Shown here: positions 1 to 64,000 of the stretch, piece by piece
Layout: every line of letters starts with the position of its first letter
Numbering within the stretch: position 1 is the first letter of the stretch
Assembly (NCBI RefSeq): GCF_003334355.1
Contig: NZ_QOWP01000008.1
Reading direction: 5' to 3' (one strand)
Source: Escherichia coli
GTDB taxonomy: Bacteria; Pseudomonadota; Gammaproteobacteria; Enterobacterales; Enterobacteriaceae
DNA: 64,000 nt
Notes under the pieces: model-generated
Told to the model about the DNA's origin: nothing
What the model saw: the letters and a program-made list of their open reading frames with translations, nothing else
Databases searched by the model: none
Translations under genes and position numbers: made by a program

Positions 1-1580
1 GCCGTGTCGGTGCTCATCAGGCCGGCAATGGGCAACGGCAGATGACTTTGGACCTGGCCGTTACGTACCACGCACAGCCCGCCGCCATCCTGAATCACCT
101 GATTGACCGCCAGCGCCATCTCTTCGGCACTGCGACCGATCACCACAATATTATGGCTGTCATGGCTGACCGTCGCAGCCAGCGCACCTTCATTCAGTCC
201 AAAGCCGCCAAGCAAACCACAAGCCGGAGCCAGCCGTTGCCCGTAACGCTCAAGTACGGCAATAAAGCTCACATCATCGCGATCAAAACCATTTTCGCTG
301 TAGACGCTGGAGTGGGAGTGCGTAATCAATTCGTTATGGATGACGTCAATGACCCGATAGCGTTTTCCGGGCGTAAATTGCAGGGCAAAGTCGCTGGCGG
401 AAACTGGCTGGCGGGCAATGGTGTTGCCATATGGCGGAGCGGATTGTGCCAGTCTCGCCGACTCTTCCGCCTGTAAGGTTTGCGCATCAATCGGCTCGCC
501 TTTCACCAGTACCTGCTGCACCGTGACCTTACGCGCATCGCTCAACAGGACGATATCGGCCTGCTTGCCGGGTGCCAGTAAGCCGAGGTGATTCAGACCA
601 AAGTGGCGCGCCGTCGACCAGCTGGCGACGCGATATGCCACATGCAGCGGCACATTGTGTTGTTCGATCAGGCGGCGAATTAAGGCATCGATGTGTCCTT
701 CATGGGCGATCTCCCACGGGTTACGGTCATCGGTACAGAGCATGCATTGCGGGCTGTTAAATTCGTTGATCAACGGTGCCAGCGCGTTGAGATTGCGGGC
801 AGCGGACCCTTCGCGGATCATCAACGACATGCCGAGTTGTAATTTCCGGCGTCCTTCTTCCAGCTGATAACTTTCGTGGCAGTTTTCAATACCCGCAGTA
901 ATATAGGCGTTAAGTTCTTTACCACCCAAACCCGGGCAGTGACCGTCCAGCGTCAGGTGGCGAAATGCATCCAGTTTATCGAGCAGCGCATTCTGCCCGC
1001 TAATTACGCCAGGGTAGTCCATCATTTCTGCAAGGCCGGTAACCTGCGGATGGTCCCGCCAGGCGAGCATCTGTTCAAGGGTAAAACTGGCACCGTTAAC
1101 ATCGCAGCCTTCCAGGGCGGGTACGCAAGAGCTGACCTGTAAGTACTGGTTTTGCCTTGCCTGTTCGGCACAGCGGGCAAACCAGGCGAATCCGGCTTCT
1201 CCCATCACGTTGACGATTTCATGAGGGTCGCAAATAACGGTCGTCAGGCCGCGCGGCAGGGTAGCGGTTTCAAAAGTGACCGGCGTCATCATGCTGGATT
1301 CAATATGCAGGTGAGCATCAATAAACCCTGGCACCGCCGTTGCGCCGCGAGCATCAATCCGCTGCAAAGCCGGAGCATCAGCGTATTCTGCGCCAACACC
1401 GGCAATGTAACGTCCTTTAATCACAATTGGGCCGGAAATTTCTCCGCCATTGATCAGGTCGAGAATAGAGACATTATCAATAATATAATCGGCAACAGCG
1501 TCGCCACGGGAAACGGCTAACAATTCCTGGTATTCAGCCCGGCTAATGTGATGAAATTTATGGTTAATAGAATTATTCAT
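1..1580 (-). CDS. ade: adenine deaminase, 5' portion (about 526 codons); 3' end lies beyond the window start
   Basis: ATG at 1578-1580 on minus strand; reverse translation begins [48 protein letters not shown]; frame is open to position 1 (no stop, hence absent from ORF track); matches recalled E. coli Ade N-terminus. Confidence 0.8.
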
Positions 1581-1754
1581 ATTTTTCTCATTTTGATTTT
1601 ATCAATTTGATTATTATTTATCATAAAGAAACGTCGCGAGATTATTAAAGAATATCCATTAATGTGCAATTGAAATGTGATAATTATCACTGAACCGTTG
1701 TTGTCATTTGTTTTACAAAAGCAAGGGATTAAATCTCCTCCAATGGACAAAAAA

Positions 1755-3089
1755 ATGAATAATGACAATACCGATTACGTGAGTAATGAATCAGGGACGC
1801 TTTCGCGATTATTTAAACTACCTCAGCATGGGACCACCGTCCGCACAGAATTGATTGCGGGGATGACCACTTTTTTAACCATGGTGTACATCGTTTTTGT
1901 GAACCCGCAAATCCTCGGCGCGGCACAAATGGACCCGAAAGTGGTGTTTGTTACCACCTGTTTGATTGCCGGTATCGGCAGTATTGCGATGGGGATATTT
2001 GCTAACTTACCCGTGGCGCTGGCTCCGGCAATGGGGCTGAACGCCTTCTTTGCCTTCGTGGTCGTGGGGGCGATGGGCATCTCCTGGCAGACCGGGATGG
2101 GCGCAATATTCTGGGGCGCAGTTGGACTATTTTTGCTCACGCTGTTTCGTATCCGGTACTGGATGATCTCCAACATTCCCTTAAGTTTACGTATTGGTAT
2201 CACCAGCGGAATTGGATTATTTATCGCCTTAATGGGATTAAAAAATACTGGCGTTATTGTCGCCAATAAAGACACGCTGGTGATGATTGGCGATTTAAGT
2301 TCTCACGGCGTGTTGTTAGGTATTTTAGGGTTTTTTATTATAACCGTGTTGTCATCACGTCATTTTCATGCCGCGGTGCTGGTTTCTATTGTGGTGATGT
2401 CTTGCTGTGGATTATTTTTCGGTGATGTTCATTTTAGCGGCGTCTATTCCATCCCGCCTGATATTAGCGGCGTCATTGGTGAAGTAGATTTGAGCGGCGC
2501 GTTAACACTTGAACTCGCCGGTATCATTTTCTCCTTTATGCTGATCAACCTATTTGATTCATCAGGAACATTAATTGGTGTAACTGATAAAGCGGGCTTA
2601 ATAGATGGTAACGGTAAATTCCCCAATATGAATAAGGCGCTGTATGTTGATAGCGTCAGTTCGGTGGCGGGTGCGTTTATCGGTACCTCGTCTGTTACTG
2701 CCTATATTGAAAGTACTTCTGGTGTGGCAGTCGGTGGCCGCACGGGGCTGACTGCGGTTGTGGTTGGCGTTATGTTCCTGTTGGTTATGTTCTTCTCACC
2801 GCTGGTGGCGATAGTTCCTCCTTACGCAACCGCCGGAGCGTTAATCTTTGTTGGCGTGCTGATGACTTCGAGCCTGGCGCGCGTTAACTGGGATGATTTT
2901 ACCGAATCGGTGCCTGCGTTTATTACCACGGTGATGATGCCCTTTACTTTCTCGATCACCGAAGGGATTGCACTCGGCTTTATGTCGTACTGCATCATGA
3001 AAGTATGCACCGGGCGCTGGCGCGATCTGAACCTGTGTGTGGTGGTGGTCGCAGCTCTGTTTGCACTGAAGATTATTCTGGTGGATTAG
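1755..3089 (+). CDS. adeQ: adenine/purine permease (NCS2/AzgA-like), 444 aa
   Basis: ORF 1677..3089; internal ATG at 1755 gives MNNDNTDYVSNESGTLSRLF and 444 aa; hydrophobic multi-TM protein divergent from ade. Confidence 0.75.
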   Translation: MNNDNTDYVSNESGTLSRLFKLPQHGTTVRTELIAGMTTFLTMVYIVFVNPQILGAAQMDPKVVFVTTCLIAGIGSIAMGIFANLPVALAPAMGLNAFFAFVVVGAMGISWQTGMGAIFWGAVGLFLLTLFRIRYWMISNIPLSLRIGITSGIGLFIALMGLKNTGVIVANKDTLVMIGDLSSHGVLLGILGFFIITVLSSRHFHAAVLVSIVVMSCCGLFFGDVHFSGVYSIPPDISGVIGEVDLSGALTLELAGIIFSFMLINLFDSSGTLIGVTDKAGLIDGNGKFPNMNKALYVDSVSSVAGAFIGTSSVTAYIESTSGVAVGGRTGLTAVVVGVMFLLVMFFSPLVAIVPPYATAGALIFVGVLMTSSLARVNWDDFTESVPAFITTVMMPFTFSITEGIALGFMSYCIMKVCTGRWRDLNLCVVVVAALFALKIILVD

Positions 3090-3141
3090 TAACTGGCGAG
3101 GGTTTCCAGATATCATGAGTTCTGATTACGCAGGAGAACTC

Positions 3142-3594
3142 ATGATCTGGATAATGCTCGCCACGCTGGCGGTAGTGTTTGTGGTTGGTTTTCGGGTGCT
3201 GACATCCGGGGCCAGAAAAGCGATTCGCCGTCTCAGCGATCGGCTGAACATCGATGTCGTACCCGTGGAGTCGATGGTCGATCAAATGGGAAAGTCAGCT
3301 GGTGACGAATTTTTACGTTATTTGCATCGTCCGGATGAGTCGCACCTGCAAAACGCCGCGCAGGTGTTGCTCATCTGGCAAATTGTCATTGTCGATGGTA
3401 GCGAACAGAACCTGCTGCAATGGCATCGGATTTTACAAAAAGCTCGCCTCGCCGCGCCGATTACCGACGCTCAGGTCAGGCTGGCGCTAGGTTTTCTGCG
3501 CGAAACCGAACCTGAAATGCAGGATATTAATGCTTTTCAGATGCGCTATAACGCGTTCTTTCAGCCTGCCGAGGGCGTTCACTGGTTGCATTGA
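3142..3594 (+). CDS. yicN: small inner-membrane protein YicN-like, 150 aa
   Basis: ORF 3115..3594; start placed at MIWIMLATLAVVFVVGF (ATG 3142); one N-terminal hydrophobic helix. Confidence 0.55.
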   Translation: MIWIMLATLAVVFVVGFRVLTSGARKAIRRLSDRLNIDVVPVESMVDQMGKSAGDEFLRYLHRPDESHLQNAAQVLLIWQIVIVDGSEQNLLQWHRILQKARLAAPITDAQVRLALGFLRETEPEMQDINAFQMRYNAFFQPAEGVHWLH

Positions 3595-3602
3595 AACCGT
3601 TT

Positions 3603-3670
3603 CGTCTTATCAGCCTACAGACCGCGCCTGACCTGTCGGGTGGATAAGACGTTCACGCCGCATCCGGTAA
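3603..3670. repeat. REP/BIME-type extragenic palindromic repeat
   Basis: cgtcttatc (3603-3611) inverted with gataagacg (3643-3651); 3641-3670 is reverse complement of a REP-like unit (accggatgcggcgtgaacgtcttatcc). Confidence 0.55.
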
Positions 3671-3804
3671 TCTTTGCCCTGTTCCGTTTCGATCTTAACT
3701 CCAGCTCAAGCAACACCGTAAAAGTTGCAAAAACGTTAAATGCGTCACACATTTCAATGTTAAAGTGGTCGGCTTTTCCCCTGAAACATGCCACGGGTAA
3801 CACC

Positions 3805-4995
3805 ATGAGTGAATTTATTGCCGAAAACCGCGGCGCGGATGCCATCACCCGACCGAACTGGTCAGCCGTTTTCTCGGTGGCGTTTTGTGTCGCCTGTCTG
3901 ATTATCGTTGAGTTTTTGCCCGTCAGTTTGTTGACGCCAATGGCCCAGGATTTAGGCATTTCGGAAGGGGTTGCCGGGCAATCGGTGACCGTGACCGCCT
4001 TTGTGGCAATGTTTGCCAGTTTGTTTATTACCCAGACAATTCAGGCTACTGACCGCCGCTACGTTGTTATTTTGTTTGCCGTTTTGCTGACGCTCTCCTG
4101 CTTGCTGGTTTCCTTTGCTAACTCATTCAGTTTGCTTTTAATCGGTCGTGCCTGTCTGGGGCTGGCGCTGGGCGGGTTCTGGGCGATGTCGGCGTCGCTG
4201 ACCATGCGTCTGGTGCCGCCGCGTACGGTGCCGAAGGCGCTGTCGGTGATCTTCGGCGCGGTTTCTATTGCGCTGGTGATTGCCGCGCCGTTGGGCAGTT
4301 TTTTAGGCGAGCTTATCGGTTGGCGCAATGTCTTTAATGCGGCGGCGGTGATGGGCGTGCTGTGTATTTTCTGGATTATCAAATCATTGCCTTCACTGCC
4401 AGGCGAACCCTCGCATCAGAAACAAAATACTTTCCGCTTATTACAACGTCCGGGTGTGATGGCAGGGATGATCGCCATCTTCATGTCTTTCGCCGGGCAG
4501 TTTGCTTTCTTCACGTATATTCGCCCGGTGTATATGAACCTGGCGGGATTCGGCGTGGATGGCTTAACGCTGGTGCTGTTGAGTTTTGGTATCGCCAGCT
4601 TTATTGGTACGTCGCTTTCGTCGTTCATTCTTAAACGTTCGGTAAAACTGGCCTTAGCAGGCGCGCCGTTAATACTGGCTGTGAGTGCGTTGGTACTGAC
4701 GTTGTGGGGAAGCGATAAAATCGTTGCTACCGGCGTGGCGATTATCTGGGGGCTAACTTTTGCATTGGTTCCTGTCGGCTGGTCAACGTGGATCACCCGC
4801 TCGCTGGCCGATCAGGCAGAAAAAGCCGGGTCTATTCAGGTGGCGGTTATTCAGCTTGCTAATACCTGTGGCGCGGCAATCGGCGGTTATGCGCTGGATA
4901 ATATTGGTCTGACTTCGCCGTTGATGTTGTCCGGCACATTGATGTTGCTGACTGCATTGTTGGTTACTGCAAAGGTGAAAATGAAGAAATCCTGA
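3805..4995 (+). CDS. nepI: MFS purine ribonucleoside efflux transporter NepI-like, 396 aa
   Basis: ORF 3640..4995 overextends into the REP element; ATG at 3805 ([19 protein letters not shown]) gives 396 aa; 12-TM MFS-type composition. Confidence 0.7.
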
Positions 4996-5035
4996 TATCA
5001 GGTAAAGAAGCGTTGGTCAGTAGTTGTTGCTGTTC

Positions 5036-5329
5036 TTACATATCCGGGCATTCTACCTTACCCAACGCTTCCCAATAATTGCTCTGATTATTACGTTCCA
5101 TCGCCACGATGGCCTCGCGTATATGTTGTTTATTGTTTTCATCTGACAACATTAACTTTTCCCACGCTTCATCTGATAATGACGCCTGTGGCGTGCAAAT
5201 TTTACGTAAATCTTGTAATACCGTGGTTTTCTCTTTTGCGGACTGCAGTGAGCTAAAAGGCGACTCGGCGTATACGATGCCTGGCATAGCGAAAAAAGTG
5301 AAAATAAGCAGTAGTGTCGTTGGTTTCAT
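5036..5329 (-). CDS. yicS: small secreted protein YicS-like, 97 aa
   Basis: ORF track 97 aa with N-terminal signal-peptide-like segment MKPTTLLLIFTFFAMPGIVYA. Confidence 0.6.
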   Translation of the reverse strand: MKPTTLLLIFTFFAMPGIVYAESPFSSLQSAKEKTTVLQDLRKICTPQASLSDEAWEKLMLSDENNKQHIREAIVAMERNNQSNYWEALGKVECPDM

Positions 5330-5550
5330 GGATTCAACCTTTTACAAATGTGTATCGAATGAAGCATAAGTGTAGTTTGCTTTCATCGCTCTCATCATGC
5401 TGTACGAAACGCGCTTGCGTGGTCAGTAAGAAGTGCCAGACTTTATATTCCACTTTTATTCCTTTTTATTCTTATCGATAGCGTTTCGTTTTTTAAACCG
5501 CAGCGACCTTACCGCTATAGTCAGGTAATCATTAATAAAAGGATAAAAAA

Positions 5551-6369
5551 ATGAAACTGACAACACATCATCTACGGACAGGGGCCGCATTATTGCTGGC
5601 CGGAATTCTGCTGGCAGGTTGCGACCAGAGTAGCAGCGATGCAAAACACATTAAAGTTGGCGTTATAAATGGCGCAGAACAAGATGTCGCGGAAGTCGCT
5701 AAAAAGGTGGCAAAAGAGAAATATGGCCTCGATGTTGAACTGGTAGGATTTAGCGGTTCGTTGCTACCGAACGATGCGACAAATCATGGCGAACTTGATG
5801 CGAATGTCTTCCAGCATCGACCCTTTCTTGAACAAGATAATCAGGCGCATGGTTATAAACTGGTAGCGGTGGGAAATACGTTTGTCTTCCCTATGGCGGG
5901 TTATTCCAAAAAAATCAAAACCGTGGCGCAAATAAAAGAAGGCGCGACAGTGGCGATCCCCAACGACCCGACCAACCTTGGTCGCGCACTTTTACTGTTG
6001 CAAAAAGAGAAGCTAATTACTCTGAAAGAGGGAAAAGGGTTATTACCTACCGCGCTGGATATAACCGATAATCCTCGTCATTTGCAGATTATGGAACTCG
6101 AGGGGGCGCAGCTCCCGCGCGTACTGGATGATCCCAAAGTTGATGTGGCGATTATCAGCACCACTTACATTCAGCAGACCGGGCTTTCTCCGGTGCACGA
6201 CAGCGTATTTATTGAAGATAAAAATTCGCCGTATGTGAATATTTTGGTGGCACGGGAAGATAATAAGAATGCAGAAAACGTGAAGGAATTTCTGCAATCT
6301 TATCAATCATCCGAAGTCGCTAAAGCGGCAGAAACCATCTTTAACGGTGGCGCGGTGCCTGGCTGGTAA
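5551..6369 (+). CDS. nlpA: lipoprotein-28 (NlpA/MetQ family methionine-binding lipoprotein), 272 aa
   Basis: 272 aa; signal peptide plus lipobox LLAGC at residues 19-23; periplasmic binding protein-like. Confidence 0.8.
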   Translation: MKLTTHHLRTGAALLLAGILLAGCDQSSSDAKHIKVGVINGAEQDVAEVAKKVAKEKYGLDVELVGFSGSLLPNDATNHGELDANVFQHRPFLEQDNQAHGYKLVAVGNTFVFPMAGYSKKIKTVAQIKEGATVAIPNDPTNLGRALLLLQKEKLITLKEGKGLLPTALDITDNPRHLQIMELEGAQLPRVLDDPKVDVAIISTTYIQQTGLSPVHDSVFIEDKNSPYVNILVAREDNKNAENVKEFLQSYQSSEVAKAAETIFNGGAVPGW

Positions 6370-6372
6370 TTC

Positions 6373-7296
6373 TCACTCATCCCGCGCCGGACGATTTATT
6401 TTTCTGGCGCGGCGACGGGAATCCATTGAAATCAAAATTACCGATGACAGAATCAGCAGCGTTCCCAGCCAGTCCGGTAATGTGAACGTGATCCCCAGCA
6501 ACAGCAAAGAGAGTAGCGCGCTACTTAATGGTTCTGCACAGCTCAAAATGCTGGCTTTTGGACCGCCAATTAATTGTGCTCCTTTCAGGTACAGACTAAA
6601 TGTCAGGGACGTACCAATGACGATCAAATAAAAAAACGCCAAAATCAAACTGCCGTTAACGACAAAGTTTGTCCCTTGTCTGGCATAAAAAGGCAACAGA
6701 ATCAGACCGCCGATCAGCATACTCCAGCCGACGACAGACAACGTGCCATAGCGGGCAATTAGCGTTGAGGGATAGGTGGTATAGAATGCAGCAGCAAATG
6801 CCGAGGCAATGCCCCAGAACAACGCGGCAGGAGAGATCGATAATGACGTCGGATTACCGTGTGTCACCAATAAAAAAGTCCCGACCAGCGATGTCAAAAT
6901 AGCGCAGAAAACCAGAATGCCCGGGCGCGATTTACGCACCAGTGAGAACCAGGCGACGATAATCGTCGGTGAGAGGAATTGCAGCACCGTTGCCGTGGCT
7001 GCGTTCGATTTTTCGATGGTTAGCAAAAAAGTGAGCTGTACAGTTAGCGCGCCAACCACGGAAAAAATCAGCAGGCTAATGGCATCTTTATGATTGTTAA
7101 TAATAGAAAAGATTTTATCGCCATGAACAAATGACAGCGTCAGTAGAATCAAACCGGCGAATATCAAACGCGTCATAGTCAAAAACTGCGACGACATCTG
7201 GCTTTGCTCCATGATGTATTGCGCGCAGACCCCTGAACTTCCCCACAACACGGCGGCAATCAGAACGTTCAGCATCCCCTTTCTGGTGGAACCCAT
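6373..7296 (-). CDS. yicL: EamA/DMT family inner membrane transporter, 307 aa
   Basis: ORF track 307 aa, about 10 TM segments, position between nlpA and setC. Confidence 0.7.
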
Positions 7297-7406
7297 TTTT
7301 CCCTCTGCATACTGTTTTGTCGTTTATGTATGCAGGCATGATAGCAAAAATGGCGAGGATGGCTCTGTTTGCGCCACGCCGATTTTTCTTAGCCCAGACT
7401 GGTGAG

Positions 7407-8591
7407 CTAAATATCTTTAATAAACAGCAGGCAAATTATCGCAATACCCAACATCCCTATCGCCAGCCAGAACAACGCATGGTAGCTCCAGATTTCAACC
7501 ATAATTCCGTCAACAGAGCCGGCGATAATCCAGCCGACGCGTGAAGTATTTGCATATAACGTTGTCGCAGAGCCTATTTTTTCAGGCATCAGGTCCTGAA
7601 ATTAAAGCATGCCGATACCACAGAGAATACCAAGGAAGATGGCATTAAGAATTTGCAATTCCAGCTCAACCGCCGGAGTCGTCGCCATGAGTACGCTGGC
7701 GTAAAAACACATTCCACTCACGATAGCAATGAGCATTAATAGTCGCTTGCCAATACGTTTCATGTAATAGCCTGCGATTAACATCATCGGAATTTCCAGA
7801 CCGGCAGCGATACCAATCATTTCTCCAGCCAGTTTATCGGTTAGATGCAGTTCATCAATAATAAATAGCGGCATATTTATCATGTAGAGATTATTCGCCG
7901 CCCACATCATTGAACAGACCACAAAAAGTAGCCGCGTATCCCGCTTCCTGTGGGTGGAGGGTAAAATTTCTACGGGTTGGGTAACGACAGGAATATTTCT
8001 TTGTATTGATGGCAAAAACAACCAGACTATCAGCCCGCAAACAACAAATGCGATGGCAGCGGTGAGATACATCACTTTAAAACTAAATCCCATTGCCAGT
8101 TCATAAGCGAGCGGTGGCCCGATAACCCAGGCAAGCGAGATCTGAGCACGTAAAAATGTACTGAACATGACCGTCTCACGGCCTGTTCTGTCGGCGTGTT
8201 CACGGGCGAGGGCGAACATTTGCGGGTTTGCGGTGGAAGCAAAACTACTCAGAAGTACGCCCGTTGAGAGGAGAATGAAGTAGTTGCGATTCCACGCAAA
8301 AAGCGTGCAGGCCAGCACTCCAAATAAGCAACATAGCAGAATCAGTAATTTACGGTCGCCTTGTTTATCGGAGTGCCTTGCCAGAAATTGACTGACCAGA
8401 ATTCCCATAATAGCGCTACCGGTGAAGAAAAAACCTACCATTATAGGACGGGCTTTCAGTTCATCTGCGAGGAATATACTTAGGGTAGGAGTCTGAAGAG
8501 CGCCCGCAATACCCGTCAGAAAGGCGACAAGTAAAAATGCCGCGGCAGTGAGATCAAGTATTTTTGATGGAGTGGTAGCCGTTTTTTGCAT
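7407..8591 (-). pseudogene. setC: sugar efflux transporter SetC homolog interrupted by one in-frame TAA (codon 330 of a 394-codon frame)
   Basis: ORFs 7602..8591 (329 aa) and 7407..7589 (60 aa) are in the same frame, separated only by TAA (minus-strand 7602-7604) plus four codons (F Q D L); 329+1+4+60 = 394 codons, the length recalled for K-12 SetC. Confidence 0.6.
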
Positions 8592-9227
8592 TCTTCTGAA
8601 TCACCGGGCGAAAAAATATAACTGAGTTACAAATAAGTACCAGTCGAATGAGTATTGTATTAAGAATTTTTGAGTATCGCTGATACAACCAGAAAGCAAT
8701 GCTAGCGCAATATTATAGGGCCAGCAATTGAGATTATTAGCAAAAGCATGTTAAGAATTAATTACTGAATTTATATATTAATTATAGTAAGGCAATGAGC
8801 TATTTTTGATAGTAAAAATAAAACAAGTTGATTTGATATATTAAATGAACAAATTAATCTTGATGGCAGTCTGATTATTGGTGAAGTTTATAGTCAGTTT
8901 TTTTCGCCAGCGGTTAAAGAAATAGAATAGTCGTATAAAAAAGGGTGTTCTGGGGCGAGTAAAACAACATCTTCACCTTAATGGCGATACAGTTGGCTGA
9001 GAGTCAGCAGGGGGGCAAATCACCTGCAAATAAACACGGCGCATACTGGCGTGAATATCGCGGATGCGTTCGAGGACAGAAGAACCGACAGGCGGATTCT
9101 TCAGCCGCTCATCGTCCATCACAAAACCTTAGACCAGGTATTCCTGAAGCCGATTGAATATTGAGCAGTAGAAAATATCTGGATTGACAGTATTACAAGG
9201 GGTTGGAGAACGTCAGGAGAGGCATTT

Positions 9228-9322
9228 TGGCGGAAGATCACAGGAGTCGAACCTGCCCGGGACCGCTGGCGGCCCCAACTGGATTTGAAGTCCAGCCGCC
9301 TCACCGGAGACGACGATCTTCC
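9228..9322 (-). tRNA. selC: tRNA-Sec (selenocysteine tRNA), 95 nt including CCA
   Basis: Reverse complement of 9228-9322 reads GGAAGATCGTCGTCTCCGGTGAGGCGGCTGGACTTCAAATCCAGTTGGGGCCGCCAGCGGTCCCGGGCAGGTTCGACTCCTGTGATCTTCCGCCA, the recalled E. coli selC sequence. Confidence 0.92.
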
Positions 9323-9614
9323 GCGCCTCGATTGCTACATGGAGGCGGGGCGCATTATAGCTACTTCCTTGAGTTTCTACATCCCCCAGATCAGTTTTTT
9401 CCGCCTAATACACGCAGCGTATTATCACGAAAGCATTATAGTTCATATAAAACCCATATTTTACAATGATATATGAGCGGAATTAACGCTACCACGATCA
9501 CATAAAACAAGAATCATAAATTAATAACCAGATATCGGAATATTCGCTCTCACAGGGATGGTTTACAAAATGCGTTATCGGTCTCAGCACCCCTATAGCA
9601 TCAAGGAAAAGCAG

Positions 9615-10997
9615 ATGAAGAGTGAAGTGTTGTCCGTTAAAGAGAAAATTGGTTATGGCATGGGAGACGCCGCCAGCCACATTATTTTCGATAACGTAAT
9701 GTTATATATGATGTTCTTTTATACCGATATTTTTGGCATTCCTGCCGGTTTTGTCGGAACCATGTTTTTGGTCGCTCGTGCACTGGATGCGATTTCCGAT
9801 CCTTGCATGGGGTTGTTGGCCGATCGAACGCGCTCTCGCTGGGGTAAATTTCGTCCGTGGGTACTGTTTGGCGCACTGCCATTCGGGATCGTCTGTGTAC
9901 TGGCCTATAGCACGCCAGATCTCAGTATGAACGGCAAAATGATCTATGCAGCAATTACTTACACCCTACTTACCTTACTTTATACCGTCGTCAATATCCC
10001 TTACTGCGCATTGGGTGGTGTAATCACCAATGACCCGACTCAGCGTATCTCGCTGCAATCCTGGCGTTTTGTGCTGGCGACCGCGGGAGGCATGCTTTCT
10101 ACTGTTCTGATGATGCCACTGGTTAATTTAATTGGCGGTGATAATAAACCACTCGGTTTCCAGGGCGGTATCGCGGTCCTTTCCGTGGTGGCATTCATGA
10201 TGCTGGCATTTTGTTTCTTCACCACTAAAGAACGCGTTGAAGCACCACCTACAACAACGTCTATGCGGGAAGATTTACGTGATATCTGGCAAAACGACCA
10301 GTGGCGGATTGTCGGTTTACTAACCATTTTCAATATCCTGGCGGTGTGCGTACGCGGTGGGGCGATGATGTATTACGTCACATGGATTTTGGGCACGCCG
10401 GAAGTGTTTGTCGCTTTTCTCACCACTTATTGCGTGGGTAACCTGATTGGTTCCGCACTGGCAAAACCTCTGACCGACTGGAAATGTAAAGTCACTATCT
10501 TCTGGTGGACGAACGCCCTGCTGGCAGTGATTAGCCTCGCGATGTTCTTTGTTCCCATGCAGGCCAGCATCACTATGTTTGTCTTCATCTTCGTGATTGG
10601 TGTGTTGCATCAACTGGTGACACCTATCCAGTGGGTAATGATGTCCGATACCGTCGACTACGGCGAGTGGTGCAATGGTAAACGCCTGACCGGGATCAGT
10701 TTTGCTGGCACGCTGTTTGTGCTCAAACTGGGGTTGGCCTTCGGCGGCGCTCTTATCGGCTGGATGCTGGCTTATGGCGGATATGATGCGGCAGAAAAAG
10801 CGCAGAACAGCGCCACGATTAGCATCATTATTGCGCTATTCACGATTGTTCCGGCGATCTGTTATTTGCTGAGCGCGATTATCGCTAAACGCTACTACTC
10901 ACTCACGACGCACAATCTGAAAACCGTTATGGAACAGCTGGCTCAGGGTAAACGCCGTTGCCAGCAACAATTCACCTCTCAAGAAGTGCAGAACTAA
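9615..10997 (+). CDS. yicJ: GPH/MFS family sugar:cation symporter YicJ-like, 460 aa
   Basis: ORF 9558..10997; ATG 9615 (MKSEVLSVKEKIGYGMGD) gives 460 aa; melibiose-permease-like; forms operon with the downstream alpha-xylosidase. Confidence 0.75.
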   Translation: MKSEVLSVKEKIGYGMGDAASHIIFDNVMLYMMFFYTDIFGIPAGFVGTMFLVARALDAISDPCMGLLADRTRSRWGKFRPWVLFGALPFGIVCVLAYSTPDLSMNGKMIYAAITYTLLTLLYTVVNIPYCALGGVITNDPTQRISLQSWRFVLATAGGMLSTVLMMPLVNLIGGDNKPLGFQGGIAVLSVVAFMMLAFCFFTTKERVEAPPTTTSMREDLRDIWQNDQWRIVGLLTIFNILAVCVRGGAMMYYVTWILGTPEVFVAFLTTYCVGNLIGSALAKPLTDWKCKVTIFWWTNALLAVISLAMFFVPMQASITMFVFIFVIGVLHQLVTPIQWVMMSDTVDYGEWCNGKRLTGISFAGTLFVLKLGLAFGGALIGWMLAYGGYDAAEKAQNSATISIIIALFTIVPAICYLLSAIIAKRYYSLTTHNLKTVMEQLAQGKRRCQQQFTSQEVQN

Positions 10998-11006
10998 GGA
11001 ACGGCA

Positions 11007-13325
11007 ATGAAAATTAGCGATGGAAACTGGTTGATTCAACCTGGCCTCAATTTGATTCACCCGCTTCAGGTGTTCGAGGTTGAACAGCAGGATAATGAAA
11101 TGGTGGTCTATGCTGCCCCCCGTGATGTGCGTGAACGTACCTGGCAGCTTGATACGCCTTTATTTACGCTGCGCTTTTTCTCCCCACAGGAAGGTATTGT
11201 CGGTGTGCGGATTGAGCATTTTCAGGGGGCGCTGAATAACGGTCCTCATTATCCGCTCAATATTTTGCAGGACGTGAAGGTCACAATCGAAAACACAGAA
11301 CGTTATGCTGAGTTTAAAAGTGGCAACTTAAGCGCGCGTGTCAGCAAAGGTGAGTTCTGGTCACTGGATTTTCTGCGCAACGGCGAACGTATTACCGGTA
11401 GTCAGGTGAAAAATAATGGCTACGTGCAGGACACGAATAATCAACGCAATTATATGTTTGAGCGGCTTGATCTTGGCGTTGGCGAAACAGTTTACGGTCT
11501 GGGAGAGCGCTTTACTGCCCTGGTGCGCAATGGCCAGACGGTAGAGACCTGGAACCGGGACGGCGGCACAAGTACTGAACAGGCGTATAAAAATATCCCG
11601 TTCTACATGACTAACCGTGGTTATGGGGTACTGGTCAATCATCCCCAGTGTGTCTCTTTTGAAGTGGGATCGGAGAAAGTCTCCAAAGTGCAGTTCAGCG
11701 TTGAGAGTGAATATCTCGAATACTTTGTTATCGACGGCCCGACGCCGAAAGCGGTACTTGATCGTTATACCCGCTTTACTGGTCGTCCGGCGCTGCCGCC
11801 CGCGTGGTCCTTCGGCCTGTGGCTAACCACTTCATTTACCACCAACTACGACGAAGCGACGGTAAACAGCTTTATCGATGGTATGGCGGAACGCAATCTG
11901 CCGCTGCATGTTTTCCACTTTGACTGTTTCTGGATGAAAGCCTTCCAGTGGTGCGATTTTGAGTGGGACCCGCTGACTTTCCCTGACCCGGAAGGGATGA
12001 TCCGCCGCCTGAAAGCGAAAGGGCTGAAAATCTGCGTCTGGATTAACCCCTATATCGGTCAAAAATCCCCCGTCTTTAAAGAGTTACAAGAGAAAGGCTA
12101 TTTACTCAAACGCCCGGACGGTTCGCTATGGCAGTGGGATAAATGGCAGCCAGGTCTGGCGATTTATGACTTTACCAATCCGGATGCCTGCAAATGGTAC
12201 GCCGACAAACTGAAAGGTCTGGTCGCGATGGGCGTTGATTGCTTTAAGACCGACTTTGGCGAACGTATCCCAACTGATGTTCAGTGGTTTGACGGTTCCG
12301 ATCCGCAGAAAATGCATAACCATTATGCGTACATCTACAACGAACTGGTGTGGAACGTGCTCAAGGACACCGTTGGTGAGGAAGAAGCTGTCTTGTTTGC
12401 CCGCTCGGCCTCCGTCGGTGCGCAGAAATTCCCGGTACACTGGGGTGGCGATTGTTACGCTAACTACGAATCAATGGCGGAAAGCCTGCGCGGTGGTTTG
12501 TCTATTGGCCTTTCAGGTTTTGGCTTCTGGAGCCACGATATCGGCGGCTTTGAAAATACCGCTCCGGCGCACGTTTACAAACGCTGGTGCGCGTTTGGTT
12601 TGCTCTCCAGCCATAGCCGTTTACACGGTAGCAAATCTTATCGTGTGCCGTGGGCCTACGATGATGAGTCCTGTGATGTGGTGCGCTTCTTCACGCAACT
12701 GAAATGCCGCATGATGCCGTATCTGTATCGTGAAGCTGCGCGTGCGAACGCGCGGGGTACGCCGATGATGCGGGCCATGATGATGGAGTTCCCGGACGAT
12801 CCGGCTTGTGATTACCTTGACCGTCAATACATGTTAGGCGACAACGTGATGGTTGCGCCGGTGTTCACTGAAGCGGGCGATGTGCAGTTCTACCTGCCGG
12901 AAGGTCGCTGGACACACCTGTGGCACAACGATGAACTCGACGGTAGTCGCTGGCATAAACAGCAGCACGGCTTCCTGAGTCTGCCCGTTTATGTGCGTGA
13001 TAACACTCTACTGGCGCTGGGCAACAACGATCAACGTCCCGATTACGTGTGGCACGAAGGCACGGCATTCCACCTCTTTAATCTGCAAGACGGGCATGAA
13101 GCCGTCTGTGAAGTGCCCGCTGCTGACGGATCGGTGATCTTTACTTTAAAAGCAGCACGTACTGGCAACACGATTACTGTGACTGGTGCGGGCGAGGCGA
13201 AGAACTGGACACTGTGCCTGCGCAATGTTGTGAAAGTAAATGGTCTGCAAGACGGTTCGCAGGCTGAAAGTGAGCAGGGGCTGGTGGTGAAGCCTCAAGG
13301 GAATGCGCTGACAATTACGTTGTAA
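11007..13325 (+). CDS. yicI: alpha-xylosidase (glycoside hydrolase family 31), 772 aa
   Basis: 772 aa ORF 10 bp after yicJ; GH31-type motifs (KTDFGE, WGGD); length matches YicI. Confidence 0.8.
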
Positions 13326-13339
13326 TCTATTGATGGAAT

Positions 13340-13366
13340 GCCGGGTACGTCTGAGTCGTACCCGGC
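13340..13366. terminator. intergenic stem-loop between convergent yicI and yicH (10-bp perfect stem gccgggtacg / cgtacccggc)
   Basis: perfect inverted repeat with 7-nt loop directly after the yicI stop; no strong U-tract on either strand. Confidence 0.45.
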
Positions 13367-13377
13367 GAGATTGATGT

Positions 13378-15087
13378 TTACCGCACCGGCTCCGTCGATG
13401 TAACTTCACCGCTGGAAACGATGCCAGCATTCATGGTTTGAGTCACTTGCTGCTTTGCGGCGTTCACGGCATGCAATTGCCCGCTAACCGTAGGTTTCAG
13501 CGGGGCATTGGCCTGAATATCTCCACTGGCGGTAAGCTGAATATTGCCGTCGCCAGTCAACGGTAATTCAGGCCATCCCCATTGTTGCAAAATATTCACC
13601 GGCACACCGCGTCCATTCAGGCTGATATGGGTCTGACGTTGTGGCGTTTGTGAAACACTGGCAGTGGCTTCCAGAATGCCTTTTTCAGTAAATGCACTCA
13701 GTTCGCTGATATTCACCGTGCTGCTGTTGGCGGTCAGCGCCAGCGACGGGCGACGAACATCAACACGATTGAATGTCGCGGCGGCGGCATTCAGATTCGC
13801 CGAGCCACTCCAGACGCCCCATTTATGATCGGTAACCAGCGTCAGGTTGGCACCGTAACCATCGAGCGTGGTGAGCTGCCACGGGAAGTCAGGGTCGATA
13901 TCAATGATCAGATTGCGGCTGGCGCTAAATCTCTTCAGTTGCAGGCTGTTTAACCAACCGGGTGTCGTTTCCATCCACAACTGTTGCCAGTTTTTCGGCA
14001 AGGTATATTCCAGCCCGGCAATTGCCGCATCATCAAGGATCAACGTTTTCCCGTCACGCAGCCAGTTCCCTGACGTTCTGACCATACCCCCTTCCCAGCG
14101 GCTGGTGAACTGGCGCAGCGCTACGCCCTGCGGGGAAAATTCCGCGTTTATAATCGGGTCAAATAAATGCAGCGAACCATAAATGAACTCGCTAGCGTTC
14201 ATCGACAGTTTGCCTTCTTGTGTCTGCCAGTCATCTTTACTGAAGGTCATGTTGCGCAAGCTGAGATCGAGGTCGGTCACCGCCCAGTCCGGACCTTGCA
14301 AACGAGCATCGATCACTTCCAGGCGACCAATCTGCAACGACGGGACAGAGCGTAATGGCGCAAAGAAGTCGGTTAGCGATTTTTCGCTTTGTAGACGGAT
14401 ATCCGCCATGCGCAGGTTTTCCACTTGCCAGCTGCCGTCGGCGTTACGCTGCGCGTTTCCGGTTAATGTCCCGCGCGCGATGTCGGCACCCAGGTTAGTC
14501 AGCGTAACGCGATCGTTATCAATACTGCCTTCAATCAGTACATTGGTGGCAGGAACATCATTGAGCGAAAGCGATCCGGCACTAAACTGAATCTGCGCCT
14601 TCGTACCCAGCACTTTACCGGCTTTTGGTGACCACGGAACTACGCCGCCATTTACCCGCTGCGCGCTCAGTTTCCATTCGCTATTCGGGCTATTAAACGC
14701 CATATCACGCAGTTGCAGACGATCGGCTTTGAACGGTAGCGGCGCGGTCTGGTCGGTGAGATTCAGCGTCCCGTTTTCCAGCAGGATGGTATCGACATGG
14801 CGTGGTTCGGTCAGTTGCCGACTGCTTAGCGCAATGTCGACACTTTTGGCCACCAGGGTCGCGGGCTGGCCATCACGACCAAACGTGACGTTCTCCAGCA
14901 CGATATGAGATGGCGCGGAAAAACGGTGATCCATCGCCCCGAAGGCCAGATGATAGTCGCTATTCTCGGAAACCCATGCGCTGATATGTTCTGCTCCCCA
15001 GCGGGTTTGCAGAAGAAAATAGAGGCCAGCGATCGCCACTAACAGAGCGATGAGAATGTAGAGAAGCAGCTTCCCAATAAATTTCAT
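13378..15087 (-). CDS. yicH: AsmA-family outer-membrane assembly protein YicH-like, 569 aa
   Basis: ORF 13378..15111; start at MKFIGKLLLYILIALLVA (ATG 15085-15087) gives 569 aa; N-terminal TM anchor. Confidence 0.65.
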   Translation of the reverse strand: MKFIGKLLLYILIALLVAIAGLYFLLQTRWGAEHISAWVSENSDYHLAFGAMDHRFSAPSHIVLENVTFGRDGQPATLVAKSVDIALSSRQLTEPRHVDTILLENGTLNLTDQTAPLPFKADRLQLRDMAFNSPNSEWKLSAQRVNGGVVPWSPKAGKVLGTKAQIQFSAGSLSLNDVPATNVLIEGSIDNDRVTLTNLGADIARGTLTGNAQRNADGSWQVENLRMADIRLQSEKSLTDFFAPLRSVPSLQIGRLEVIDARLQGPDWAVTDLDLSLRNMTFSKDDWQTQEGKLSMNASEFIYGSLHLFDPIINAEFSPQGVALRQFTSRWEGGMVRTSGNWLRDGKTLILDDAAIAGLEYTLPKNWQQLWMETTPGWLNSLQLKRFSASRNLIIDIDPDFPWQLTTLDGYGANLTLVTDHKWGVWSGSANLNAAAATFNRVDVRRPSLALTANSSTVNISELSAFTEKGILEATASVSQTPQRQTHISLNGRGVPVNILQQWGWPELPLTGDGNIQLTASGDIQANAPLKPTVSGQLHAVNAAKQQVTQTMNAGIVSSGEVTSTEPVR

Positions 15088-15207
15088 GGTCTTCCATCCC
15101 GTGAAATGCACATAAGGGAGTTATGCACGATTTACGCGCAATCCTCAAGGCGGGAATGGTTAAAGAGGTGAGACTGCGGCGGTAATTATCTTACCGCCGC
15201 CAGTGAA

Positions 15208-16599
15208 TTACTGTTTTTCTGGTGGGAAAATCAGATTCAGCACGATGGCAGTAATACCGCCCGCGGCGATCCCGGAGGAGAGCAGGTTTTTCAGCCATTC
15301 AGGGGCAAACTGCAAAATCAGCGGCTGCTGAGACACGCCCAGACCAACCGCCAGCGACAGCGCGATAATCAGAATCGCCCGACGGTTCAGCGGCTCACGA
15401 GAAACGATACGCACACCGGAGGCGGCGATGGTGCCAAACATTACAAGCGTTGCGCCGCCCAGAACCGGTTCTGGAATGTGTTGTACAAAACCGCTCACTG
15501 CCGGGAACAGACCCAGCACGATCAACATCAGCGCGACGACAAAACCGACATAGCGGCTGGCAACACCAGTCAACTGGATCACTCCGTTGTTTTGCCCGAA
15601 GCAGGAGTTCGGGAAGGTGTTAAACACCGCCGAAACAAACGAGTTCAGGCCGTTTGCCAGCACGCCACCTTTCAGGCGTTTCATGTACAGCGGACCGGAC
15701 ACTGGCTGTTCGGAAACGTCAGAGGTCGCCGTGATATCGCCAATGGTTTCCAGCGAAGTGATCATAAAGACCAGCATCAGCGGCAGCAGCAGACTCCATT
15801 CAATGCCAAGACCGTAATAGAGCGGCGTTGGCACCATAATCAGTTCTTGCGTCATCGGTTCGTTGCTTTCTGGCAACATGCCCATAAACCACGCCAGCGC
15901 ATATCCGGCCGCCATCGCAATCACCAGTGAGGCCACGCGTAAGTAAGGGTTACGTTGACGGTTAAGCAGGATAATTAAGGCTAAGACCACGCCTGCCAGC
16001 AGCAGATTTTTCGGTGCGCCGAAGGTGTTATCGCTCATGGCTGCGTAACCGCCGCCAATGGACGTTAACCCAACCTGAATTAGCGACAGGCCGATAATCA
16101 TCACCACAACGCCAGAAACCAGCGGCGTAATAATGCGGCGCGCCAGATGCAGAACGCGGGAGATCACCATCTCGGTGCAACTTGCCAGCATCAACGTGCC
16201 GAACAAAGCCGCCATCATGGTAGGAACATCAGCACCACCGGTTTTCAGCGCGGTACCGCCCATAATCAGCGGGGCAACAAAGTTGAAGCTGGTGCCCTGA
16301 ATAGACAACAGCCCGGAGCCAACCGGACCCCAGGCCTTAATTTGAATAATCGATGCCACACCGGAGGCAAACAGCGACATACTAATAATGTGTTGCGTGT
16401 CTTGTGCCGGTAAACCCAGCGCCTGGCAGATTAATAGCGCTGGCGTGATCACCGCAACGAACATCGCCAGCAGATGCTGACAGGCGGCAAACAGGGTTTG
16501 AGGAAGCGGCGGACGATCTTCAAGACGGTAAATCAGTTCGCTGTTTTGAGTCTGCGCAACCGGTTGCGCATTTTCTGACTCGAGGGTGGAAACAGACAT
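15208..16599 (-). CDS. xanP: xanthine permease (NCS2 family), 463 aa
   Basis: ORF 15208..16608; start at [16 protein letters not shown] (ATG 16597-16599); nucleobase:cation symporter-2 composition. Confidence 0.75.
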
Positions 16600-16878
16600 C
16601 GAAAACAATCCCGTGGTAGCAAAGCGGGCATTTTAGCTGACCGAAAGAGAAAAGCAAACGTTTGCCACATCCTCATCTAAATATTTAAATGAGATAAATG
16701 CACTTTTTTATATAACTTTTGGTATTTTTCTGCTTAAAATCCATGCCATTTGTTCATTAACAGCTGAGAATTTGACCCAGGAAAGCATAACTCGATACCC
16801 GTCATAGTTCATGAAGTTGCCACTGCGCGATGAAGTATGACGAGTATGAAAGAGTGATGCGGATACAAAGGAGTAACT

Positions 16879-18084
16879 ATGTTTCATCTCGATACTTTAG
16901 CAACGCTTGTTGCCGCAACGCTGACGTTGCTGCTCGGGCGTAAGTTGGTCCATTCCGTCTCCTTTTTGAAGAAATACACCATACCGGAACCTGTTGCGGG
17001 TGGTTTGTTGGTGGCGCTGGCGCTACTAGTACTGAAAAAAAGCATGGGCTGGGAAGTCAACTTTGATATGTCCCTGCGCGATCCGTTAATGCTGGCTTTC
17101 TTCGCCACCATTGGCCTGAACGCCAACATTGCCAGTTTGCGTGCCGGTGGGCGTGTGGTTGGCATCTTCTTGATTGTGGTTGTTGGTCTGTTGGTGATGC
17201 AAAATGCCATTGGCATTGGTATGGCTAGCTTGTTAGGGCTTGATCCGCTGATGGGGCTGTTGGCCGGTTCTATTACGCTTTCCGGCGGTCACGGTACGGG
17301 CGCTGCGTGGAGTAAATTGTTCATTGAACGTTATGGCTTCACCAATGCGACGGAAGTGGCGATGGCCTGTGCAACGTTCGGTCTGGTGCTGGGCGGCTTG
17401 ATTGGCGGTCCGGTGGCGCGCTATCTGGTGAAACACTCCACCACGCCGAACGGTATTCCGGATGACCAGGAAGTCCCGACGGCGTTTGAAAAGCCGGATG
17501 TGGGACGCATGATCACCTCGTTGGTGCTGATTGAAACTATCGCGCTGATTGCTATCTGCCTGACGGTGGGGAAAATTGTTGCGCAACTTTTGGCTGGCAC
17601 TGCTTTTGAACTGCCGACCTTCGTCTGTGTACTGTTTGTTGGCGTGATTCTGAGCAACGGTCTGTCAATAATGGGCTTTTACCGCGTCTTTGAGCGTGCG
17701 GTATCCGTGCTGGGTAACGTAAGCTTGTCGTTGTTCCTGGCGATGGCGTTGATGGGGCTGAAACTGTGGGAGCTGGCTTCGCTGGCGCTGCCGATGCTGG
17801 CGATTCTGGTGGTACAGACCATCTTCATGGCGTTGTATGCCATCTTCGTTACCTGGCGCATGATGGGCAAAAACTACGATGCGGCAGTGCTGGCTGCGGG
17901 TCACTGTGGTTTTGGCCTCGGTGCAACGCCAACGGCAATCGCCAACATGCAGGCGATCACTGAACGCTTTGGCCCGTCGCACATGGCGTTTTTGGTGGTG
18001 CCGATGGTCGGTGCGTTCTTTATCGATATCGTCAATGCGCTGGTAATTAAGTTGTATTTGATGTTGCCGATTTTTGCCGGTTAA
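16879..18084 (+). CDS. gltS: sodium/glutamate symporter, 401 aa
   Basis: 401 aa polytopic membrane protein; N-terminus MFHLDTLATLVAATLTLLLGRKL recalled as GltS. Confidence 0.8.
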   Translation: MFHLDTLATLVAATLTLLLGRKLVHSVSFLKKYTIPEPVAGGLLVALALLVLKKSMGWEVNFDMSLRDPLMLAFFATIGLNANIASLRAGGRVVGIFLIVVVGLLVMQNAIGIGMASLLGLDPLMGLLAGSITLSGGHGTGAAWSKLFIERYGFTNATEVAMACATFGLVLGGLIGGPVARYLVKHSTTPNGIPDDQEVPTAFEKPDVGRMITSLVLIETIALIAICLTVGKIVAQLLAGTAFELPTFVCVLFVGVILSNGLSIMGFYRVFERAVSVLGNVSLSLFLAMALMGLKLWELASLALPMLAILVVQTIFMALYAIFVTWRMMGKNYDAAVLAAGHCGFGLGATPTAIANMQAITERFGPSHMAFLVVPMVGAFFIDIVNALVIKLYLMLPIFAG

Positions 18085-18252
18085 CCGATGAAGCGGCGGT
18101 AGAAGTGCCGCCGCAACAAAGACAAATGCCTGATACGCTTCGCTTATCAAGCCTGCGTATTGATTCATAATTTATTGAATTTGTAGGGTGATGAATCGCA
18201 TCCGGCAGGAAGGTAGGGTAACCTGAAATGGCGGTCTTCTCACTGCCGCCTT

Positions 18253-20334
18253 TTACGCATTCGAGTAACGTTCCGTCTCCGGCATCCAGCGTTCTATCAG
18301 GGCTTTTGCCTGTTGTGGGTAACGTTCGTGAATATGGCGTGCCAGGCGCTGAACTTCCGGGATCATCGCCTGATCGCGCAGTAAATCCGCCACTTTAAAT
18401 TCAGCATTACCCGTCTGACGCGTGCCTAACAATTCGCCAGGGCCGCGAATCTCCAGATCTTTTTGCGCAATCACAAAACCGTCGTTACTGTCGCGCAGCA
18501 CTTGCAGGCGAATTTGCGCCGTTTTAGAAAGCGGCGTTTTGTAGAGCAGCACGCAGTGAGAAGCCACCGCGCCACGACCTACGCGCCCGCGCAGCTGGTG
18601 TAACTGCGCCAGACCCAGACGCTCCGGGTTTTCGATAATCATCAGACTGGCGTTAGGCACATCAACGCCGACTTCAATAACGGTTGTGGCAACCAGCAGG
18701 TGTAGCTCACCTTGTTTAAACGACGCCATCACCGCCTGTTTCTCGGCAGGTTTCATCCGCCCGTGTACCAGGCCAACGTTCAACTCTGGTAGCGCCAGTT
18801 TCAACTCTTCCCAGGTAGCTTCCGCCGCCTGCGCTTCCAGCAATTCCGACTCTTCAATCAACGTACAAACCCAGTATGCCTGACGACCTTCAGTTATGCA
18901 GGCGTGGCGCACGCGGTCAATAATGTCGGTACGGCGGGTATCAGGAATAGCGACCGTAGTCACTGGCGTGCGGCCTGGCGGCAGCTCATCTATCACCGAG
19001 GTATCGAGATCAGCATACGCAGTCATTGCCAGCGTTCGGGGGATCGGCGTGGCGGTCATGATCAACTGATGAGGATGGAAGCCTTGCTGCTGGCCTTTCT
19101 CCCATAACGCCAGACGCTGATGCACGCCAAAACGATGCTGTTCGTCGATAATCACCAGCGCCAGGCCGTTAAACAGCACCTGTTCCTGGAAGATGGCGTG
19201 TGTACCGACAATCATCTGCACCTGACCGCTGGCGATAGCTTCCTGCTGTGCCAGCCGCGCTTTACCTTTCTGCTTACCGGCGAGCCAGCCCACTTCGATA
19301 CCAAGCGGTGCAAACCAGTTACGGAAGTTATTGGCGTGCTGTTCGGCGAGTAATTCGGTTGGTGCCATCAATGCCACCTGTTTGCCGTGGGCAATCGCAC
19401 GCAGCGCGGCGAGGGCAGCGACCAGCGTTTTACCGGAACCTACATCGCCCTGTACCAGGCGCATCATCGGCACATCCAGCGCCAAATCGCGCTCGATCTC
19501 CGCCACCACGCGAGCCTGAGCGCCCGTTGGCTTGAACGGTAAGGCGGCAAGAAGTTTATTTTTCAGCGTGTCATTGGCGCTCAGCGGCTGGGCATGGAAA
19601 CGTTGCGCTCCGGCGCGTAAGGCTAACATGCTGAGGTTATGCGCCAGCAGTTCTTCCAGAATCAGACGACGTTGCGCCGGATGCTGTCCGGTTTCCAGAT
19701 CGCTAAGCTGCAAAGTCGGTGGCGGGCGATGCAAAGTGCGCAACGCTTCTGGCAGCGTCATCATTCCTTGTGACAGTTCCGGCGGCAGGAGTTCTTCAAT
19801 GGCGCAGGTGTCGAGCAGATCCAGCGCCTGGTCGGTTAATTTACGCAGCGTGGCCTGCTTTACGCCTTCCGTAGTTGGGTAAACCGGCGTGAGCGTTTCC
19901 TGTAACTCTGGCGTGCTGAGATCGCCTTGCACGCGGTATTCCGGGTGGATCATCTCCGCACCATATTTACCGCGCTTTGCTTCTCCATAAGCCAGTACAC
20001 GGCGGCCCGCCGCCAGGCTATTTTTCATTGCCGCGCTGAAATTGAAAAAGCGCATGGTGAGGATGCCGGAACCGTCGCTGATCTGGCAGGTCATCATCCG
20101 TCGACCGCCGAAGGAGATATTGCAGTTCAGCACTTCGCCTTCCACCGTGGCATAAACGCCCGGCAGTAGTTCTCCGATGGGGTAGAGATGGGTGCGATCT
20201 TCGTAGCGCAGGGGAAGGTGTAAGAGTAGATCCTGCACGGTATGCAGGTTGATTTTCGCCAGTTTGTTACTAAGTGCTGCGCCAACGCCCGTTAGGGAAC
20301 TGAGTGGGACAGCATCTAACAGGCGACCTTTCAT
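18253..20334 (-). CDS. recG: ATP-dependent DNA helicase RecG, 693 aa
   Basis: ORF 18253..20367; start MKGRLLDAVPLSSLTGVG (ATG 20332-20334); Walker A GSGKT, DEQHRFG helicase motifs. Confidence 0.9.
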   Translation of the reverse strand: MKGRLLDAVPLSSLTGVGAALSNKLAKINLHTVQDLLLHLPLRYEDRTHLYPIGELLPGVYATVEGEVLNCNISFGGRRMMTCQISDGSGILTMRFFNFSAAMKNSLAAGRRVLAYGEAKRGKYGAEMIHPEYRVQGDLSTPELQETLTPVYPTTEGVKQATLRKLTDQALDLLDTCAIEELLPPELSQGMMTLPEALRTLHRPPPTLQLSDLETGQHPAQRRLILEELLAHNLSMLALRAGAQRFHAQPLSANDTLKNKLLAALPFKPTGAQARVVAEIERDLALDVPMMRLVQGDVGSGKTLVAALAALRAIAHGKQVALMAPTELLAEQHANNFRNWFAPLGIEVGWLAGKQKGKARLAQQEAIASGQVQMIVGTHAIFQEQVLFNGLALVIIDEQHRFGVHQRLALWEKGQQQGFHPHQLIMTATPIPRTLAMTAYADLDTSVIDELPPGRTPVTTVAIPDTRRTDIIDRVRHACITEGRQAYWVCTLIEESELLEAQAAEATWEELKLALPELNVGLVHGRMKPAEKQAVMASFKQGELHLLVATTVIEVGVDVPNASLMIIENPERLGLAQLHQLRGRVGRGAVASHCVLLYKTPLSKTAQIRLQVLRDSNDGFVIAQKDLEIRGPGELLGTRQTGNAEFKVADLLRDQAMIPEVQRLARHIHERYPQQAKALIERWMPETERYSNA

Positions 20335-20339
20335 GGCAC

Positions 20340-21029
20340 TTACCCTGCAGCCTGCATAGTAGCCCACCAGTCGGCATCAGCTTCGATCTCGCCTTGCTGA
20401 TTGACGTGGGGATAAGGCAGGCCTTTGCGTTTTGCGACTTTCGCCAGCACCGGATAGCCGCCTTCAAACAACAGGCGTTGTTGCTCTGCTTCCGGCAACA
20501 TGCTGTTTTCACGCAGGTACATGCCTGCATTTTGCCGCTGACGCTGGGCTTCGTAAAGAATGAGGGCTGAGGCAACGGAAACATTCAGCGACTGCACCAT
20601 GCCGATCATCGGAATGATGATGTCCTGATCCGCCAGGGCCAATGCTTCCTGCGTGATGCCCGTTTTCTCCTGTCCCATCAAAATGCAGGTCGGGCGAGTG
20701 TAATCAATTTCGCGGAAATCGACAGCGTTATCAGAAAGATGGGTTGCCAGAATCTGCATGCCCTGGCCTTTGAGATGAGCGACGGCATCGCCAATGGTGC
20801 GGTGTGTTTTCACCTGTACCCAGCTGTTACTACCCGCCGCTGCCGAAGCCATGGTGCGCATGCGGCTACCAGGCCAGACGGCGTGAACTTCATGTACGCC
20901 AACGGCATCTGCGGTACGAATAATCGCAGAAACGTTATGAGGTTTGTGGACCTGCTCCATGCAGACGGTCAGATCAGGCTGCCGCCTGGCGAGCATTTCG
21001 CAGATGCGTGCATAACGTGTTGGGTTCAT
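20340..21029 (-). CDS. trmH: tRNA (Gm18) 2'-O-methyltransferase (SpoU), 229 aa
   Basis: 229 aa SPOUT-family protein between spoT and recG. Confidence 0.8.
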   Translation of the reverse strand: MNPTRYARICEMLARRQPDLTVCMEQVHKPHNVSAIIRTADAVGVHEVHAVWPGSRMRTMASAAAGSNSWVQVKTHRTIGDAVAHLKGQGMQILATHLSDNAVDFREIDYTRPTCILMGQEKTGITQEALALADQDIIIPMIGMVQSLNVSVASALILYEAQRQRQNAGMYLRENSMLPEAEQQRLLFEGGYPVLAKVAKRKGLPYPHVNQQGEIEADADWWATMQAAG

Positions 21030-21035
21030 AAAACA

Positions 21036-23144
21036 TTAATTTCGGTTTCGGGTGACTTTAATCACGTCTGGCATCACGCGGATTTTGCGCATGATATTCG
21101 CCAGATGCACACGGTCACGAGCGGTCAGACGAATAAAGGCGCTGTAGACGCGACCATCTTTCTCTTCCGTATTCAAACTTTGAATATTCGAAGTCGTGGT
21201 GTTAATTGCCGCCGTCAGGTTTGCCAGCGCACCCTGATGATTGAACATCTCCACCTTGATTTCGGTGATGAACTCCTGCGCCGTCTCTTTATCCCATTCC
21301 ACAGCCATAAACTTCTCTGGCTCTTTCTGGTAGCCACGGATATTACGGCAGGATTCATGGTGGATCACCAGACCTTTACCGGGGCTGACGTGGGCGATAA
21401 TCGGGTCGCCAGGAATAGGGCGGCAGCATTTCGCAAAGGTGATCAGCACGCCATCGGCACCTTTAATGGGCAGATGTCCGTGGCTTTGGGTTGCCGGTGG
21501 AATGGAGGCGTCCCCATGTTGCAGATTTTTCGCGACCACCACGCTCATTGCGTTACCAAGTCCGATTTCTGCCAGCAGATCGTCAAGCGTTGCCAGCTTC
21601 ATGCGATCCAGCTCGCGCTGAATATTTTCCTGCGGGATTTCATTCAGCTTACGGCTACCACCCAAAGCATGGTTGAGCAGACGACGGCCCAGGCTTACAG
21701 AATCATCACGCTTGAGGTTTTTCAGCAACTGACGAATTTTGGCGCGCGCTTTCGAGCTAACGACAAAGTTCAGCCAAGCGGCATTCGGGCGAGCGCCCGG
21801 AGCGGTAATGATTTCAACGGTTTGACCGCTGGTAAGCGGCTGCGACAGCGGGTAAGGCTGGCGGTCAACGCGTGCGCCCACGCAGGCATGACCGATATCG
21901 GTATGCACTGCATAAGCGAAGTCGACGGGCGTTGCACCGGCAGGCAGCTCGACAATGCGCCCTTCCGGTGTGAAAACGTAAATCTCATCCGGGAAGAGAT
22001 CGGATTTAACGCTCTCGATAAATTCAAACGAACTACCGGCGCTCTGTTGCAGCTCCAGCAGGCTTTGCATCCAGCGCTGGGCGCGGATTTGTGCGGTAGT
22101 ACTGGTTTCGCCGTGCTCTTTATAAGCCCAGTGCGCGGCAACACCCATCTCCGCCATCTGATCCATATCTTCGGTACGGATCTGGACCTCAACCGGCACG
22201 CCGTGCGGGCCAATCATCGAGGTGTGCAACGACTGATAGCCGTTCGCTTTTGGAATGGCGATATAGTCTTTCACGCGGCCCGGACGCGGCTTGTACAGGC
22301 TGTGCATCTGGCCCAGCACGCGATAACAGGTGTCAGAATCATTGACGATCACGCGGAAAGCGTAGATGTCCATGATTGAGTGAAAACGCTGCTCTTTGAG
22401 CACCATTTTGCAGTAAATCGAATAAAGATGCTTTTCGCGACCACTGACGCGGCACGGTATTCCCGCTTCCTGCAAACGCCCTTCGATTTCAGAGAGGATT
22501 TTTTGGATCATCTCTTTACGGTTGCCGCGCGCGGCTTTCACCACTTCTTTAATTACGCGGTAACGATTGGGATACAGCGCCTCAAAACCCAGCTCTTCGA
22601 GTTCGGTTTTAATGTGGTGGATACCTAAACGGTGCGCCAGCGGGCTATAAATTTCGAGAGTTTCACGGGCGATGCGGCGACGTTTGTCCGGGCGAAGTGA
22701 GCCCAGCGTGCGCATGTTGTGGGTACGGTCGGCAAGTTTGATGAGGATGACGCGGATATCCTGCACCATCGCCATAATCATCTTGCGAAAGTTTTCGGCC
22801 TGCGCCTCTTTCTTATCGCGGAACTTGAGTTTATCAAGTTTCGACACCCCCTCTACCAGCTCGGCGACGCTTTTACCAAAAAGCTGTTCCATATCCTGGT
22901 AGGTGGCGGGAGTATCTTCAATCACGTCATGCAGCAGCGCCGCCATCAGCGTTTCATAGTCGAGTTTCATCTCGGCCAGAATGCAGGCAACCGCTACCGG
23001 GTGCGTGATATAGGGTTCACCGCTTGAACGTGTTTGCCCCTCGTGAGCATCACGTGCAACGAGATACGCCTGCCGCAGACGCTTGATTTGGTCTTCCGGC
23101 AGGTAGGTTTGAATCAGTTGATTCAGGCTTTCAAACAGATACAA
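21036..23144 (-). CDS. spoT: bifunctional (p)ppGpp synthetase/hydrolase SpoT, 702 aa
   Basis: 702 aa; HD hydrolase motif (HDVIEDT), RelA/SpoT synthetase domain, TGS and ACT regions; TTG start codon at 23142-23144. Confidence 0.9.
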   Translation of the reverse strand: MYLFESLNQLIQTYLPEDQIKRLRQAYLVARDAHEGQTRSSGEPYITHPVAVACILAEMKLDYETLMAALLHDVIEDTPATYQDMEQLFGKSVAELVEGVSKLDKLKFRDKKEAQAENFRKMIMAMVQDIRVILIKLADRTHNMRTLGSLRPDKRRRIARETLEIYSPLAHRLGIHHIKTELEELGFEALYPNRYRVIKEVVKAARGNRKEMIQKILSEIEGRLQEAGIPCRVSGREKHLYSIYCKMVLKEQRFHSIMDIYAFRVIVNDSDTCYRVLGQMHSLYKPRPGRVKDYIAIPKANGYQSLHTSMIGPHGVPVEVQIRTEDMDQMAEMGVAAHWAYKEHGETSTTAQIRAQRWMQSLLELQQSAGSSFEFIESVKSDLFPDEIYVFTPEGRIVELPAGATPVDFAYAVHTDIGHACVGARVDRQPYPLSQPLTSGQTVEIITAPGARPNAAWLNFVVSSKARAKIRQLLKNLKRDDSVSLGRRLLNHALGGSRKLNEIPQENIQRELDRMKLATLDDLLAEIGLGNAMSVVVAKNLQHGDASIPPATQSHGHLPIKGADGVLITFAKCCRPIPGDPIIAHVSPGKGLVIHHESCRNIRGYQKEPEKFMAVEWDKETAQEFITEIKVEMFNHQGALANLTAAINTTTSNIQSLNTEEKDGRVYSAFIRLTARDRVHLANIMRKIRVMPDVIKVTRNRN

Positions 23145-23162
23145 GGGCGACCCGCTTTGTGA

Positions 23163-23438
23163 TTAACGACGACCTTCAGCAATAGCGGTAACGGCTTGTA
23201 ATTCAGCGGCTTCCTGCTCTTGCTGTTCCTGGCGTTCGCGAACGTCGAGGATCTGGTTGTTGATCAGACCTTCTTCGATTTCGCGCAGCGCGATTACAGT
23301 GGTTTTATCGTTTTCTTCCGGTACCAGCGGATCCTTTCCGCCTACCTGCATCTGACGAGCGCGACGCGCGGCGACCAGTACCAGGTCAAAACGGTTACCA
23401 ATTTTCTCTACAGCGTCCTGAACAGTTACGCGTGCCAT
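23163..23438 (-). CDS. rpoZ: RNA polymerase omega subunit, 91 aa
   Basis: [29 protein letters not shown], 91 aa, immediately upstream of spoT. Confidence 0.92.
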
Positions 23439-23492
23439 ACTTAAAAAGCTCCACAGGTGAAGAAATGACTGGGCATGATACTGAAATCAGGT

Positions 23493-24257
<765 letters not shown>

Positions 24258-24281
24258 TATTCACTGCAATAAAGACGATTC

Positions 24282-24334
<53 letters not shown>

Positions 24335-24335
24335 T

Positions 24336-26670
<2,335 letters not shown>

Positions 26671-26961
26671 GGTTCTCTCCCTAAAAATCTGTCTGGCAGG
26701 GTAGCGATTTGTGCGTATTGTCACGATTGAGATTTTTTAAGGTGAGAGGAAATTGATAACTTGTAGTTATGTGAAATCGCTATTTTCTGTAGCGTAGATG
26801 CATTCTTCTGACTTCTTGTCTGAGAAAATGCATAAGAAAAAATAGGTTAAAATTGAGGGGGGGAAAAGAAAGGTGCAATGTTTAGCCATTGTGTTCACCG
26901 CACCTGGACTTTGGCTTACGCATCGGGTATCTCAATCAACAAAAAGAGTTTTTAGTTTCTG

Positions 26962-27786
26962 CTATTTCTTCTCTGTAATTTTTACACTGTTTTCCAACTG
27001 CTTGATGCTGACCTGCGGGGTCGGCAACTCCTCAGGCATGGTTCCGCCAAGTTCCTGAATGGTTTGCCTCACCTTGCGACCCACGTCAAAGTGTGTGGTG
27101 TTTGCTTGCTGTTTTGAATTCACGCCATCCCGCTTGAGTTTTTCTTCTGTTTGGGTAGCTCGAAAGAGATTAGCCGCCAGTTCTGTTGAACCCATATGAT
27201 CCAGGATCTTCTGACTCTTTTTCAGCCCCTTCCGCTGATGGATGGCTTTCTGATCTAATCCACCATACAGCCCCCGGTAACCATGATTCTGAAATATGGC
27301 GAAATCGATAGCTGTCGCTACCCCAGCTTGCTGCGCTGCCTCAACTAATTGTTTGTTATGTTCTTTCAATTCATTTCTCAGAAAAAGACGCTTTTCGTCT
27401 TCACGAAGTTGCCTGAAAGCTTCATCGTCAGCCAGCTCCTGCCGTCGGGTCTGGATAGCAAAATAAGTTTGCCCTGCCGCAATAACCGGTTTCGCAGGGT
27501 CGCCGTTTTGTACTACCAGGTAACAGGCATAGCGGGAGAGATGAACATCTTCAAGTTCTCGTTGAGCCCCTGAACCTAATACAACCATTTTGGTGGTTTC
27601 AACGAAATGGTCAGATGCAGCTTGATTGCTGGCTTCGCACGCTTGAGTCGCGCGGGCAAGTACCTTTTGAAAATTGCGCCAGTCCCGATAATCCAGTAAC
27701 GGTGCCAATTCTCTCGCTGACCAAAATTCTTGCCCTTCAGTGCCATAATGCCGTATTTCTTCAAAAGGTTGATGATGTTCGTTCAT
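26962..27786 (-). CDS. dinD: DNA-damage-inducible protein D, 274 aa
   Basis: ORF 26962..27798; start MNEHHQPFEE; LexA box directly upstream. Confidence 0.7.
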   Translation of the reverse strand: MNEHHQPFEEIRHYGTEGQEFWSARELAPLLDYRDWRNFQKVLARATQACEASNQAASDHFVETTKMVVLGSGAQRELEDVHLSRYACYLVVQNGDPAKPVIAAGQTYFAIQTRRQELADDEAFRQLREDEKRLFLRNELKEHNKQLVEAAQQAGVATAIDFAIFQNHGYRGLYGGLDQKAIHQRKGLKKSQKILDHMGSTELAANLFRATQTEEKLKRDGVNSKQQANTTHFDVGRKVRQTIQELGGTMPEELPTPQVSIKQLENSVKITEKK

Positions 27787-27831
27787 TGCCCACTCCATGT
27801 GATATCGATTGCAAAGAAAGTAAATCTGTAA

Positions 27832-27847
27832 CTGTATTTATATACAG
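27832..27847. promoter_or_regulatory. LexA (SOS) box CTGTATTTATATACAG upstream of dinD
   Basis: exact CTGT-N8-ACAG palindrome with AT-rich centre, about 45 bp upstream of the dinD start on the minus strand. Confidence 0.7.
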
Positions 27848-27939
27848 TTGTGAGTATCTCACGTTCTCAGTGTGCTGGGCAAAAAGACATCGCAAAATCT
27901 GGAACAGGCACGCAAAACAGAATTGAAAGTTGCGGAGAA

Positions 27940-27970
27940 GAAAAATGCCGCTCTGTTTGAGTGGGCGGCA
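27940..27970 (-). terminator. rho-independent terminator downstream of yicC
   Basis: minus strand reads atgccgcc-loop-ggcggcat followed by TTTTT, about 40 nt after the yicC stop. Confidence 0.55.
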
Positions 27971-28007
27971 TTTGTGAAGGCTGAAAAGTAAGAATTGGCG
28001 TTACGAG

Positions 28008-28871
28008 TTATTCAATGTTCTGAATCTGTTCGCGCATCTGCTCAATCAACACTTTCAGCTCAATCGCGGAGTTTGTCACTTCGGCATTGATAGACTTCGA
28101 AGCAAGAGTGTTCGACTCGCGGTTGAACTCCTGCATCATAAAGTCCAGACGACGACCAACGGCTTCTTTTTTCTTCAGAATGTTGTACGTCTCATTAACA
28201 TGCGCTTCGAGGCGGTCCAGTTCTTCGGCAACGTCAATTCGTTGTGCCAGCAGAACCAACTCCTGCTCCAGACGGTTGTTTTCCAACTGCACCTGAGCAT
28301 CTTCCAGCTTCGCGACCAAGCGTTCACGCTGCCATTGCAGGATTTCCGGCATATGGGAGCGGACTTTGACCACTTCGGCGGTGACGCCTTCCAGACGCTG
28401 CTCAATCAACGCTTTCAGCGCCTGACCTTCGGTTTCGCGAGCGATGATAAAGTCATCCAGGGTGCCATCCAACGCCGCGAGAATTTCAGCGGCAATCGCG
28501 TCGAGATCCTGCTCCTGGGCTGCCATCACGCCCGGCCAGCGTAGAATATCAACCGGGTTGATTTCCCCTTCGTCACTCTGCATTTTTACCCAGTTCGCGG
28601 CAGTTACCAGCTGTTTAGCCAGTTTTTCATTGAGGATCAGCTCACCTTGTGCGCTAACATCTGGCTCATAGCGCAGGGTACATTCCACTTTACCGCGCGT
28701 CAGGCGAGAACGAATACGCTCACGAACGACAGGTTCAAGGCTACGGAACTGCTCCGGCAGACGAAAGTAAGTTTCCAGATAACGCTGGTTTACCGAGCGC
28801 ATTTCCCAGGTTGCGCTCCCCCATTCACCCTTGATTTCACGCCGGGCGTAGGCGGTCATACTGCGGATCAT
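28008..28871 (-). CDS. yicC: YicC-family stress-induced protein, 287 aa
   Basis: 287 aa; MIRSMTAYARREIKGEWGSATWEMRSVNQRYLE; divergent from rph. Confidence 0.75.
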   Translation of the reverse strand: MIRSMTAYARREIKGEWGSATWEMRSVNQRYLETYFRLPEQFRSLEPVVRERIRSRLTRGKVECTLRYEPDVSAQGELILNEKLAKQLVTAANWVKMQSDEGEINPVDILRWPGVMAAQEQDLDAIAAEILAALDGTLDDFIIARETEGQALKALIEQRLEGVTAEVVKVRSHMPEILQWQRERLVAKLEDAQVQLENNRLEQELVLLAQRIDVAEELDRLEAHVNETYNILKKKEAVGRRLDFMMQEFNRESNTLASKSINAEVTNSAIELKVLIEQMREQIQNIE

Positions 28872-28997
28872 AGACGTTCCTGTTTATAAAAGGAGAGGTG
28901 GAAGGATTATAGCCATCGATGCCTTGTCAGGATAGGAATAACCGCCGGAAGTCCGTATAATGCGCAGCCACATTTGTTTCAAGCCGGAGATTTCAAT

Positions 28998-29714
28998 ATG
29001 CGTCCAGCAGGCCGTAGCAATAATCAGGTGCGTCCCGTTACCCTGACTCGTAACTATACAAAACATGCAGAAGGCTCGGTGCTGGTCGAATTTGGCGATA
29101 CCAAAGTGTTGTGTACCGCCTCTATTGAAGAAGGCGTGCCGCGCTTCCTGAAAGGTCAGGGCCAGGGCTGGATCACCGCAGAGTACGGCATGCTGCCACG
29201 TTCTACCCACACCCGTAACGCTCGTGAAGCGGCGAAAGGTAAGCAGGGTGGACGCACAATGGAAATCCAGCGTCTGATCGCCCGTGCTCTTCGCGCGGCA
29301 GTAGATTTGAAAGCGCTGGGTGAGTTCACCATTACGCTGGACTGCGACGTGCTTCAGGCTGATGGTGGCACGCGTACCGCGTCGATTACGGGTGCCTGCG
29401 TGGCGCTGGCAGATGCGCTACAGAAGCTGGTGGAAAACGGCAAGCTGAAAACCAACCCGATGAAAGGGATGGTAGCCGCAGTTTCTGTCGGAATTGTGAA
29501 CGGCGAAGCGGTTTGCGATCTGGAATACGTTGAAGACTCAGCCGCAGAGACCGACATGAACGTAGTGATGACCGAAGACGGGCGCATCATTGAAGTGCAG
29601 GGGACGGCAGAAGGCGAGCCGTTCACCCATGAAGAGTTACTCACCTTGTTGGCGCTGGCCCGAGGGGGAATCGAATCCATTGTAGCGACGCAGAAGGCGG
29701 CGCTGGCAAACTGA
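28998..29714 (+). CDS. rph: ribonuclease PH, full-length 238 aa
   Basis: ORF 28974..29714; start [16 protein letters not shown] (ATG 28998); C-terminus ...[14 protein letters not shown] is intact (not the K-12 rph-1 truncated allele). Confidence 0.9.
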
Positions 29715-29720
29715 TTTTTA

Positions 29721-29747
29721 AGGCGACTGATGAGTCGCCTTTTTTTT
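29721..29747 (+). terminator. pyrE attenuator / rph terminator hairpin
   Basis: aggcgact-gatg-agtcgcct stem-loop followed by TTTTTTT, between the rph stop and the pyrE start. Confidence 0.75.
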
Positions 29748-29779
29748 GTCTGTAGAAAAGTAAGATGAGGAGCGAAGGC

Positions 29780-30421
29780 ATGAAACCATATCAGCGCCAG
29801 TTTATTGAATTTGCGCTTAGCAAGCAGGTGTTAAAGTTTGGCGAGTTTACGCTGAAATCCGGGCGTAAAAGCCCCTATTTCTTCAACGCCGGGCTGTTTA
29901 ATACCGGGCGCGATCTGGCACTGTTAGGCCGTTTTTACGCTGAAGCATTGGTGGATTCCGGCATTGAGTTCGATCTGCTGTTTGGCCCTGCTTACAAAGG
30001 GATCCCGATTGCTACCACAACCGCCGTGGCGCTGGCGGAGCATCATGACCTGGACCTGCCGTACTGCTTTAACCGCAAAGAGGCAAAAGACCACGGTGAA
30101 GGCGGCAATCTGGTCGGTAGCGCGTTACAAGGACGCGTAATGCTGGTGGATGATGTGATCACCGCCGGAACGGCGATTCGCGAGTCGATGGAAATTATTC
30201 AGGCCAATGGCGCGACGCTTGCTGGCGTATTGATTTCGCTTGATCGTCAGGAACGCGGGCGCGGCGAGATTTCGGCGATTCAGGAAGTTGAGCGTGATTA
30301 CAACTGCAAAGTGATCTCTATCATCACCCTGAAAGATCTGATTGCCTACCTGGAAGAGAAGCCAGAAATGGCGGAACATCTGGCGGCGGTTAAAGCCTAT
30401 CGCGAAGAGTTTGGCGTTTAA
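29780..30421 (+). CDS. pyrE: orotate phosphoribosyltransferase, 213 aa
   Basis: ORF 29765..30421; start [23 protein letters not shown]; PRPP-binding motif [13 protein letters not shown]. Confidence 0.9.
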
Positions 30422-30457
30422 AGAAACTCGCCGGATGAAAAGTCATCCGGCGTCATA

Positions 30458-31054
30458 TTACTGCAACTGCGCGGCAATTAGCGGCCAGCGGGCGTCAAAA
30501 TCATCCGTCGGGCGGTATTTAAATTCGCTGCGGACAAAGCGTGACAGCATACCTTCACAGAAGGCCAGGATCTGGCTTGCCAGCAGGGTTTCATCGGTGG
30601 TGTAACCTTCACCCTCACGCATTCTCTTTTCACGCAATACCTGGCGCAGCTGCGCTTCAATACGCTCGAACAGCTGGTTGATGCGCCCTTGCAGGCGATC
30701 CTGTTCAAACATTAGCGCATGACCAGTGAGGATGCGGGTCAGGCCAGGATTACGCTCACCAAAACCGAGAAGCAGCAACACAATCAGACGCAGGCGCGCT
30801 GTGGTGTCTTTCTCATCTTTCAGAATCAGGTTGATGCGAGTAATCAGGCTATCTTCGATAAACTCAATCAGGCTATCGAACATGCGGGTCTTACTGGGGA
30901 AGTGGCGATACAGTGCCGCTTCGGAAACGCCGACAGAGGCGGCCAGTTTTGCCGTCGTGATACGTTGGCTTCCATCGCTGGATTCCAGCATCAGCGCCAG
31001 AGACTGAAGTATTTCCTCGCGACGGTTCCTTTTCGCAGTTTGTTTTTCTGCCAT
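30458..31054 (-). CDS. slmA: nucleoid occlusion factor SlmA (TetR family), 198 aa
   Basis: ORF 30458..31096; start [17 protein letters not shown] (ATG 31052-31054); HTH region. Confidence 0.85.
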
Positions 31055-31160
31055 GTTACAAAATACCCCTGAAAATAAGCACTTGCCAGGCGGCACCCAC
31101 GCTATGACCGCAAACGAAATGTTTGCGGCTATGTTATGACGTTATTCGGATGCGTATGTG

Positions 31161-31619
31161 TTACTGACGACCAGAGTGACCAAAGCCGCCTTCACCGCGG
31201 TCGGTGGCGTCGAAATCTTCCACCAGATTAAATTCAGCCTGTACTACCGGAACAAAAATCATCTGGGCGATGCGTTCGCCAGGTTGAATGGTGAAGCTGT
31301 CCTGACCACGGTTCCACACGGAAATCATCAACTGGCCCTGATAGTCGGAATCGATCAATCCTACCAGGTTACCAAGCACGATACCGTGCTTATGTCCCAA
31401 TCCGGAGCGCGGCAGCATCATTGCCGCCAGTGAAGGATCGGCAATATGAATCGCCAGCCCGGTCGGAACCAGCGTAGTGTCACCCGGAGCCAGTTCTACG
31501 GCGTCGTCGAGACAGGCACGCAGGTCAAGTCCGGCAGAGCCAGAGGTGGCATAAGTCGGGAGCGGAAATTCCTTCCCAACGCGCGGGTCCAGAATCTTAA
31601 CGTCGATTTTTTTCATCAT
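31161..31619 (-). CDS. dut: dUTP pyrophosphatase
   Basis: 152 aa [38 protein letters not shown]; 3' overlap with coaBC start region. Confidence 0.9.
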
Positions 31620-32817
31620 AACGGGTCACGATCTCGTCGAGTAATAATTGGCCAAGGAGCTCTTTGCGCTCAAGCGGTAAGACTTTATCTCCGTCCTGCC
31701 AGAAAAGGTGTAATGCGTTGTTGTCGCTGTTAAACCCTTGAGTTGGCTGGGAAACATCGTTCGCGCAGATCAGATCAAGGTTTTTACGGATACGTTTTTG
31801 CCGGGCGTATTCTTCCACATTATTTGTTTCGGCGGCAAATCCAACGACGTAGGGTCGATGGTCTTTTAGTGCGGCAACGCCTGCGACGATATCGGGGTTT
31901 TTAACCATTTTTATTGTTAATTCATCACCCTGCGTGGCCTGCTTTTTGATTTTCTCTGGGGCCACGGTAGCTGCGCGATAATCAGCCACGGCGGCGCAAC
32001 CGATAAAAATATTTTGCTGCTGTACAGAAGCATTCACGGCGGCTTCCATTTCCAGCGCAGTCATCACATCAACACGTTTAACAAACGGTGGCGTCGGTAG
32101 TGAAACCGGACCTGATACCAGCGTGACGTTCGCGCCACGACGGGCAGCGGCGGCGGCGATAGCAAAACCCATCTTGCCGGAGCTGTGATTAGAGATATAA
32201 CGCACCGGATCGAGCGGTTCACGCGTCGGGCCGGCGGTAATCATAATGTTCAGATGTTTCAGGTCGTTGACGGGCGAAAAATGCGCCACCGCCATATCCA
32301 CAATGGTTAACGGATCGAGCATTCGCCCAGGACCGATATCACCACAAGCCTGACTGCCACTGTCTGGCCCCCAGATGAGCAAACCACGGGAAGCAAGCAC
32401 CTCTAAATTATGCTGCGTGGCAGCGGCACGGTACATCTGCTGGTTCATGGCGGGGAGCACGGCTACAGGCGCAGGTGTAGCCAGACAAATCGTCGATACC
32501 AGGTCATTCGCCATTCCGGCAGCAACACGGGCAATCAAATCTGCCGTGGCAGGGGCGAGAATCACTAAATCAGCCCATTTACCCAGCTCAATATGGCCCA
32601 TAGCGGCTTCGGCTGCCGGGTCAAGCAGACTGTCGGAAACGGGATACCCAGAAACCGCCTGCAAGCTAAGTGGGGTGATAAAGGCTTTTGCCGCTTCGGT
32701 CATGGCTACGCGGACGTCGGCCCCGCGATCGCGCAAACGACGCACCAGTTCAGGGGTTTTATAGGCAGCAATACCGCCGCTAACGCCGAGAACGATTTTT
32801 TTACCGGCCAGGCTCAT
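31597..32817 (-). CDS. coaBC: bifunctional phosphopantothenoylcysteine decarboxylase / synthetase, 406 aa
   Basis: ORF 31597..32889; start [20 protein letters not shown] (ATG 32815-32817); flavoprotein and DFP domains. Confidence 0.9.
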
Positions 32818-32982
32818 GATGATTTTTCCTGTTGGGTGACACCAGAAGTTGGCGATTTTATCACAATACTTTTGTTGTCGTGCCTTCACCTGAGAATCAC
32901 TTTGCGAGGCGCTTTCCAGGATTGAAAACTGGCCGTCGATTTAACGGAACGGCTATGACAGGATGCGAGCACCACAAAGGAG

Positions 32983-33657
32983 GTGAAGGTGAAAAACAAT
33001 GCACTGCTGTTGATGCCGCGCGAAAAAATGCTGAAGTTTGGTATTAGCGCCTTAACGGATGTCGAGCTGCTGGCGCTATTTCTGCGTACCGGAACGCGCG
33101 GTAAAGATGTATTAACCCTGGCAAAAGAGATGCTGGAGAATTTCGGCTCTCTTTATGGCTTGTTAACCTCTGAATATGAACAATTTAGTGGTGTTCATGG
33201 AATTGGCGTGGCGAAATTTGCCCAGTTAAAGGGGATTGCTGAACTGGCGCGGCGTTACTACAACGTGCGGATGCGTGAAGAAAGCCCTTTACTCAGCCCG
33301 GAGATGACGCGGGAATTTTTACAAAGCCAGCTCACGGGTGAGGAGCGGGAGATCTTTATGGTGATCTTTCTCGACTCACAACACCGGGTTATAACGCATA
33401 GCCGTCTTTTTTCCGGCACGCTAAACCATGTTGAAGTCCATCCTCGGGAAATTATCCGCGAAGCGATAAAAATAAACGCCTCGGCGCTGATCCTTGCACA
33501 TAATCACCCTTCGGGTTGTGCTGAACCCAGTAAAGCGGATAAACTCATTACTGAACGGATAATAAAGAGTTGTCAGTTCATGGATTTACGCGTGCTCGAC
33601 CATATCGTGATTGGGCGTGGAGAGTATGTTTCTTTTGCCGAACGCGGCTGGATTTAA
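32983..33657 (+). CDS. radC: RadC/YicR family JAB-domain protein, 224 aa
   Basis: 224 aa ORF; C-terminal JAMM-like motif HNHPSG; position between coaBC and rpmB. Confidence 0.75.
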
Positions 33658-33699
33658 CCCGCTATGCGCGATCCTTCGGGATCTTTGTCTGTTCGGGAC

Positions 33700-33728
33700 T
33701 TGAGCACATCGCTGAGTCAGCGTATACT
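33700..33728 (+). promoter_or_regulatory. candidate sigma-70 promoter of rpmB-rpmG (TTGAGC - 17 bp - TATACT)
   Basis: -35 TTGAGC at 33700-33705, 17-bp spacer, -10 TATACT at 33723-33728, about 145 bp upstream of rpmB. Confidence 0.5.
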
Positions 33729-33852
33729 ACGCCACCTTTGAGAATCTCGGGTTTGGCATTTGGGCCTGGCAATCGAGAGTTCACATAGAACTGCGATGAC
33801 CGGGCTGTAAAGCCTGACGAGGCGCCAATACCCCATACGAAGCTCGAGCTAA

Positions 33853-34110
<258 letters not shown>

Positions 34111-34127
34111 GTACTTAGAGGAAATAA

Positions 34128-34298
<171 letters not shown>

Positions 34299-34320
34299 TT
34301 TCCGCTTTGATGTAACAAAA

Positions 34321-34346
34321 AACCTCGCTCCGGCGGGGTTTTTTGT
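34321..34346 (+). terminator. rho-independent terminator after rpmG
   Basis: GC-rich imperfect hairpin aacctcgc..gcggggtt followed by TTTTTTG. Confidence 0.5.
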
Positions 34347-34395
34347 TATCTGCTTGCCCCCATATTGACTGCATCTGTTCATTCCTGGAGATGCT

Positions 34396-35205
34396 ATGCC
34401 TGAATTACCCGAAGTTGAAACCAGCCGCCGCGGCATAGAACCGCATCTCGTTGGTGCAACCATTCTTCATGCGGTGGTGCGCAACGGACGCTTGCGCTGG
34501 CCGGTTTCAGAAGAGATCTACCGATTAAGCGATCAACCAGTGCTTAGCGTGCAGCGGCGGGCTAAATATCTGCTGCTGGAGCTGCCTGAGGGCTGGATTA
34601 TCATTCATTTGGGGATGTCTGGCAGCCTGCGCATCCTTCCAGAAGAACTTCCCCCTGAAAAGCATGACCATGTGGATTTGGTGATGAGCAACGGCAAAGT
34701 GCTGCGCTACACCGATCCGCGCCGCTTTGGTGCCTGGCTGTGGACCAAAGAGCTGGAAGGGCATAATGTGCTGGCCCATCTTGGACCGGAGCCGCTTAGC
34801 GACGATTTCAACGGTGAGTACCTGCATCAGAAGTGCGCGAAGAAAAAAACGGCGATCAAACCGTGGCTGATGGATAACAAGCTGGTGGTAGGCGTAGGGA
34901 ATATCTATGCCAGCGAATCTCTGTTTGCGGCGGGGATCCATCCGGATCGGCTGGCGTCATCACTGTCGCTGGCGGAGTGCGAATTGCTGGCTCGGGTGAT
35001 TAAAGCGGTGTTGCTGCGTTCGATTGAGCAGGGCGGTACAACGCTGAAAGATTTTCTGCAAAGTGATGGTAAACCGGGCTATTTCGCGCAGGAATTGCAA
35101 GTTTACGGGCGAAAAGGTGAGCCGTGTCGGGTGTGCGGTACGCCGATTGTGGCGACTAAACATGCGCAGCGGGCAACGTTTTATTGTCGGCAGTGCCAGA
35201 AGTAA
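34396..35205 (+). CDS. mutM: formamidopyrimidine-DNA glycosylase, 269 aa
   Basis: N-terminal MPELPEVE catalytic motif; C-terminal zinc finger CRVCGTPI...YCRQCQ. Confidence 0.92.
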
Positions 35206-35213
35206 TTCATGCG

Positions 35214-35235
35214 CGCCGGATGGCATACCATCCGG
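35214..35235. repeat. REP-like stem-loop between convergent mutM and coaD
   Basis: gccggatgg-cata-ccatccggc perfect 9-bp stem. Confidence 0.45.
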
Positions 35236-35243
35236 CATAAACG

Positions 35244-37008
<1,765 letters not shown>

Positions 37009-37320
37009 AGTAAATAGCTGACTTATGGATGTGCTGGGGATTCTATGTATTTAGCTGTGGCTTTACCATTACTTTTCCCGTTTTTGACTTAAATAGCAAT
37101 TTACCCGCCAATTCTTGCTGAACATCTATACTTTTTTTGTATTTTATGCGATTCATTGATTTCTGCTGTACGTGCAGGAAGGAATCGCAGAGCAACAGTG
37201 AAAGAATATGGTTGCTAATGATTATATTTGATTGATTTCTTTATTGAAAATCAACAATGTGCTTAAAAATCATTCGGGTCGGATTGCCGCGAAAGAAGTG
37301 ATACACTAGCGCGTCAATAT

Positions 37321-37370
37321 CAGTGCGGTATCAGTATTCAGGTAGCTGTTGAGCCTGGGGCGGTAGCGTG
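37321..37370 (+). promoter_or_regulatory. JUMPstart element with ops site (GGCGGTAGCGTG at 37359-37370), RfaH-dependent antitermination signal for the waaQ operon
   Basis: cagtgcggtatcagtattcaggtagctgttgagcctggggcggtagcgtg matches the JUMPstart/ops consensus, about 50 bp upstream of waaQ. Confidence 0.75.
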
Positions 37371-37419
37371 CTTTTTCTGCTTCACCTTAATCGGATAATC
37401 TCAACAAAAAGAGTTACTT

Positions 37420-38478
37420 GTGGATAAGCCATTTCGAAGAATTTTGCTCATTAAGATGCGTTTTCATGGGGATATGTTATTAACTACTCCCGTCATTAGT
37501 TCGCTGAAAAAAAATTACCCTGACGCAAAAATCGATGTGCTGCTTTATCAGGACACCATCCCGATCCTGTCTGAAAATCCAGAGATTAACGCGCTCTACG
37601 GCATAAAAAATAAAAAAGCAAAAGCCTCAGAAAAAATTGCCAACTTTTTTCATCTCATCAAGGTATTACGTGCCAATAAGTATGACCTTATCGTCAATCT
37701 TACCGATCAATGGATGGTTGCTATACTGGTTCGCTTATTAAATGCCCGTGTGAAAATTTCCCAGGATTATCATCATCGGCAGTCTGCTTTTTGGCGTAAA
37801 AGTTTCACCCATTTGGTGCCGTTGCAGGGTGGAAATGTGGTGGAAAGTAACTTATCCGTGCTGATACCATTGGGACTTGATTCGTTGGTGAAGCAGACAA
37901 CCATGAGTTACCCGCCTGCAAGCTGGAAACGTATGCGTCGCGAACTTGATCACGCTGGTGTTGGACAAAATTATGTGGTTATCCAACCTACGGCGCGGCA
38001 AATCTTCAAATGCTGGGACAACGCCAAGTTTTCCGCTGTGATTGATGCCTTACATGCTCGTGGTTATGAAGTCGTTCTGACGTCCGGCCCAGATAAAGAC
38101 GATCTGGCCTGCGTCAATGAAATTGCGCAGGGATGCCAGACGCCACCAGTAACGGCGCTGGCTGGAAAGGTGACCTTCCCGGAACTTGGTGCGTTAATCG
38201 ATCATGCGCAGCTGTTTATTGGCGTTGATTCCGCACCGGCGCATATTGCCGCTGCAGTTAATACGCCGCTGATATCGCTGTTTGGTGCGACAGACCATAT
38301 TTTCTGGCGTCCCTGGTCAAATAACATGATTCAATTCTGGGCGGGAGATTACCGGGAAATGCCAACGCGCGATCAGCGTGACCGAAATGAGATGTATCTT
38401 TCGGTTATTCCGGCGGCAGATGTCATTGCTGCTGTCGATAAATTACTGCCCTCCTCCACGACAGGTACGTCGTTATGA
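37420..38478 (+). CDS. waaQ: LPS heptosyltransferase III (GT9)
   Basis: ORF track 352 aa; start codon in the track is GTG at 37420 (exact start uncertain); RILLIKMRFHGDMLLTTPVISSLKK heptosyltransferase N-terminus. Confidence 0.8.
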   Translation: MDKPFRRILLIKMRFHGDMLLTTPVISSLKKNYPDAKIDVLLYQDTIPILSENPEINALYGIKNKKAKASEKIANFFHLIKVLRANKYDLIVNLTDQWMVAILVRLLNARVKISQDYHHRQSAFWRKSFTHLVPLQGGNVVESNLSVLIPLGLDSLVKQTTMSYPPASWKRMRRELDHAGVGQNYVVIQPTARQIFKCWDNAKFSAVIDALHARGYEVVLTSGPDKDDLACVNEIAQGCQTPPVTALAGKVTFPELGALIDHAQLFIGVDSAPAHIAAAVNTPLISLFGATDHIFWRPWSNNMIQFWAGDYREMPTRDQRDRNEMYLSVIPAADVIAAVDKLLPSSTTGTSL

Positions 38479-39599
38479 TCGTTGCTTTTTGTTTATATAA
38501 ATATTTTCCCTTTGGCGGTTTGCAGCGCGATTTTATGCGTATTGCTCAGACAGTCGCCGCCCGAGGTCATCATGTTCGGGTTTATACCCAGTCGTGGGAA
38601 GGCGAATGCCCTGATGTATTTGAACTGATCAAAGTACCGGTTAAATCGCATACCAATCACGGGCGCAATGCGGAGTATTTTGCCTGGGTGCAAAAACATT
38701 TACGCGAACATCCCGTCGATAAAGTCGTTGGATTCAACAAAATGCCGGGGCTGGACGTTTATTATGCCGCTGATGTTTGTTATGCCGAGAAAGTAGCGCA
38801 GGAGAAAGGCTTTTTCTATCGCCTGACGTCACGTTATCGCCATTATGCCGCCTTTGAGCGGGCAACCTTCGAACAGGGTAAGCCGACACAGCTGCTGATG
38901 CTGACAGATAAGCAAATCGCCGATTTCCAGAAACATTATCAGACTGAAGCGGAGCGTTTTCATATTCTGCCACCGGGGATTTATCCTGATCGTAAATATA
39001 GCCAGCAGCCAGCCAATAGCCGTGAAATCTTCCGTAAGAAGAATGGAATAACCGAACAACAATATTTATTGTTGCAGGTCGGTTCAGACTTCACGCGTAA
39101 AGGTGTCGATCGTTCCATTGAAGCACTTGCTTCGTTACCGGATTCGCTGCGCCACAACACATTGCTATATGTTGTTGGGCAGGATAAACCGCGAAAATTT
39201 GAGGCACTGGCAGAAAAACGCGGCGTGCGCAGTAATGTTCACTTCTTCTCGGGGCGCAACGATGTCTCGGAATTAATGGCGGCGGCGGATTTATTACTGC
39301 ATCCTGCCTACCAGGAAGCGGCGGGAATTGTGCTGCTGGAAGCGATTACTGCAGGATTACCGGTACTAACAACAGCCGTTTGTGGCTATGCGCATTATAT
39401 TGTCGAGGCCAATTGCGGCGAGGCTATTGTTGAGCCATTCCGCCAGGAAACATTGAATGAGATTTTACGCAAAGCGTTAACGCAATCTTCATTGCGCCAG
39501 GCCTGGGCGGAAAATGCGCGACATTATGCTGATACACAAGATTTATACAGTCTGCCAGAGAAAGCGGCGGATATCATAACGGGTGGTCTGGATGGTTGA
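38475..39599 (+). CDS. waaG: LPS core alpha-1,3-glucosyltransferase I (GT4), 374 aa
   Basis: 374 aa; [24 protein letters not shown]; 4-bp overlap with the waaQ stop. Confidence 0.85.
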
Positions 39600-40389
39600 A
39601 CTTAAAGAGCCGTTTGCCACGTTATGGCGCGGCAAAGATCCTTTTGAGGAAGTTAAAACCTTGCAGGGTGAGGTATTTCGTGAACTGGAAACTCGCCGTA
39701 CTCTGCGCTTTGAAATGGCGGGCAAAAGCTATTTTCTCAAATGGCATCGCGGCACGACCCTGAAAGAGATAATCAAAAATTTACTCTCATTGCGGATGCC
39801 AGTATTAGGCGCTGACCGCGAATGGAATGCGATTCATCGACTGCGGGATGTCGGCGTTGATACTATGTATGGGGTGGCATTTGGCGAAAAAGGCATGAAT
39901 CCGCTGACCAGAACTTCATTTATTATTACCGAAGATCTGACACCAACCATAAGTCTGGAAGATTACTGTGCTGACTGGGCGACTAACCCTCCAGATGTTC
40001 GCGTAAAGCGTATGCTTATTAAGCGTGTCGCGACGATGGTGCGCGATATGCATGCTGCGGGCATTAACCACCGTGACTGTTATATCTGTCATTTCCTGCT
40101 GCACTTGCCTTTTTCCGGTAAGGAAGAGGAGTTAAAAATTTCGGTAATTGACCTGCACCGGGCGCAGCTTCGCACGCGCGTTCCACGTCGTTGGCGGGAT
40201 AAAGATCTTATTGGGCTTTATTTTTCTTCGATGAATATCGACCTGACTCAGCGGGATATCTGGCGGTTTATGAAAGTGTATTTTGCCGCCCCGCTTAAAG
40301 ACATTCTCAAGCAGGAACAAGGACTGCTGTCGCAAGCAGAAGCAAAAGCCACAAAAATCAGGGAAAGAACGATTCGAAAATCGTTGTAA
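39592..40389 (+). CDS. waaP: LPS core heptose(I) kinase, 265 aa
   Basis: ORF 39583..40389; start [21 protein letters not shown]; kinase-like HRDCYICH motif. Confidence 0.85.
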
Positions 40390-40404
40390 TTTCCGGAGAG
40401 AAAT

Positions 40405-41421
40405 ATGAGTGCCCACTATTTTAATCCACAAGAGATGATCACTAAGACAATCATCTTCGATGAAAGGCCAGCGGCGTCAGTGGCATCATCATTCCATGTT
40501 GCTTATGGCATTGATAAAAACTTTCTTTTTGGTTGTGGTGTTTCAATCACGTCAGTTTTGTTACATAACAACGACGTGAGTTTTGTTTTCCACGTTTTTA
40601 TTGATGATATCCCTGAAGCCGATATCCAGCGTTTAGCCCAATTGGCGAAAAGCTATCGTACCTGTATCCAGATCCATCTGGTAAATTGTGAACGGCTTAA
40701 GGCATTACCGACGACCAAAAATTGGTCTATTGCCATGTATTTCCGTTTTGTAATTGCAGATTACTTTATTGATCAACAAGATAAGGTTCTTTACCTGGAT
40801 GCTGATATCGCCTGTCAGGGAAACTTAAAGCCGCTGATAACAATGGATCTTGCCAATAACATTGCTGCTGTTGTTACTGAACGCGATGCTAACTGGTGGT
40901 CGTTACGGGGTCAAAGTCTGCAGTGTAATGAACTTGAAAAGGGTTACTTTAATTCAGGTGTCCTGTTAATTAATACACTAGCGTGGGCGCAGGAGTCCGT
41001 TTCTGCTAAAGCGATGTCGATGCTTGCTGATAAAGCCGTCGTTTCCCGTTTAACCTATATGGATCAAGATATACTTAATCTTATCCTGTCAGGGAAAGTT
41101 AAATTCATTGATGCTAAATACAATACGCAATTTAGTTTAAATTATGAATTAAAAAAATCATTTGTTTGTCCAATTAATGATGAAACCGTATTAATTCATT
41201 ATGTCGGCCCGACAAAACCCTGGCATTACTGGGCCGGTTATCCAAGTGCGCGACCTTTTATCAAAGCCAAAGAGGCATCGCCCTGGAAAAATGAACCGTT
41301 AATGCGGCCAGTTAACTCAAACTATGCTCGTTATTGCGCCAAGCATAATTTTAAACAAAATAAACCAATTAACGGGATAATGAATTATATTTATTATTTT
41401 TATTTAAAGATAATAAAATGA
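40405..41421 (+). CDS. waaO: family-8 LPS alpha-1,3-glucosyltransferase (WaaO/WaaI type), 338 aa
   Basis: GT8 signatures (YGIDKNFLFG, LYLDADI, NSGVLLIN); first outer-core gene after waaP; symbol assigned by position in an R1/R4-type order. Confidence 0.65.
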   Translation: MSAHYFNPQEMITKTIIFDERPAASVASSFHVAYGIDKNFLFGCGVSITSVLLHNNDVSFVFHVFIDDIPEADIQRLAQLAKSYRTCIQIHLVNCERLKALPTTKNWSIAMYFRFVIADYFIDQQDKVLYLDADIACQGNLKPLITMDLANNIAAVVTERDANWWSLRGQSLQCNELEKGYFNSGVLLINTLAWAQESVSAKAMSMLADKAVVSRLTYMDQDILNLILSGKVKFIDAKYNTQFSLNYELKKSFVCPINDETVLIHYVGPTKPWHYWAGYPSARPFIKAKEASPWKNEPLMRPVNSNYARYCAKHNFKQNKPINGIMNYIYYFYLKIIK

Positions 41422-41437
41422 AATTGAGAAAAGTTAA

Positions 41438-42433
41438 ATGAATGAATTTATAAAAGAACGGTTTTCGTATTTAGCAGATAATAAAAAAGAAAACGCCCCA
41501 GAGCTAAATGTTTCCTACGGTATCGATAAGAATTTTTTGTATGGTGCTGGCGTTTCAATTTCTTCCGTTTTGATTAATAATTCAGATATTAATTTTGTCT
41601 TTCATGTTTTCACTGATTATGTGGATGATGATTATTTAAAGTCATTTAATGAAACAGCAAAACAATTTAATACCTCAATTATTGTATATTTAATTGACCC
41701 CAAATACTTTGCTGATCTGCCGACGTCACAGTTTTGGTCGTACGCGACATACTTCAGGGTATTGTCTTTTGAATATCTGAGTGAAAGTATTTCCACACTG
41801 CTGTATCTGGATGCCGATGTTGTTTGTAAAGGAAGCCTGAAACCTCTCACAGAAATTATATTTAAAGATGAGTTTGCTGCGGTCATTCCTGACAATGATA
41901 GTACGCAGGCGGCATGTGCAAAACGCCTCAACATTCCCGAAATGAATGGACGTTATTTCAATGCAGGCGTTATCTATGTCAATCTTAAAAAATGGCATGA
42001 AGCAAATTTGACACCGTATTTACTCAAGCTTTTACGAGGGGAAACTAAATATGGCTCTCTTAAATATTTAGATCAGGATGCGTTGAATATCGCATTTAAT
42101 ATGAATAATATCTACCTCGGGAAGGATTTTGATACTATTTATACCCTGAAAAATGAACTTCATGATCGTAGTCATCGAAAGTTTCAGCAAACCATTACCG
42201 ATAAAACAGTATTGATTCACTATACAGGGATAACTAAACCATGGCATAGCTGGGCTGGATATCCGTCTGCATCATACTTTAATATCGCGCGTGAACAATC
42301 TCCCTGGAAGAAATATCCTCTTAAAGAGGCGCGGACTGTTGCAGAAATGCAGAAACAATATAAGCATCTGTTTGCCCATGGTGAGTATATAAAAGGCATA
42401 ACTTCATTAATTAAGTACAAGCTTAAGAAATAA
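41438..42433 (+). CDS. waaT: family-8 LPS alpha-1,2-glycosyltransferase (WaaT/WaaJ type), 331 aa
   Basis: GT8 signatures (YGIDKNFLYG, LYLDADVVCKGSL, NAGVIYVN); paralogous to the ORF at 43161; symbol by position. Confidence 0.55.
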   Translation: MNEFIKERFSYLADNKKENAPELNVSYGIDKNFLYGAGVSISSVLINNSDINFVFHVFTDYVDDDYLKSFNETAKQFNTSIIVYLIDPKYFADLPTSQFWSYATYFRVLSFEYLSESISTLLYLDADVVCKGSLKPLTEIIFKDEFAAVIPDNDSTQAACAKRLNIPEMNGRYFNAGVIYVNLKKWHEANLTPYLLKLLRGETKYGSLKYLDQDALNIAFNMNNIYLGKDFDTIYTLKNELHDRSHRKFQQTITDKTVLIHYTGITKPWHSWAGYPSASYFNIAREQSPWKKYPLKEARTVAEMQKQYKHLFAHGEYIKGITSLIKYKLKK

Positions 42434-42442
42434 ATTACTCTT

Positions 42443-43135
42443 ATGATTACAAGTATACGTTATCGCGGCTTCTCATTTTATTACAAAGATAATGATAATA
42501 AATATAAAGAAATCTTTGATGAAATACTGGCCTATAATTTTAAAACAGTAAAAGTATTACGTAATATTGATGATACCAAAGTATCGTTGATTGATACGAA
42601 ATATGGTCGCTATGTTTTTAAAGTCTTTGCTCCGAAAACGAAAAGGAATGAACGTTTTTTAAAATCTTTTGTAAAAGGTGACTACTATCAGAATTTGATC
42701 GTTGAAACCGATCGTGTCAGAAGTGCAGGTCTTACTTTTCCTAATGATTTTTATTTTCTGGCTGAGCGTAAAATTTTCAACTATGCCAGTGTTTTTATCA
42801 TGCTTATCGAGTATGTCGAGGGCGTAGAGCTCAATGATATGCCGATTATTCCAGAAAATGTTAAAGCAGAAATTAAGGCTTCAATGGAAAAATTGCATGC
42901 CTTAAATATGCTATCGGGCGACCCACACCGGGGTAATTTTATCGTTAGTAAAGATGGTGTCAGGATAATTGACCTATCCGGTAAAAGCTGTACGGCAGAG
43001 CGTAAAGCTCGTGATCGTCTGGCCATGGAACGTCACCTGGGTATTGCCAACGAAATAAAAGATTATGGCTACTATTCAGTAATCTACAGAACCAAACTAC
43101 GCAAATTTATTAAAAAATTAAAAGGCAAAGCGTAA
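42443..43135 (+). CDS. waaY: LPS core heptose(II) kinase WaaY, 230 aa
   Basis: MITSIRYRGFSFYYKDNDNKYKEIFDEILAYNFKTVKVLRN; kinase-like, AT-rich. Confidence 0.75.
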   Translation: MITSIRYRGFSFYYKDNDNKYKEIFDEILAYNFKTVKVLRNIDDTKVSLIDTKYGRYVFKVFAPKTKRNERFLKSFVKGDYYQNLIVETDRVRSAGLTFPNDFYFLAERKIFNYASVFIMLIEYVEGVELNDMPIIPENVKAEIKASMEKLHALNMLSGDPHRGNFIVSKDGVRIIDLSGKSCTAERKARDRLAMERHLGIANEIKDYGYYSVIYRTKLRKFIKKLKGKA

Positions 43136-43160
43136 ACCACACAGTCAAAACGGAACCAAC

Positions 43161-44189
43161 ATGGATTTATTAGCTGAGAGTATTTCTGAAGTCGCTGTCT
43201 CTGGGGAAATTGCTAACACCGATCGTGTGTTAAATATCGCTTACGGTATTGACCGTAACTTTTTATTTGGTGCGGCAGTATCTATGCAATCAGTTGTTAT
43301 GCATAACCCGGACCTTGCGGTTAAGTTTCATCTCTTTACCGACTACATTGATGAAGATTATCTACAACGTGTTAATGCTTTTACCAGCAAAAATGCTAAC
43401 GTTGAAGTAAGAATTTATAAAGTCTCCAATGCCTTTATTGATATCTTCCCCAGCCTGAAACAGTGGTCTTATGCAACATTCTTCCGTTTAGTTGCGTTCC
43501 AGTATCTGAGTGAAACTATTGAAAATCTGTTATATATCGATGCTGATGTCATCTGTAAAGGCTCATTAGCTGGATTGCTTGATATTAATTTTGATGGGGA
43601 TAAGTTTGCAGCTGTTATTAAAGATGTGCCTTTTATGCAGGAAAAACCAGCGAAGCGTCTGGCTATAGAGGGACTTCCAGGGAATTATTTCAACGCCGGT
43701 GTAGTATATCTGCAGCTTGAAGCATGGGCGAAAAATGATTTTATGAATAAAGCCATTGCTATGCTGGCAAGTGACCCGCAGCACACGAAGTATAAATGCC
43801 TTGATCAGGATATTTTAAATATTCTGTTTTTTGGTCATTGTATTTTTATTAGCGGCGATTATGATTGCTTTTATGGCATCGATTATGAGTTAAAAAATAA
43901 AAGCGATGAAGATTATAAAAAGACCATTACCGATGATACTAAGCTGATTCATTATGTTGGCGTAACGAAGCCCTGGAACGACTGGACGAATTATCCCTGC
44001 CAGAACTATTTTAATGAGGCTTATCAGGCTTCTTGCTGGAATGATGTGGCGTTTATTCCAGCCACGAATGAAAAGCAGTATCAAGTGAAATCCAGACATT
44101 TGAAAAGAAATGGTAATATTGCATCTTCATTTTACTATTTCATGCTCTATTATAGTAAGAAAATAGCGCGTAAGCATTTTTCCAAATAA
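43161..44189 (+). CDS. waaW: family-8 LPS alpha-1,2-glycosyltransferase (WaaW/WaaR type), 342 aa
   Basis: GT8 signatures (YGIDRNFLFG, LYIDADVICKGSL, NAGVVYLQ); clear paralog of 41438..42433; symbol by position. Confidence 0.55.
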   Translation: MDLLAESISEVAVSGEIANTDRVLNIAYGIDRNFLFGAAVSMQSVVMHNPDLAVKFHLFTDYIDEDYLQRVNAFTSKNANVEVRIYKVSNAFIDIFPSLKQWSYATFFRLVAFQYLSETIENLLYIDADVICKGSLAGLLDINFDGDKFAAVIKDVPFMQEKPAKRLAIEGLPGNYFNAGVVYLQLEAWAKNDFMNKAIAMLASDPQHTKYKCLDQDILNILFFGHCIFISGDYDCFYGIDYELKNKSDEDYKKTITDDTKLIHYVGVTKPWNDWTNYPCQNYFNEAYQASCWNDVAFIPATNEKQYQVKSRHLKRNGNIASSFYYFMLYYSKKIARKHFSK

Positions 44190-44220
44190 TTATTAAGATT
44201 AATCATCCAGAGATTTTTTA

Positions 44221-44994
44221 ATGAACTTGCCCATTTATATTGTCTCACTTAAAAGAGATATTGAGCGAAGAAATAAAATAAATGATGTTTTTCATCGATT
44301 AAATATTAATTTTGATTTTTTTGATGCCATAGATGCTAAAGACCCTCAAAATAAAGAAATTATTGATAAAATGAGATTAAGTGGTGTCGGCGCAGAAATG
44401 ACTGATGGAGAAATTGCTTGTACATTAAGTCATCAACTTATATATCAGGATATGATAGATAAAAATATAGAATGGGCAGTCATTCTCGAGGATGATGTTA
44501 TCGTCAATGAGAAATTTAAAAAATTTCTGCAATATTTTAATCTTTCTGAAAAAGACAAGTTAAAACATAATAATTTGTATTTGCTTGGAGGACAGAAAGG
44601 ATTACATGATTATCCGGTATTGGGGCAAAGCCTTTTTAGTAAAGTTAAGGTAAGTACTTGTACTTTTCGGCGTGTTAATTTCAATAAAAATAAAATTCGG
44701 CGTACATGTTCATATTTGATGAATAAAGATATGGCACAAAAGTTGCTCAAATTGACAAAGGATTATGGCACCTATCGAGCTGATAGCTGGAAGTTAATGC
44801 ATCAACATAATATTATAAAAGAGTTTTATTTAGACGAAATAATATTACATCCTATTTTAAATGAGTTTAATAGTCATCTTGAAAGTGAAAGGCTATTAAC
44901 ATCGGAAAAAAAACAACCTAGAACAAGGCTTCAGAAAAGAATGAAGTTTATACGCTCCTGGATAAAGGTGGCTTTTTTTTCTCTTTTGAAATGA
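44221..44994 (+). CDS. family-25 LPS beta-glycosyltransferase (Lic2A/LgtB-like); candidate WaaX-type beta-1,4-galactosyltransferase, 257 aa
   Basis: N-terminal IYIVSLKRDIERR...FDFFDAIDAKDP and downstream ILEDDVIV resemble GT25 (Lic2A/LgtB) proteins; sits at the waaV/waaX position immediately before waaL. Confidence 0.55.
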   Translation: MNLPIYIVSLKRDIERRNKINDVFHRLNINFDFFDAIDAKDPQNKEIIDKMRLSGVGAEMTDGEIACTLSHQLIYQDMIDKNIEWAVILEDDVIVNEKFKKFLQYFNLSEKDKLKHNNLYLLGGQKGLHDYPVLGQSLFSKVKVSTCTFRRVNFNKNKIRRTCSYLMNKDMAQKLLKLTKDYGTYRADSWKLMHQHNIIKEFYLDEIILHPILNEFNSHLESERLLTSEKKQPRTRLQKRMKFIRSWIKVAFFSLLK

Positions 44995-45028
44995 GATTGT
45001 TAATTTCAATTTGTTGTGAGATATTAAC

Positions 45029-46282
45029 GTGGAAGTAAAAATTGAGCAATTTCGAAATAATAGCTGTAATTTTATTTTTTTATTGTATTTAATCGGTTTG
45101 TTGTTTGTGCCAATTGATCTTAATATCACCACTAAAATAATTAATGCGACAGGTGCATTTTCTCTTTTCTTATTAATTGTAAATAAAAAGCATAATTATA
45201 ATAAAAATGTCATTATATTAATTCTTGGTTTACTTCTTTTGGGTGCAATGAACCTGATATGGTATGAATTTTATAAAACAGAAGATGTAGTATATAGAAA
45301 TGCTTATCGAGGCTACCTTGAGTCTGGAAAACTATTAGTATTTAGCTCGTTGACATTTTTATTACTAAGTAAAAATAAATTCAGGCAAAATGAAAAACTA
45401 CATTTTATTTCAGCCATCTTAGTTCAAATAATCATGCTATGTAGAGCATATTATCAAGGGATATATTTGCATGCAGACCGCATTCCCCTCTCCGCCATGA
45501 ATGGGAATATTGGTCAAATGGGGGCAGCGACTATTGCGGCTTATGTGATTACATTCACCACTTTATATTCTTCAATTGTATTCATCAAAATGCAATCGAA
45601 ATATAAATGGTTTCTATTTTATGCTAACTTTGCTTTAAGTTTTGCTGCAGTAACAATGACTGGCACTAGGGCGGCGATTTTTACATTCCCACTAATGATT
45701 ATGGTTATTTTATTAATACAATATCGTAATCAGAGAGTGTTTTTATTTAAAGGATTGAGTGGTTTCTTTTTTTTATTTCTAGTATGCGGATTAATATTCA
45801 ATAAGGGAATTGAAAGACGGATCAACGCATTACAAACAGATGTGATTTCCTATACTACAAAAAATAATAGCAATTCATCAGTAGGTGCGCGGTTTGCTAT
45901 GGTTAATGCAGGTATTAAGGGTAGTCCCGATACTTTAGGATGGCAATCCCTTGAAGAGCGAGCCAAAAAGATAAAAGCTTTAAGTTTAGATAATAATATT
46001 TATAATAGTGTTCTTCCTTTTCTGGATGTACATATGCATAACGAAATTGTGGAATCTCTTTCCACGAAAGGAAAAATTGGTCTTCTTGTTCTTATTATGT
46101 TCTATGTTGCAATGATCTATTACTGTATCCGGGAGAAAAAATATATACTCTTGGTTTTCCCTGCTTCTATTATGTTATTTGGCATTAGTGATGTCATTAC
46201 ACATGCTAAACCAATACCGGCATCGTGGATTGTGTGCCTCTTCCTGTCTACATCGTTTTTGAGTAAAAAAGAACCACAATAA
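45029..46282 (+). CDS. waaL: O-antigen ligase, 417 aa polytopic membrane protein
   Basis: About 10-12 predicted TM helices, very AT-rich, last gene of the waaQ-direction operon; GTG start in track (exact start uncertain). Confidence 0.65.
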   Translation: MEVKIEQFRNNSCNFIFLLYLIGLLFVPIDLNITTKIINATGAFSLFLLIVNKKHNYNKNVIILILGLLLLGAMNLIWYEFYKTEDVVYRNAYRGYLESGKLLVFSSLTFLLLSKNKFRQNEKLHFISAILVQIIMLCRAYYQGIYLHADRIPLSAMNGNIGQMGAATIAAYVITFTTLYSSIVFIKMQSKYKWFLFYANFALSFAAVTMTGTRAAIFTFPLMIMVILLIQYRNQRVFLFKGLSGFFFLFLVCGLIFNKGIERRINALQTDVISYTTKNNSNSSVGARFAMVNAGIKGSPDTLGWQSLEERAKKIKALSLDNNIYNSVLPFLDVHMHNEIVESLSTKGKIGLLVLIMFYVAMIYYCIREKKYILLVFPASIMLFGISDVITHAKPIPASWIVCLFLSTSFLSKKEPQ

Positions 46283-46297
46283 TAAAAGCGTTGACTA

Positions 46298-46333
46298 AGT
46301 AAGTGGGTATAATACCCACTTACTATTTATTAA
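46298..46333. terminator. bidirectional terminator between convergent waaL and waaC
   Basis: perfect 13-bp inverted repeat agtaagtgggtat / atacccacttact (46298-46325) followed by T-rich tract. Confidence 0.6.
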
Positions 46334-47289
46334 ATCAATGTGATTTTTTTATAAACAGCCGCTGCTTCTAAATTATTTAAATTCATTAGCGGAGCCCTAC
46401 AAACCATCTGATTCTTCCCATACCCGCCAATTAATCCAGGGTCGGTAGGTCCATAAACCGTGATATTGGGTCTATCCAGTGCCGCCGTTAAATGGCTTAA
46501 CCCCGTATCCACCGACACTACAAATTTAGCCCCGGCCAGCACGCGGGCAACGCCTTCCAGACTCATCTTAGGCAATACTTCAACATAAGCAAATCCTTCC
46601 GCCAGTCGTTTCGCCCGTTCTTCCTCATGCGGCGCGCCCCACGGAAGTTTAATCCGTATTCCTGAATCAGCCAGTAAACCAATCAATTCTCGCCAGTGTT
46701 CTTCCGGCCAGTGTTTATCATCACGGGTCGTCGCATGAAGAAATACGGCATATTCGCCAGCATCTGTAGGCAGGTTCGTCAGAAAATGCTGTGCGATAGC
46801 ATAATCGCCCTGGGTTTGCGGTTTGCTATAGCCCAAACTTTTGGCAAACAGTTCGCGGGTGCGTTCTACGGCGTGCTGCTGTTTTGCAATATGATGCTTA
46901 CGATTGTAAAACAGACTGGCTAAAGGTTCGCGAGCGGTTTTCCAGTCCATGCCATGCTTTACGCCATGCGCCAGACGCGTCACCAGCGCCGCGCTTTTTA
47001 CCAGCCCCTGAGCGTCGATAACTGCGTCATAGTTCTCTGCTTGTAGCGCTTCACGAAACGCTTTGCGTTCCGCTTTTATGGGGGCCGAGAACCAGGCTTT
47101 ACGCCAGCGACGTATTGCCACAGGAATAACTCGCTCAACGGCAGCGTGCCAGGAAGGAATCTGTGCGAACCCTTCTTCCACCACCCAGTCAAACTTAATC
47201 CCTGGGATTGCCTGCTGGGCATCAGTGAGTGCGGGCAACGTATGGAGAACATCGCCCATCGACGATGTTTTAACGATCAAAACCCGCAT
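46330..47289 (-). CDS. waaC: LPS heptosyltransferase I, 319 aa
   Basis: MRVLIVKTSSMGDVLHTLPALTDA; GT9. Confidence 0.9.
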   Translation of the reverse strand: MRVLIVKTSSMGDVLHTLPALTDAQQAIPGIKFDWVVEEGFAQIPSWHAAVERVIPVAIRRWRKAWFSAPIKAERKAFREALQAENYDAVIDAQGLVKSAALVTRLAHGVKHGMDWKTAREPLASLFYNRKHHIAKQQHAVERTRELFAKSLGYSKPQTQGDYAIAQHFLTNLPTDAGEYAVFLHATTRDDKHWPEEHWRELIGLLADSGIRIKLPWGAPHEEERAKRLAEGFAYVEVLPKMSLEGVARVLAGAKFVVSVDTGLSHLTAALDRPNITVYGPTDPGLIGGYGKNQMVCRAPLMNLNNLEAAAVYKKITLI

Positions 47290-47292
47290 CCG

Positions 47293-48339
47293 TCAGGCTT
47301 CCTCTTGTAACAATAGCGCGTTGAGTTCTTCCAGTACGCGCTGGGGAGTAATGTCGATTAAGCTCTGGTGATAACCCTCCGCAGCGTCACCTTTACGCAC
47401 TTTGTGATAGCCGGTAATCAAACGGATCACGCGCGCTTTATGGGATAGCGGCGGTGTGAAGTCCGGGCTACTCGGACCATACAGGGCAACCAGCGGACGA
47501 TTGAGCGCCGCCGCAACATGCATCAGGCCAGAATCGTTAGTGACAATGGCTTTACAGGCTGCAATCAGGATAACCGCTTGATCAAGCTGTGTTTCCCCCG
47601 CCAGGTTCCGACACCATGCCTGCTGCTCGGTATTCAAAGCGGCAAGAATCTCATTGCCCGCTTCATGATCTTTCGCCGAGCCAAACAGAACCACCTGATA
47701 ACCTTCATCAATCAGCTGCTTTGCCAGCTCCGCATAGTGGTAGTGTGGCCAGCGTTTTGCCGGACCAAACTCCGCACCCGGGCAAAAACCAATCATCGGA
47801 CGTTCTGATGAAAGCGAAAATTGATTACAGGTATATGATTTTTCACCTTCGCTCACCTGCAACTGCGGCCATAACAATGGCTGCGGCAGATCTTGTGCTG
47901 TGCGCATAATGCCTTTGTCATAGGCCAGCGCTATATAGCGTTCCACCATTAGCGGCCAGGCTTCTTTAGCGAGCACGCGTACATCGTTGAGTAAACCGTA
48001 GCGCATCTCGCCGCGCCAGCCGGTGCGATGAGGAATACCCGCGAAGAAAGGCACTAATGCAGATTTGAAGGAGTTGGGTAAGACGTAGGCGCGGTCGTAG
48101 CGCTTTTCACGCAGGCTATGACCCAGTTTGCGGCGTTCGCCGATTTCCAGCGCTCCGTGACCGAGAGGCATAGGAATAGCTTCGTTAACTTCCGGCATCC
48201 GCGATAATAATGGACGGCACCATGCCGGTGCCATCACATCGATTATCGCCTGGGGATAGCGCGCCTGGAGCGTGCGATAGAGACTTTGCGACATCATCAT
48301 GTCGCCAACCCAAGACGGGCCGATCACCAGTATTTTCAT
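47293..48339 (-). CDS. waaF: LPS heptosyltransferase II, 348 aa
   Basis: MKILVIGPSWVGDMMMSQSLYRTL; GT9; 3 bp upstream of waaC. Confidence 0.9.
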   Translation of the reverse strand: MKILVIGPSWVGDMMMSQSLYRTLQARYPQAIIDVMAPAWCRPLLSRMPEVNEAIPMPLGHGALEIGERRKLGHSLREKRYDRAYVLPNSFKSALVPFFAGIPHRTGWRGEMRYGLLNDVRVLAKEAWPLMVERYIALAYDKGIMRTAQDLPQPLLWPQLQVSEGEKSYTCNQFSLSSERPMIGFCPGAEFGPAKRWPHYHYAELAKQLIDEGYQVVLFGSAKDHEAGNEILAALNTEQQAWCRNLAGETQLDQAVILIAACKAIVTNDSGLMHVAAALNRPLVALYGPSSPDFTPPLSHKARVIRLITGYHKVRKGDAAEGYHQSLIDITPQRVLEELNALLLQEEA

Positions 48340-48348
48340 GCAGAGCTC

Positions 48349-49281
48349 TTATGCGTCGCGATTCAGCCAGGCCATGTATTCCGTTACACCTTCAGCAACG
48401 GTTTTGAACGGTTTGTCGTAACCCGCCGCGCGCAGATTCGTCAGATCTGCCTGAGTGAACGCCTGATAGCGGCCTTTCAGTTTATCCGGGAACGGAATGT
48501 ATTCGATCTGGCCTTTCTTGTGATAAGCCAGCGTAGCATCAGCTACAGCCTGGAAGGATTCCGCACGACCAGTACCGAGATTGAAGATGCCGGAAACGCC
48601 ATTTTCCAGGAACCACAGATTCACATCAGCCACGTCGCCCACATAGACGAAGTCGCGTTTGAAGTTCTCGCTACCTTCAAACAGCTTCGGTGATTCACCG
48701 TTGTTAAGCTGGGTGTTGAGATGGAAAGCGACGCTCGCCATGCTGCCTTTATGGCCTTCACGCGGTCCATAAACGTTGAAATAACGGAAGCCAACAATCT
48801 GCGAGTTCGCTTCAGGCAGGATTTGACGAACATATTCATCAAACAGGAATTTTGAGTAACCGTAGACGTTCAACGGTTTTTCGTACTCGCGGGATTCAAT
48901 AAAGTCGGAGGTGCGTCCGCCGTAGGTGGCCGCGGAAGATGCATACAGGAACGGGATTTCGCGCTCCAGACAGTAGTGCAGCAGCTCTTTGGAGTATTGA
49001 TAGTTGTTATCCATCATATACTTGCCATCCCACTCGGTGGTGGAAGAGCATGCGCCTTCGTGGAAAATCGCTTCGACATCGCCGAACTCTTCGCCAGCCA
49101 TAATCTGGATCAGGAAGTCTTCCTTATCCATATAGTCCGCGATATCCAGATCCACCAGGTTCACAAACTTGGTGCCGTCTTTCAGGTTGTCCACCACCAG
49201 AATATCGGTGATGCCTTTATCATTCAGGGCCTTAACGATGTTGCTGCCGATAAAGCCCGCGCCGCCGGTAACGATGATCAT
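48349..49281 (-). CDS. hldD: ADP-L-glycero-D-manno-heptose 6-epimerase, 310 aa
   Basis: [23 protein letters not shown] Rossmann NAD-binding motif; first gene of the hldD-waaF-waaC operon. Confidence 0.9.
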
Positions 49282-49494
49282 AACTGTAACCTTCGAATTA
49301 TGGAGTCAGAGACAATCTCAGACACGAATACTTCTATCATATCACTACACGGCGTTGGCTTCAGCCATTCGCCAAAAGTGAGATTGATGGACGTTATTTA
49401 TCCTGAATTTTGCAGAAGTGTTAACGCGTCATCTCGTCGCGACCTATAAGTTTGGGTAATATGTGCTGGAATTTGCCCTGTCTGGAGAATCGCA

Positions 49495-50691
49495 ATGCGT
49501 GGAGAATTTTATCAGCAGTTAACCAACGATCTGGAAACCGCACGGGCGGAAGGGTTGTTTAAAGAAGAGCGCATTATTACGTCTGCGCAGCAAGCAGATA
49601 TCACTGTGGCTGATGGAAGCCACGTCATTAACTTTTGTGCCAATAACTATCTCGGGCTGGCGAATCATCCGGATCTGATTGCGGCGGCAAAGGCGGGAAT
49701 GGATTCTCACGGTTTCGGCATGGCTTCGGTGCGTTTTATTTGCGGCACTCAGGACAGCCATAAAGAGCTTGAACAAAAACTGGCGGCATTCCTGGGGATG
49801 GAAGATGCGATTCTCTACTCTTCCTGCTTTGATGCTAACGGTGGCCTGTTTGAAACGCTGCTGGGCGCGGAAGACGCCATTATCTCCGACGCACTGAACC
49901 ACGCGTCTATTATTGATGGTGTGCGTCTGTGTAAAGCTAAACGCTATCGCTATGCCAACAACGATATGCAGGAGCTGGAAGCACGTCTGAAAGAAGCGCG
50001 TGAAGCCGGTGCGCATCATGTGTTGATTGCCACCGATGGTGTGTTCTCGATGGACGGCGTGATTGCCAATCTGAAGGGCGTTTGCGATCTGGCAGATAAA
50101 TACGATGCCCTGGTGATGGTAGACGACTCCCACGCGGTCGGTTTTGTCGGTGAAAATGGTCGTGGTTCCCATGAATACTGCGATGTGATGGACCGGGTCG
50201 ATATTATCACCGGTACGCTTGGTAAAGCGCTGGGCGGGGCTTCTGGTGGTTATACCGCGGCGCGCAAAGAAGTGGTTGAGTGGCTGCGCCAGCGTTCTCG
50301 TCCGTATCTGTTCTCCAACTCGCTGGCACCGGCCATTGTTGCCGCTTCTATCAAAGTGCTGGAGATGGTTGAAGCGGGTAGCGAGCTGCGTGACCGTCTG
50401 TGGGCGAACGCGCGTCAGTTCCGTGAGCAAATGTCGGCGGCGGGCTTTACCCTGGCGGGAGCCGATCATGCCATTATTCCGGTCATGCTTGGTGATGCGG
50501 TAGTGGCGCAGAAATTTGCCCGTGAGCTGCAAAAAGAGGGCATTTACGTCACCGGTTTCTTCTATCCGGTCGTTCCGAAAGGTCAGGCGCGTATTCGTAC
50601 CCAGATGTCTGCGGCGCATACCCCTGAGCAAATTACGCGTGCAGTAGAAGCATTCACGCGTATTGGTAAACAACTGGGCGTTATTGCCTGA
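49495..50691 (+). CDS. kbl: 2-amino-3-ketobutyrate CoA ligase (glycine C-acetyltransferase), 398 aa
   Basis: 398 aa PLP-dependent class-II aminotransferase-like; [28 protein letters not shown]. Confidence 0.9.
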
Positions 50692-50700
50692 GGATGTGAG

Positions 50701-51726
50701 ATGAAAGCGTTATCCAAACTGAAAGCGGAAGAGGGCATCTGGATGACCGACGTTCCTGTACCGGAACTCGGGCATAACGATCTGCTGATTAAAATCCGTA
50801 AAACAGCCATCTGCGGGACTGACGTTCACATCTATAACTGGGATGAGTGGTCGCAAAAAACCATCCCGGTGCCGATGGTCGTGGGCCATGAATATGTCGG
50901 TGAAGTGGTAGGTATTGGTCAGGAAGTGAAAGGCTTCAAGATTGGCGATCGCGTTTCTGGCGAAGGCCATATCACTTGCGGTCACTGTCGCAACTGTCGT
51001 GGCGGTCGTACCCATCTGTGCCGCAACACGATCGGCGTCGGCGTTAACCGTCCGGGCTGCTTCGCCGAATATCTGGTGATCCCGGCGTTCAACGCCTTCA
51101 AAATCCCAGACAATATCTCCGACGACCTGGCTTCCATTTTTGATCCCTTCGGTAACGCCGTGCATACCGCGCTGTCGTTCGATCTGGTTGGCGAGGATGT
51201 GCTGGTCTCTGGTGCAGGTCCGATAGGTATTATGGCTGCGGCGGTGGCGAAACACGTTGGTGCACGCAATGTGGTGATCACTGATGTTAATGAATATCGT
51301 CTCGAACTGGCGCGCAAAATGGGTATCACCCGTGCGGTCAACGTCGCTAAAGAAAACCTTAATGATGTGATGGCAGAACTGGGCATGACCGAAGGTTTTG
51401 ATGTCGGTCTGGAAATGTCCGGTGCGCCGCCAGCGTTTCGTACCATGCTTGACACCATGAACCACGGCGGCCGTATTGCGATGCTGGGTATTCCGCCGTC
51501 TGATATGTCTATCGACTGGACCAAAGTGATCTTTAAAGGCTTGTTCATTAAAGGTATTTACGGTCGTGAGATGTTTGAAACCTGGTACAAGATGGCGGCG
51601 CTGATTCAGTCTGGCCTCGATCTTTCGCCGATCATTACCCATCGTTTCTCTATCGATGATTTCCAGAAGGGCTTTGACGCTATGCGTTCGGGCCAGTCCG
51701 GGAAAGTTATTCTGAGCTGGGATTAA
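50701..51726 (+). CDS. tdh: L-threonine 3-dehydrogenase, 341 aa
   Basis: zinc-ADH family; [43 protein letters not shown]. Confidence 0.9.
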
Positions 51727-51734
51727 CACGAACA

Positions 51735-51757
51735 AGGGCTGGTATTCCAGCCCTTTT
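51735..51757 (+). terminator. rho-independent terminator of kbl-tdh
   Basis: agggctgg-tatt-ccagccct stem-loop followed by TTT, 8 bp after the tdh stop. Confidence 0.7.
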
Positions 51758-51964
51758 ATCTGAGGATAATCTGTTAAATATGTAAAATCCTGTCAGTGTA
51801 ATAAAGAGTTCGTAATTGTGCTGATCTCTTATATAGCTGCTCTCATTATCTCTCTACCCTGAAGTGACTCTCTCACCTGTAAAAATAATATCTCACAGGC
51901 TTAATAGTTTCTTAATACAAAGCCTGTAAAACGTCAGGATAACTTCAGAGGTCGTCGGTAATTT

Positions 51965-52999
51965 ATGATGAACAGCACCAATAAACTTAGTGTTATTATT
52001 CCGTTATATAATGCGGGCGATGATTTCCGCACTTGTATGGAATCTTTAATTACGCAAACCTGGACTGCTCTGGAAATCATTATTATTAACGATGGTTCAA
52101 CGGATAATTCTGTTGAAATAGCAAAGTATTACGCAGAAAACTATCCGCACGTTCGTTTGTTGCATCAGGCGAATGCTGGCGCATCGGTGGCGCGTAATCG
52201 TGGGATTGAAGTTGCAACGGGCAAATATGTCGCTTTTGTCGATGCTGACGATGAAGTCTATCCCACCATGTACGAAACGCTGATGACCATGGCGTTAGAG
52301 GACGACCTCGACGTGGCGCAGTGCAACGCTGACTGGTGTTTTCGTGAAACGGGAGAAACCTGGCAATCCATCCCCACCGATCGCCTTCGCTCAACCGGCG
52401 TCTTAACCGGCCCGGACTGGCTGCGGATGGGGCTTTCTTCGCGCCGTTGGACTCACGTTGTCTGGATGGGGGTTTATCGCCGTGATGTTATTGTTAAAAA
52501 TAACATTAAATTTATTGCCGGATTACATCATCAGGATATTGTCTGGACAACAGAATTCATGTTTAACGCGCTGCGTGCGCGATATACCGAGCAATCATTA
52601 TATAAATATTATCTGCATAATACGTCAGTGAGTCGGTTGCATAGACAAGGGAATAAAAACCTTAATTATCAACGTCACTATATTAAGATTACCCGCCTGC
52701 TGGAGAAATTAAATCGAAATTATGCCGACAAAATTATGATTTATCCGGAATTTCATCAGCAAATAACTTACGAGGCATTGCGTGTTTGCCATGCGGTGCG
52801 CAAAGAGCCGGATATTCTTACCCGCCAACGGATGATTGCCGAGATATTTACTTCCGGTATGTATAAGCGCCTGATTACCAATGTGCGCAGCGTGAAGGTC
52901 GGTTACCAGGCGTTACTGTGGTCTTTCCGCTTATGGCAATGGCGCGACAAAACGCGGTCGCACCATCGCATTACGCGTAGCGCCTTTAATTTGCGCTAG
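51965..52999 (+). CDS. waaH: family-2 glycosyltransferase (WaaH/YibB type, inner-core glucuronic acid transferase), 344 aa
   Basis: GT2 N-terminus KLSVIIPLYNAGDDF and DADDE motif; AT-rich upstream region. Confidence 0.7.
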   Translation: MMNSTNKLSVIIPLYNAGDDFRTCMESLITQTWTALEIIIINDGSTDNSVEIAKYYAENYPHVRLLHQANAGASVARNRGIEVATGKYVAFVDADDEVYPTMYETLMTMALEDDLDVAQCNADWCFRETGETWQSIPTDRLRSTGVLTGPDWLRMGLSSRRWTHVVWMGVYRRDVIVKNNIKFIAGLHHQDIVWTTEFMFNALRARYTEQSLYKYYLHNTSVSRLHRQGNKNLNYQRHYIKITRLLEKLNRNYADKIMIYPEFHQQITYEALRVCHAVRKEPDILTRQRMIAEIFTSGMYKRLITNVRSVKVGYQALLWSFRLWQWRDKTRSHHRITRSAFNLR

Positions 53000-53945
53000 C
53001 GTTAAACTTCGCCGCTTCGGGCTGTTTGCCCCAGCCTTGCCACTGATGCTGGAAGTAAACGATCAGCGTGCTCTGGCTGATGCTTTCGCTTAATACTTCA
53101 AAGAAGCGATTAGCATAAACAGGTTCTATCGGTTTCTTCGGTTTGCACAGCTTCACGCCACGGAACGGATTACGCGGTGCATCAGGCACAGCGTTTTTCG
53201 GCGGTGTAGAAGTATCAACCTGCGGTTCATTCAGCAAGCTGCTGGCTTTCACCAGCGTAATGTCTGGCGGCAGGTTATAAACCATCTGTTGTAGCACGCG
53301 TACCGTTGAAGGGTGAGGATGCCCAATGGCAATGGTTGAACCGTTGCGACGCGCCAGATCAATTGCGCGATTAAATTGCACACGGATGTCCGCTTCGTTC
53401 TGCGAATCGTCGAGGAACACCTTCCGTTTGATCACCTTCACGCCAGTACCTTGCGCGGCGCGCATCGCCTGGGTATTACCGATGGTTACGCTGTCGAGGA
53501 AGTAAAGATTGTAACGCTCCAGTGCCTGCATCACTTTCTGCATACCAAACAGGTTAGAGGTCATCTTGCTACCCATGTGGTTGTTGATCCCCACGGCATA
53601 GGGCACGTTATTGACCGCACTACGAATAATGCGCTCAATTTCGTCGCTGCTCATCTCCGGGCGCAGCGTATTTTTCTCCAGCGGCTGTTTACTCAGTGGT
53701 GCCATCGGGAGATGAATCAACACTTCGTGCCCGCTGTTATGCGCTTTGGTCGCCATCTCTCTGGCGTGCGGTGAATCGGGTAATACAGCGACGGAGATAG
53801 CGGAGGGCATCGCCAGCACCTGGTTTTCGTTGTGCGGGCGATACCCAAAATCATCAATGACGATGGCAAGTTTGCCAGCAAGTACGGGGGAGGAGAGCGC
53901 CAACAGAGCGGCAAATGCAAGAACGTTACGACGAAATGGAAACAA
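52986..53945 (-). CDS. yibQ: polysaccharide deacetylase-like divergent periplasmic protein YibQ, 319 aa
   Basis: 319 aa with signal peptide MFPFRRNVLAFAALLALSSPVLA; overlaps the waaH 3' end by 14 bp. Confidence 0.7.
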   Translation of the reverse strand: MFPFRRNVLAFAALLALSSPVLAGKLAIVIDDFGYRPHNENQVLAMPSAISVAVLPDSPHAREMATKAHNSGHEVLIHLPMAPLSKQPLEKNTLRPEMSSDEIERIIRSAVNNVPYAVGINNHMGSKMTSNLFGMQKVMQALERYNLYFLDSVTIGNTQAMRAAQGTGVKVIKRKVFLDDSQNEADIRVQFNRAIDLARRNGSTIAIGHPHPSTVRVLQQMVYNLPPDITLVKASSLLNEPQVDTSTPPKNAVPDAPRNPFRGVKLCKPKKPIEPVYANRFFEVLSESISQSTLIVYFQHQWQGWGKQPEAAKFNASAN

Positions 53946-53948
53946 AAC

Positions 53949-55208
53949 TTATCTTCCCAACCACGGCTGTGGATTGACCGCCTGACCCTGGCGGCGAATT
54001 TCGAAATAGAGTGAAGGCCGACCCTGACCGCCACTGCTGCCCACCAGTGCAATTGGCTGGCCCGCGCGAACCTGCGAACCAACGCTCACCAGTGCGCTCT
54101 GATTATAGCCGTAAAGACTCATGTCGCCTTTACCATGCTCAACCACCACCACCAGACCGTAGCCTTGCAGCCAGTCAGCCAGAATCACCCGACCGTCGGC
54201 AATCGCTTTAACTTCAGTACCTTCAGAGGCACCAATCACCATCCCTTTCCAGCGTAATTCACCCTGTAGCTGCTCGCCATAGCGATGCAGCGTCGGCCCG
54301 CGAACCGGCCAGAATGCCTGACCACGCGGCGCACCCAGGCCACCAGTTCGGGACATCAGCGATTTTTCGCTTTCGGTCGGTTTGTAGGTGGTGCCTTTGC
54401 GCGTCGCTTCTTTCTGGCGGTCGCGAACCGCCTGGGCCTCACGTGCTTCTCGTTCTGCACGCGCTTTCGCCGCGGCTTCCGCACGGGCAATGCTGTTACG
54501 CAGACGGGATTCGTTGGCACGCAGTTCACTTAGCTGCTGCTGACCTTGCTGGATGGAAGATTCCAGCCCCGCCAGCGTCTTTTTACGCTCATTCAGAGCC
54601 TGAGTCAGTTTCGCCTGTTGGGCGCGCTGTTCATATAACAGCGTTTGTTGCTCGCTTTGTTTCTCTTCCAGTTCAGCACGCTGCATGGCGACTTCTTCAC
54701 GCGTTTGCTTCAACTGGGCAATGGTTTCTTGTCGCGCCTGGTTGAGATAGCCGAAATAAGCCTGTAAACGCTGTCCACGCTGGCTTTCTTCACCGCTGAG
54801 AATCAGCTGAATACCGGTATGCTCGCCCTGACGGAATGCGGCATCCAGTTGTGCGGCGAGGCTGCGCTCCTGGGCGGCTTTTTGCTGCTCCAGTTTGGCA
54901 ATCGACGCGTTCATCTCATCAATCTGTTTATTGAGTTGATTGAGCGTGTTTTGCGTTTCGCGCAGCTTACGGGTGGCTTCAGAGATCGCTTCTTCCTGCT
55001 TTTTCAATTGTGCGAGCAGGCTTGCGCGTTGTTGTTGCTTTTGGCGTACCGCGCGCTCTTTCGCGGCGATATCGGCCTGAATAGATTTGAGTTGGTCACG
55101 CTCATCCGCATGGGCGGAAAAGGCGCACAACAATACGCCAGCGCTAAGAACGCTGGCGTAGATGATGGGCCTGATTGCAAACCTGCGCGGTTTCACGGCC
55201 CGTGTCAT
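53949..55208 (-). CDS. envC: murein hydrolase activator EnvC (coiled-coil plus LytM domain), 419 aa
   Basis: ORF 53949..55232; start MTRAVKPRRF; long Q/E/A-rich coiled coil then C-terminal peptidase M23-like domain. Confidence 0.85.
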   Translation of the reverse strand: MTRAVKPRRFAIRPIIYASVLSAGVLLCAFSAHADERDQLKSIQADIAAKERAVRQKQQQRASLLAQLKKQEEAISEATRKLRETQNTLNQLNKQIDEMNASIAKLEQQKAAQERSLAAQLDAAFRQGEHTGIQLILSGEESQRGQRLQAYFGYLNQARQETIAQLKQTREEVAMQRAELEEKQSEQQTLLYEQRAQQAKLTQALNERKKTLAGLESSIQQGQQQLSELRANESRLRNSIARAEAAAKARAEREAREAQAVRDRQKEATRKGTTYKPTESEKSLMSRTGGLGAPRGQAFWPVRGPTLHRYGEQLQGELRWKGMVIGASEGTEVKAIADGRVILADWLQGYGLVVVVEHGKGDMSLYGYNQSALVSVGSQVRAGQPIALVGSSGGQGRPSLYFEIRRQGQAVNPQPWLGR

Positions 55209-55241
55209 GGTATTAATCGCCTTTCCCCTCATGGGGAGGGA

Positions 55242-56786
55242 TTATTCCACGATGAACAGCGGCTTACCAGTCATCTCTTGCGGGATTTCCATACCCATCA
55301 GCGACAACATGGTCGGCGCGATGTCAGAAAGTTTGCCGCCTGCAACCGCTTTCACGTTCTTATCACCAACGTAAATCAGCGGAACTGGCAGGTTGGTGTG
55401 TGCCGTGTGTGCCTGACCCGTTGCCGGATCGCGCATCTGTTCAGCGTTACCGTGGTCAGCGGTGATCAGCAGTTGTCCACCCACGGACTCAACCGCTTTC
55501 GCGACTTCTTCCACGCAGTGATCCAGTGCTTCAACCGCTTTAACCGCCGCTTCCATCACCCCGGTGTGACCTACCATGTCACCGTTCGGATAGTTACAGA
55601 TAATGGTGTCGTATTTGCCGCTCTTGATGGCCGCAACCAGTTTTTCGGTCAGCTCTGCGGAGCTCATTTCCGGTTGCAGATCGTAGGTAGCCACTTTCGG
55701 TGAGTTGATCAGAATGCGATCTTCGCCTTTGAACGACTCTTCTACGCCACCGTTGAAGAAGAAAGTAACGTGGGCATATTTTTCGGTTTCGGAAATACGC
55801 AACTGAGTTTTGTCGTTTTTCGCCATCCACTCGCCGAAGGTGTTAACCAGGGAAGCGGGTGGGTAAGCAACCGCAGTTTTGATGTCAGCGGCGTATTCGG
55901 TCAGCATCACGAAATCGACGTTAACCACTTTCTTACGCGCGAAGCCGTCGAAATCTGCGTTTACGAATGCACGAGTGATTTCGCGCGCGCGGTCAGCACG
56001 GAAGTTCATGAAAATCAGCGCATCGCCGTCTTCCATTGCCGCATCTGGCTGACCTTCTGCACGAATAACGGTCGCTTTCACGAACTCGTCGTTTTCGTCG
56101 CGAGCATAAGCTGCCTGCAAACCAGCAACGGCAGTATCGGCCTGGAACTCACCCTGCGCCAGAGTCAGCAGGTCATAGGCTTTTTCAACGCGATCCCAAC
56201 GGTTATCGCGGTCCATCGCGTAGTAACGACCAATGATGGACGCTACGCGGCCTTTACCCAGCGCAGCAAATTTCTCTTCAAATTTTTTCAGCGAGGATTC
56301 AGCACTGCGCGGCGGGGTGTCGCGACCGTCAAGGAATGCGTGCAGGTAGATTTTTTCTGCGCCGCGTTCAGCTGCCAGTTCTACCATCGCCATGATGTGA
56401 TCTTCGTGGCTGTGTACGCCGCCTGCGGAGAGCAGACCCATAATGTGTACTGCTTTACCTGCGTTTTTCGCTTTATCTACCGCGCCAGTCAGCACTGGAT
56501 TAGCAAAGAAAGCGCGATCTTTGATTTCAACGTCCAGACGAGTCAGGTCCTGATACACGATGCGGCCGGCACCCAGGTTAACGTGGCCTACTTCGGAGTT
56601 ACCCATCTGACGGTCAGGCAGACCGACTTCCAGACCGGAAGCGTCGATCAGGGTATGCGGACGATTGGCCCACAGTGCATCCATTACCGGGGTTTTAGCA
56701 CTAAAAATGGCGTTATCCTGCTGTTCTTCACGATAGCCATAGCCATCCAGAATCACCAGTACCATAGGTTTTTTAGAAACCGACAT
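55242..56786 (-). CDS. gpmI: 2,3-bisphosphoglycerate-independent phosphoglycerate mutase, 514 aa
   Basis: ORF 55242..56930; start [19 protein letters not shown] (ATG 56784-56786). Confidence 0.9.
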
Positions 56787-57030
56787 TGCGACAACCTCAT
56801 ACTCAAGAGTCAAAATTTGCGTAATTTTACTACAGCTGAATCGATAAAATAGCCTCTGAAGATCAAAATATACGACCGCTCGCGGCAAGCCGATGCCAGA
56901 TTTGCGCTTTTTTTTCGTCGTGCCCCGCAAAATTGCATTCCAGTTAACGCGCTGGCTGTATTTGCCGCACCGCGCAGGTATACTCCTTTCCTGGTTTTTT
57001 TAATCACTACGTCGGGAGTTGTTACCCCCC

Positions 57031-57462
57031 ATGCAAGAAATTATGCAATTTGTTGGCCGTCATCCCATACTGAGTATCGCCTGGATCGCGTTACTGGTGG
57101 CGGTTCTTGTGACTACGTTTAAGAGCCTGACCTCGAAAGTGAAGGTGATTACTCGTGGTGAAGCTACGCGTCTGATCAACAAAGAAGACGCTGTGGTTGT
57201 GGATTTACGTCAGCGTGATGACTTCCGTAAAGGCCATATCGCAGGTTCTATCAATCTGTTGCCGAGCGAAATCAAAGCCAACAATGTTGGTGAGCTTGAG
57301 AAGCACAAAGACAAACCGGTTATCGTGGTAGACGGTTCTGGCATGCAGTGCCAGGAGCCTGCAAACGCACTGACGAAAGCTGGTTTTGCGCAAGTATTCG
57401 TGCTGAAAGAAGGCGTCGCTGGCTGGGCTGGCGAAAACTTGCCTTTGGTGCGCGGCAAATAA
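57031..57462 (+). CDS. yibN: rhodanese-domain inner membrane protein YibN, 143 aa
   Basis: ORF 57019..57462; start [15 protein letters not shown]; N-terminal TM helix then rhodanese-like domain. Confidence 0.75.
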
Positions 57463-57603
57463 TTTACCTGTCGTCTTTCATGATGCAGGCCGTTAGCTGC
57501 AATTAGGCCCCCAGCGACTTATTGTTATAAGCTTCTGGGGACACTCCATTTTGCAGCCGCCCTGCAACATGAAATTTCAGGGTAAAAAAACAGGAGCTAA
57601 ATT

Positions 57604-57855
57604 ATGGCCAATGTTGAAATCTATACCAAAGAAACCTGCCCGTATTGCCATCGTGCAAAAGCACTGCTGAGCAGCAAGGGCGTGAGTTTTCAGGAGTTGC
57701 CGATCGATGGCAATGCCGCCAAGCGTGAAGAGATGATCAAACGCAGCGGTCGCACCACGGTTCCCCAGATTTTTATTGACGCACAGCACATTGGCGGCTG
57801 TGATGACTTGTATGCATTGGATGCACGTGGTGGACTGGATCCCCTGCTGAAATAA
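57604..57855 (+). CDS. grxC: glutaredoxin 3, 83 aa
   Basis: [22 protein letters not shown] with CPYC active site. Confidence 0.92.
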
Positions 57856-57917
57856 CGTGTGAACGTTGGCATTACATTGCGCAGTATTTAAGGACAACAC
57901 TTAAGGGTTTTCTACAC

Positions 57918-58385
57918 ATGTCAGAACAAAACAACACCGAAATGACTTTCCAGATCCAACGTATTTATACCAAGGATATTTCTTTCGAAGCGCCGAACGC
58001 GCCGCACGTTTTCCAGAAAGATTGGCAGCCAGAAGTTAAACTTGATCTGGATACGGCATCTACTCAACTGGCAGATGACGTTTACGAAGTGGTACTGCGT
58101 GTTACCGTAACGGCCTCCCTGGGCGAAGAAACCGCGTTCCTGTGTGAAGTTCAGCAGGGCGGTATTTTCTCCATCGCGGGTATCGAAGGCACCCAGATGG
58201 CACATTGCCTGGGCGCATACTGCCCGAACATTCTGTTCCCGTATGCTCGTGAGTGCATCACCAGCATGGTATCCCGCGGTACATTCCCGCAACTGAACCT
58301 TGCGCCGGTTAACTTCGATGCGCTGTTCATGAACTATTTGCAGCAGCAGGCTGGCGAAGGTACTGAAGAACATCAGGATGCCTGA
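57918..58385 (+). CDS. secB: protein-export chaperone SecB, 155 aa
   Basis: [33 protein letters not shown]. Confidence 0.92.
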
Positions 58386-59404
58386 TGAACCAACGTAATG
58401 CTTCAATGACTGTGATCGGTGCCGGCTCGTACGGCACCGCTCTTGCCATTACCCTGGCAAGAAATGGCCACGAGGTTGTCCTCTGGGGCCATGACCCTGA
58501 ACATATCGCAACGCTTGAACGCGACCGCTGTAACGCCGCGTTTCTCCCCGATGTGCCTTTTCCCGATACGCTCCATCTTGAAAGCGATCTCGCCACTGCG
58601 CTGGCAGCCAGCCGTAATATTCTCGTCGTCGTACCCAGCCATGTCTTTGGTGAAGTGCTGCGCCAGATTAAACCGCTGATGCGTCCTGATGCGCGTCTGG
58701 TGTGGGCGACCAAAGGGCTGGAAGCGGAAACCGGGCGTCTGTTACAGGACGTGGCCCGCGAGGCGTTAGGCGATCAAATTCCGCTGGCGGTTATCTCTGG
58801 CCCAACGTTTGCGAAAGAACTGGCGGCAGGTTTACCGACAGCTATTTCGCTGGCCTCGACCGATCAGACCTTTGCTGATGATCTTCAGCAGCTGCTGCAC
58901 TGCGGCAAAAGTTTCCGCGTTTACAGTAACCCGGATTTCATTGGCGTGCAGCTTGGCGGCGCGGTGAAAAACGTCATTGCCATTGGTGCGGGGATGTCCG
59001 ACGGTATCGGTTTTGGTGCGAATGCGCGTACGGCGCTGATCACCCGTGGGCTGGCTGAAATGTCGCGTCTTGGCGCGGCGCTGGGTGCCGATCCTGCCAC
59101 CTTTATGGGCATGGCGGGGCTGGGGGATCTGGTGCTTACCTGTACCGACAACCAGTCGCGTAACCGCCGTTTTGGCATGATGCTCGGTCAGGGCATGGAT
59201 GTACAAAGCGCGCAGGAGAAGATTGGTCAGGTGGTGGAAGGCTACCGCAATACGAAAGAAGTCCGCGAACTGGCGCATCGCTTCGGCGTAGAAATGCCAA
59301 TAACCGAGGAAATTTATCAAGTATTATATTGCGGAAAAAACGCGCGCGAGGCAGCATTGACGTTATTAGGTCGTGCACGCAAGGACGAGCGCAGCAGCCA
59401 CTAA
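58385..59404 (+). CDS. gpsA: NAD(P)H-dependent glycerol-3-phosphate dehydrogenase, 339 aa
   Basis: [31 protein letters not shown]; start overlaps the secB stop. Confidence 0.9.
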
Positions 59405-59483
59405 CCCCAGGGAACCTTTGTTACCGCTATGACCCGGCCCGCGCAGAACGGGCCGGTCATTATCTCATCGTGTGGAGTAAGCA

Positions 59484-60305
59484 ATGTCGTGTGAAGAACT
59501 GGAAATTGTCTGGAACAATATTAAAGCCGAAGCCAGAACGCTGGCGGACTGTGAGCCAATGCTGGCCAGTTTTTACCACGCGACGCTACTCAAGCACGAA
59601 AACCTTGGAAGTGCACTGAGCTACATGCTGGCGAACAAGCTGTCATCGCCAATTATGCCTGCTATTGCTATCCGTGAAGTGGTGGAAGAAGCCTACGCCG
59701 CTGACCCGGAAATGATCGCCTCTGCGGCCTGTGATATTCAGGCGGTGCGTACCCGCGACCCGGCAGTCGATAAATACTCAACCCCGTTGTTATACCTGAA
59801 GGGTTTTCATGCCTTGCAGGCCTATCGCATCGGTCACTGGTTGTGGAATCAGGGGCGTCGCGCATTGGCAATCTTTCTGCAAAACCAGGTTTCTGTGACG
59901 TTCCAGGTCGATATTCACCCGGCAGCAAAAATTGGCCGTGGCATTATGCTCGACCACGCCACGGGCATCGTTGTGGGTGAAACGGCGGTAATTGAAAACG
60001 ACGTATCGATTCTGCAATCTGTGACGCTTGGCGGTACGGGTAAATCTGGTGGTGACCGTCACCCGAAAATTCGTGAAGGTGTGATGATTGGCGCGGGCGC
60101 GAAAATCCTCGGCAATATTGAAGTTGGTCGCGGCGCGAAGATTGGCGCAGGTTCCGTGGTGCTGCAACCGGTGCCGCCGCATACAACCGCCGCTGGCGTT
60201 CCGGCTCGTATTGTCGGTAAACCAGACAGCGATAAGCCATCAATGGATATGGACCAGCATTTCAACGGTATTAACCATACATTTGAGTATGGGGATGGGA
60301 TCTAA
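59484..60305 (+). CDS. cysE: serine O-acetyltransferase, 273 aa
   Basis: MSCEELEIVWNNIKAEARTLADCEPMLASFYHATLLKHEN; hexapeptide repeats. Confidence 0.92.
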   Translation: MSCEELEIVWNNIKAEARTLADCEPMLASFYHATLLKHENLGSALSYMLANKLSSPIMPAIAIREVVEEAYAADPEMIASAACDIQAVRTRDPAVDKYSTPLLYLKGFHALQAYRIGHWLWNQGRRALAIFLQNQVSVTFQVDIHPAAKIGRGIMLDHATGIVVGETAVIENDVSILQSVTLGGTGKSGGDRHPKIREGVMIGAGAKILGNIEVGRGAKIGAGSVVLQPVPPHTTAAGVPARIVGKPDSDKPSMDMDQHFNGINHTFEYGDGI

Positions 60306-60319
60306 TGTCCTGTGATCGT

Positions 60320-60348
60320 GCCGGATGCGATGTAATCATCTATCCGGC
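60320..60348. repeat. REP-like stem-loop between convergent cysE and trmL
   Basis: gccggat ... atccggc inverted repeat with a 15-nt loop. Confidence 0.4.
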
Positions 60349-60357
60349 ATACAGTAA

Positions 60358-60831
60358 CTAATCTCTCAACAACGCTCCCGGATATCCCAGCTGCCGCCAG
60401 GCTTCATACACCACAACTGACACCGCATTGGACAGGTTCATGCTGCGGCTGTCCGGCACCATCGGAATGCGAATTTTTTGTTCAGCGGGCAGGGCATCAA
60501 GAATGCTCGCTGGCAGGCCGCGTGTTTCCGGGCCGAACATCAGATAATCGCCATCCTGATAGCTTACGGCGCTATGAGCAGGCGTACCTTTCGTGGTGAG
60601 GGCAAACAGGCGCTGGGGATTTTCTGCTTCGAGGAACGCGCGAAAGTCATGATGACGCGTAACGGCGGTAAACTCGTGATAGTCCAGCCCCGCGCGGCGC
60701 AGGCGCTTATCGTCCCAGGCAAATCCCATCGGTTCGATGATATGCAGACGAAAGCCGGTATTAGCGCAAAGACGGATGATGTTGCCAGTATTTGGCGGAA
60801 TTTCTGGTTCGTAAAGTACGATGTTTAGCAT
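60358..60831 (-). CDS. trmL: tRNA (cytidine/uridine-34 2'-O)-methyltransferase (SPOUT family), 157 aa
   Basis: [37 protein letters not shown]. Confidence 0.85.
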
Positions 60832-60886
60832 ACTGCCCCCTTAGTGCGGGGGCAGGATAGCAGAAAATTGGTGAGCAGTGCGGCCT

Positions 60887-60977
60887 TTTCCCCTCACCCC
60901 GGCCTCCCCCTGTCTCTTGATCAGGAGATCTGATCAAGAGACAGCTCCCTGAGGGAGAGGGTTAGGGGGAGGGGGCG
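60887..60977. repeat. About 90-bp imperfect palindromic element; core is two head-to-head IS50 inside-end-like sequences flanked by C-rich and G-rich arms
   Basis: 60926-60944 reverse-complements to CTGTCTCTTGATCAGATCT (19/19 to the recalled IS50 IE); 60910-60928 CTGTCTCTTGATCAGGAGA (15/19); 14-bp perfect inverted repeat ctgtctcttgatca around the centre ggagatc; flanks ccctcaccccggcctcccc and gggagagggttagggggagggggcgc. Confidence 0.55.
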
Positions 60978-60984
60978 CAAACGA

Positions 60985-62175
60985 CTATGCCGCATTCCCT
61001 TTCGCCATCGGGGCCAGTGCCGCAGGCAACTCTTTACCCAGCCCCTGCACCAGCGAATCTTGCGTAATTTCGCTGATCGATTTCGCGCCAGTCAGCGTCA
61101 TCGCCACTTTCATCTCTTTTTCGATCAGATTTAGCAGGTTAGCTACACCCGCCTGGCCCGCTGTTGCCAGCGCATACAAGAAAGCACGACCCAGCAGTAC
61201 GGTGTCGGCACCGAGCGCAATCATACGCACGACATCAAGCCCGTTACGAATTCCGCTATCCGCCAGAATGGCTATATCACCTTTCACCGCATCTGCAATA
61301 GCAGGCAGTGCACGGGCGGAAGAGAGTACACCGTCCAGCTGGCGGCCACCGTGGTTAGAAACCACAATTCCATCAGCACCAAAACGTACTGCATCGCGCG
61401 CATCTTCCGGATCGAGGATCCCTTTGATCACCATCGGGCCATCCCAGAAATCGCGGATCCATTCAAGGTCTTTCCATGAGATGGACGGATCGAAGTTATT
61501 CCCCAGCCAGCCGATGTAATCTTCCAGTCCGGTCGGTTTGCCGAGATAAGCTGAGATATTACCTAAATCATGTGGACGACCGTTCAGGCCCACATCCCAC
61601 GCCCATTGCGGATGTGTCACCGCTTGCAAGTAGCGGCGCATTGCCGCGTTCGGGCCGCTCATACCTGAATGCGCATCACGGTAGCGTGCGCCCGGTGTCG
61701 GCATATCCACGGTGAAAACCAGCGTCGAACAACCCGCTGCTTTTGCTCGCTCCAGCGCGTTACGCATAAAGCCGCGATCGCGCAGTACATAAAGCTGGAA
61801 CCACATTGGGCGCTTGATGGCTGGCGCGACTTCTTCAATCGGGCAAACGGAAACCGTCGAGAGAGTAAACGGAATACCATGCGCGTCCGCCGCTTTGGCT
61901 GCCTGAACTTCGCCACGACGCGCATACATGCCACACAAACCCACCGGAGCCAGTGCCACCGGCATCGACAATTTCTCATTAAACAGCGTCGTTTCCAGGC
62001 TTAAGTCGGACATGTTTTTCAGAATACGCTGGCGCAGCGCCACTTCTGACAAATCTTCCACGTTGCGGCGCAGCGTGTATTCAGAATATGCACCACCATC
62101 CATATAGTGGAACAGGAACGGCGGCAGAATGCGTTGCGCTGCGGCGCGATAATCGCTGGCTGCGGAAATAATCAT
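60985..62175 (-). CDS. lldD: L-lactate dehydrogenase (FMN-dependent), 396 aa
   Basis: [43 protein letters not shown]; alpha-hydroxy-acid oxidase family. Confidence 0.9.
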
Positions 62176-62948
62176 GCGTTTTTCTCCCTCGAATGCTCAT
62201 TATGCTCACCGGGCAGGCGGGTAATCCGTGCGTGGCGAGCCTGATCTTCATCGAATCGTTTCATGGTGGTGTGAACAAAACTAAGGTGCGCCATCATTGC
62301 TTTACGCGCCCCGTCAGCATCACCGGCAAAAATGGCGTCAATGACAGCCTGATGTTGTTCGGTCAGTTGTGAAAAAACCGGTGGCACCAGATACATCCGC
62401 TGACGGCTATGCTTCACTGAGGATTGCAGGACATCGAAGAAACCGCGCATGGTTTGCAGCAGCACGATGTTATGTGAGGCTTCGGCAATCGCCAGATGAA
62501 AACGAACGTCCGCTTGTGAGGCGATATCCGGGTCTTCACTTAGCGTTGCTTCAAAGCAAAGCTGAATCTTTTCTTTGTCGCCAGGTGTGGCGCGCATTGC
62601 CGCATGCCATGCGGTGCTGGCTTCAATGGCGTAGCGGGCTTCCAGAATATCGAAACTGTAATCCGGATCATCGGCCATCAGTGTTTTTAGCGGCTGGACG
62701 ATGTTTTGCTCCGACCATGTGTCATGACGCCAGCGAATAAACGTCCCGCCGCCGCGTCGACTGAGCAGCACGCCTTCACTCACCAGTTTTGCCAGCGCCT
62801 CGCGCAGTGAATTACGTGATACGCCGAGTTGCATCGCCAGTTGGCGCTCAGCGGGCAACTTCATGCCCGCTTCCAGGTTTTTTTCATCAATCAGCGCCCG
62901 CACACGATCGGCAACCTCGTCTGACAGGCGTCTGGGTAAAACAATCAT
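62172..62948 (-). CDS. lldR: GntR/FadR-family L-lactate operon regulator, 258 aa
   Basis: ORF 62172..62963; start [20 protein letters not shown] (ATG 62946-62948); N-terminal wHTH. Confidence 0.85.
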
Positions 62949-64000
62949 TAAGGAATCATCCACGTTAAGACATAAGCCTGAAGCGTGGTGATCACGCCCA
63001 CTATACAGGTGAAGATCAGGCTGTGTTTGACAGTAAAGCGGAACAAATCAGACTCTTTGCCCACCAGGCCTACCGCCGCACAGGCGATAGCGATAGATTG
63101 CGGGGAGATCATCTTACCGGTGACGCCACCGGTGGTATTGGCGGCAACCAGCAACAGATCAGAGACGCCAATTTGTTGTGCTGCGGTGGCTTGCAGCGCG
63201 GCGAACAGGGCGTTAGATGAGGTATCCGACCCGGTCAGGAATACCCCCAGCCAGCCGAGGAACGGCGAGAAGAAGGTGAATGCATGACCGGTGTGCGCCA
63301 GTGCCAGCGCCAGTGTTGATGACAGTCCGGAATAGTTCGAAATAAAGGCGAATGCCAGCACCATACCGATGGAGTAGATGGGCAGAGCCAGTTCTTTCAG
63401 CGTGCTGCCGAAGGTGCTGATAGCGTCAGACGGTTTCATCTTCAGCCAGACAATCGAGAGCAGTGCAGCAAACAGAATGGCGGTGCCGGTGGCAGAGAAC
63501 CAGTCAAACTTAAACACGGCGGCATAGGCTGTAGCCTCGCTGACCACTGGCGGCATACGGGCAACCAGTTTATCGAGGTACGGCACCGGAATATTGATCA
63601 CCCACTCATACAGCGCGCCACCCGATGCGAACAGGGCTTTAAACGGCGGGATACTCCACAGTGTTACGGTAGCTGTCAGGAACAGGAACGGTGTCCAGGC
63701 ACGTAACACCTGACCCGCAGTGTAACCGGTGTGGGCCAGCGTCATATCAACCTGTGACGCCCCCAAATCACCAAAACGGAATACACGCACTGGCTGCCAG
63801 CGTTTGAGGAACAGCGTCAGGCAGAGCAGTGATACCAGCGAAGAGATAATGTCCGGCAGCTCCGGCCCAATGAAGTTAGAGCTAAGGTACTGAGCGATGG
63901 CAAACGAGCCGCCCGCAACCACGACCGCAGGCCACGTCTCTTTGATACCGCGCCAGCCGTCCATAATCGCCATGATCCAGAACAGCACGATAATGGTCAT
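62948..64000 (-). CDS. lldP: L-lactate permease, C-terminal about 350 codons (5' end beyond window)
   Basis: polytopic membrane ORF running to the window edge; stop overlaps the lldR start by 1 nt; completes the lldPRD operon order. Confidence 0.85.

Follow-up and report, generated by a model that had tools for sequence, protein, structure and literature searches.

A GT25 glycosyltransferase gene between waaW and waaL of an Escherichia coli waa locus is best explained as waaX, the R4-core-specific gene of the waaQ operon

The closest described counterpart of the gene considered here is waaX of the Escherichia coli R4 prototype strain F2513, reportedly described by Heinrichs, Yethon, Amor and Whitfield in 1998 (J Biol Chem 273:29497), and Amor et al. 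2000 are said to have used waaX as the marker for R4 typing, the classical R4 primer pair reportedly being theirs as well. This use of waaX as R4 marker is already known, i.e., standard since 1998-2000 and routine in in-silico typers (LPSTyper 2025). In the literature, waaX is given as the marker of R4 and waaV as that of R1 (PMC11237799), with waaX encoding a beta-1,4-galactosyltransferase and waaV a beta-1,3-glucosyltransferase, and the two core types are told apart by amplicon, namely waaW-waaX of 380 bp for R4 and waaW-waaV of 842 bp for R1 (PMC13293308). Structurally, the R4 core exhibits a beta-Galp-(1->4) residue on a ->2,4)-alpha-Glc; in an R4 rough strain, MS/MS showed ECA to be attached to this beta-Gal, and the O-antigen site of R4 at the beta-Gal is only "assumed" there, by analogy with the beta-Glc of R1 (PMC7504096). 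Respective to the linkage formed by WaaX, one review gives beta-1,3 (PMC3526765) and two other sources give beta-1,4 (PMC7504096; PMC13293308); following the structural and typing papers over the review, it is taken here as beta-1,4. In the window, i.e., the whole 64-kb stretch of DNA analysed here, the open reading frame (ORF) at 44221-44994 is best explained as waaX, namely the R4-core-specific gene of the waaQ operon whose product adds the R4 beta-1,4-Gal branch (probability of about 0.95).

In the ORF map of the window, this ORF runs from ATG to stop over exactly 44221-44994 on the + strand and encodes 257 aa, and the reverse strand of the same interval is full of stops; it is a real gene and not a chance reading frame. 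Its translation starts with MNLPIYIVSLKRDIERR and also holds FDFFDAIDAKDP and ILEDDVIV, just as the first-pass annotation had quoted them when it placed a 257-aa ORF there and assigned its product to family 25 of the glycosyltransferases (GT25). The family assignment held in the HMM search, where PF01755 (Glyco_transf_25) matched residues 4-186 with E=2.1e-51 and a score of 175 (model positions 3-195 of 199), and the same domain was present in all of the 47 homologues found. WaaX is a GT25 glycosyltransferase. A 100%-identical gene in RefSeq E. coli chromosomes is annotated "glycosyltransferase family 25 protein", no family or equivalog model matched the protein in an NCBIfam scan, and the 90%-identity cluster to which it belongs comprises 938 member sequences, for one of which the UniRef name is "Beta-1,4-galactosyltransferase". 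The closest homologues, at 50-71% identity, come from other Enterobacterales, namely Cedecea, Pluralibacter, Citrobacter, Buttiauxella, Leclercia and Erwinia, several enterobacterial homologues likewise carry the name beta-1,4-galactosyltransferase, and a word-indexed homologue search returned enterobacterial relatives only.

From adeD, selC and spoT through the waa locus to lldP, the window and the chromosome of E. coli strain 720632 run collinear and are 99.5-99.97% identical, and the RefSeq-annotated waa locus used for comparison is 99.8% identical to that of the window. Following waaA on the - strand, the order on the + strand is waaQ (37420), waaG, waaP, waaO, a GT8 gene at the waaT position, waaY, a GT8 gene (waaW), the GT25 gene and waaL, with waaC, waaF and waaD converging on the waaL end of the waaQ operon. 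Both the ORF map and the RefSeq annotation place waaX as the eighth gene of the series waaQ-G-P-O-T-Y-W-X-L, between waaW and waaL. The host locus is an ordinary R4-type waa locus in an ordinary E. coli chromosome, and its features are the following:

37359-37366, + strand: ops element GGCGGTAG, 54 nt upstream of waaQ (exact match)
43161-44189, + strand: waaW, GT8 gene common to R1 and R4 (annotation; shared typing-primer site 44030-44056)
44119-46389, no strand: R1/R4-variable cassette of 2,271 bp (2.27 kb), low GC (blastn of the window against the R1-type locus L002, blocks stopping at 44118 and resuming at 46390)
44221-44994, + strand: waaX, GT25 glycosyltransferase, best explained as the R4-core-specific beta-1,4-galactosyltransferase gene (ORF, PF01755, RefSeq annotation, R4 primer sites)
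44488-44496, + strand: codons of E90-D91-D92 (ILEDDV), DXD-type motif (invariant in 21 homologues; aligns to FEDD of 8xc8)
44926-44991, + strand: C-terminal basic/amphipathic helix, residues ~236-256, ending ...LQKRMKFIRSWIKVAFFSLLK (modelled as H236-256; outside the Pfam domain)
45029-46282, + strand: waaL, R4-type O-antigen ligase, 417 aa, GC 32% (annotated "O-antigen ligase family protein")
46298-46324, + strand: perfect hairpin with a 12-bp stem, AGTAAGTGGGTA TAA TACCCACTTACT, between the convergent waaL and waaC (terminator-like scan)

All genes from waaQ through waaL lie on the same strand, either overlapping or set apart by short gaps, and the ops element upstream of waaQ is known for this long operon as the place where RfaH is recruited. 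Around waaX, promoter-like sites showed no excess, their count being below the expectation from shuffled sequence, and an internal promoter for waaX is thereby unsupported. The hairpin at 46298-46324, lying within the R4-specific cassette, is likely the operon terminator and would act bidirectionally. The ops element upstream of waaQ, the lack of an excess of promoter-like sites and the hairpin after waaL suggest that waaX is the last cistron but one of an RfaH-dependent waaQ operon, from which it is presumably transcribed in an ops-dependent manner.

Elsewhere in the window, dinD (26962-27798, - strand) is an intact ORF of 278 aa, whereas the annotation of the 99.5%-identical strain 720632 gives it a frameshift. 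The tRNA-Sec gene selC lies at 9228-9322 (- strand) and is a classical integration site of pathogenicity islands; in the near-identical annotated genome its neighbour is a short rhuM pseudogene remnant only, and the site appears unoccupied in the window.

Typing primers were then compared with the window. The R4 pair of LPSTyper (PMC13293308) has exact sites at 44030-44049 (+) and 44391-44409 (-), for a product of 380 bp (44030-44409), while the R1 waaV primer has no site in the 64-kb window with up to 3 mismatches allowed. On the control R1-type locus (L002, strain MS21199), the R1 pair finds sites at 8588 and 9429 and yields 842 bp, as published. These results bear out the earlier proposal of an R4-type core locus. 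For the classical R4 pair, printed in PMC5120500, the window contains an exact site at 44037-44056 (+) and, with one extra base, a site at 44717-44736 (-), i.e., a product of 700 bp versus the 699 bp published. This 1-nt indel in the R4C4 site, TGCCATA-CTTT versus TGCCATATCTTT, was found by reading the site and was missed by a mismatch-only search; as printed in PMC5120500, R4C4 is TGCCATACTTTATTCATCA, where the window reads TGCCATATCTTTATTCATCA, and the indel probably reflects a mistake in the original reference sequence or primer. Both R4 reverse-primer sites (44391-44409 and 44717-44736, - strand) lie within waaX. Identity with the WaaX of prototype F2513 would as such be supported indirectly, by primers, annotation names and locus architecture.

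At the equivalent position of the R1-type locus, i.e., between waaW and waaL of strain MS21199, stands a gene for a 327-aa "glycosyltransferase family 2 protein" (GT2). An identity of the window ORF as WaaV or another GT2 protein is out, BLASTP against this 327-aa protein giving a best E=5 and 10-residue fragments only. The first-pass annotation had taken WaaX, the R4 enzyme, to be Lic2A-like and WaaV, the R1 enzyme, not to be; with a GT25 protein in the window, a GT2 protein in the R1 slot and the R4 primer results, this view is therefore correct.

The difference between the two loci is not confined to waaX, and the earlier description is refined in this respect, since it spans a cassette of 2.27 kb. 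By blastn against the R1-type locus, identity is 98.0% for positions 37000-44118 of the window and 97.4% for what follows from 46390, while no DNA similarity was detectable for 44119-46389. Within the cassette lie waaX, waaL and the intergenic hairpin, together with the tails of waaW and waaC. Its edges fall inside coding sequence, taking in ~71 nt at the 3' end of waaW and ~60 nt at the 3' end of waaC, so that WaaW and WaaC end differently in R1 and R4: WaaW is 92% identical to the WaaW of the R1 locus with the last ~35 aa divergent, and WaaC counts 319 aa in the window versus 326 aa in the R1 locus. The WaaL proteins of R4 (45029-46282) and R1 (L002 9858-11111) both have 417 aa, with 35% identity and 58% positives. 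Because the cassette swaps waaL together with waaX, the discriminating unit is thus the waaX-waaL pair and not waaX by itself. The GC content is 30% in waaX and 32% in waaL, against 35-38% in the shared outer-core genes, 47-54% in the inner-core genes and 50% in the whole window; a GC content this low is typical of surface-polysaccharide cassettes that are exchanged horizontally. On a separate point, the R1 and R4 WaaL are termed "highly similar" in the literature, which is the basis of the assumed R4 O-antigen site, whereas they are 35% identical here.

Across complete E. coli genomes, waaX occurs in 692 of 5,426 (12.8%), with a median of one place per genome; 652 of the matching records are at least 99% identical and 41 more lie at 95-99%. 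A megablast of the stretch from waaY to waaL (42443-46282) found its waaY-waaW part in 2,526 of the 5,426 genomes and the whole stretch in 691. In the ~1,835 other genomes the flanks are common at ~98% identity, and the class representative, L002, carries its GT2 gene in the waaX slot. Three places of waaX are listed on plasmids. The one inspected, NZ_CP059911.1 (strain 181.1, "plasmid p4", 3,245 bp), was deposited as circular and contains waaY, waaW and a truncated waaX and nothing else; a plasmid-borne waaX is here most likely an assembly artefact. In a single genome, NZ_CM173843.1 of strain 1368KP, an ISEc1 insertion (ISAs1 family) splits the R4 waaY to waaL stretch, and this strain is possibly rough or of altered core.

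As regards the protein, A36, C67, S70, H71, L89, E90, D91, D92 and Y165 are invariant in an alignment of 21 sequences reaching down to 23% identity. By analogy with GT-A enzymes, E90-D91-D92 would be expected to bind a divalent metal and the UDP-sugar, and to serve in catalysis. The AlphaFold model built on this alignment reached a pLDDT of 89 and a pTM of 0.85, and its top PDB matches by Foldseek were those of a bacterial GT25 beta-1,4-galactosyltransferase (8xgx, 8xc8, 8xlz and 8xkd; E~1e-10), further matches being mimivirus R655, human COLGALT1 with Mn2+ and UDP-Gal, and then generic GT-A enzymes; GT25 enzymes of the GT-A fold were matched at E 1e-10 to 1e-8. By sequence, the best solved relative is also 8xc8 (E=5e-13, residues 6-106). 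The confident model thus predicts a GT-A fold for WaaX. In the C-terminal helix the pattern RSW..K..FFS is kept in close homologues, and the modelled helix is probably a peripheral anchor to the inner membrane on its cytoplasmic side.

Taken with the literature, from which we infer the donor sugar, the linkage, the acceptor, the ligation site and the membrane association, a scheme for the action of WaaX can be proposed. [quoted passage not shown] There, WaaO, WaaT and WaaW would make the shared Glc-Glc-Gal-Gal backbone, and WaaX, with UDP-galactose as donor and a divalent metal held by E90-D91-D92, would place the beta-1,4-Gal side branch on the second outer-core glucose (GlcII). MsbA would flip the finished core to the periplasmic face, where the co-inherited R4-type WaaL would then ligate O-antigen (or ECA), most probably onto the beta-Gal. 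That the terminal beta-residue shapes the ligation site, as had been put forward from the first reading of the DNA, fits the published R4 data, where the beta-Gal is the assumed O-antigen site and the residue onto which ECA is ligated (PMC7504096). With waaX in its waaQ operon, an LPS core of R4 type, with a Gal3Glc2 outer core, is predicted for the source strain, and the WaaX enzyme activity is predicted likewise.

Two other explanations deserve consideration. On the one hand, the locus could be R1-type or an R1/R4 hybrid, in which the GT25 gene would be accessory, or a passenger without activity, and the core would be beta-Glc-branched as in R1, or mixed. PMC13293308 describes such a hybrid, with waaV-waaL (R1) and waaX-waaL (R4), for ECOR46, the backbone from waaO to waaW is common to R1 and R4 at ~98% identity, and the window covers 64 kb of the genome, so that a second waaV-waaL copy could sit elsewhere. 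Yet the R1 waaV primer finds nothing to match in the window even at 3 mismatches, the slot is filled by one intact GT25 ORF with an R4-type waaL after it, and waaX has a single place in the collinear complete genome, as it has in the median genome of the survey, which makes a hybrid or R1-type locus extremely improbable.

On the other hand, the gene in the waaX slot could be a GT25 gene whose product has a specificity unlike that of the prototype, e.g., a UDP-Glc donor or another linkage, leading to a non-canonical core. In GT25 enzymes, a few substitutions, down to single residues, can change both donor sugar and linkage, as with LpsA and Lex2B of Haemophilus; family membership alone is therefore no proof of UDP-Gal or of beta-1,4. 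Moreover, the link to F2513 WaaX is an indirect one, and the review mentioned above has the linkage as beta-1,3 (PMC3526765). Nevertheless, the near-uniformity of waaX, i.e., at least 99% identity in 652 records and 95-99% in 41 more, is that of a population typed R4, two independent R4 primer sets both match, the chemically determined R4 structure has beta-Gal-(1->4) (PMC7504096), and the sources name WaaX and its enterobacterial orthologues beta-1,4-galactosyltransferase; an altered specificity is accordingly very unlikely. Just as doubtful is a variant wherein this GT25 allele and the divergent waaL together give a branch or ligation site unlike that of the textbook R4, e.g., O-antigen attached off the beta-Gal, which is conceivable because the R4 attachment site is only assumed by analogy with R1; if true, core chemistry would not be uniform among "R4" genomes. 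The reading of the ORF as waaX of an R4-type locus is hence the one retained.

On this reading, the source strain can be assigned to LPS core type R4, which is a useful annotation and not a discovery, and the core type affects recognition by phages, antibodies and core-targeted vaccines as well as the place of O-antigen attachment. The additions made here are modest, namely the exact cassette boundaries inside waaW and waaC and the divergence of R1 and R4 WaaL, quantified at 35% identity.

Compared with the described systems, the window gene resembles most the R4 WaaX of E. coli F2513: it is likewise a GT25 gene in the waaW-waaL slot of the waaQ operon with an R4-type waaL next to it, both published R4 primer pairs match with the expected sizes, and it marks a minority core type (12.8% of genomes). 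The sole discrepancy, in a comparison made via primers, naming and locus, is the 1-nt indel at R4C4. With WaaV of R1 it shares the equivalent slot between waaW and waaL and the equivalent role, i.e., the placing on GlcII of a beta-hexose that is the attachment point of O-antigen, but WaaV is a GT2 protein of 327 aa forming beta-1,3-Glc, without detectable similarity to the window's GT25 protein with its predicted beta-1,4-Gal, and its partner WaaL has only 35% identity with that of the window. At the level of family and fold, WaaX is comparable to Lic2A, LgtB and LgtE of Haemophilus and Neisseria and to 8xc8/8xgx, with PF01755, a GT-A fold, conservation in the N-terminal 100 residues and the FFDA and (L/F)EDD motifs, and by analogy with these LOS enzymes it is predicted to be an inverting enzyme that adds a beta-galactosyl residue to core sugars of LPS/LOS. 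It nonetheless differs from 8xc8, with ~20% identity over the structural alignment, and from the Haemophilus and Neisseria enzymes by its acceptor, the enterobacterial GlcII, and by a gene that sits in the waa operon and is not phase-variable. More distantly, WaaX shares with human COLGALT1 (GLT25D1) and mimivirus R655 the GT25 fold (Foldseek E ~1e-9) and a Mn2+/UDP-Gal site on the DXD motif, whereas the latter two are multidomain proteins with a protein acceptor (collagen hydroxylysine) and only ~16% identity to WaaX.

Follow-up and report, generated by a model that had tools for sequence, protein, structure and literature searches.

The DNA analysed here (hereafter the window) is a 64,000-nt stretch of contig NZ_QOWP01000008.1 from the Escherichia coli assembly GCF_003334355.1. 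Within it, the glycosyltransferase gene waaH converges with yibQ, the last gene of the gpmM-envC-yibQ operon, and the two coding sequences run into each other at their 3' ends. The features of this locus are listed in Table 1.

Table 1. Genes, stop codons, hairpins and termination-related features of the waaH-yibQ region (positions are those of the window).
Feature	Position	Strand	Description and basis
kbl-tdh intrinsic terminator	51734..51760	+	Precedes the waaH promoter region; GC-rich stem of 9 bp, -16 kcal/mol, then UUUUAU
waaH (yibD) CDS	51965..52999	+	344 aa; UDP-glucuronate:LPS(HepIII) glycosyltransferase; ORF, NCBIfam, Pfam, RefSeq
Untranslated gpmM-envC-yibQ read-through	52662..52985	-	Antisense to the 3' third of waaH; Rho region of Adams et al. 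2021
Hairpin B	52936..52969	-	In yibQ read-through RNA; 13-bp stem; -22.2 kcal/mol (- strand), -15.4 kcal/mol (+ strand)
Hairpin A	52973..53002	both	Imperfect palindrome; 10-bp stem, 9-nt loop; about -13 kcal/mol on either strand
waaH-yibQ shared segment	52986..52999	both	14 bp; sequence and ORF list
yibQ stop codon	52986..52988	-	TAA (complement of TTA); sequence and ORF list
waaH stop codon	52997..52999	+	TAG; sequence and ORF list
yibQ (sddA) CDS	52986..53945	-	319 aa; divergent polysaccharide deacetylase; last gene of gpmM-envC-yibQ; ORF, Pfam, RefSeq
Weak candidate waaH intrinsic terminator	53172..53198	+	Hairpin ACGCGGUGCAUCAGGCACAGCGU, -10.4 kcal/mol, then UUUUC
envC	53949..55208	-	Upstream in the operon ending with yibQ; RefSeq
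gpmM	55242..56786	-	Upstream in the operon ending with yibQ; RefSeq

Real protein-coding genes are present on both strands. WaaH matches the NCBIfam equivalog NF007482 with a score of 633 bits (cut-off 423) over residues 1-334 of 344, and carries a Pfam GT2 domain (residues 9-137). YibQ is identified by PF04748 (residues 28-238 of 319) and by published enzymology: the protein, renamed SddA, is a peptidoglycan denuded-strand deacetylase, its gene has been assigned to the envC operon, and its flexible C-terminal region (residues 239-319) is dispensable for activity (bioRxiv 10.1101/2025.02.18.638797). The YibQ tail ends approximately 80 residues beyond the catalytic domain.

Within the shared segment the + strand carries the last WaaH codons (two bases of F341, followed by N342, L343, R344 and the stop), while the - strand encodes that of YibQ (two bases of A316, followed by S317, A318, N319 and the stop). 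The overlap is in phase (123:132), i.e. codon position 1 faces position 1, 2 faces 3 and 3 faces 2, and the yibQ stop codon is embedded in a TTAA sequence formed by the waaH codons TTT-AAT (Phe341-Asn342). In the three frames available to an antisense ORF that runs into the end of waaH, the first stop is met at 4, 14 or 69 nt; for an ORF crossing the end of yibQ on the waaH strand, the three distances are 4, 14 or 108 nt. The 14-bp length carries no information beyond the reading frame, and the overlap is no more than chance would give.

The 14-bp convergent overlap described in the first-pass annotation was confirmed from the sequence, the ORF list and RefSeq. A different true stop of either gene, which would remove the overlap, is excluded, and an annotation artefact of this kind is ruled out: the reading frames fix both stop codons, and these are identical in every genome examined. 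The overlap is also kept in related bacteria and is therefore no accident of sequencing or annotation.

Conservation of the junction

The same 14-bp overlap is annotated in RefSeq in the genome of K-12 MG1655 (yibQ 3788101..3789060, waaH 3789047..3790081) and in strains 720632, TW05614, FORC_044, G5 and CFT073 (six genomes including MG1655), and it is retained despite a frameshift in waaH (FORC_044) or truncation of this gene by IS1 (G5). The locus was matched in 5425 of 5426 complete E. coli genomes. A 54-nt query spanning the junction gave matches in 5029 of these 5426 genomes (3022 of them identical), and the 12 matches listed were all ungapped over the full or nearly full query span. Throughout the E. 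coli strains sampled, the 14 bp do not vary, unlike the neighbouring codons that belong to yibQ only (KF to KL, A to S).

Short overlaps of this type are not rare. Two of the ten convergent junctions in the window overlap, with spacers of -14 nt (waaH/yibQ) and -4 nt (ligB/yicG); nlpA and yicL are separated by +3 nt, and the remaining junctions by 36 to 168 nt. Lillo and Krakauer put the number of convergent overlaps in E. coli at 58, found that (123:132) is the commonest phase for those of 5 nt or more, and reproduced convergent overlaps with a stop-codon-mutation model (PMC2174442). The waaH-yibQ overlap is real, conserved, ordinary and already present in the reference annotation.

The first-pass annotation had proposed checking the conservation of the overlap in other enterobacteria. 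A scan with YibQ of one genome per species yielded 80 enterobacterial loci, 31 of which contain waaH convergent to yibQ. Among these 31 species, 11, representing seven genera (Escherichia, Salmonella, Citrobacter, Leclercia, Enterobacter, Silvania and Cedecea), have the +14 junction, i.e. the same overlap. Most of the others have a +4 junction (5 species; Kluyvera, Pseudescherichia and one MAG), directly abutting stops (junction 0; 10 species; the C. freundii group and Kluyvera) or a small gap of 6-14 nt (3 species; Kosakonia and Superficieibacter). In the two Pseudocitrobacter species, a REP-like insert lies between the genes and the gap is 72-113 nt.

In all 11 species of the +14 class, the yibQ stop is the antisense of TTAA or TTGA derived from the [LF]-N codons of WaaH, whose tail is conserved across waaH-carrying species as A-[LF]-N-L(-x). 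The ends of YibQ vary (KFNASAN, TINANAD, VSAKTD and others), and in +14 species different ends (..ASAN, ..ANAD, ..ATPG, ..ISEG, ..AKTD) are encoded at these shared positions. In species lacking waaH, YibQ mostly ends a few residues past the conserved WQGW motif, and the slot between tdh and yibQ (in Klebsiella, Raoultella, Lelliottia, Leclercia and others) is usually occupied by a different GT2 gene of 262-275 aa, spaced from yibQ by -4 to +30 nt.

Transcription and termination around the overlap

The earlier claim that the overlap leaves no room for a terminator between the genes proved correct, and no convincing intrinsic terminator is located just inside either gene. A scan for consensus terminators returned sites at chance level only (5 found compared to 3.5 expected). 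A permissive scan for hairpins with U tracts, which recovered the kbl-tdh terminator as a positive control, gave no site in the first 170 nt beyond the yibQ stop; beyond the waaH stop it gave only weak ones, at +84 and +195. Neither scan detected a convincing GC-rich hairpin with an immediate U tract past either stop of the junction.

The best candidate for a waaH terminator, albeit a weak one, is the hairpin at 53172..53198, placed 173-199 nt past the waaH stop within the yibQ codons P-K-N-A-V-P-D-A-P-R. A similar hairpin with a U tract is found in several waaH-carrying species, a distribution that phylogeny and the conserved RNPFRG peptide could explain: the hairpin derives from the codons for A-P-R-N-P-F-R-G, which every species has, and the U tract tracks phylogeny.

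Published data are available for the opposite direction. Adams et al. 2021 (PMC7815308, Supplementary file 2) report a Rho-dependent region, labeled “antisense waaH”, with its best coordinate at K-12 position 3789384 (+), where upstream and downstream reads amount to 106 and 28 without bicyclomycin, compared to 187 and 274 in its presence (Rho score 5.55, p = 1.8e-15). These data are coarse (800-nt windows), were obtained in LB and cover only the yibQ-to-waaH direction. As judged from colinearity with K-12, the coordinate corresponds to approximately position 52662 of the window, 324 nt past the yibQ stop; the yibQ transcript therefore crosses the overlap and proceeds antisense into waaH, which bears out the first-pass prediction that transcription of yibQ must enter its neighbor. 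For 80-nt windows whose first base lies 20-80 nt beyond the yibQ stop, the C/G ratio is 1.1-1.4, and this stretch also contains hairpin B. Another Rho region, with the coordinate 3790042 (-), falls 40 nt inside waaH (approximately position 52004 of the window; PMC7815308) and probably ends upstream read-through while waaH is uninduced. The tables of Adams et al. 2021 consulted here contain no Term-seq 3' end for yibQ or waaH.

Two hairpins adjoin across the junction. In hairpin A, the yibQ stop is placed in the loop and the waaH stop in the 3' arm. Hairpin B is situated 17-50 nt past the yibQ stop, within the waaH codons Q-W-R-D-K-T-R-S-H-H-R, and is followed by CAUAAGCGG. Neither has a U tract. 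The 131-nt junction region folds better than shuffled sequences on the - strand (z = -2.9); the value for the + strand is -1.7. Although 67% of the cells are paired in a 19-species alignment, covariation (0.137) is at the level expected from shuffled alignments (0.132), and conserved structure was rejected for both hairpins; the core of hairpin B is kept in most species without compensatory changes. RNAalifold predicted no pairs in a consensus structure of the 19 species, and no Rfam family matched the junction. The sole Rfam match between 51000 and 55500, to the speF leader inside envC, scored 21.5 bits against a gathering score of 37 and was taken as a chance hit.

Comparison between species, with a terminator defined as a hairpin at or below -12 kcal/mol accompanied by a U tract, identified such sites up to 150 nt past the yibQ stop in 3 of 31 loci with waaH and in 24 of 48 without it, counts which ignore kinship. 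In Klebsiella and Lelliottia, the final 11-15 codons of the alternative glycosyltransferase gene contain this hairpin.

The waaH gene is nearly silent in rich medium. In O157:H7 it is upregulated 46- to 80-fold upon pst deletion or in low phosphate (bioRxiv 10.1101/536201). In K-12 under low phosphate, the part of the RNA-seq data of PMC10294691 covered here shows a 4.3-fold PhoB-dependent difference (approximately 12,700 normalised reads in the wild type compared to approximately 3,000 in the phoB deletion strain), and in the same comparison envC changes by log2 -0.4 (q = 0.19). No PhoB ChIP peak at waaH was found in K-12, despite this PhoB dependence.

Origin of the overlap and its possible roles

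The arrangement is very probably a neutral by-product, i.e. a tail-to-tail overlap of two unrelated genes that lack a spacer, for which regulatory coupling is unnecessary. In most enterobacteria, the tdh-yibQ slot holds a glycosyltransferase gene abutting yibQ. The C-terminal tail of YibQ following WQGW seems to be poorly constrained, such that its stop may be lost or shifted, and the position of the yibQ stop codon would therefore wander. In the Escherichia/Salmonella/Citrobacter type, the yibQ frame extends 14 nt into waaH, as far as the first in-frame stop. This stop, the TAA within the TTAA of the conserved Leu/Phe-Asn codons of WaaH, is probably held by selection on WaaH, and its location in these conserved codons would account for the persistence of the 14-bp form in seven genera. 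Since there is no intergenic terminator, termination would take place inside the partner gene. In the case of the gpmM-envC-yibQ transcript, which is constitutive, untranslated RNA is exposed once ribosomes leave at the yibQ stop, and the published bicyclomycin data show that Rho then ends transcription within approximately 300 nt, in the antisense of the 3' third of waaH. The waaH transcript presumably ends by the action of Rho and/or at the weak hairpin with a U tract approximately 195 nt into yibQ. One observation counts against the neutral reading, namely the better-than-shuffled folding of the junction on the yibQ strand (z = -2.9). In addition, the persistence of exactly 14 bp in seven genera, and of the junction where waaH is a pseudogene, could also reflect selection.

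In its features the pair resembles short prokaryotic convergent overlaps produced by loss or shift of a stop codon: the genes lie on opposite strands, share a few 3' codons in phase (123:132), and overlap by the distance to the first in-frame stop, as one of approximately 58 such E. coli pairs (PMC2174442). There is no material difference from this class; the exact 14-bp form of waaH-yibQ is retained across seven genera. The end of the yibQ transcript is like Rho-dependent termination past stop codons, with a bicyclomycin-sensitive drop in coverage approximately 324 nt on and no intrinsic terminator; the C/G enrichment past the stop, as sought for a rut region, is mild (1.1-1.4).

The first-pass annotation had suggested antisense interference between waaH and the yibQ operon. 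Such cis-antisense coupling, in which phosphate-starvation transcription of waaH would lower yibQ-envC expression through polymerase collision or RNase III cleavage of a duplex, would tie LPS core remodelling to septal peptidoglycan processing in the manner of mscL/arfA or an excludon. It is feasible mechanistically and consistent with the lack of a separating terminator, with the strong induction of waaH (46- to 80-fold, 10.1101/536201; approximately 12,700 normalised reads at low phosphate) and with the conservation of the tight junction across species, and it has an E. coli precedent: mscL and arfA form 3' overlapping transcripts subject to RNase III-dependent antisense control (PMC10070815). 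Like waaH and yibQ, these genes are convergent, without an effective terminator between them, and one of the two is stress-induced. However, envC was not significantly changed in the one RNA-seq dataset, its small difference accompanying a 4.3-fold difference in waaH. Moreover, Rho curtails read-through from yibQ, which reaches only about the final third of waaH. Convergent genes that overlap or nearly touch are also common, making up 3 of the 10 convergent junctions in the window. In genera without waaH, the slot is filled by another glycosyltransferase gene with an embedded intrinsic terminator; read-through is therefore not conserved. A literature search found no paper linking waaH with yibQ. 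The suggested interference is thus not supported by these results; regulatory interference between waaH and the yibQ operon is unlikely, and this form of coupling is an improbable explanation of the overlap. A stronger version, in which a terminator-less junction would have been selected in waaH carriers, with waaH induction tuning sddA-envC and Rho gating the silencing of waaH by yibQ read-through, is very improbable. If it were true, waaH-driven polymerases entering sddA-envC would couple septal peptidoglycan processing with phosphate-starvation LPS core remodelling, and Rho would set the reach of the constitutive yibQ read-through that silences waaH.

The remaining alternatives assign a role to the junction itself. 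It might act as a collision-type bidirectional terminator, whose hairpins (52936-53002) pause the polymerases so that head-on and trailing collisions end both transcripts. The adjoining hairpins A and B, with their z of -2.9 on the - strand, fit this model, which requires, between two convergent genes, a hairpin that lacks the canonical U tract (bioRxiv 10.1101/2022.10.23.513370), and the junction is in this respect similar to the overlapping bidirectional terminators detected by SEnd-seq. That class is described as Rho-independent, yet read-through from yibQ is bicyclomycin-sensitive and ends approximately 300 nt further, well past both hairpins. The absence of covariation and of an RNAalifold consensus, together with the lack of a Term-seq end in the consulted tables, also speaks against it, and collisions would be rare in rich medium because waaH is nearly silent there; such a terminator is quite improbable. 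The overlap might instead be kept because Prc, the periplasmic tail-specific protease, recognises the last residues of YibQ, which the shared bases encode. The level of SddA is indeed raised in a prc mutant, the protein accumulating upon prc deletion, and an AlphaFold3 model predicts KFNASAN in the Prc active site (bioRxiv 10.1101/2025.02.18.638797). On the other hand, C-terminally FLAG-tagged SddA also rose in the prc deletion strain, as did the N-tagged protein, and the cleavage sites are unknown according to the authors of that study (10.1101/2025.02.18.638797). The ends of YibQ differ widely at the same 14-bp overlap (..SAN, ..NAD, ..TPG, ..SEG, ..KTD), and species with a 0 or +4 junction have a far shorter tail. 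It is hardly conceivable that Prc recognition maintains the overlap.

As one among dozens of short convergent overlaps in E. coli, the waaH-yibQ junction has little biological weight. It is of practical relevance in strain engineering, since tagging or deletion at the 3' end of waaH or yibQ changes the last four codons of the other gene, and a cassette placed at the junction also alters termination of the gpmM-envC-yibQ transcript. In the Keio deletion design, the last few codons of the deleted gene are reportedly kept, so that the 14 bp would remain undisturbed. The comparison across genera illustrates how a stop codon wandering in an unconstrained tail may give rise to a stable overlap on reaching the conserved codons of a neighbor, and how, once the spacer is lost, termination may shift to Rho or to a hairpin within the coding tail of the neighboring gene.

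Gene content of the surrounding region

The waa core cluster of this strain differs from that of K-12 and comprises waaO, two GT8 genes, rfaY, a GT25 gene and an O-antigen ligase gene, a composition reminiscent of the R1 core type. Furthermore, the window lacks htrL, the gene that in K-12 lies in the kbl-rfaD gap, and this gap is here just 213 bp long. The tRNA-Sec gene is adjoined by a fragment of a rhuM pseudogene, apparently what is left of an island at this tRNA locus. The dinD gene is frameshifted, according to the annotation of the identical RefSeq strain.

Coding sequences of envC and yibQ

The longest ORF of envC starts with an ATG at 55232 (minus strand) and encodes 427 aa, compared to 419 aa from the RefSeq start at 55208 (minus strand). 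The shorter form is used in the SddA paper (bioRxiv 10.1101/2025.02.18.638797); the difference is one of start-codon choice only. Inside the envC coding sequence, the Rfam model of the speF leader gives a match below threshold (E = 0.02; 21.5 bits, where the gathering score is 37), most likely due to chance.

Within the otherwise variable linker of YibQ, the motif RNPFRG is conserved (yibQ codons A-P-R-N-P-F-R-G). Its coding sequence is self-complementary (CGCCGCG..CGCGGCG), and a 7-bp hairpin can be formed from these codons on either strand in nearly all of the 80 enterobacterial species compared (one genome each), with waaH present or absent.

Convergent junctions with and without waaH

Besides waaH/yibQ and the likewise very tight ligB/yicG and nlpA/yicL junctions (see table), the remaining seven convergent pairs of the window have spacers of 36-168 nt, and a GC-rich hairpin is obvious at most of these wider-spaced pairs.

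A second Rho-dependent region, mapped at K-12 position 3790042 (minus strand; window approximately 52004, plus strand), lies 40 nt into the waaH ORF and has a Rho score of 5.77 (Adams et al. 2021, PMC7815308). Transcription entering waaH appears to be cut off early in rich medium. Some E. coli strains carry waaH as a pseudogene; in FORC_044 and G5, both yibQ and the 14-bp waaH/yibQ overlap are nevertheless intact.

Coordinates of the described features (L-numbers denote yibQ-region loci of other genomes, in their own coordinates; all other positions refer to the window)
Feature	Position	Detail
nlpA/yicL convergent junction	6374-6376	3-bp spacer
rhuM pseudogene fragment	8992-9326	
ligB/yicG convergent junction	26057-26060	4-bp overlap
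dinD	26965-27787	
waa core cluster	37420-46282	
kbl-rfaD gap	49282-49494	
RNPFRG motif codons	53150-53195	
speF leader match	55046-55158 (-)	
waaH pseudogene, FORC_044	L084 466-1501	1-bp frameshift
waaH pseudogene, G5	L085 2248-3114	IS1 truncation; last 114 nt remain
Embedded hairpin and U tract, K. pneumoniae	L070 3401-3445	
Embedded hairpin and U tract, Lelliottia nimipressuralis	L021 4957-4995	

In genera without waaH, yibQ is adjoined by a different GT2 gene, encoding 262-275 aa, at a spacing of -4 to +30 nt. The last 11-15 codons of this gene contain a strong hairpin followed by a U tract in the yibQ direction (-16 to -25 kcal/mol). Since this structure is located inside the coding end of the GT2 gene, one sequence there plays two roles, those of terminator and coding tail.

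Follow-up and report, generated by a model that had tools for sequence, protein, structure and literature searches.

The window, a 64,000-nt stretch of Escherichia coli DNA (contig NZ_QOWP01000008.1), contains the genes lldP, lldR, lldD and trmL (yibK), in this order and all on the − strand, convergent with the cysE-gpsA-secB-grxC-yibN genes on the + strand. The trmL product matches the NCBIfam TrmL equivalog over its full length (357.6 bits for a cut-off of 282). Upstream, lldD ends at position 60985, so that lldD and trmL are separated by a spacer of 153 nt in this allele. Read directly along the − strand, the spacer ends with TTTTCTGCTATC, followed by CUGCCCCC, GCACUAA, GGGGGCAG, a single U and the AUG codon; the two arms form a stem of 8 bp (seven G–C pairs and one U–A pair), and T60832 is the only nucleotide between the end of the stem and the trmL ATG (60831–60829). 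A previous inspection of the letters alone (hereafter the sequence-only reading) had drawn attention to this 8-bp stem ending 1 nt before the trmL ATG, with coordinates and spacing that are exact. The features discussed below are collected in Table 1.

Table 1. Features of the lldD–trmL region, numbered along the window
Feature	Position	Strand	Basis
trmL CDS (157 aa)	60358..60831	−	ORF list, NCBIfam TrmL equivalog, RefSeq annotation of identical loci
lldD, upstream gene	60985..62175	−	ORF list, RefSeq annotation
Large allele-specific spacer palindrome	60890..60975	−	Fold, pattern search, distribution across genomes
Extended −10 element TGcTATCCT	60854..60862	−	Conservation in 51 species
G+C-rich discriminator GCCCCC (rest of the 5′ arm)	60848..60853	−	Position between the hexamer and the mapped +1
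Inferred trmL +1 (G)	60847	−	Published mapping; first loop base, 7 nt after the hexamer
Hairpin	60833..60855	−	Sequence, folding, conservation in 51 Enterobacterales
Hairpin 5′ arm, CUGCCCCC	60855–60848	−	Sequence
Hairpin loop (7 nt), GCACUAA	60847–60841	−	Sequence
Hairpin 3′ arm, GGGGGCAG	60840–60833	−	Sequence
Shine–Dalgarno sequence UAAGGGGG	60836..60843	−	Starts in the 3′ part of the loop and takes in the 3′-arm G-run
Position homologous to Term-seq 3′ end 3781218	60828	−	Adams et al. 2021, supplementary files 1 and 3

In-silico folding, which the sequence-only reading had proposed as a check, yields a stable stem: in a 37-nt context the minimum free energy (MFE) is −19.9 kcal/mol (z = −3.1, none of 200 shuffles being equally stable), and the stem is kept in the MFE and centroid structures of the 86-, 191- and 329-nt contexts. 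When perfect 8-bp stems with at least seven G–C pairs and loops of 3–10 nt are counted over the 64-kb window, five are found for 0.63 ± 0.87 expected from dinucleotide shuffles. By itself, the 8-bp stem is only suggestive, not decisive; its significance comes from its position and its conservation. An Rfam scan of positions 60300–61300 (E ≤ 10) found no family matching the trmL hairpin, and returned only spurious miRNA-type matches on a neighbouring long palindrome and a weak REP-like match.

The lldD–trmL spacer comes in at least six lengths in E. coli (47, 72, 145, 153, 184 and 197 nt), and the hairpin block is unchanged across all six alleles, identity between them returning about 15 nt upstream of the stem and running on into trmL. 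Among 5426 complete E. coli genomes, 5421 contain exactly one copy of the 65-nt block round the stem, and its identity is 99% or more in 5340. Its single-copy status in the 5421 genomes rules out an origin as a dispersed repeat of the REP, BIME or BoxC type. Note that the hypervariability of the spacer ends abruptly about 15 nt upstream of the trmL −10 element and that, at the other end, the last lldD codons and the stop codon also vary between alleles (GCGGCATAG vs GCAGCTTAA). Upstream of the trmL promoter, the spacer allele of the window harbours a palindrome of about 86 nt that is nearly perfect. In its core (60910–60944), CTGTCTCTTGATCAG occurs twice in inverted orientation (chance expectation 0.1), with BoxC-like arms rich in G and C on either side. 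Read on the − strand, the repeat is CTGTCTCTTGATCAGATCT, which we take to be the 19-bp inside end of IS50/Tn5. The full 96-nt form of the palindrome is present in 795 of the 5426 E. coli genomes, and partial matches occur, on chromosomes as well as plasmids, at the ends of IS4-family (ISEc13-like) transposase genes; the palindrome looks like a solo back-to-back pair of IS4-family terminal repeats (a MITE-like element or an excision relic) inside a BoxC-type repeat. The K-12 allele contains two 'HPGQ' hairpin/G-quadruplex repeats (catalogue PMC5100583).

The 5′ arm of the hairpin overlaps the trmL promoter. More specifically, a TG dinucleotide at 60862–60861 precedes the hexamer TATCCT (60859–60854), the last two bases of which (C60855 and T60854) are the first two bases of the 5′ arm. 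In an alignment of 51 species, T−12, A−11 and T−7 are invariant, and T−17, T−15 and G−14 are conserved at 90% or more; the invariant or near-invariant set (T−17, T−15, G−14, T−12, A−11, T−10, C−8 and T−7) defines the motif TGnTAnnnT. A TGn motif placed before TAnnnT, with the +1 located 7 nt downstream, corresponds to an extended −10 σ70 promoter. No −35 element is conserved in the 51-species alignment, hence the silence at this site of a generic −35/−10 promoter scan, which does not cover extended −10 promoters, and hence also the freedom of the upstream spacer to vary.

In Salmonella SL1344, the primary transcription start site (TSS) of yibK was mapped by dRNA-seq at 3910889 and the ATG lies at 3910906, giving a leader of 17 nt (Ramachandran et al. 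2014, PMC3963941, Table S7). The −50 to +1 string given for this TSS ends with TTTCTGCTATTCTGCCCCCG (or, cut at other points, TGCTATTCTGCCCCCG(+1) and TATTCTGCCCCCG(+1); PMC3963941); the +1 is the G that comes right after the C-run, 7 nt past the hexamer, and is homologous to G60847. As for E. coli, a trmL reporter described as carrying the 'entire 5′ UTR' starts at GCACTAAGGGGGCAG (Adams et al. 2021, PMC7815308), and coordinate transfer shows that the first base of this construct, MG1655 3781199, corresponds to position 60847 of the window. From the design of the reporter and its primer, together with the Salmonella homology, we infer that E. coli trmL is transcribed from the first base of the loop; given this +1, the leader of the trmL mRNA is 16 nt long. 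The E. coli trmL TSS was not found in the text of the Cappable-seq, SMRT-Cappable-seq and Kim 2012 supplements, nor is there a yibK entry in the Salmonella 2012 supplement, and our literature search found no prior description of trmL/yibK expression control. When the +1 is set 7 nt past the hexamer, it falls in the 5′ arm in 34 species and in the loop in the other 17, and in none of the 51 upstream of the arm, the predicted leaders being 16–23 nt long.

The Shine–Dalgarno (SD) sequence UAAGGGGG matches UAAGGAGG at seven of eight positions and is located 4 nt before the AUG; it is the only good candidate and it is carried by the 3′ arm, as the sequence-only reading had noticed. Its G-run is conserved at 90% or more in the 51 species, and in this locus as in 51 of 51 Enterobacterales the SD sequence is found in one arm of a stable hairpin. 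Since transcription starts inside the loop, the mRNA made from trmL's own promoter lacks the 5′ arm and its SD sequence is open; the basis for this statement is indirect in E. coli. The sequestration of the SD sequence put forward by the sequence-only reading thus holds for RNA begun upstream and fails for the primary trmL transcript, a TSS inside the hairpin, as indicated by the Salmonella dRNA-seq data and the start of the E. coli reporter, being the very finding that this reading had named as contradicting it. Folding energies are in line with the distinction: over the 51 species, the mean is −16.5 kcal/mol for RNA starting from the −10 element vs −3.7 kcal/mol for RNA starting from the +1. 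Likewise, opening the ribosome docking site (from the SD sequence through +12, with read-through RNA modelled from 80 nt upstream) costs on average 16.9 kcal/mol in read-through RNA vs 7.1 kcal/mol in the own transcript, read-through RNA being the dearer in 51 of 51 species; in the window, the costs are 14.1 and 7.4 kcal/mol, respectively.

A stable stem with the SD sequence in its 3′ arm is also what would be expected of a cis-regulatory element sequestering this sequence in trmL's own 5′ UTR, such as a damper, a thermometer or a ligand- or protein-dependent switch. However, in Salmonella and, judging from the reporter, in E. coli as well, the primary TSS is located inside the loop, the −10 geometry places the +1 inside the structure in all 51 species, and the Rfam scan gave no match. 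Moreover, with seven G–C pairs and −18 kcal/mol, the stem is too stable for a physiological thermometer, as judged from ROSE and fourU elements. A riboswitch, thermometer or leader element in the trmL mRNA was therefore rejected, the structure not being contained in the primary transcript and having no Rfam family. A minority of trmL-translating transcripts might nevertheless start upstream, and the 3′ end at 3781065 was retained in the 5′-UTR table of Adams et al., whose filter implies a TSS at most 200 nt upstream, inside lldD; all things considered, we regard control by an element of this kind as very unlikely.

Other enterobacterial trmL leaders were compared as well, another check proposed at the outset. 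A scan of a genome collection with TrmL returned 80 species, and in all 51 Enterobacterales leaders that contain the motif TTTyTGCTATnCT a hairpin is present between the motif and the ATG (−9 to −24.5 kcal/mol, mean −16). In these 51 species, the 3′ arm is always the SD sequence and the stem always ends no more than about 7 nt from the AUG. Neither the motif nor the hairpin is present in the leaders of Pasteurellaceae, Rheinheimera, Marinobacter, Xenorhabdus, Moellerella and Zophobihabitans, in several of which trmL abuts or overlaps the upstream ORF. More specifically, in Xenorhabdus and Pasteurellaceae, the trmL start overlaps the upstream ORF or lies at most about 9 nt from its stop codon, in an operon-like arrangement; such loci have neither the extended −10 element nor the hairpin and display an A-rich conventional leader instead, the promoter and the hairpin being gained or lost together.

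The arms of the stem differ by lineage and yet remain complementary: CUGCCCCC pairs with GGGGGCAG in E. coli, GCGCCCCC with GGGGGCGC in Edwardsiella, GCGUCCC with GGGACGC in Rahnella, GCGGCCCU with AGGGUCGC in Erwinia, GGCUCUCG with CGGGAGCC in Tatumella and CUUCGGCCCUC with GAGGGCUGAAG in Pantoea sp. IMH. RNAalifold applied to a MAFFT alignment of the leaders returned no structure, because the stems sit in different registers. Covariation was therefore assessed on a stem-anchored alignment of 38 distinct stems, to which constant anchor sequences were added. In this alignment, which is anchored on each sequence's own MFE stem and thus favours pairing, and with statistics that ignore kinship, 89.5% of the cells are paired vs 69.7 ± 1.9% with shuffled partners and 45–63% with partners slid by 1–3 columns. 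Seven of the eight pairs change on both sides, and cells with a double change number 65 vs 28 ± 3 in shuffles (0/500; kinship ignored). The outer pairs swap CG, GC and UA and stay paired, as exemplified by one pair with 17 CG and 14 GC that is 92% paired. In addition, native arm pairs fold better than between-species chimeras (−16.0 vs −13.4 kcal/mol; 0/5000 permutations, kinship ignored). Altogether, these data show that the stem has been maintained by compensatory changes. In addition, there are 29 G·U or U·G cells, i.e. combinations that pair in the sense-strand RNA alone and are mismatches in antisense RNA or in a DNA cruciform. This bears on the possibility that a dimeric regulator binds the inverted repeat, a perfect palindrome that overlaps positions −10 to +15, as a DNA operator within reach of the trmL promoter. 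The spacing of the half-sites, i.e. the loop, varies from 3 to 9 nt between species, and the arm sequences change freely with complementarity kept, the G·U wobbles being tolerated only at the RNA level; given this variable spacing and these wobble pairs, the operator reading was rejected and we grant it hardly any probability.

The invariant core pairs (alignment columns 26–28) are those of the C-run with the G-run; since a C-rich discriminator and a G-rich SD sequence each have independent reasons to exist, complementarity of the core is partly expected. One may thus suppose that the two, required for promoter kinetics and for translation, respectively, happen to be complementary and that their pairing is functionless. 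Besides the composition of the core, this would fit the uncompensated C-run changes (GCCCGC, GCCCAC) that are tolerated in several lldD-linked genera, where the stems are weaker (−10 to −14 kcal/mol), as well as the r-protein-like behaviour of the yibK mRNA and the absence of the Salmonella TSS in late stationary phase (see below), which are consistent with a functional stringent-type discriminator. Against it stand the outer pairs, which lie outside the C-run and the SD core and swap identity while remaining paired, and the better folding of native than of chimeric arms; nor does it predict that the strength of the stem should track the distance to the upstream gene, as it does (see below). 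A functionless by-product thus appears improbable to us.

The hairpin accompanies trmL whatever lies upstream. The upstream gene is lldD in Escherichia, Enterobacter-like genera, Kosakonia and Kluyvera, a gene for an MFS transporter in Citrobacter, and cpxA in Serratia, Erwinia, Pantoea, Hafnia, Edwardsiella, Rahnella, Cedecea and others, the identity of CpxA being supported by the NCBIfam equivalog (793 bits for a cut-off of 486); the hairpin is found in front of trmL in the three situations. Because it stays with trmL across changing neighbours, it belongs to trmL and not to lldD. The sequence-only reading had proposed that the structure couples the end of the lld operon to trmL; this view does not hold, as the hairpin is not lld-specific and is present behind cpxA in most Enterobacterales, which argues for insulation of trmL from its upstream operon and against a coupling between them. 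In cpxA-linked loci, the cpxA stop codon lies 35–100 nt from the trmL ATG in most Enterobacterales, a distance so short that the −35 region of trmL falls inside the cpxA coding sequence. The cpxA-yibK pair is a known flank of the Providencia O-antigen cluster, which sits at this junction, and the lldPRD-trmL arrangement of Escherichia and the MFS-trmL arrangement of Citrobacter look derived. The relocated cpxA gene of E. coli is followed by ordinary REP elements and by no related stem; the hypothesis of an ancestral cpxA terminator carried along was therefore rejected. Finally, stems are stronger when the upstream gene is close: the mean is −17.9 kcal/mol for an upstream stop codon at most 60 nt from the ATG (n = 28) and about −14 kcal/mol for one farther away (n = 16), stem strength and distance being correlated (Spearman's rho 0.56, p = 7e-5, kinship ignored).

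What happens to transcripts coming from upstream can be gleaned from published Term-seq data. In K-12 grown in LB, a BoxC-like hairpin precedes the primary 3′ end of lldD, located at 3781065 (Adams et al. 2021, PMC7815308). This hairpin is absent from the allele of the window, where, judging from its predicted fold, the large spacer palindrome is probably the first 3′ structure of the lldD mRNA. A second Term-seq 3′ end, at MG1655 3781218, lies in a flagged Rho termination region with a Rho score of 3.68, a score that is computed over 800-nt windows, so that the site of termination is uncertain and may be downstream of trmL; its intrinsic-terminator score is 1.92, below the threshold of 3 (PMC7815308). 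In the window, this corresponds to the base that opens the second trmL codon, 5 nt beyond the stem. Given that it is only 19 nt from the trmL TSS, this 3′ end most plausibly derives from RNA begun upstream, so that upstream transcripts would reach the structure and carry both arms. It also lends support to the alternative mentioned in the sequence-only reading, namely a 3′ hairpin of read-through lldD transcripts. Note that Adams et al. stated that 3′ ends with a TSS at most 20 nt upstream were discarded; their trmL construct implies a TSS only 19 nt away from 3781218, yet this end was retained (PMC7815308), a small inconsistency.

The 3′ end does not reflect intrinsic termination. In E. coli no U-tract follows the stem, the tail being UAUGCUAAAC, and a terminator scan gave no match at the hairpin site; with a score below threshold in addition, an intrinsic (Rho-independent) terminator was rejected. 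A U-tract is found after the stem in Serratia only, where the sequence UUUUUAC is terminator-like. On published data, the stem has the hallmarks of those that protect the 3′ ends of Rho-terminated transcripts. It might therefore have been selected only as the transcript-end structure of the upstream operon, i.e. as a weak terminator or an exonuclease-blocking 3′ stem after Rho action, with its overlap with the SD sequence and the promoter being a mere consequence of a very short intergenic space, devoid of any role in trmL expression. The Term-seq 3′ end 5 nt past the stem and its Rho score, the stronger stems observed when the upstream stop codon is at most 60 nt away, the Serratia tail and the fact that the hairpin is the first structure after the stop codon in cpxA-linked species all speak for this possibility. 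On the other hand, the E. coli stem has none of the attributes of an intrinsic terminator, as just described; K-12 has kept the trmL-proximal stem although the primary 3′ end of lldD is located 150 nt upstream, at a different hairpin; at the change of synteny, the stem went with trmL and not with cpxA; and a pure 3′-end element would not need a 3′ arm that is always the SD sequence nor a stem that always ends within about 7 nt of the AUG. On balance, we hold a role restricted to the end of the upstream transcript to be unlikely, while ranking it first among the alternatives considered here.

The explanation that we favour, and that we think probable, although by no large measure, is that the hairpin is an insulator embedded in the promoter, which silences trmL translation on read-through RNA and doubles as a 3′-end-stabilizing stem. 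In DNA, the 5′ arm acts as the end of an extended −10 σ70 promoter and as its G+C-rich discriminator, RNA polymerase starting at G60847, where the loop begins. In RNA, the SD sequence is formed by the last bases of the loop together with the 3′ arm. The trmL mRNA proper, with its 16-nt leader, would contain no 5′ arm and would expose this sequence, whereas transcripts coming from upstream (from lldPRD here, from cpxRA in most Enterobacterales) would contain both arms and form a hairpin of about −18 kcal/mol. As this hairpin would bury the SD sequence, read-through RNA would not serve for trmL translation. Left untranslated, the trmL part of such RNA would be open to Rho; following trimming and termination farther downstream, which appears to be Rho-dependent, the stem would provide the upstream mRNA with a stable 3′ end. 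As a result, trmL expression would depend on its own promoter only. In other words, the hairpin most likely shields trmL from neighbouring transcription rather than regulating its own message. The stem, the arrangement of promoter, TSS and SD sequence, the compensatory changes, the independence from the upstream gene and the 3′ end at the stem are observed; the lack of translation from read-through RNA, and selection for this silencing, are what we propose.

This scheme may account for a puzzling result. A trmL reporter extending from the native +1 to the trmL stop codon showed no effect of Rho (1.0–1.4-fold), which was called unexplained (Adams et al. 2021, PMC7815308), even though a 3′ end and a Rho signal were observed at trmL. 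Devoid of the 5′ arm, the reporter RNA would be translated and thereby protected from Rho. Placing the Rho site past the trmL stop codon, in a region that is likewise missing from the reporter, explains the result equally well.

A similar logic exists in transposons. In IS10 and IS50, transcripts coming from outside hold a segment complementary to the translation-initiation region and fold so as to hide it, whereas the element's own promoter starts inside the structure, yielding an mRNA that lacks the 5′ arm and is translatable. This protection of IS10/Tn10 and IS50/Tn5 from outside transcription is said to have been described by Davis, Simons and Kleckner in 1985, in volume 43 of Cell (page 379). 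The trmL locus would share with these elements both the hiding of the SD sequence on incoming RNA and the TSS inside the structure, and by analogy its hairpin would obey the insulation logic already known from them. It differs in that trmL is a single-copy housekeeping gene for a tRNA methyltransferase and not a transposase gene, in that the 5′ arm is the −10 end and discriminator of the promoter, and in that the structure has been kept by compensatory change across a bacterial order, the silencing itself being a prediction here. The leader of IS200 tnpA offers another parallel, its SD sequence AAGGGGGU being buried in a stable stem-loop (PMC4513863). As in trmL, where the corresponding sequence is UAAGGGGGC, a near-consensus G-run SD is placed in a stem, and the structure is one that guards against impinging transcription. 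However, the IS200 stem is part of the element's own 5′ UTR and represses its own mRNA, a separate terminator blocking read-through, whereas a single trmL stem, absent from the own mRNA, would do both jobs. Lastly, transcripts terminated by Rho have processed 3′ ends marked by stable stem-loops (Dar & Sorek 2018, PMC6061677; Adams et al. 2021, PMC7815308). The trmL stem resembles them by its G+C-rich composition without a U-tract, the 3′ end a few nucleotides downstream and the bicyclomycin-sensitive read-through; unlike them, it overlaps the promoter and the SD sequence of the next gene and ends at a start codon, and it is not the primary lldD 3′ end in K-12.

The G+C-rich stretch between the −10 element and the +1 is reminiscent of rrnB P1, a stringent-type σ70 promoter with a G+C-rich discriminator, all the more so as trmL also belongs to the translation apparatus. 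The discriminator is GCCCCC here, GCGCCCC in many genera and TATAATGCGCCCCC in Hafnia, the latter presumably resembling that of rrnB P1. The trmL promoter differs from rrnB P1 in being of the extended −10 type with no conserved −35 element. Judged by its composition, this discriminator suggests growth-rate or stringent control of the trmL promoter. Furthermore, in a 6S RNA mutant the yibK mRNA decreases along with those of r-proteins, and the Salmonella yibK TSS is seen in early and not in late stationary phase (Ramachandran et al. 2014, PMC3963941); both observations are consistent with growth-rate or stringent control, without being proof of it. Put together, the same 8 nt could serve as a discriminator in DNA and as an anti-SD sequence in RNA, kept by compensatory evolution across Enterobacterales, with TrmL synthesis set solely by its own growth-rate-type promoter and blind to the induction of upstream genes, be it by envelope stress (cpxRA) or lactate (lldPRD). 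We put this fuller proposal forward tentatively, as one that may well be right but for which we would not quite claim an even chance.

If insulation is indeed the role of the hairpin, trmL would provide, in a core tRNA-modification gene, a mutationally testable example of the logic described for IS10 and IS50, and would show how a tightly packed intergenic region may allow transcription to pass through a gene without translating it. If this proves general, chromosomal genes, and not just transposons, would be selected to insulate their translation from read-through, and architectures with a TSS inside a hairpin could be mined genome-wide. The locus is also a warning for annotation: an 'SD-sequestering hairpin' called from DNA alone can mislead unless the TSS is known.

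Two other structures in the vicinity deserve mention. A perfect 8-bp hairpin made of G–C pairs only, with a 7-nt loop (CCGGCCCG, 59434–59456, + strand), lies between gpsA and cysE (59484). At the homologous K-12 position, 3782582 on the − strand, there is a very strong Term-seq 3′ end with a score of 46938 (Adams et al. 2021, PMC7815308), and the hairpin probably marks the gpsA terminator or a cysE leader structure. Finally, the region between the convergent 3′ ends of cysE and trmL (60300–60349) gives a sub-threshold match to the Rfam family naRNA4, a REP-derived RNA (18.8 bits, E = 1.1), which suggests that a REP-type palindrome is present in this convergent terminator region.

Follow-up and report, generated by a model that had tools for sequence, protein, structure and literature searches.

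A 35-bp palindrome in the lldD-trmL spacer of Escherichia coli is very probably an orphan relic of an IS50-like insertion sequence inside a BoxC element

The spacer between lldD and trmL in Escherichia coli carries a GC-rich palindrome, at the heart of which lies a sequence that reads like the inside end of IS50. How did a Tn5-type end come to sit in a chromosomal spacer, and does it do anything there? We addressed this question in a 64,000-nt stretch of E. coli DNA (hereafter, the window). An earlier note, made from the letters alone, had recognized two head-to-head inside-end-like sequences at this site. Its candidates were a miniature inverted-repeat element, a solo-end relic akin to the termini of the IS4 family, a member of some known family of intergenic palindromic repeats, and a hairpin acting as the lldPRD terminator. 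Comparing the sequence with other genomes, we find that the 35-bp palindrome is very probably an orphan relic, derived from an insertion sequence (IS) of the IS50 subgroup (IS4 family) and lodged inside a BoxC element. The coordinates of the features are collected in Table 1.

Table 1 Features of the lldD-trmL region in the window
Feature	Position	Strand	Basis or remark
lldD ORF	60985-62175	-	Annotation in matching genomes
lldD-trmL spacer, 153 bp	60832..60984	-	Comprises lldD 3' region and trmL 5' region
trmL ORF	60358-60831	-	Annotation in matching genomes
C-rich arm CCCCTCACCCCGGCCTCCCC	60890..60909	+	About the first 20 nt of the BoxC/TMECO no. 18 reverse complement, with small deletions
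35-bp palindrome CTGTCTCTTGATCAG-GAGAT-CTGATCAAGAGACAG	60910..60944	.	Inverted-repeat finder; very probably IS-derived core
33 bp equal to the right terminus of a 1564-bp IS50-like IS	60912..60944	+	BLAST of the IS against the window, 100%
IS50 inside-end 19-mer, exact	60926..60944	-	0 mismatches; putative transposase binding site
Three GATC (Dam) sites, starts 60919, 60927, 60932	60919..60935	.	Window average 4.1 GATC per kb
G-rich arm CTCCCTGAGGGAGAGGGTTAGGGGGAGGGGG	60945..60975	+	BoxC/TMECO no. 17 without the initial 4 nt and with a single T-to-G substitution

Performing an inverted-repeat search, we resolved the core into two arms of 15 bp (60910-60924 and 60930-60944) that are 100% complementary and are separated by a 5-nt spacer. 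The minus-strand sequence CTGTCTCTTGATCAGATCT (60926-60944) agrees with the IS50 inside end at all 19 positions, as had been claimed, and occurs once in the 64-kb window with 0 mismatches. No second match was found in the window at up to 3 mismatches, and 100 shuffles produced no match at this tolerance, so a chance match is indeed unlikely. The inside-end sequence given in the earlier note is correct: the IS50 junction …GGGGATCAAGATCTGATCAAGAGACAG/GATGAGG… (a slash marks a junction here and below) adjoins aph(3')-IIa at 100% identity in more than 220 plasmids that bear Tn5. The 19-mer is also part of a published primer for the nptII promoter region (PMC5458577), and a literature search by sequence returned the 15-mer and the 19-mer only as Tn5/nptII primers and vector sequence. 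On the plus strand, the partner CTGTCTCTTGATCAGGAGA (60910-60928) matches the inside-end 19-mer at 15 of 19 positions, which reproduces the earlier count. The two 19-mers had been described as separated by 7 bp; instead, they overlap by 3 bp (60926-60928). A tblastn search with the cognate transposase (see below) found no transposase gene in the 64-kb window, the best E being 5.9, in agreement with the earlier reading.

The source of the core emerged when the spacer was compared by BLAST with 5426 complete E. coli genomes: the search unexpectedly also matched features annotated as 'IS4 family transposase'. Aligning two complete plasmid copies, we placed the bounds of this IS at L004:1311-2874, a length of 1564 bp. 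It is hosted by E. coli, E. fergusonii, and E. whittamii, and it has diverged relatives in Serratia, Budvicia, and Rahnella. Positions 1532-1564 of the IS are 100% identical (BLAST) to window 60912-60944. The core thus shares its terminus, 33 of 33 nt, with the end of a bona fide IS4-family DDE transposase element, which favors the solo-end relic among the candidates named at the outset. The IS tip falls at 60944, and the IS body would have been leftward of the relic. The element encodes an intact 457-aa transposase, a full-length homologue of the Tn5 transposase (1MUH, 1MUS, 4DM0; E 1e-83) that matches the NCBIfam model transpos_IS4_3 with 506 bits against a cut-off of 160. Its left end, CTGTCTCTTATACACAAGT, is outside-end/mosaic-end-like, and its right end is the IS50 inside-end 19-mer. 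The complete copies are flanked by 9-bp direct target duplications, namely CTGCAAGAA twice (9/9) in L005 and GGATAAGTA/GGATAAGCA (8/9) in L004.

The earlier note had matched the end to IS50/Tn5; the source is a distinct IS50-like IS and not IS50 itself. The window and IS50 have the terminal 19 bp in common (plus strand, AGATCTGATCAAGAGACAG), Dam GATC sites included, and the transposases are homologous along their full length. However, identity inward from the tip extends for 33 nt to the IS50-like IS and stops after 19 nt with IS50, which continues …GGGGATCAAG where the window reads …CTTGATCAGG. Moreover, IS50 is without the 13-15-bp sub-terminal inverted repeat, and, at its fourth position, the left end CTGTCTCTTATACACAAGT of the source IS departs from the Tn5 outside end. 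The same observations bear on the idea that the sequenced strain carries a laboratory Tn5 or mini-Tn5 scar or a vector fragment. The 19-mer is the I end of mini-Tn5 vectors and is present in the nptII promoter region, which would suit such a scar. Against it, the allele occurs in 809 independent genomes and 13 metagenome contigs, and the IS50 identity ends at 19 nt whereas the identity to the natural IS reaches 33 nt. A laboratory origin, to which we give practically no chance, is ruled out by these findings.

The palindrome is largely a property of the IS itself. The last 33 bp of the element form a hairpin in which the codons of …SLDQEI-stop are an inverted copy of the terminal repeat. In L001, L004, and L005, …ATGAAGTCTCTTGATCAGGAGATCTGATCAAGAGACAG is at once the 3' end of the transposase ORF (…KSLDQEI-stop) and the end of the element, while L002 has a 1-nt spacer variant of this terminus, with the ORF ending …ESLDQEL-stop. 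Just before the 33-mer, the window has CT where the IS has AA or GA, and CT perfects the palindrome. Because the window matches the IS right terminus for 33 nt, including the sub-terminal repeat, the plus-strand partner is not a second end. Hence, of the two head-to-head inside ends first described, the minus-strand 19-mer stands, and its partner is the sub-terminal inverted repeat of the IS.

What, then, are the C-rich and G-rich imperfect inverted arms that had been seen on either side? Both are present, and we identified them by comparing the window with the K-12-type allele (L003) and with the MG1655 motifs in Table 1 of Holder et al. 2015 (PMC4666352). These authors list 23 BoxC/PIT/TMECO intrastrand-triplex motifs in MG1655, of which no. 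17 (CCCTCTCCCTGAGGGAGAGGGTTAGGGTGAGGGG, 3,781,061-3,781,028) and no. 18 (3,781,121-3,781,156) are an inverted pair (PMC4666352). The arms are remnants of these two motifs from the same spacer. They conform to the published motif, CCCTCTCCC-loop-GGGAGAGGG-TTA-GGGTGAGGGG, and belong to a dispersed family: a 79-nt BoxC query matched a median of 7 and a maximum of 17 places per E. coli genome. The proposal of a known intergenic palindromic repeat family therefore holds for the flanking arms (BoxC/PIT/TMECO) and fails for the 35-bp core, which is not BoxC.

In the K-12-type allele, no. 17 (exact) and the reverse complement of no. 18 both lie in the lldD-trmL spacer, in the order no. 18 (reverse complement), a 59-bp single-copy piece, and no. 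17 (L003:601-797). In the window allele, the order is a part of no. 18 (60890-60909), the 35-mer, and a part of no. 17 (60945-60975), and the 59-bp piece is gone. The latter occurs in 2715 of the 5426 genomes, once in each. We considered and rejected it as a repeat or an IS remnant of its own, since it is single-copy and the K-12-type locus is without an IS match. Within L003:601-797, the 9-bp CCCTCTCCC also recurs as a direct repeat, 73 bp apart.

Comparing the spacer across strains, we found that the relic is polymorphic for presence and absence. The window allele is present in 809 of the 5426 complete E. coli genomes (~15%), including those of B, C, W/KO11FL, and Crooks (ATCC 8739), and is absent from ~85%. 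Its carriers come from human, animal, and water sources, and 13 metagenome contigs have it too. Six further length classes of the spacer were found (197, 185, 154, 102, 72, and 47 bp). The site is thus polymorphic rather than universally conserved, and the inside end as given there is exact, the two points on which the earlier note had made its reading depend. TMECO loci, especially inverted pairs, are reported to be hypervariable and unstable (PMC4666352), and the hypervariability of this locus agrees with that report. Holder et al. also state that transposase remnants were never encountered at TMECO sites (PMC4666352). The window allele and the Serratia and Escherichia loci described below are counter-examples.

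Among the matches listed for the 5426 genomes, those at 35 of 35 nt were all unannotated, like the lldD-trmL spacer, and those at 33 of 35 nt lay under IS4-family transposase annotations, including O157:H7. No second copy of the 33-mer was found on the E. coli B chromosome. Using a chimeric query of flank plus IS left end, we looked for a full IS at lldD-trmL; the query was covered by more than 57% in 0 of the 5426 genomes. An uninterrupted BoxC 'empty site' at lldD-trmL was likewise found in none of the E. coli genomes, every match being in two pieces.

Is the 35-mer peculiar to this spacer? Scanning one genome per species for the exact 33-mer, we counted 8 copies in Budvicia aquatica, 6 in Serratia silvae, 3 in E. 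whittamii, and 2 in Escherichia sp. MOD1-EC7003; it is also present in S. proteamaculans, two Rahnella species, and Salmonella diarizonae. Copies that follow …GAA run into IS-internal sequence that is ~76-82% identical to the E. coli IS, while the terminal 33 bp are identical. Ten copies follow CT and are solo 35-mers, at unrelated loci. Altogether, solo 35-mers identical to that of the window lie at 12 other distinct loci, making 13 with the window, in at least five genera. Five of the 12 are in S. silvae, two in Escherichia sp. MOD1-EC7003, and one each in S. proteamaculans, Budvicia aquatica, and Salmonella diarizonae; the remaining two are on three metagenome contigs. The sampled S. silvae contigs carry the five solos and an 88-bp non-palindromic fragment of the IS right end (L019) with the same kind of flanks as the solos, and no full-length IS. 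Most copies, solo or not, lie within BoxC-like CCCTCTCCC…GGGAGAGGG hairpins, and those of Budvicia and Rahnella lie in other REP-like hairpins. A comparison of the two MOD1-EC7003 solos, L032 (downstream of folA) and L033, with E. coli gave an alignment of flanking coding sequence alone.

In the draft genome of Budvicia aquatica (L011-L018), seven of the eight 33-mers are IS right ends, most of them near contig ends. Six of these seven lie directly against a single REP-like palindrome, which is met in both orientations (GTTGAAAAACGGGG / GTTTTTCAACGGGG). These positions suggest that the IS has expanded in this genome and thereby breaks up its assembly. For ~34 nt, the sequence to the left of the Budvicia solo reads as the reverse complement of that to the right of the Salmonella diarizonae solo (AGCCTGGCTGGGRGTTTTCYATAGACAAAAA; L015:6480-6519, L030 minus), and it appears that one conserved sequence was struck in opposite orientations in the two. 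The Salmonella copy of AGCCTGGCTGGGRGTTTTCYATAGACAAAAA sits beside a duplicated tRNA-like 3' segment. In Rahnella perminowiae, we found a 281-bp, two-ended, internally deleted derivative of the IS (L026:892-1172). Its left end CTGACTCTTATACACAAAT matches the Tn5 outside end at 18 of 19 positions, its right end is the conserved hairpin, and it is flanked by a direct duplication of ~8 bp (GCGAAGGG/GCGAAGGT). The derivative is a genuine MITE-sized relative.

Aligning the flanks, we noticed a strict target rule. A G occupies position +13 in 31 of 31 distinct right flanks (L001-L044 plus window 60945-60975; IS ends and solos), and positions +11 to +14 are nearly all purines. On the other side, a C at -13 in 12 of 14 solo left flanks mirrors the right-flank rule. 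From these alignments, the rule implies that the IS family would insert into C-run-N9-G-run palindromes. Escherichia and Serratia offer such targets in BoxC/TMECO, and Budvicia and Rahnella in other REP-like hairpins.

Target duplications behave differently at the solos. A perfect direct 9-bp duplication was found at none of the 13 distinct solo loci, the best case being 7/9 (L044). In the window, the left nine nucleotides are GGCCTCCCC and the right nine are CTCCCTGAG; the closest direct repeat is 6/7 (CCCCCTG/CTCCCTG), if CTG is counted as host. Given that there is no duplication, the junctions of the window relic are remodelled. Several solos have inverted rather than direct flanks, as seen in L023 (CCCACAGGG-AG / CCCTGTGGG), L037 (CCCCTGCGA / TTCGCAGGG), L020, and L031. 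At five loci, two extra nucleotides sit between the 35-mer and the CCC-loop-GGG target: AG on the left in L020, L021, L023, and L025, and CT on the right in the window (60945-60946). None of the models that we considered explains them.

How could the relic have arisen? That it derives from an IS inserted in BoxC/TMECO no. 17 is well supported. Within the lldD-trmL spacer, the target would have been the first hairpin of this motif, and the insertion would have left the right junction GAGACAG/CTCCCTGAG-GGAGAGGG intact. A later loss would have removed the IS body along with the 59-bp spacer between the BoxC motifs and a part of no. 18. The precursor, a full IS at lldD-trmL, is hypothetical, because no such allele was found in the 5426 genomes. 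The IS contains a 7-bp direct repeat, GTCTCTT: one copy occupies positions 3-9 at the left end (CTGTCTCTT/ATAC…), the other lies 33 bp inward of the right tip (…AAGTCTCTT/GATCAG…), and the left end CTGTCTCTTATACACAAGT provides the CT plus GTCTCTT that the 35-mer needs. A slipped deletion between the two GTCTCTT copies would yield exactly CT plus 33 bp. It would be the most economical route and could recur; we regard it as a fair candidate, though short of probable. Small palindrome-associated deletions may then have reshaped the left junction. The data show the sequence identity to the IS end, the nature of the transposase, the polymorphism, the BoxC identity of the arms, the recurrence of identical solos at other loci, and the target rule. 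What we infer is the sequence in which events took place, the mechanism of the deletion, and the present lack of function.

The junctions are where this scheme meets difficulty. The GTCTCTT model predicts intact direct 9-bp duplications, and none is seen at the solos; inverted flanks are not predicted by a simple two-junction deletion model. Alternatively, the junctions might come from a fold-back template switch at the terminal hairpin or from quasi-palindrome correction after the deletion. As a third possibility, the flanks might have been supplied by two inverted BoxC units, like nos 17 and 18. None of the three fits every junction. We rejected two further mechanisms: transposon-end hairpin intermediates would give tip-to-tip palindromes, which is the wrong geometry, and in an inversion between BoxC arms direct repeats would stay direct.

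A fold-back might even make the solo palindromes outright. In such an intrastrand template switch, a nascent strand that replicates through the terminal hairpin of the IS would turn back on itself, copy the right arm and its flank outward, and then pair anew with the opposite arm of the target palindrome. This would erase the IS in one step and turn the flanks inverted. It would account for CT in place of the IS-internal AA/GA (CT is the complement of the terminal AG), for the inverted flanks in L023, L020, L031, and L037, and for the palindromic targets of the solos. In addition, deletions at inverted TMECO pairs tend to keep hairpin potential (PMC4666352). However, the expected symmetry is off by 1-5 nt everywhere (AG in L023/L020, T in L037, CCCCT in L044), and the left flank of the window is not complementary to the right flank. 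The non-palindromic 88-bp L019 has the same kind of flanks, and the inverted flanks may be no more than a sign of BoxC units that are paired in inverted orientation, as nos 17 and 18 are. We hold this route to be unlikely.

The recurrence of the 35-mer raised the question of whether it moves by itself, as a minimal MITE that would be mobilised in trans by an IS50-like transposase and would have arrived in the lldD-trmL BoxC by transposition. Like MITEs, it is short, non-autonomous, intergenic, and hairpin-capable, and its terminal inverted repeats (15-bp perfect arms) match the end of the parent IS. Identical 35-mers occupy 13 distinct loci in at least five genera, with five in S. silvae contigs without a full-length IS; both solo junctions follow the target geometry of genuine IS ends, and the two-ended 281-bp Rahnella derivative (L026) has a direct duplication. 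Nevertheless, multiple dispersed copies with target duplications are not what we see: no solo has a perfect 9-bp direct duplication, whereas the two-ended L004, L005, and L026 have duplications. The 35-mer is also far under the usual size of MITEs and comes with no evidence of mobility. The miniature element suggested before, read as a multicopy one in E. coli, does not fit a sequence that has a single locus among the matches listed and no clean target duplication, nor the annotation contrast between the 35/35 and 33/35 matches given above. The Tn5 synaptic complex has length constraints on the looping of DNA between its ends. By analogy, it would be sterically implausible for a 35-bp element whose 19-bp binding sites share 3 bp to loop into a synaptic complex of the Tn5 type. 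We therefore consider a mobile 35-mer very unlikely. Being without a transposase, and with two overlapping binding sites that would be unable to synapse, the relic is most likely inert.

The relic is an ordinary kind of object, being what remains of an IS in a repeat already described and at a locus already known to be hypervariable. A close parallel is found in Tn10. Nearly precise excision of Tn10 leaves remnants of 50 bp that keep the 9-bp target duplication. It was reportedly described by Ross, Swan and Kleckner in 1979 and by Foster et al. in 1981. In both cases, what is left is a short palindrome of transposon-terminal sequence only, its formation would be independent of transposase, and it can be explained by deletion between short direct repeats paired by inverted repeats. 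In contrast, the present remnant measures 35 bp, comes from a single IS with a sub-terminal repeat, and shows no clean duplications. Its composition would fit a Tn10-type remnant, with CT plus GTCTCTT of the left end joined to the sub-terminal repeat; the target duplication, however, is not intact.

The target rule also has its parallels. Several ISs target REP sequences, namely IS1397/ISKpn1, IS621, and the IS4-family ISRm22 (Tobes and Pareja 2006, PMC1525189), and Tn5 favors palindromic 9-bp targets with G/C at the ends (PMC1525189). The IS50-like family would resemble the former by inserting into the loop region of short GC-rich extragenic palindromes, and C-run-N9-G-run echoes the latter. 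Unlike the REP-targeting ISs, it is a clade of the IS50 subgroup, its targets are BoxC-like triplex motifs or other REP-like hairpins rather than PU/BIME units, and it leaves recurrent 35-bp palindromic scars. In the searchable literature, we found no description of the family pattern, that is, a terminal hairpin, a strict target rule, and cross-genus 35-bp scars with non-canonical flanks. It is tempting to think of an IS50-like clade of Enterobacterales that prefers hairpin- or triplex-forming C-run-N9-G-run repeats (BoxC/TMECO and other REP-like units) as targets and undergoes a stereotyped self-deletion via its conserved terminal hairpin, leaving identical 35-bp scars, but we consider this rather doubtful. 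Were it true, transposition followed by scarring would be among the causes, so far unrecognised, of the 'unexplained' hypervariability at BoxC/TMECO loci, and the scars would be dormant exact Tn5-type transposase binding sites in E. coli B, C, and W.

Apart from this reading, the exact Tn5 inside end in chromosomes of the E. coli B, C, W, and Crooks type would be the scar of a natural IS50 relative and not of Tn5. BoxC/PIT/TMECO triplex motifs, which were reported to be hypervariable and never associated with mobile elements, would become tied to a transposon that targets them. The recurrent 35-bp scar in at least five genera, with its non-textbook flanks, offers a handle on palindrome- or hairpin-driven IS loss. 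In practical terms, carriers of the allele have an exact Tn5 inside end, as well as CTGTCTCTT, which matches the Nextera mosaic end; this could be of marginal relevance for Tn5 mutagenesis or adapter trimming.

Does the relic serve the lld operon? Folding the minus-strand spacer RNA, we obtained a single long composite hairpin, capped by the 35-mer (-80.5 kcal/mol, z = -5.4); it directly follows the lldD stop codon, 78 nt ahead of the trmL start. This great stability and the position speak for a selected element, be it a terminator, a stabiliser of the mRNA 3' end, or a regulator of trmL. However, no U tract follows the GC-rich hairpin on the minus strand, where the sequence continues with GGGGAAAAGGCCGCAC, and the only terminator-like match in a terminator scan was a trivial 5-bp stem inside the element. 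A search of 58000-64000 against Rfam gave no family match at the feature. The allele is missing from ~85% of E. coli genomes, with spacers ranging from 47 to 197 bp, and BoxC/PIT elements are reported to be without promoter or terminator activity (PMC4666352, citing Maher's group). The lldPRD terminator suggested earlier is thus reduced to a strong hairpin in a minority allele, and a selected function in the operon seems highly improbable. Because the allele is absent from most genomes and BoxC/PIT show no promoter or terminator activity, we judge the relic to be a neutral scar. Its effect is likely structural only, through a longer BoxC hairpin in the lldD 3' UTR or a DNA cruciform, and the three clustered Dam sites may add to these minor effects. 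Our understanding of lldD or trmL function is unaffected.

Two other features near trmL were observed in passing. Between cysE and trmL, window 60314-60349 (minus strand) gave a sub-threshold Rfam match to naRNA4 (CssrE; a REP-derived RNA), scoring 23.7 bits (E 0.53) where the gathering threshold is 59.5; judged by its letters, GCCGGATGCG…CATCCGGCA, this appears to be a common REP unit. At window 60830-60858, the hairpin ACTGCCCCC-TTAGTGC-GGGGGCAG overlaps the trmL start codon and the Shine-Dalgarno region. Since it is kept in all seven spacer alleles examined (7/7), including the 47-bp one, this hairpin may control trmL translation.
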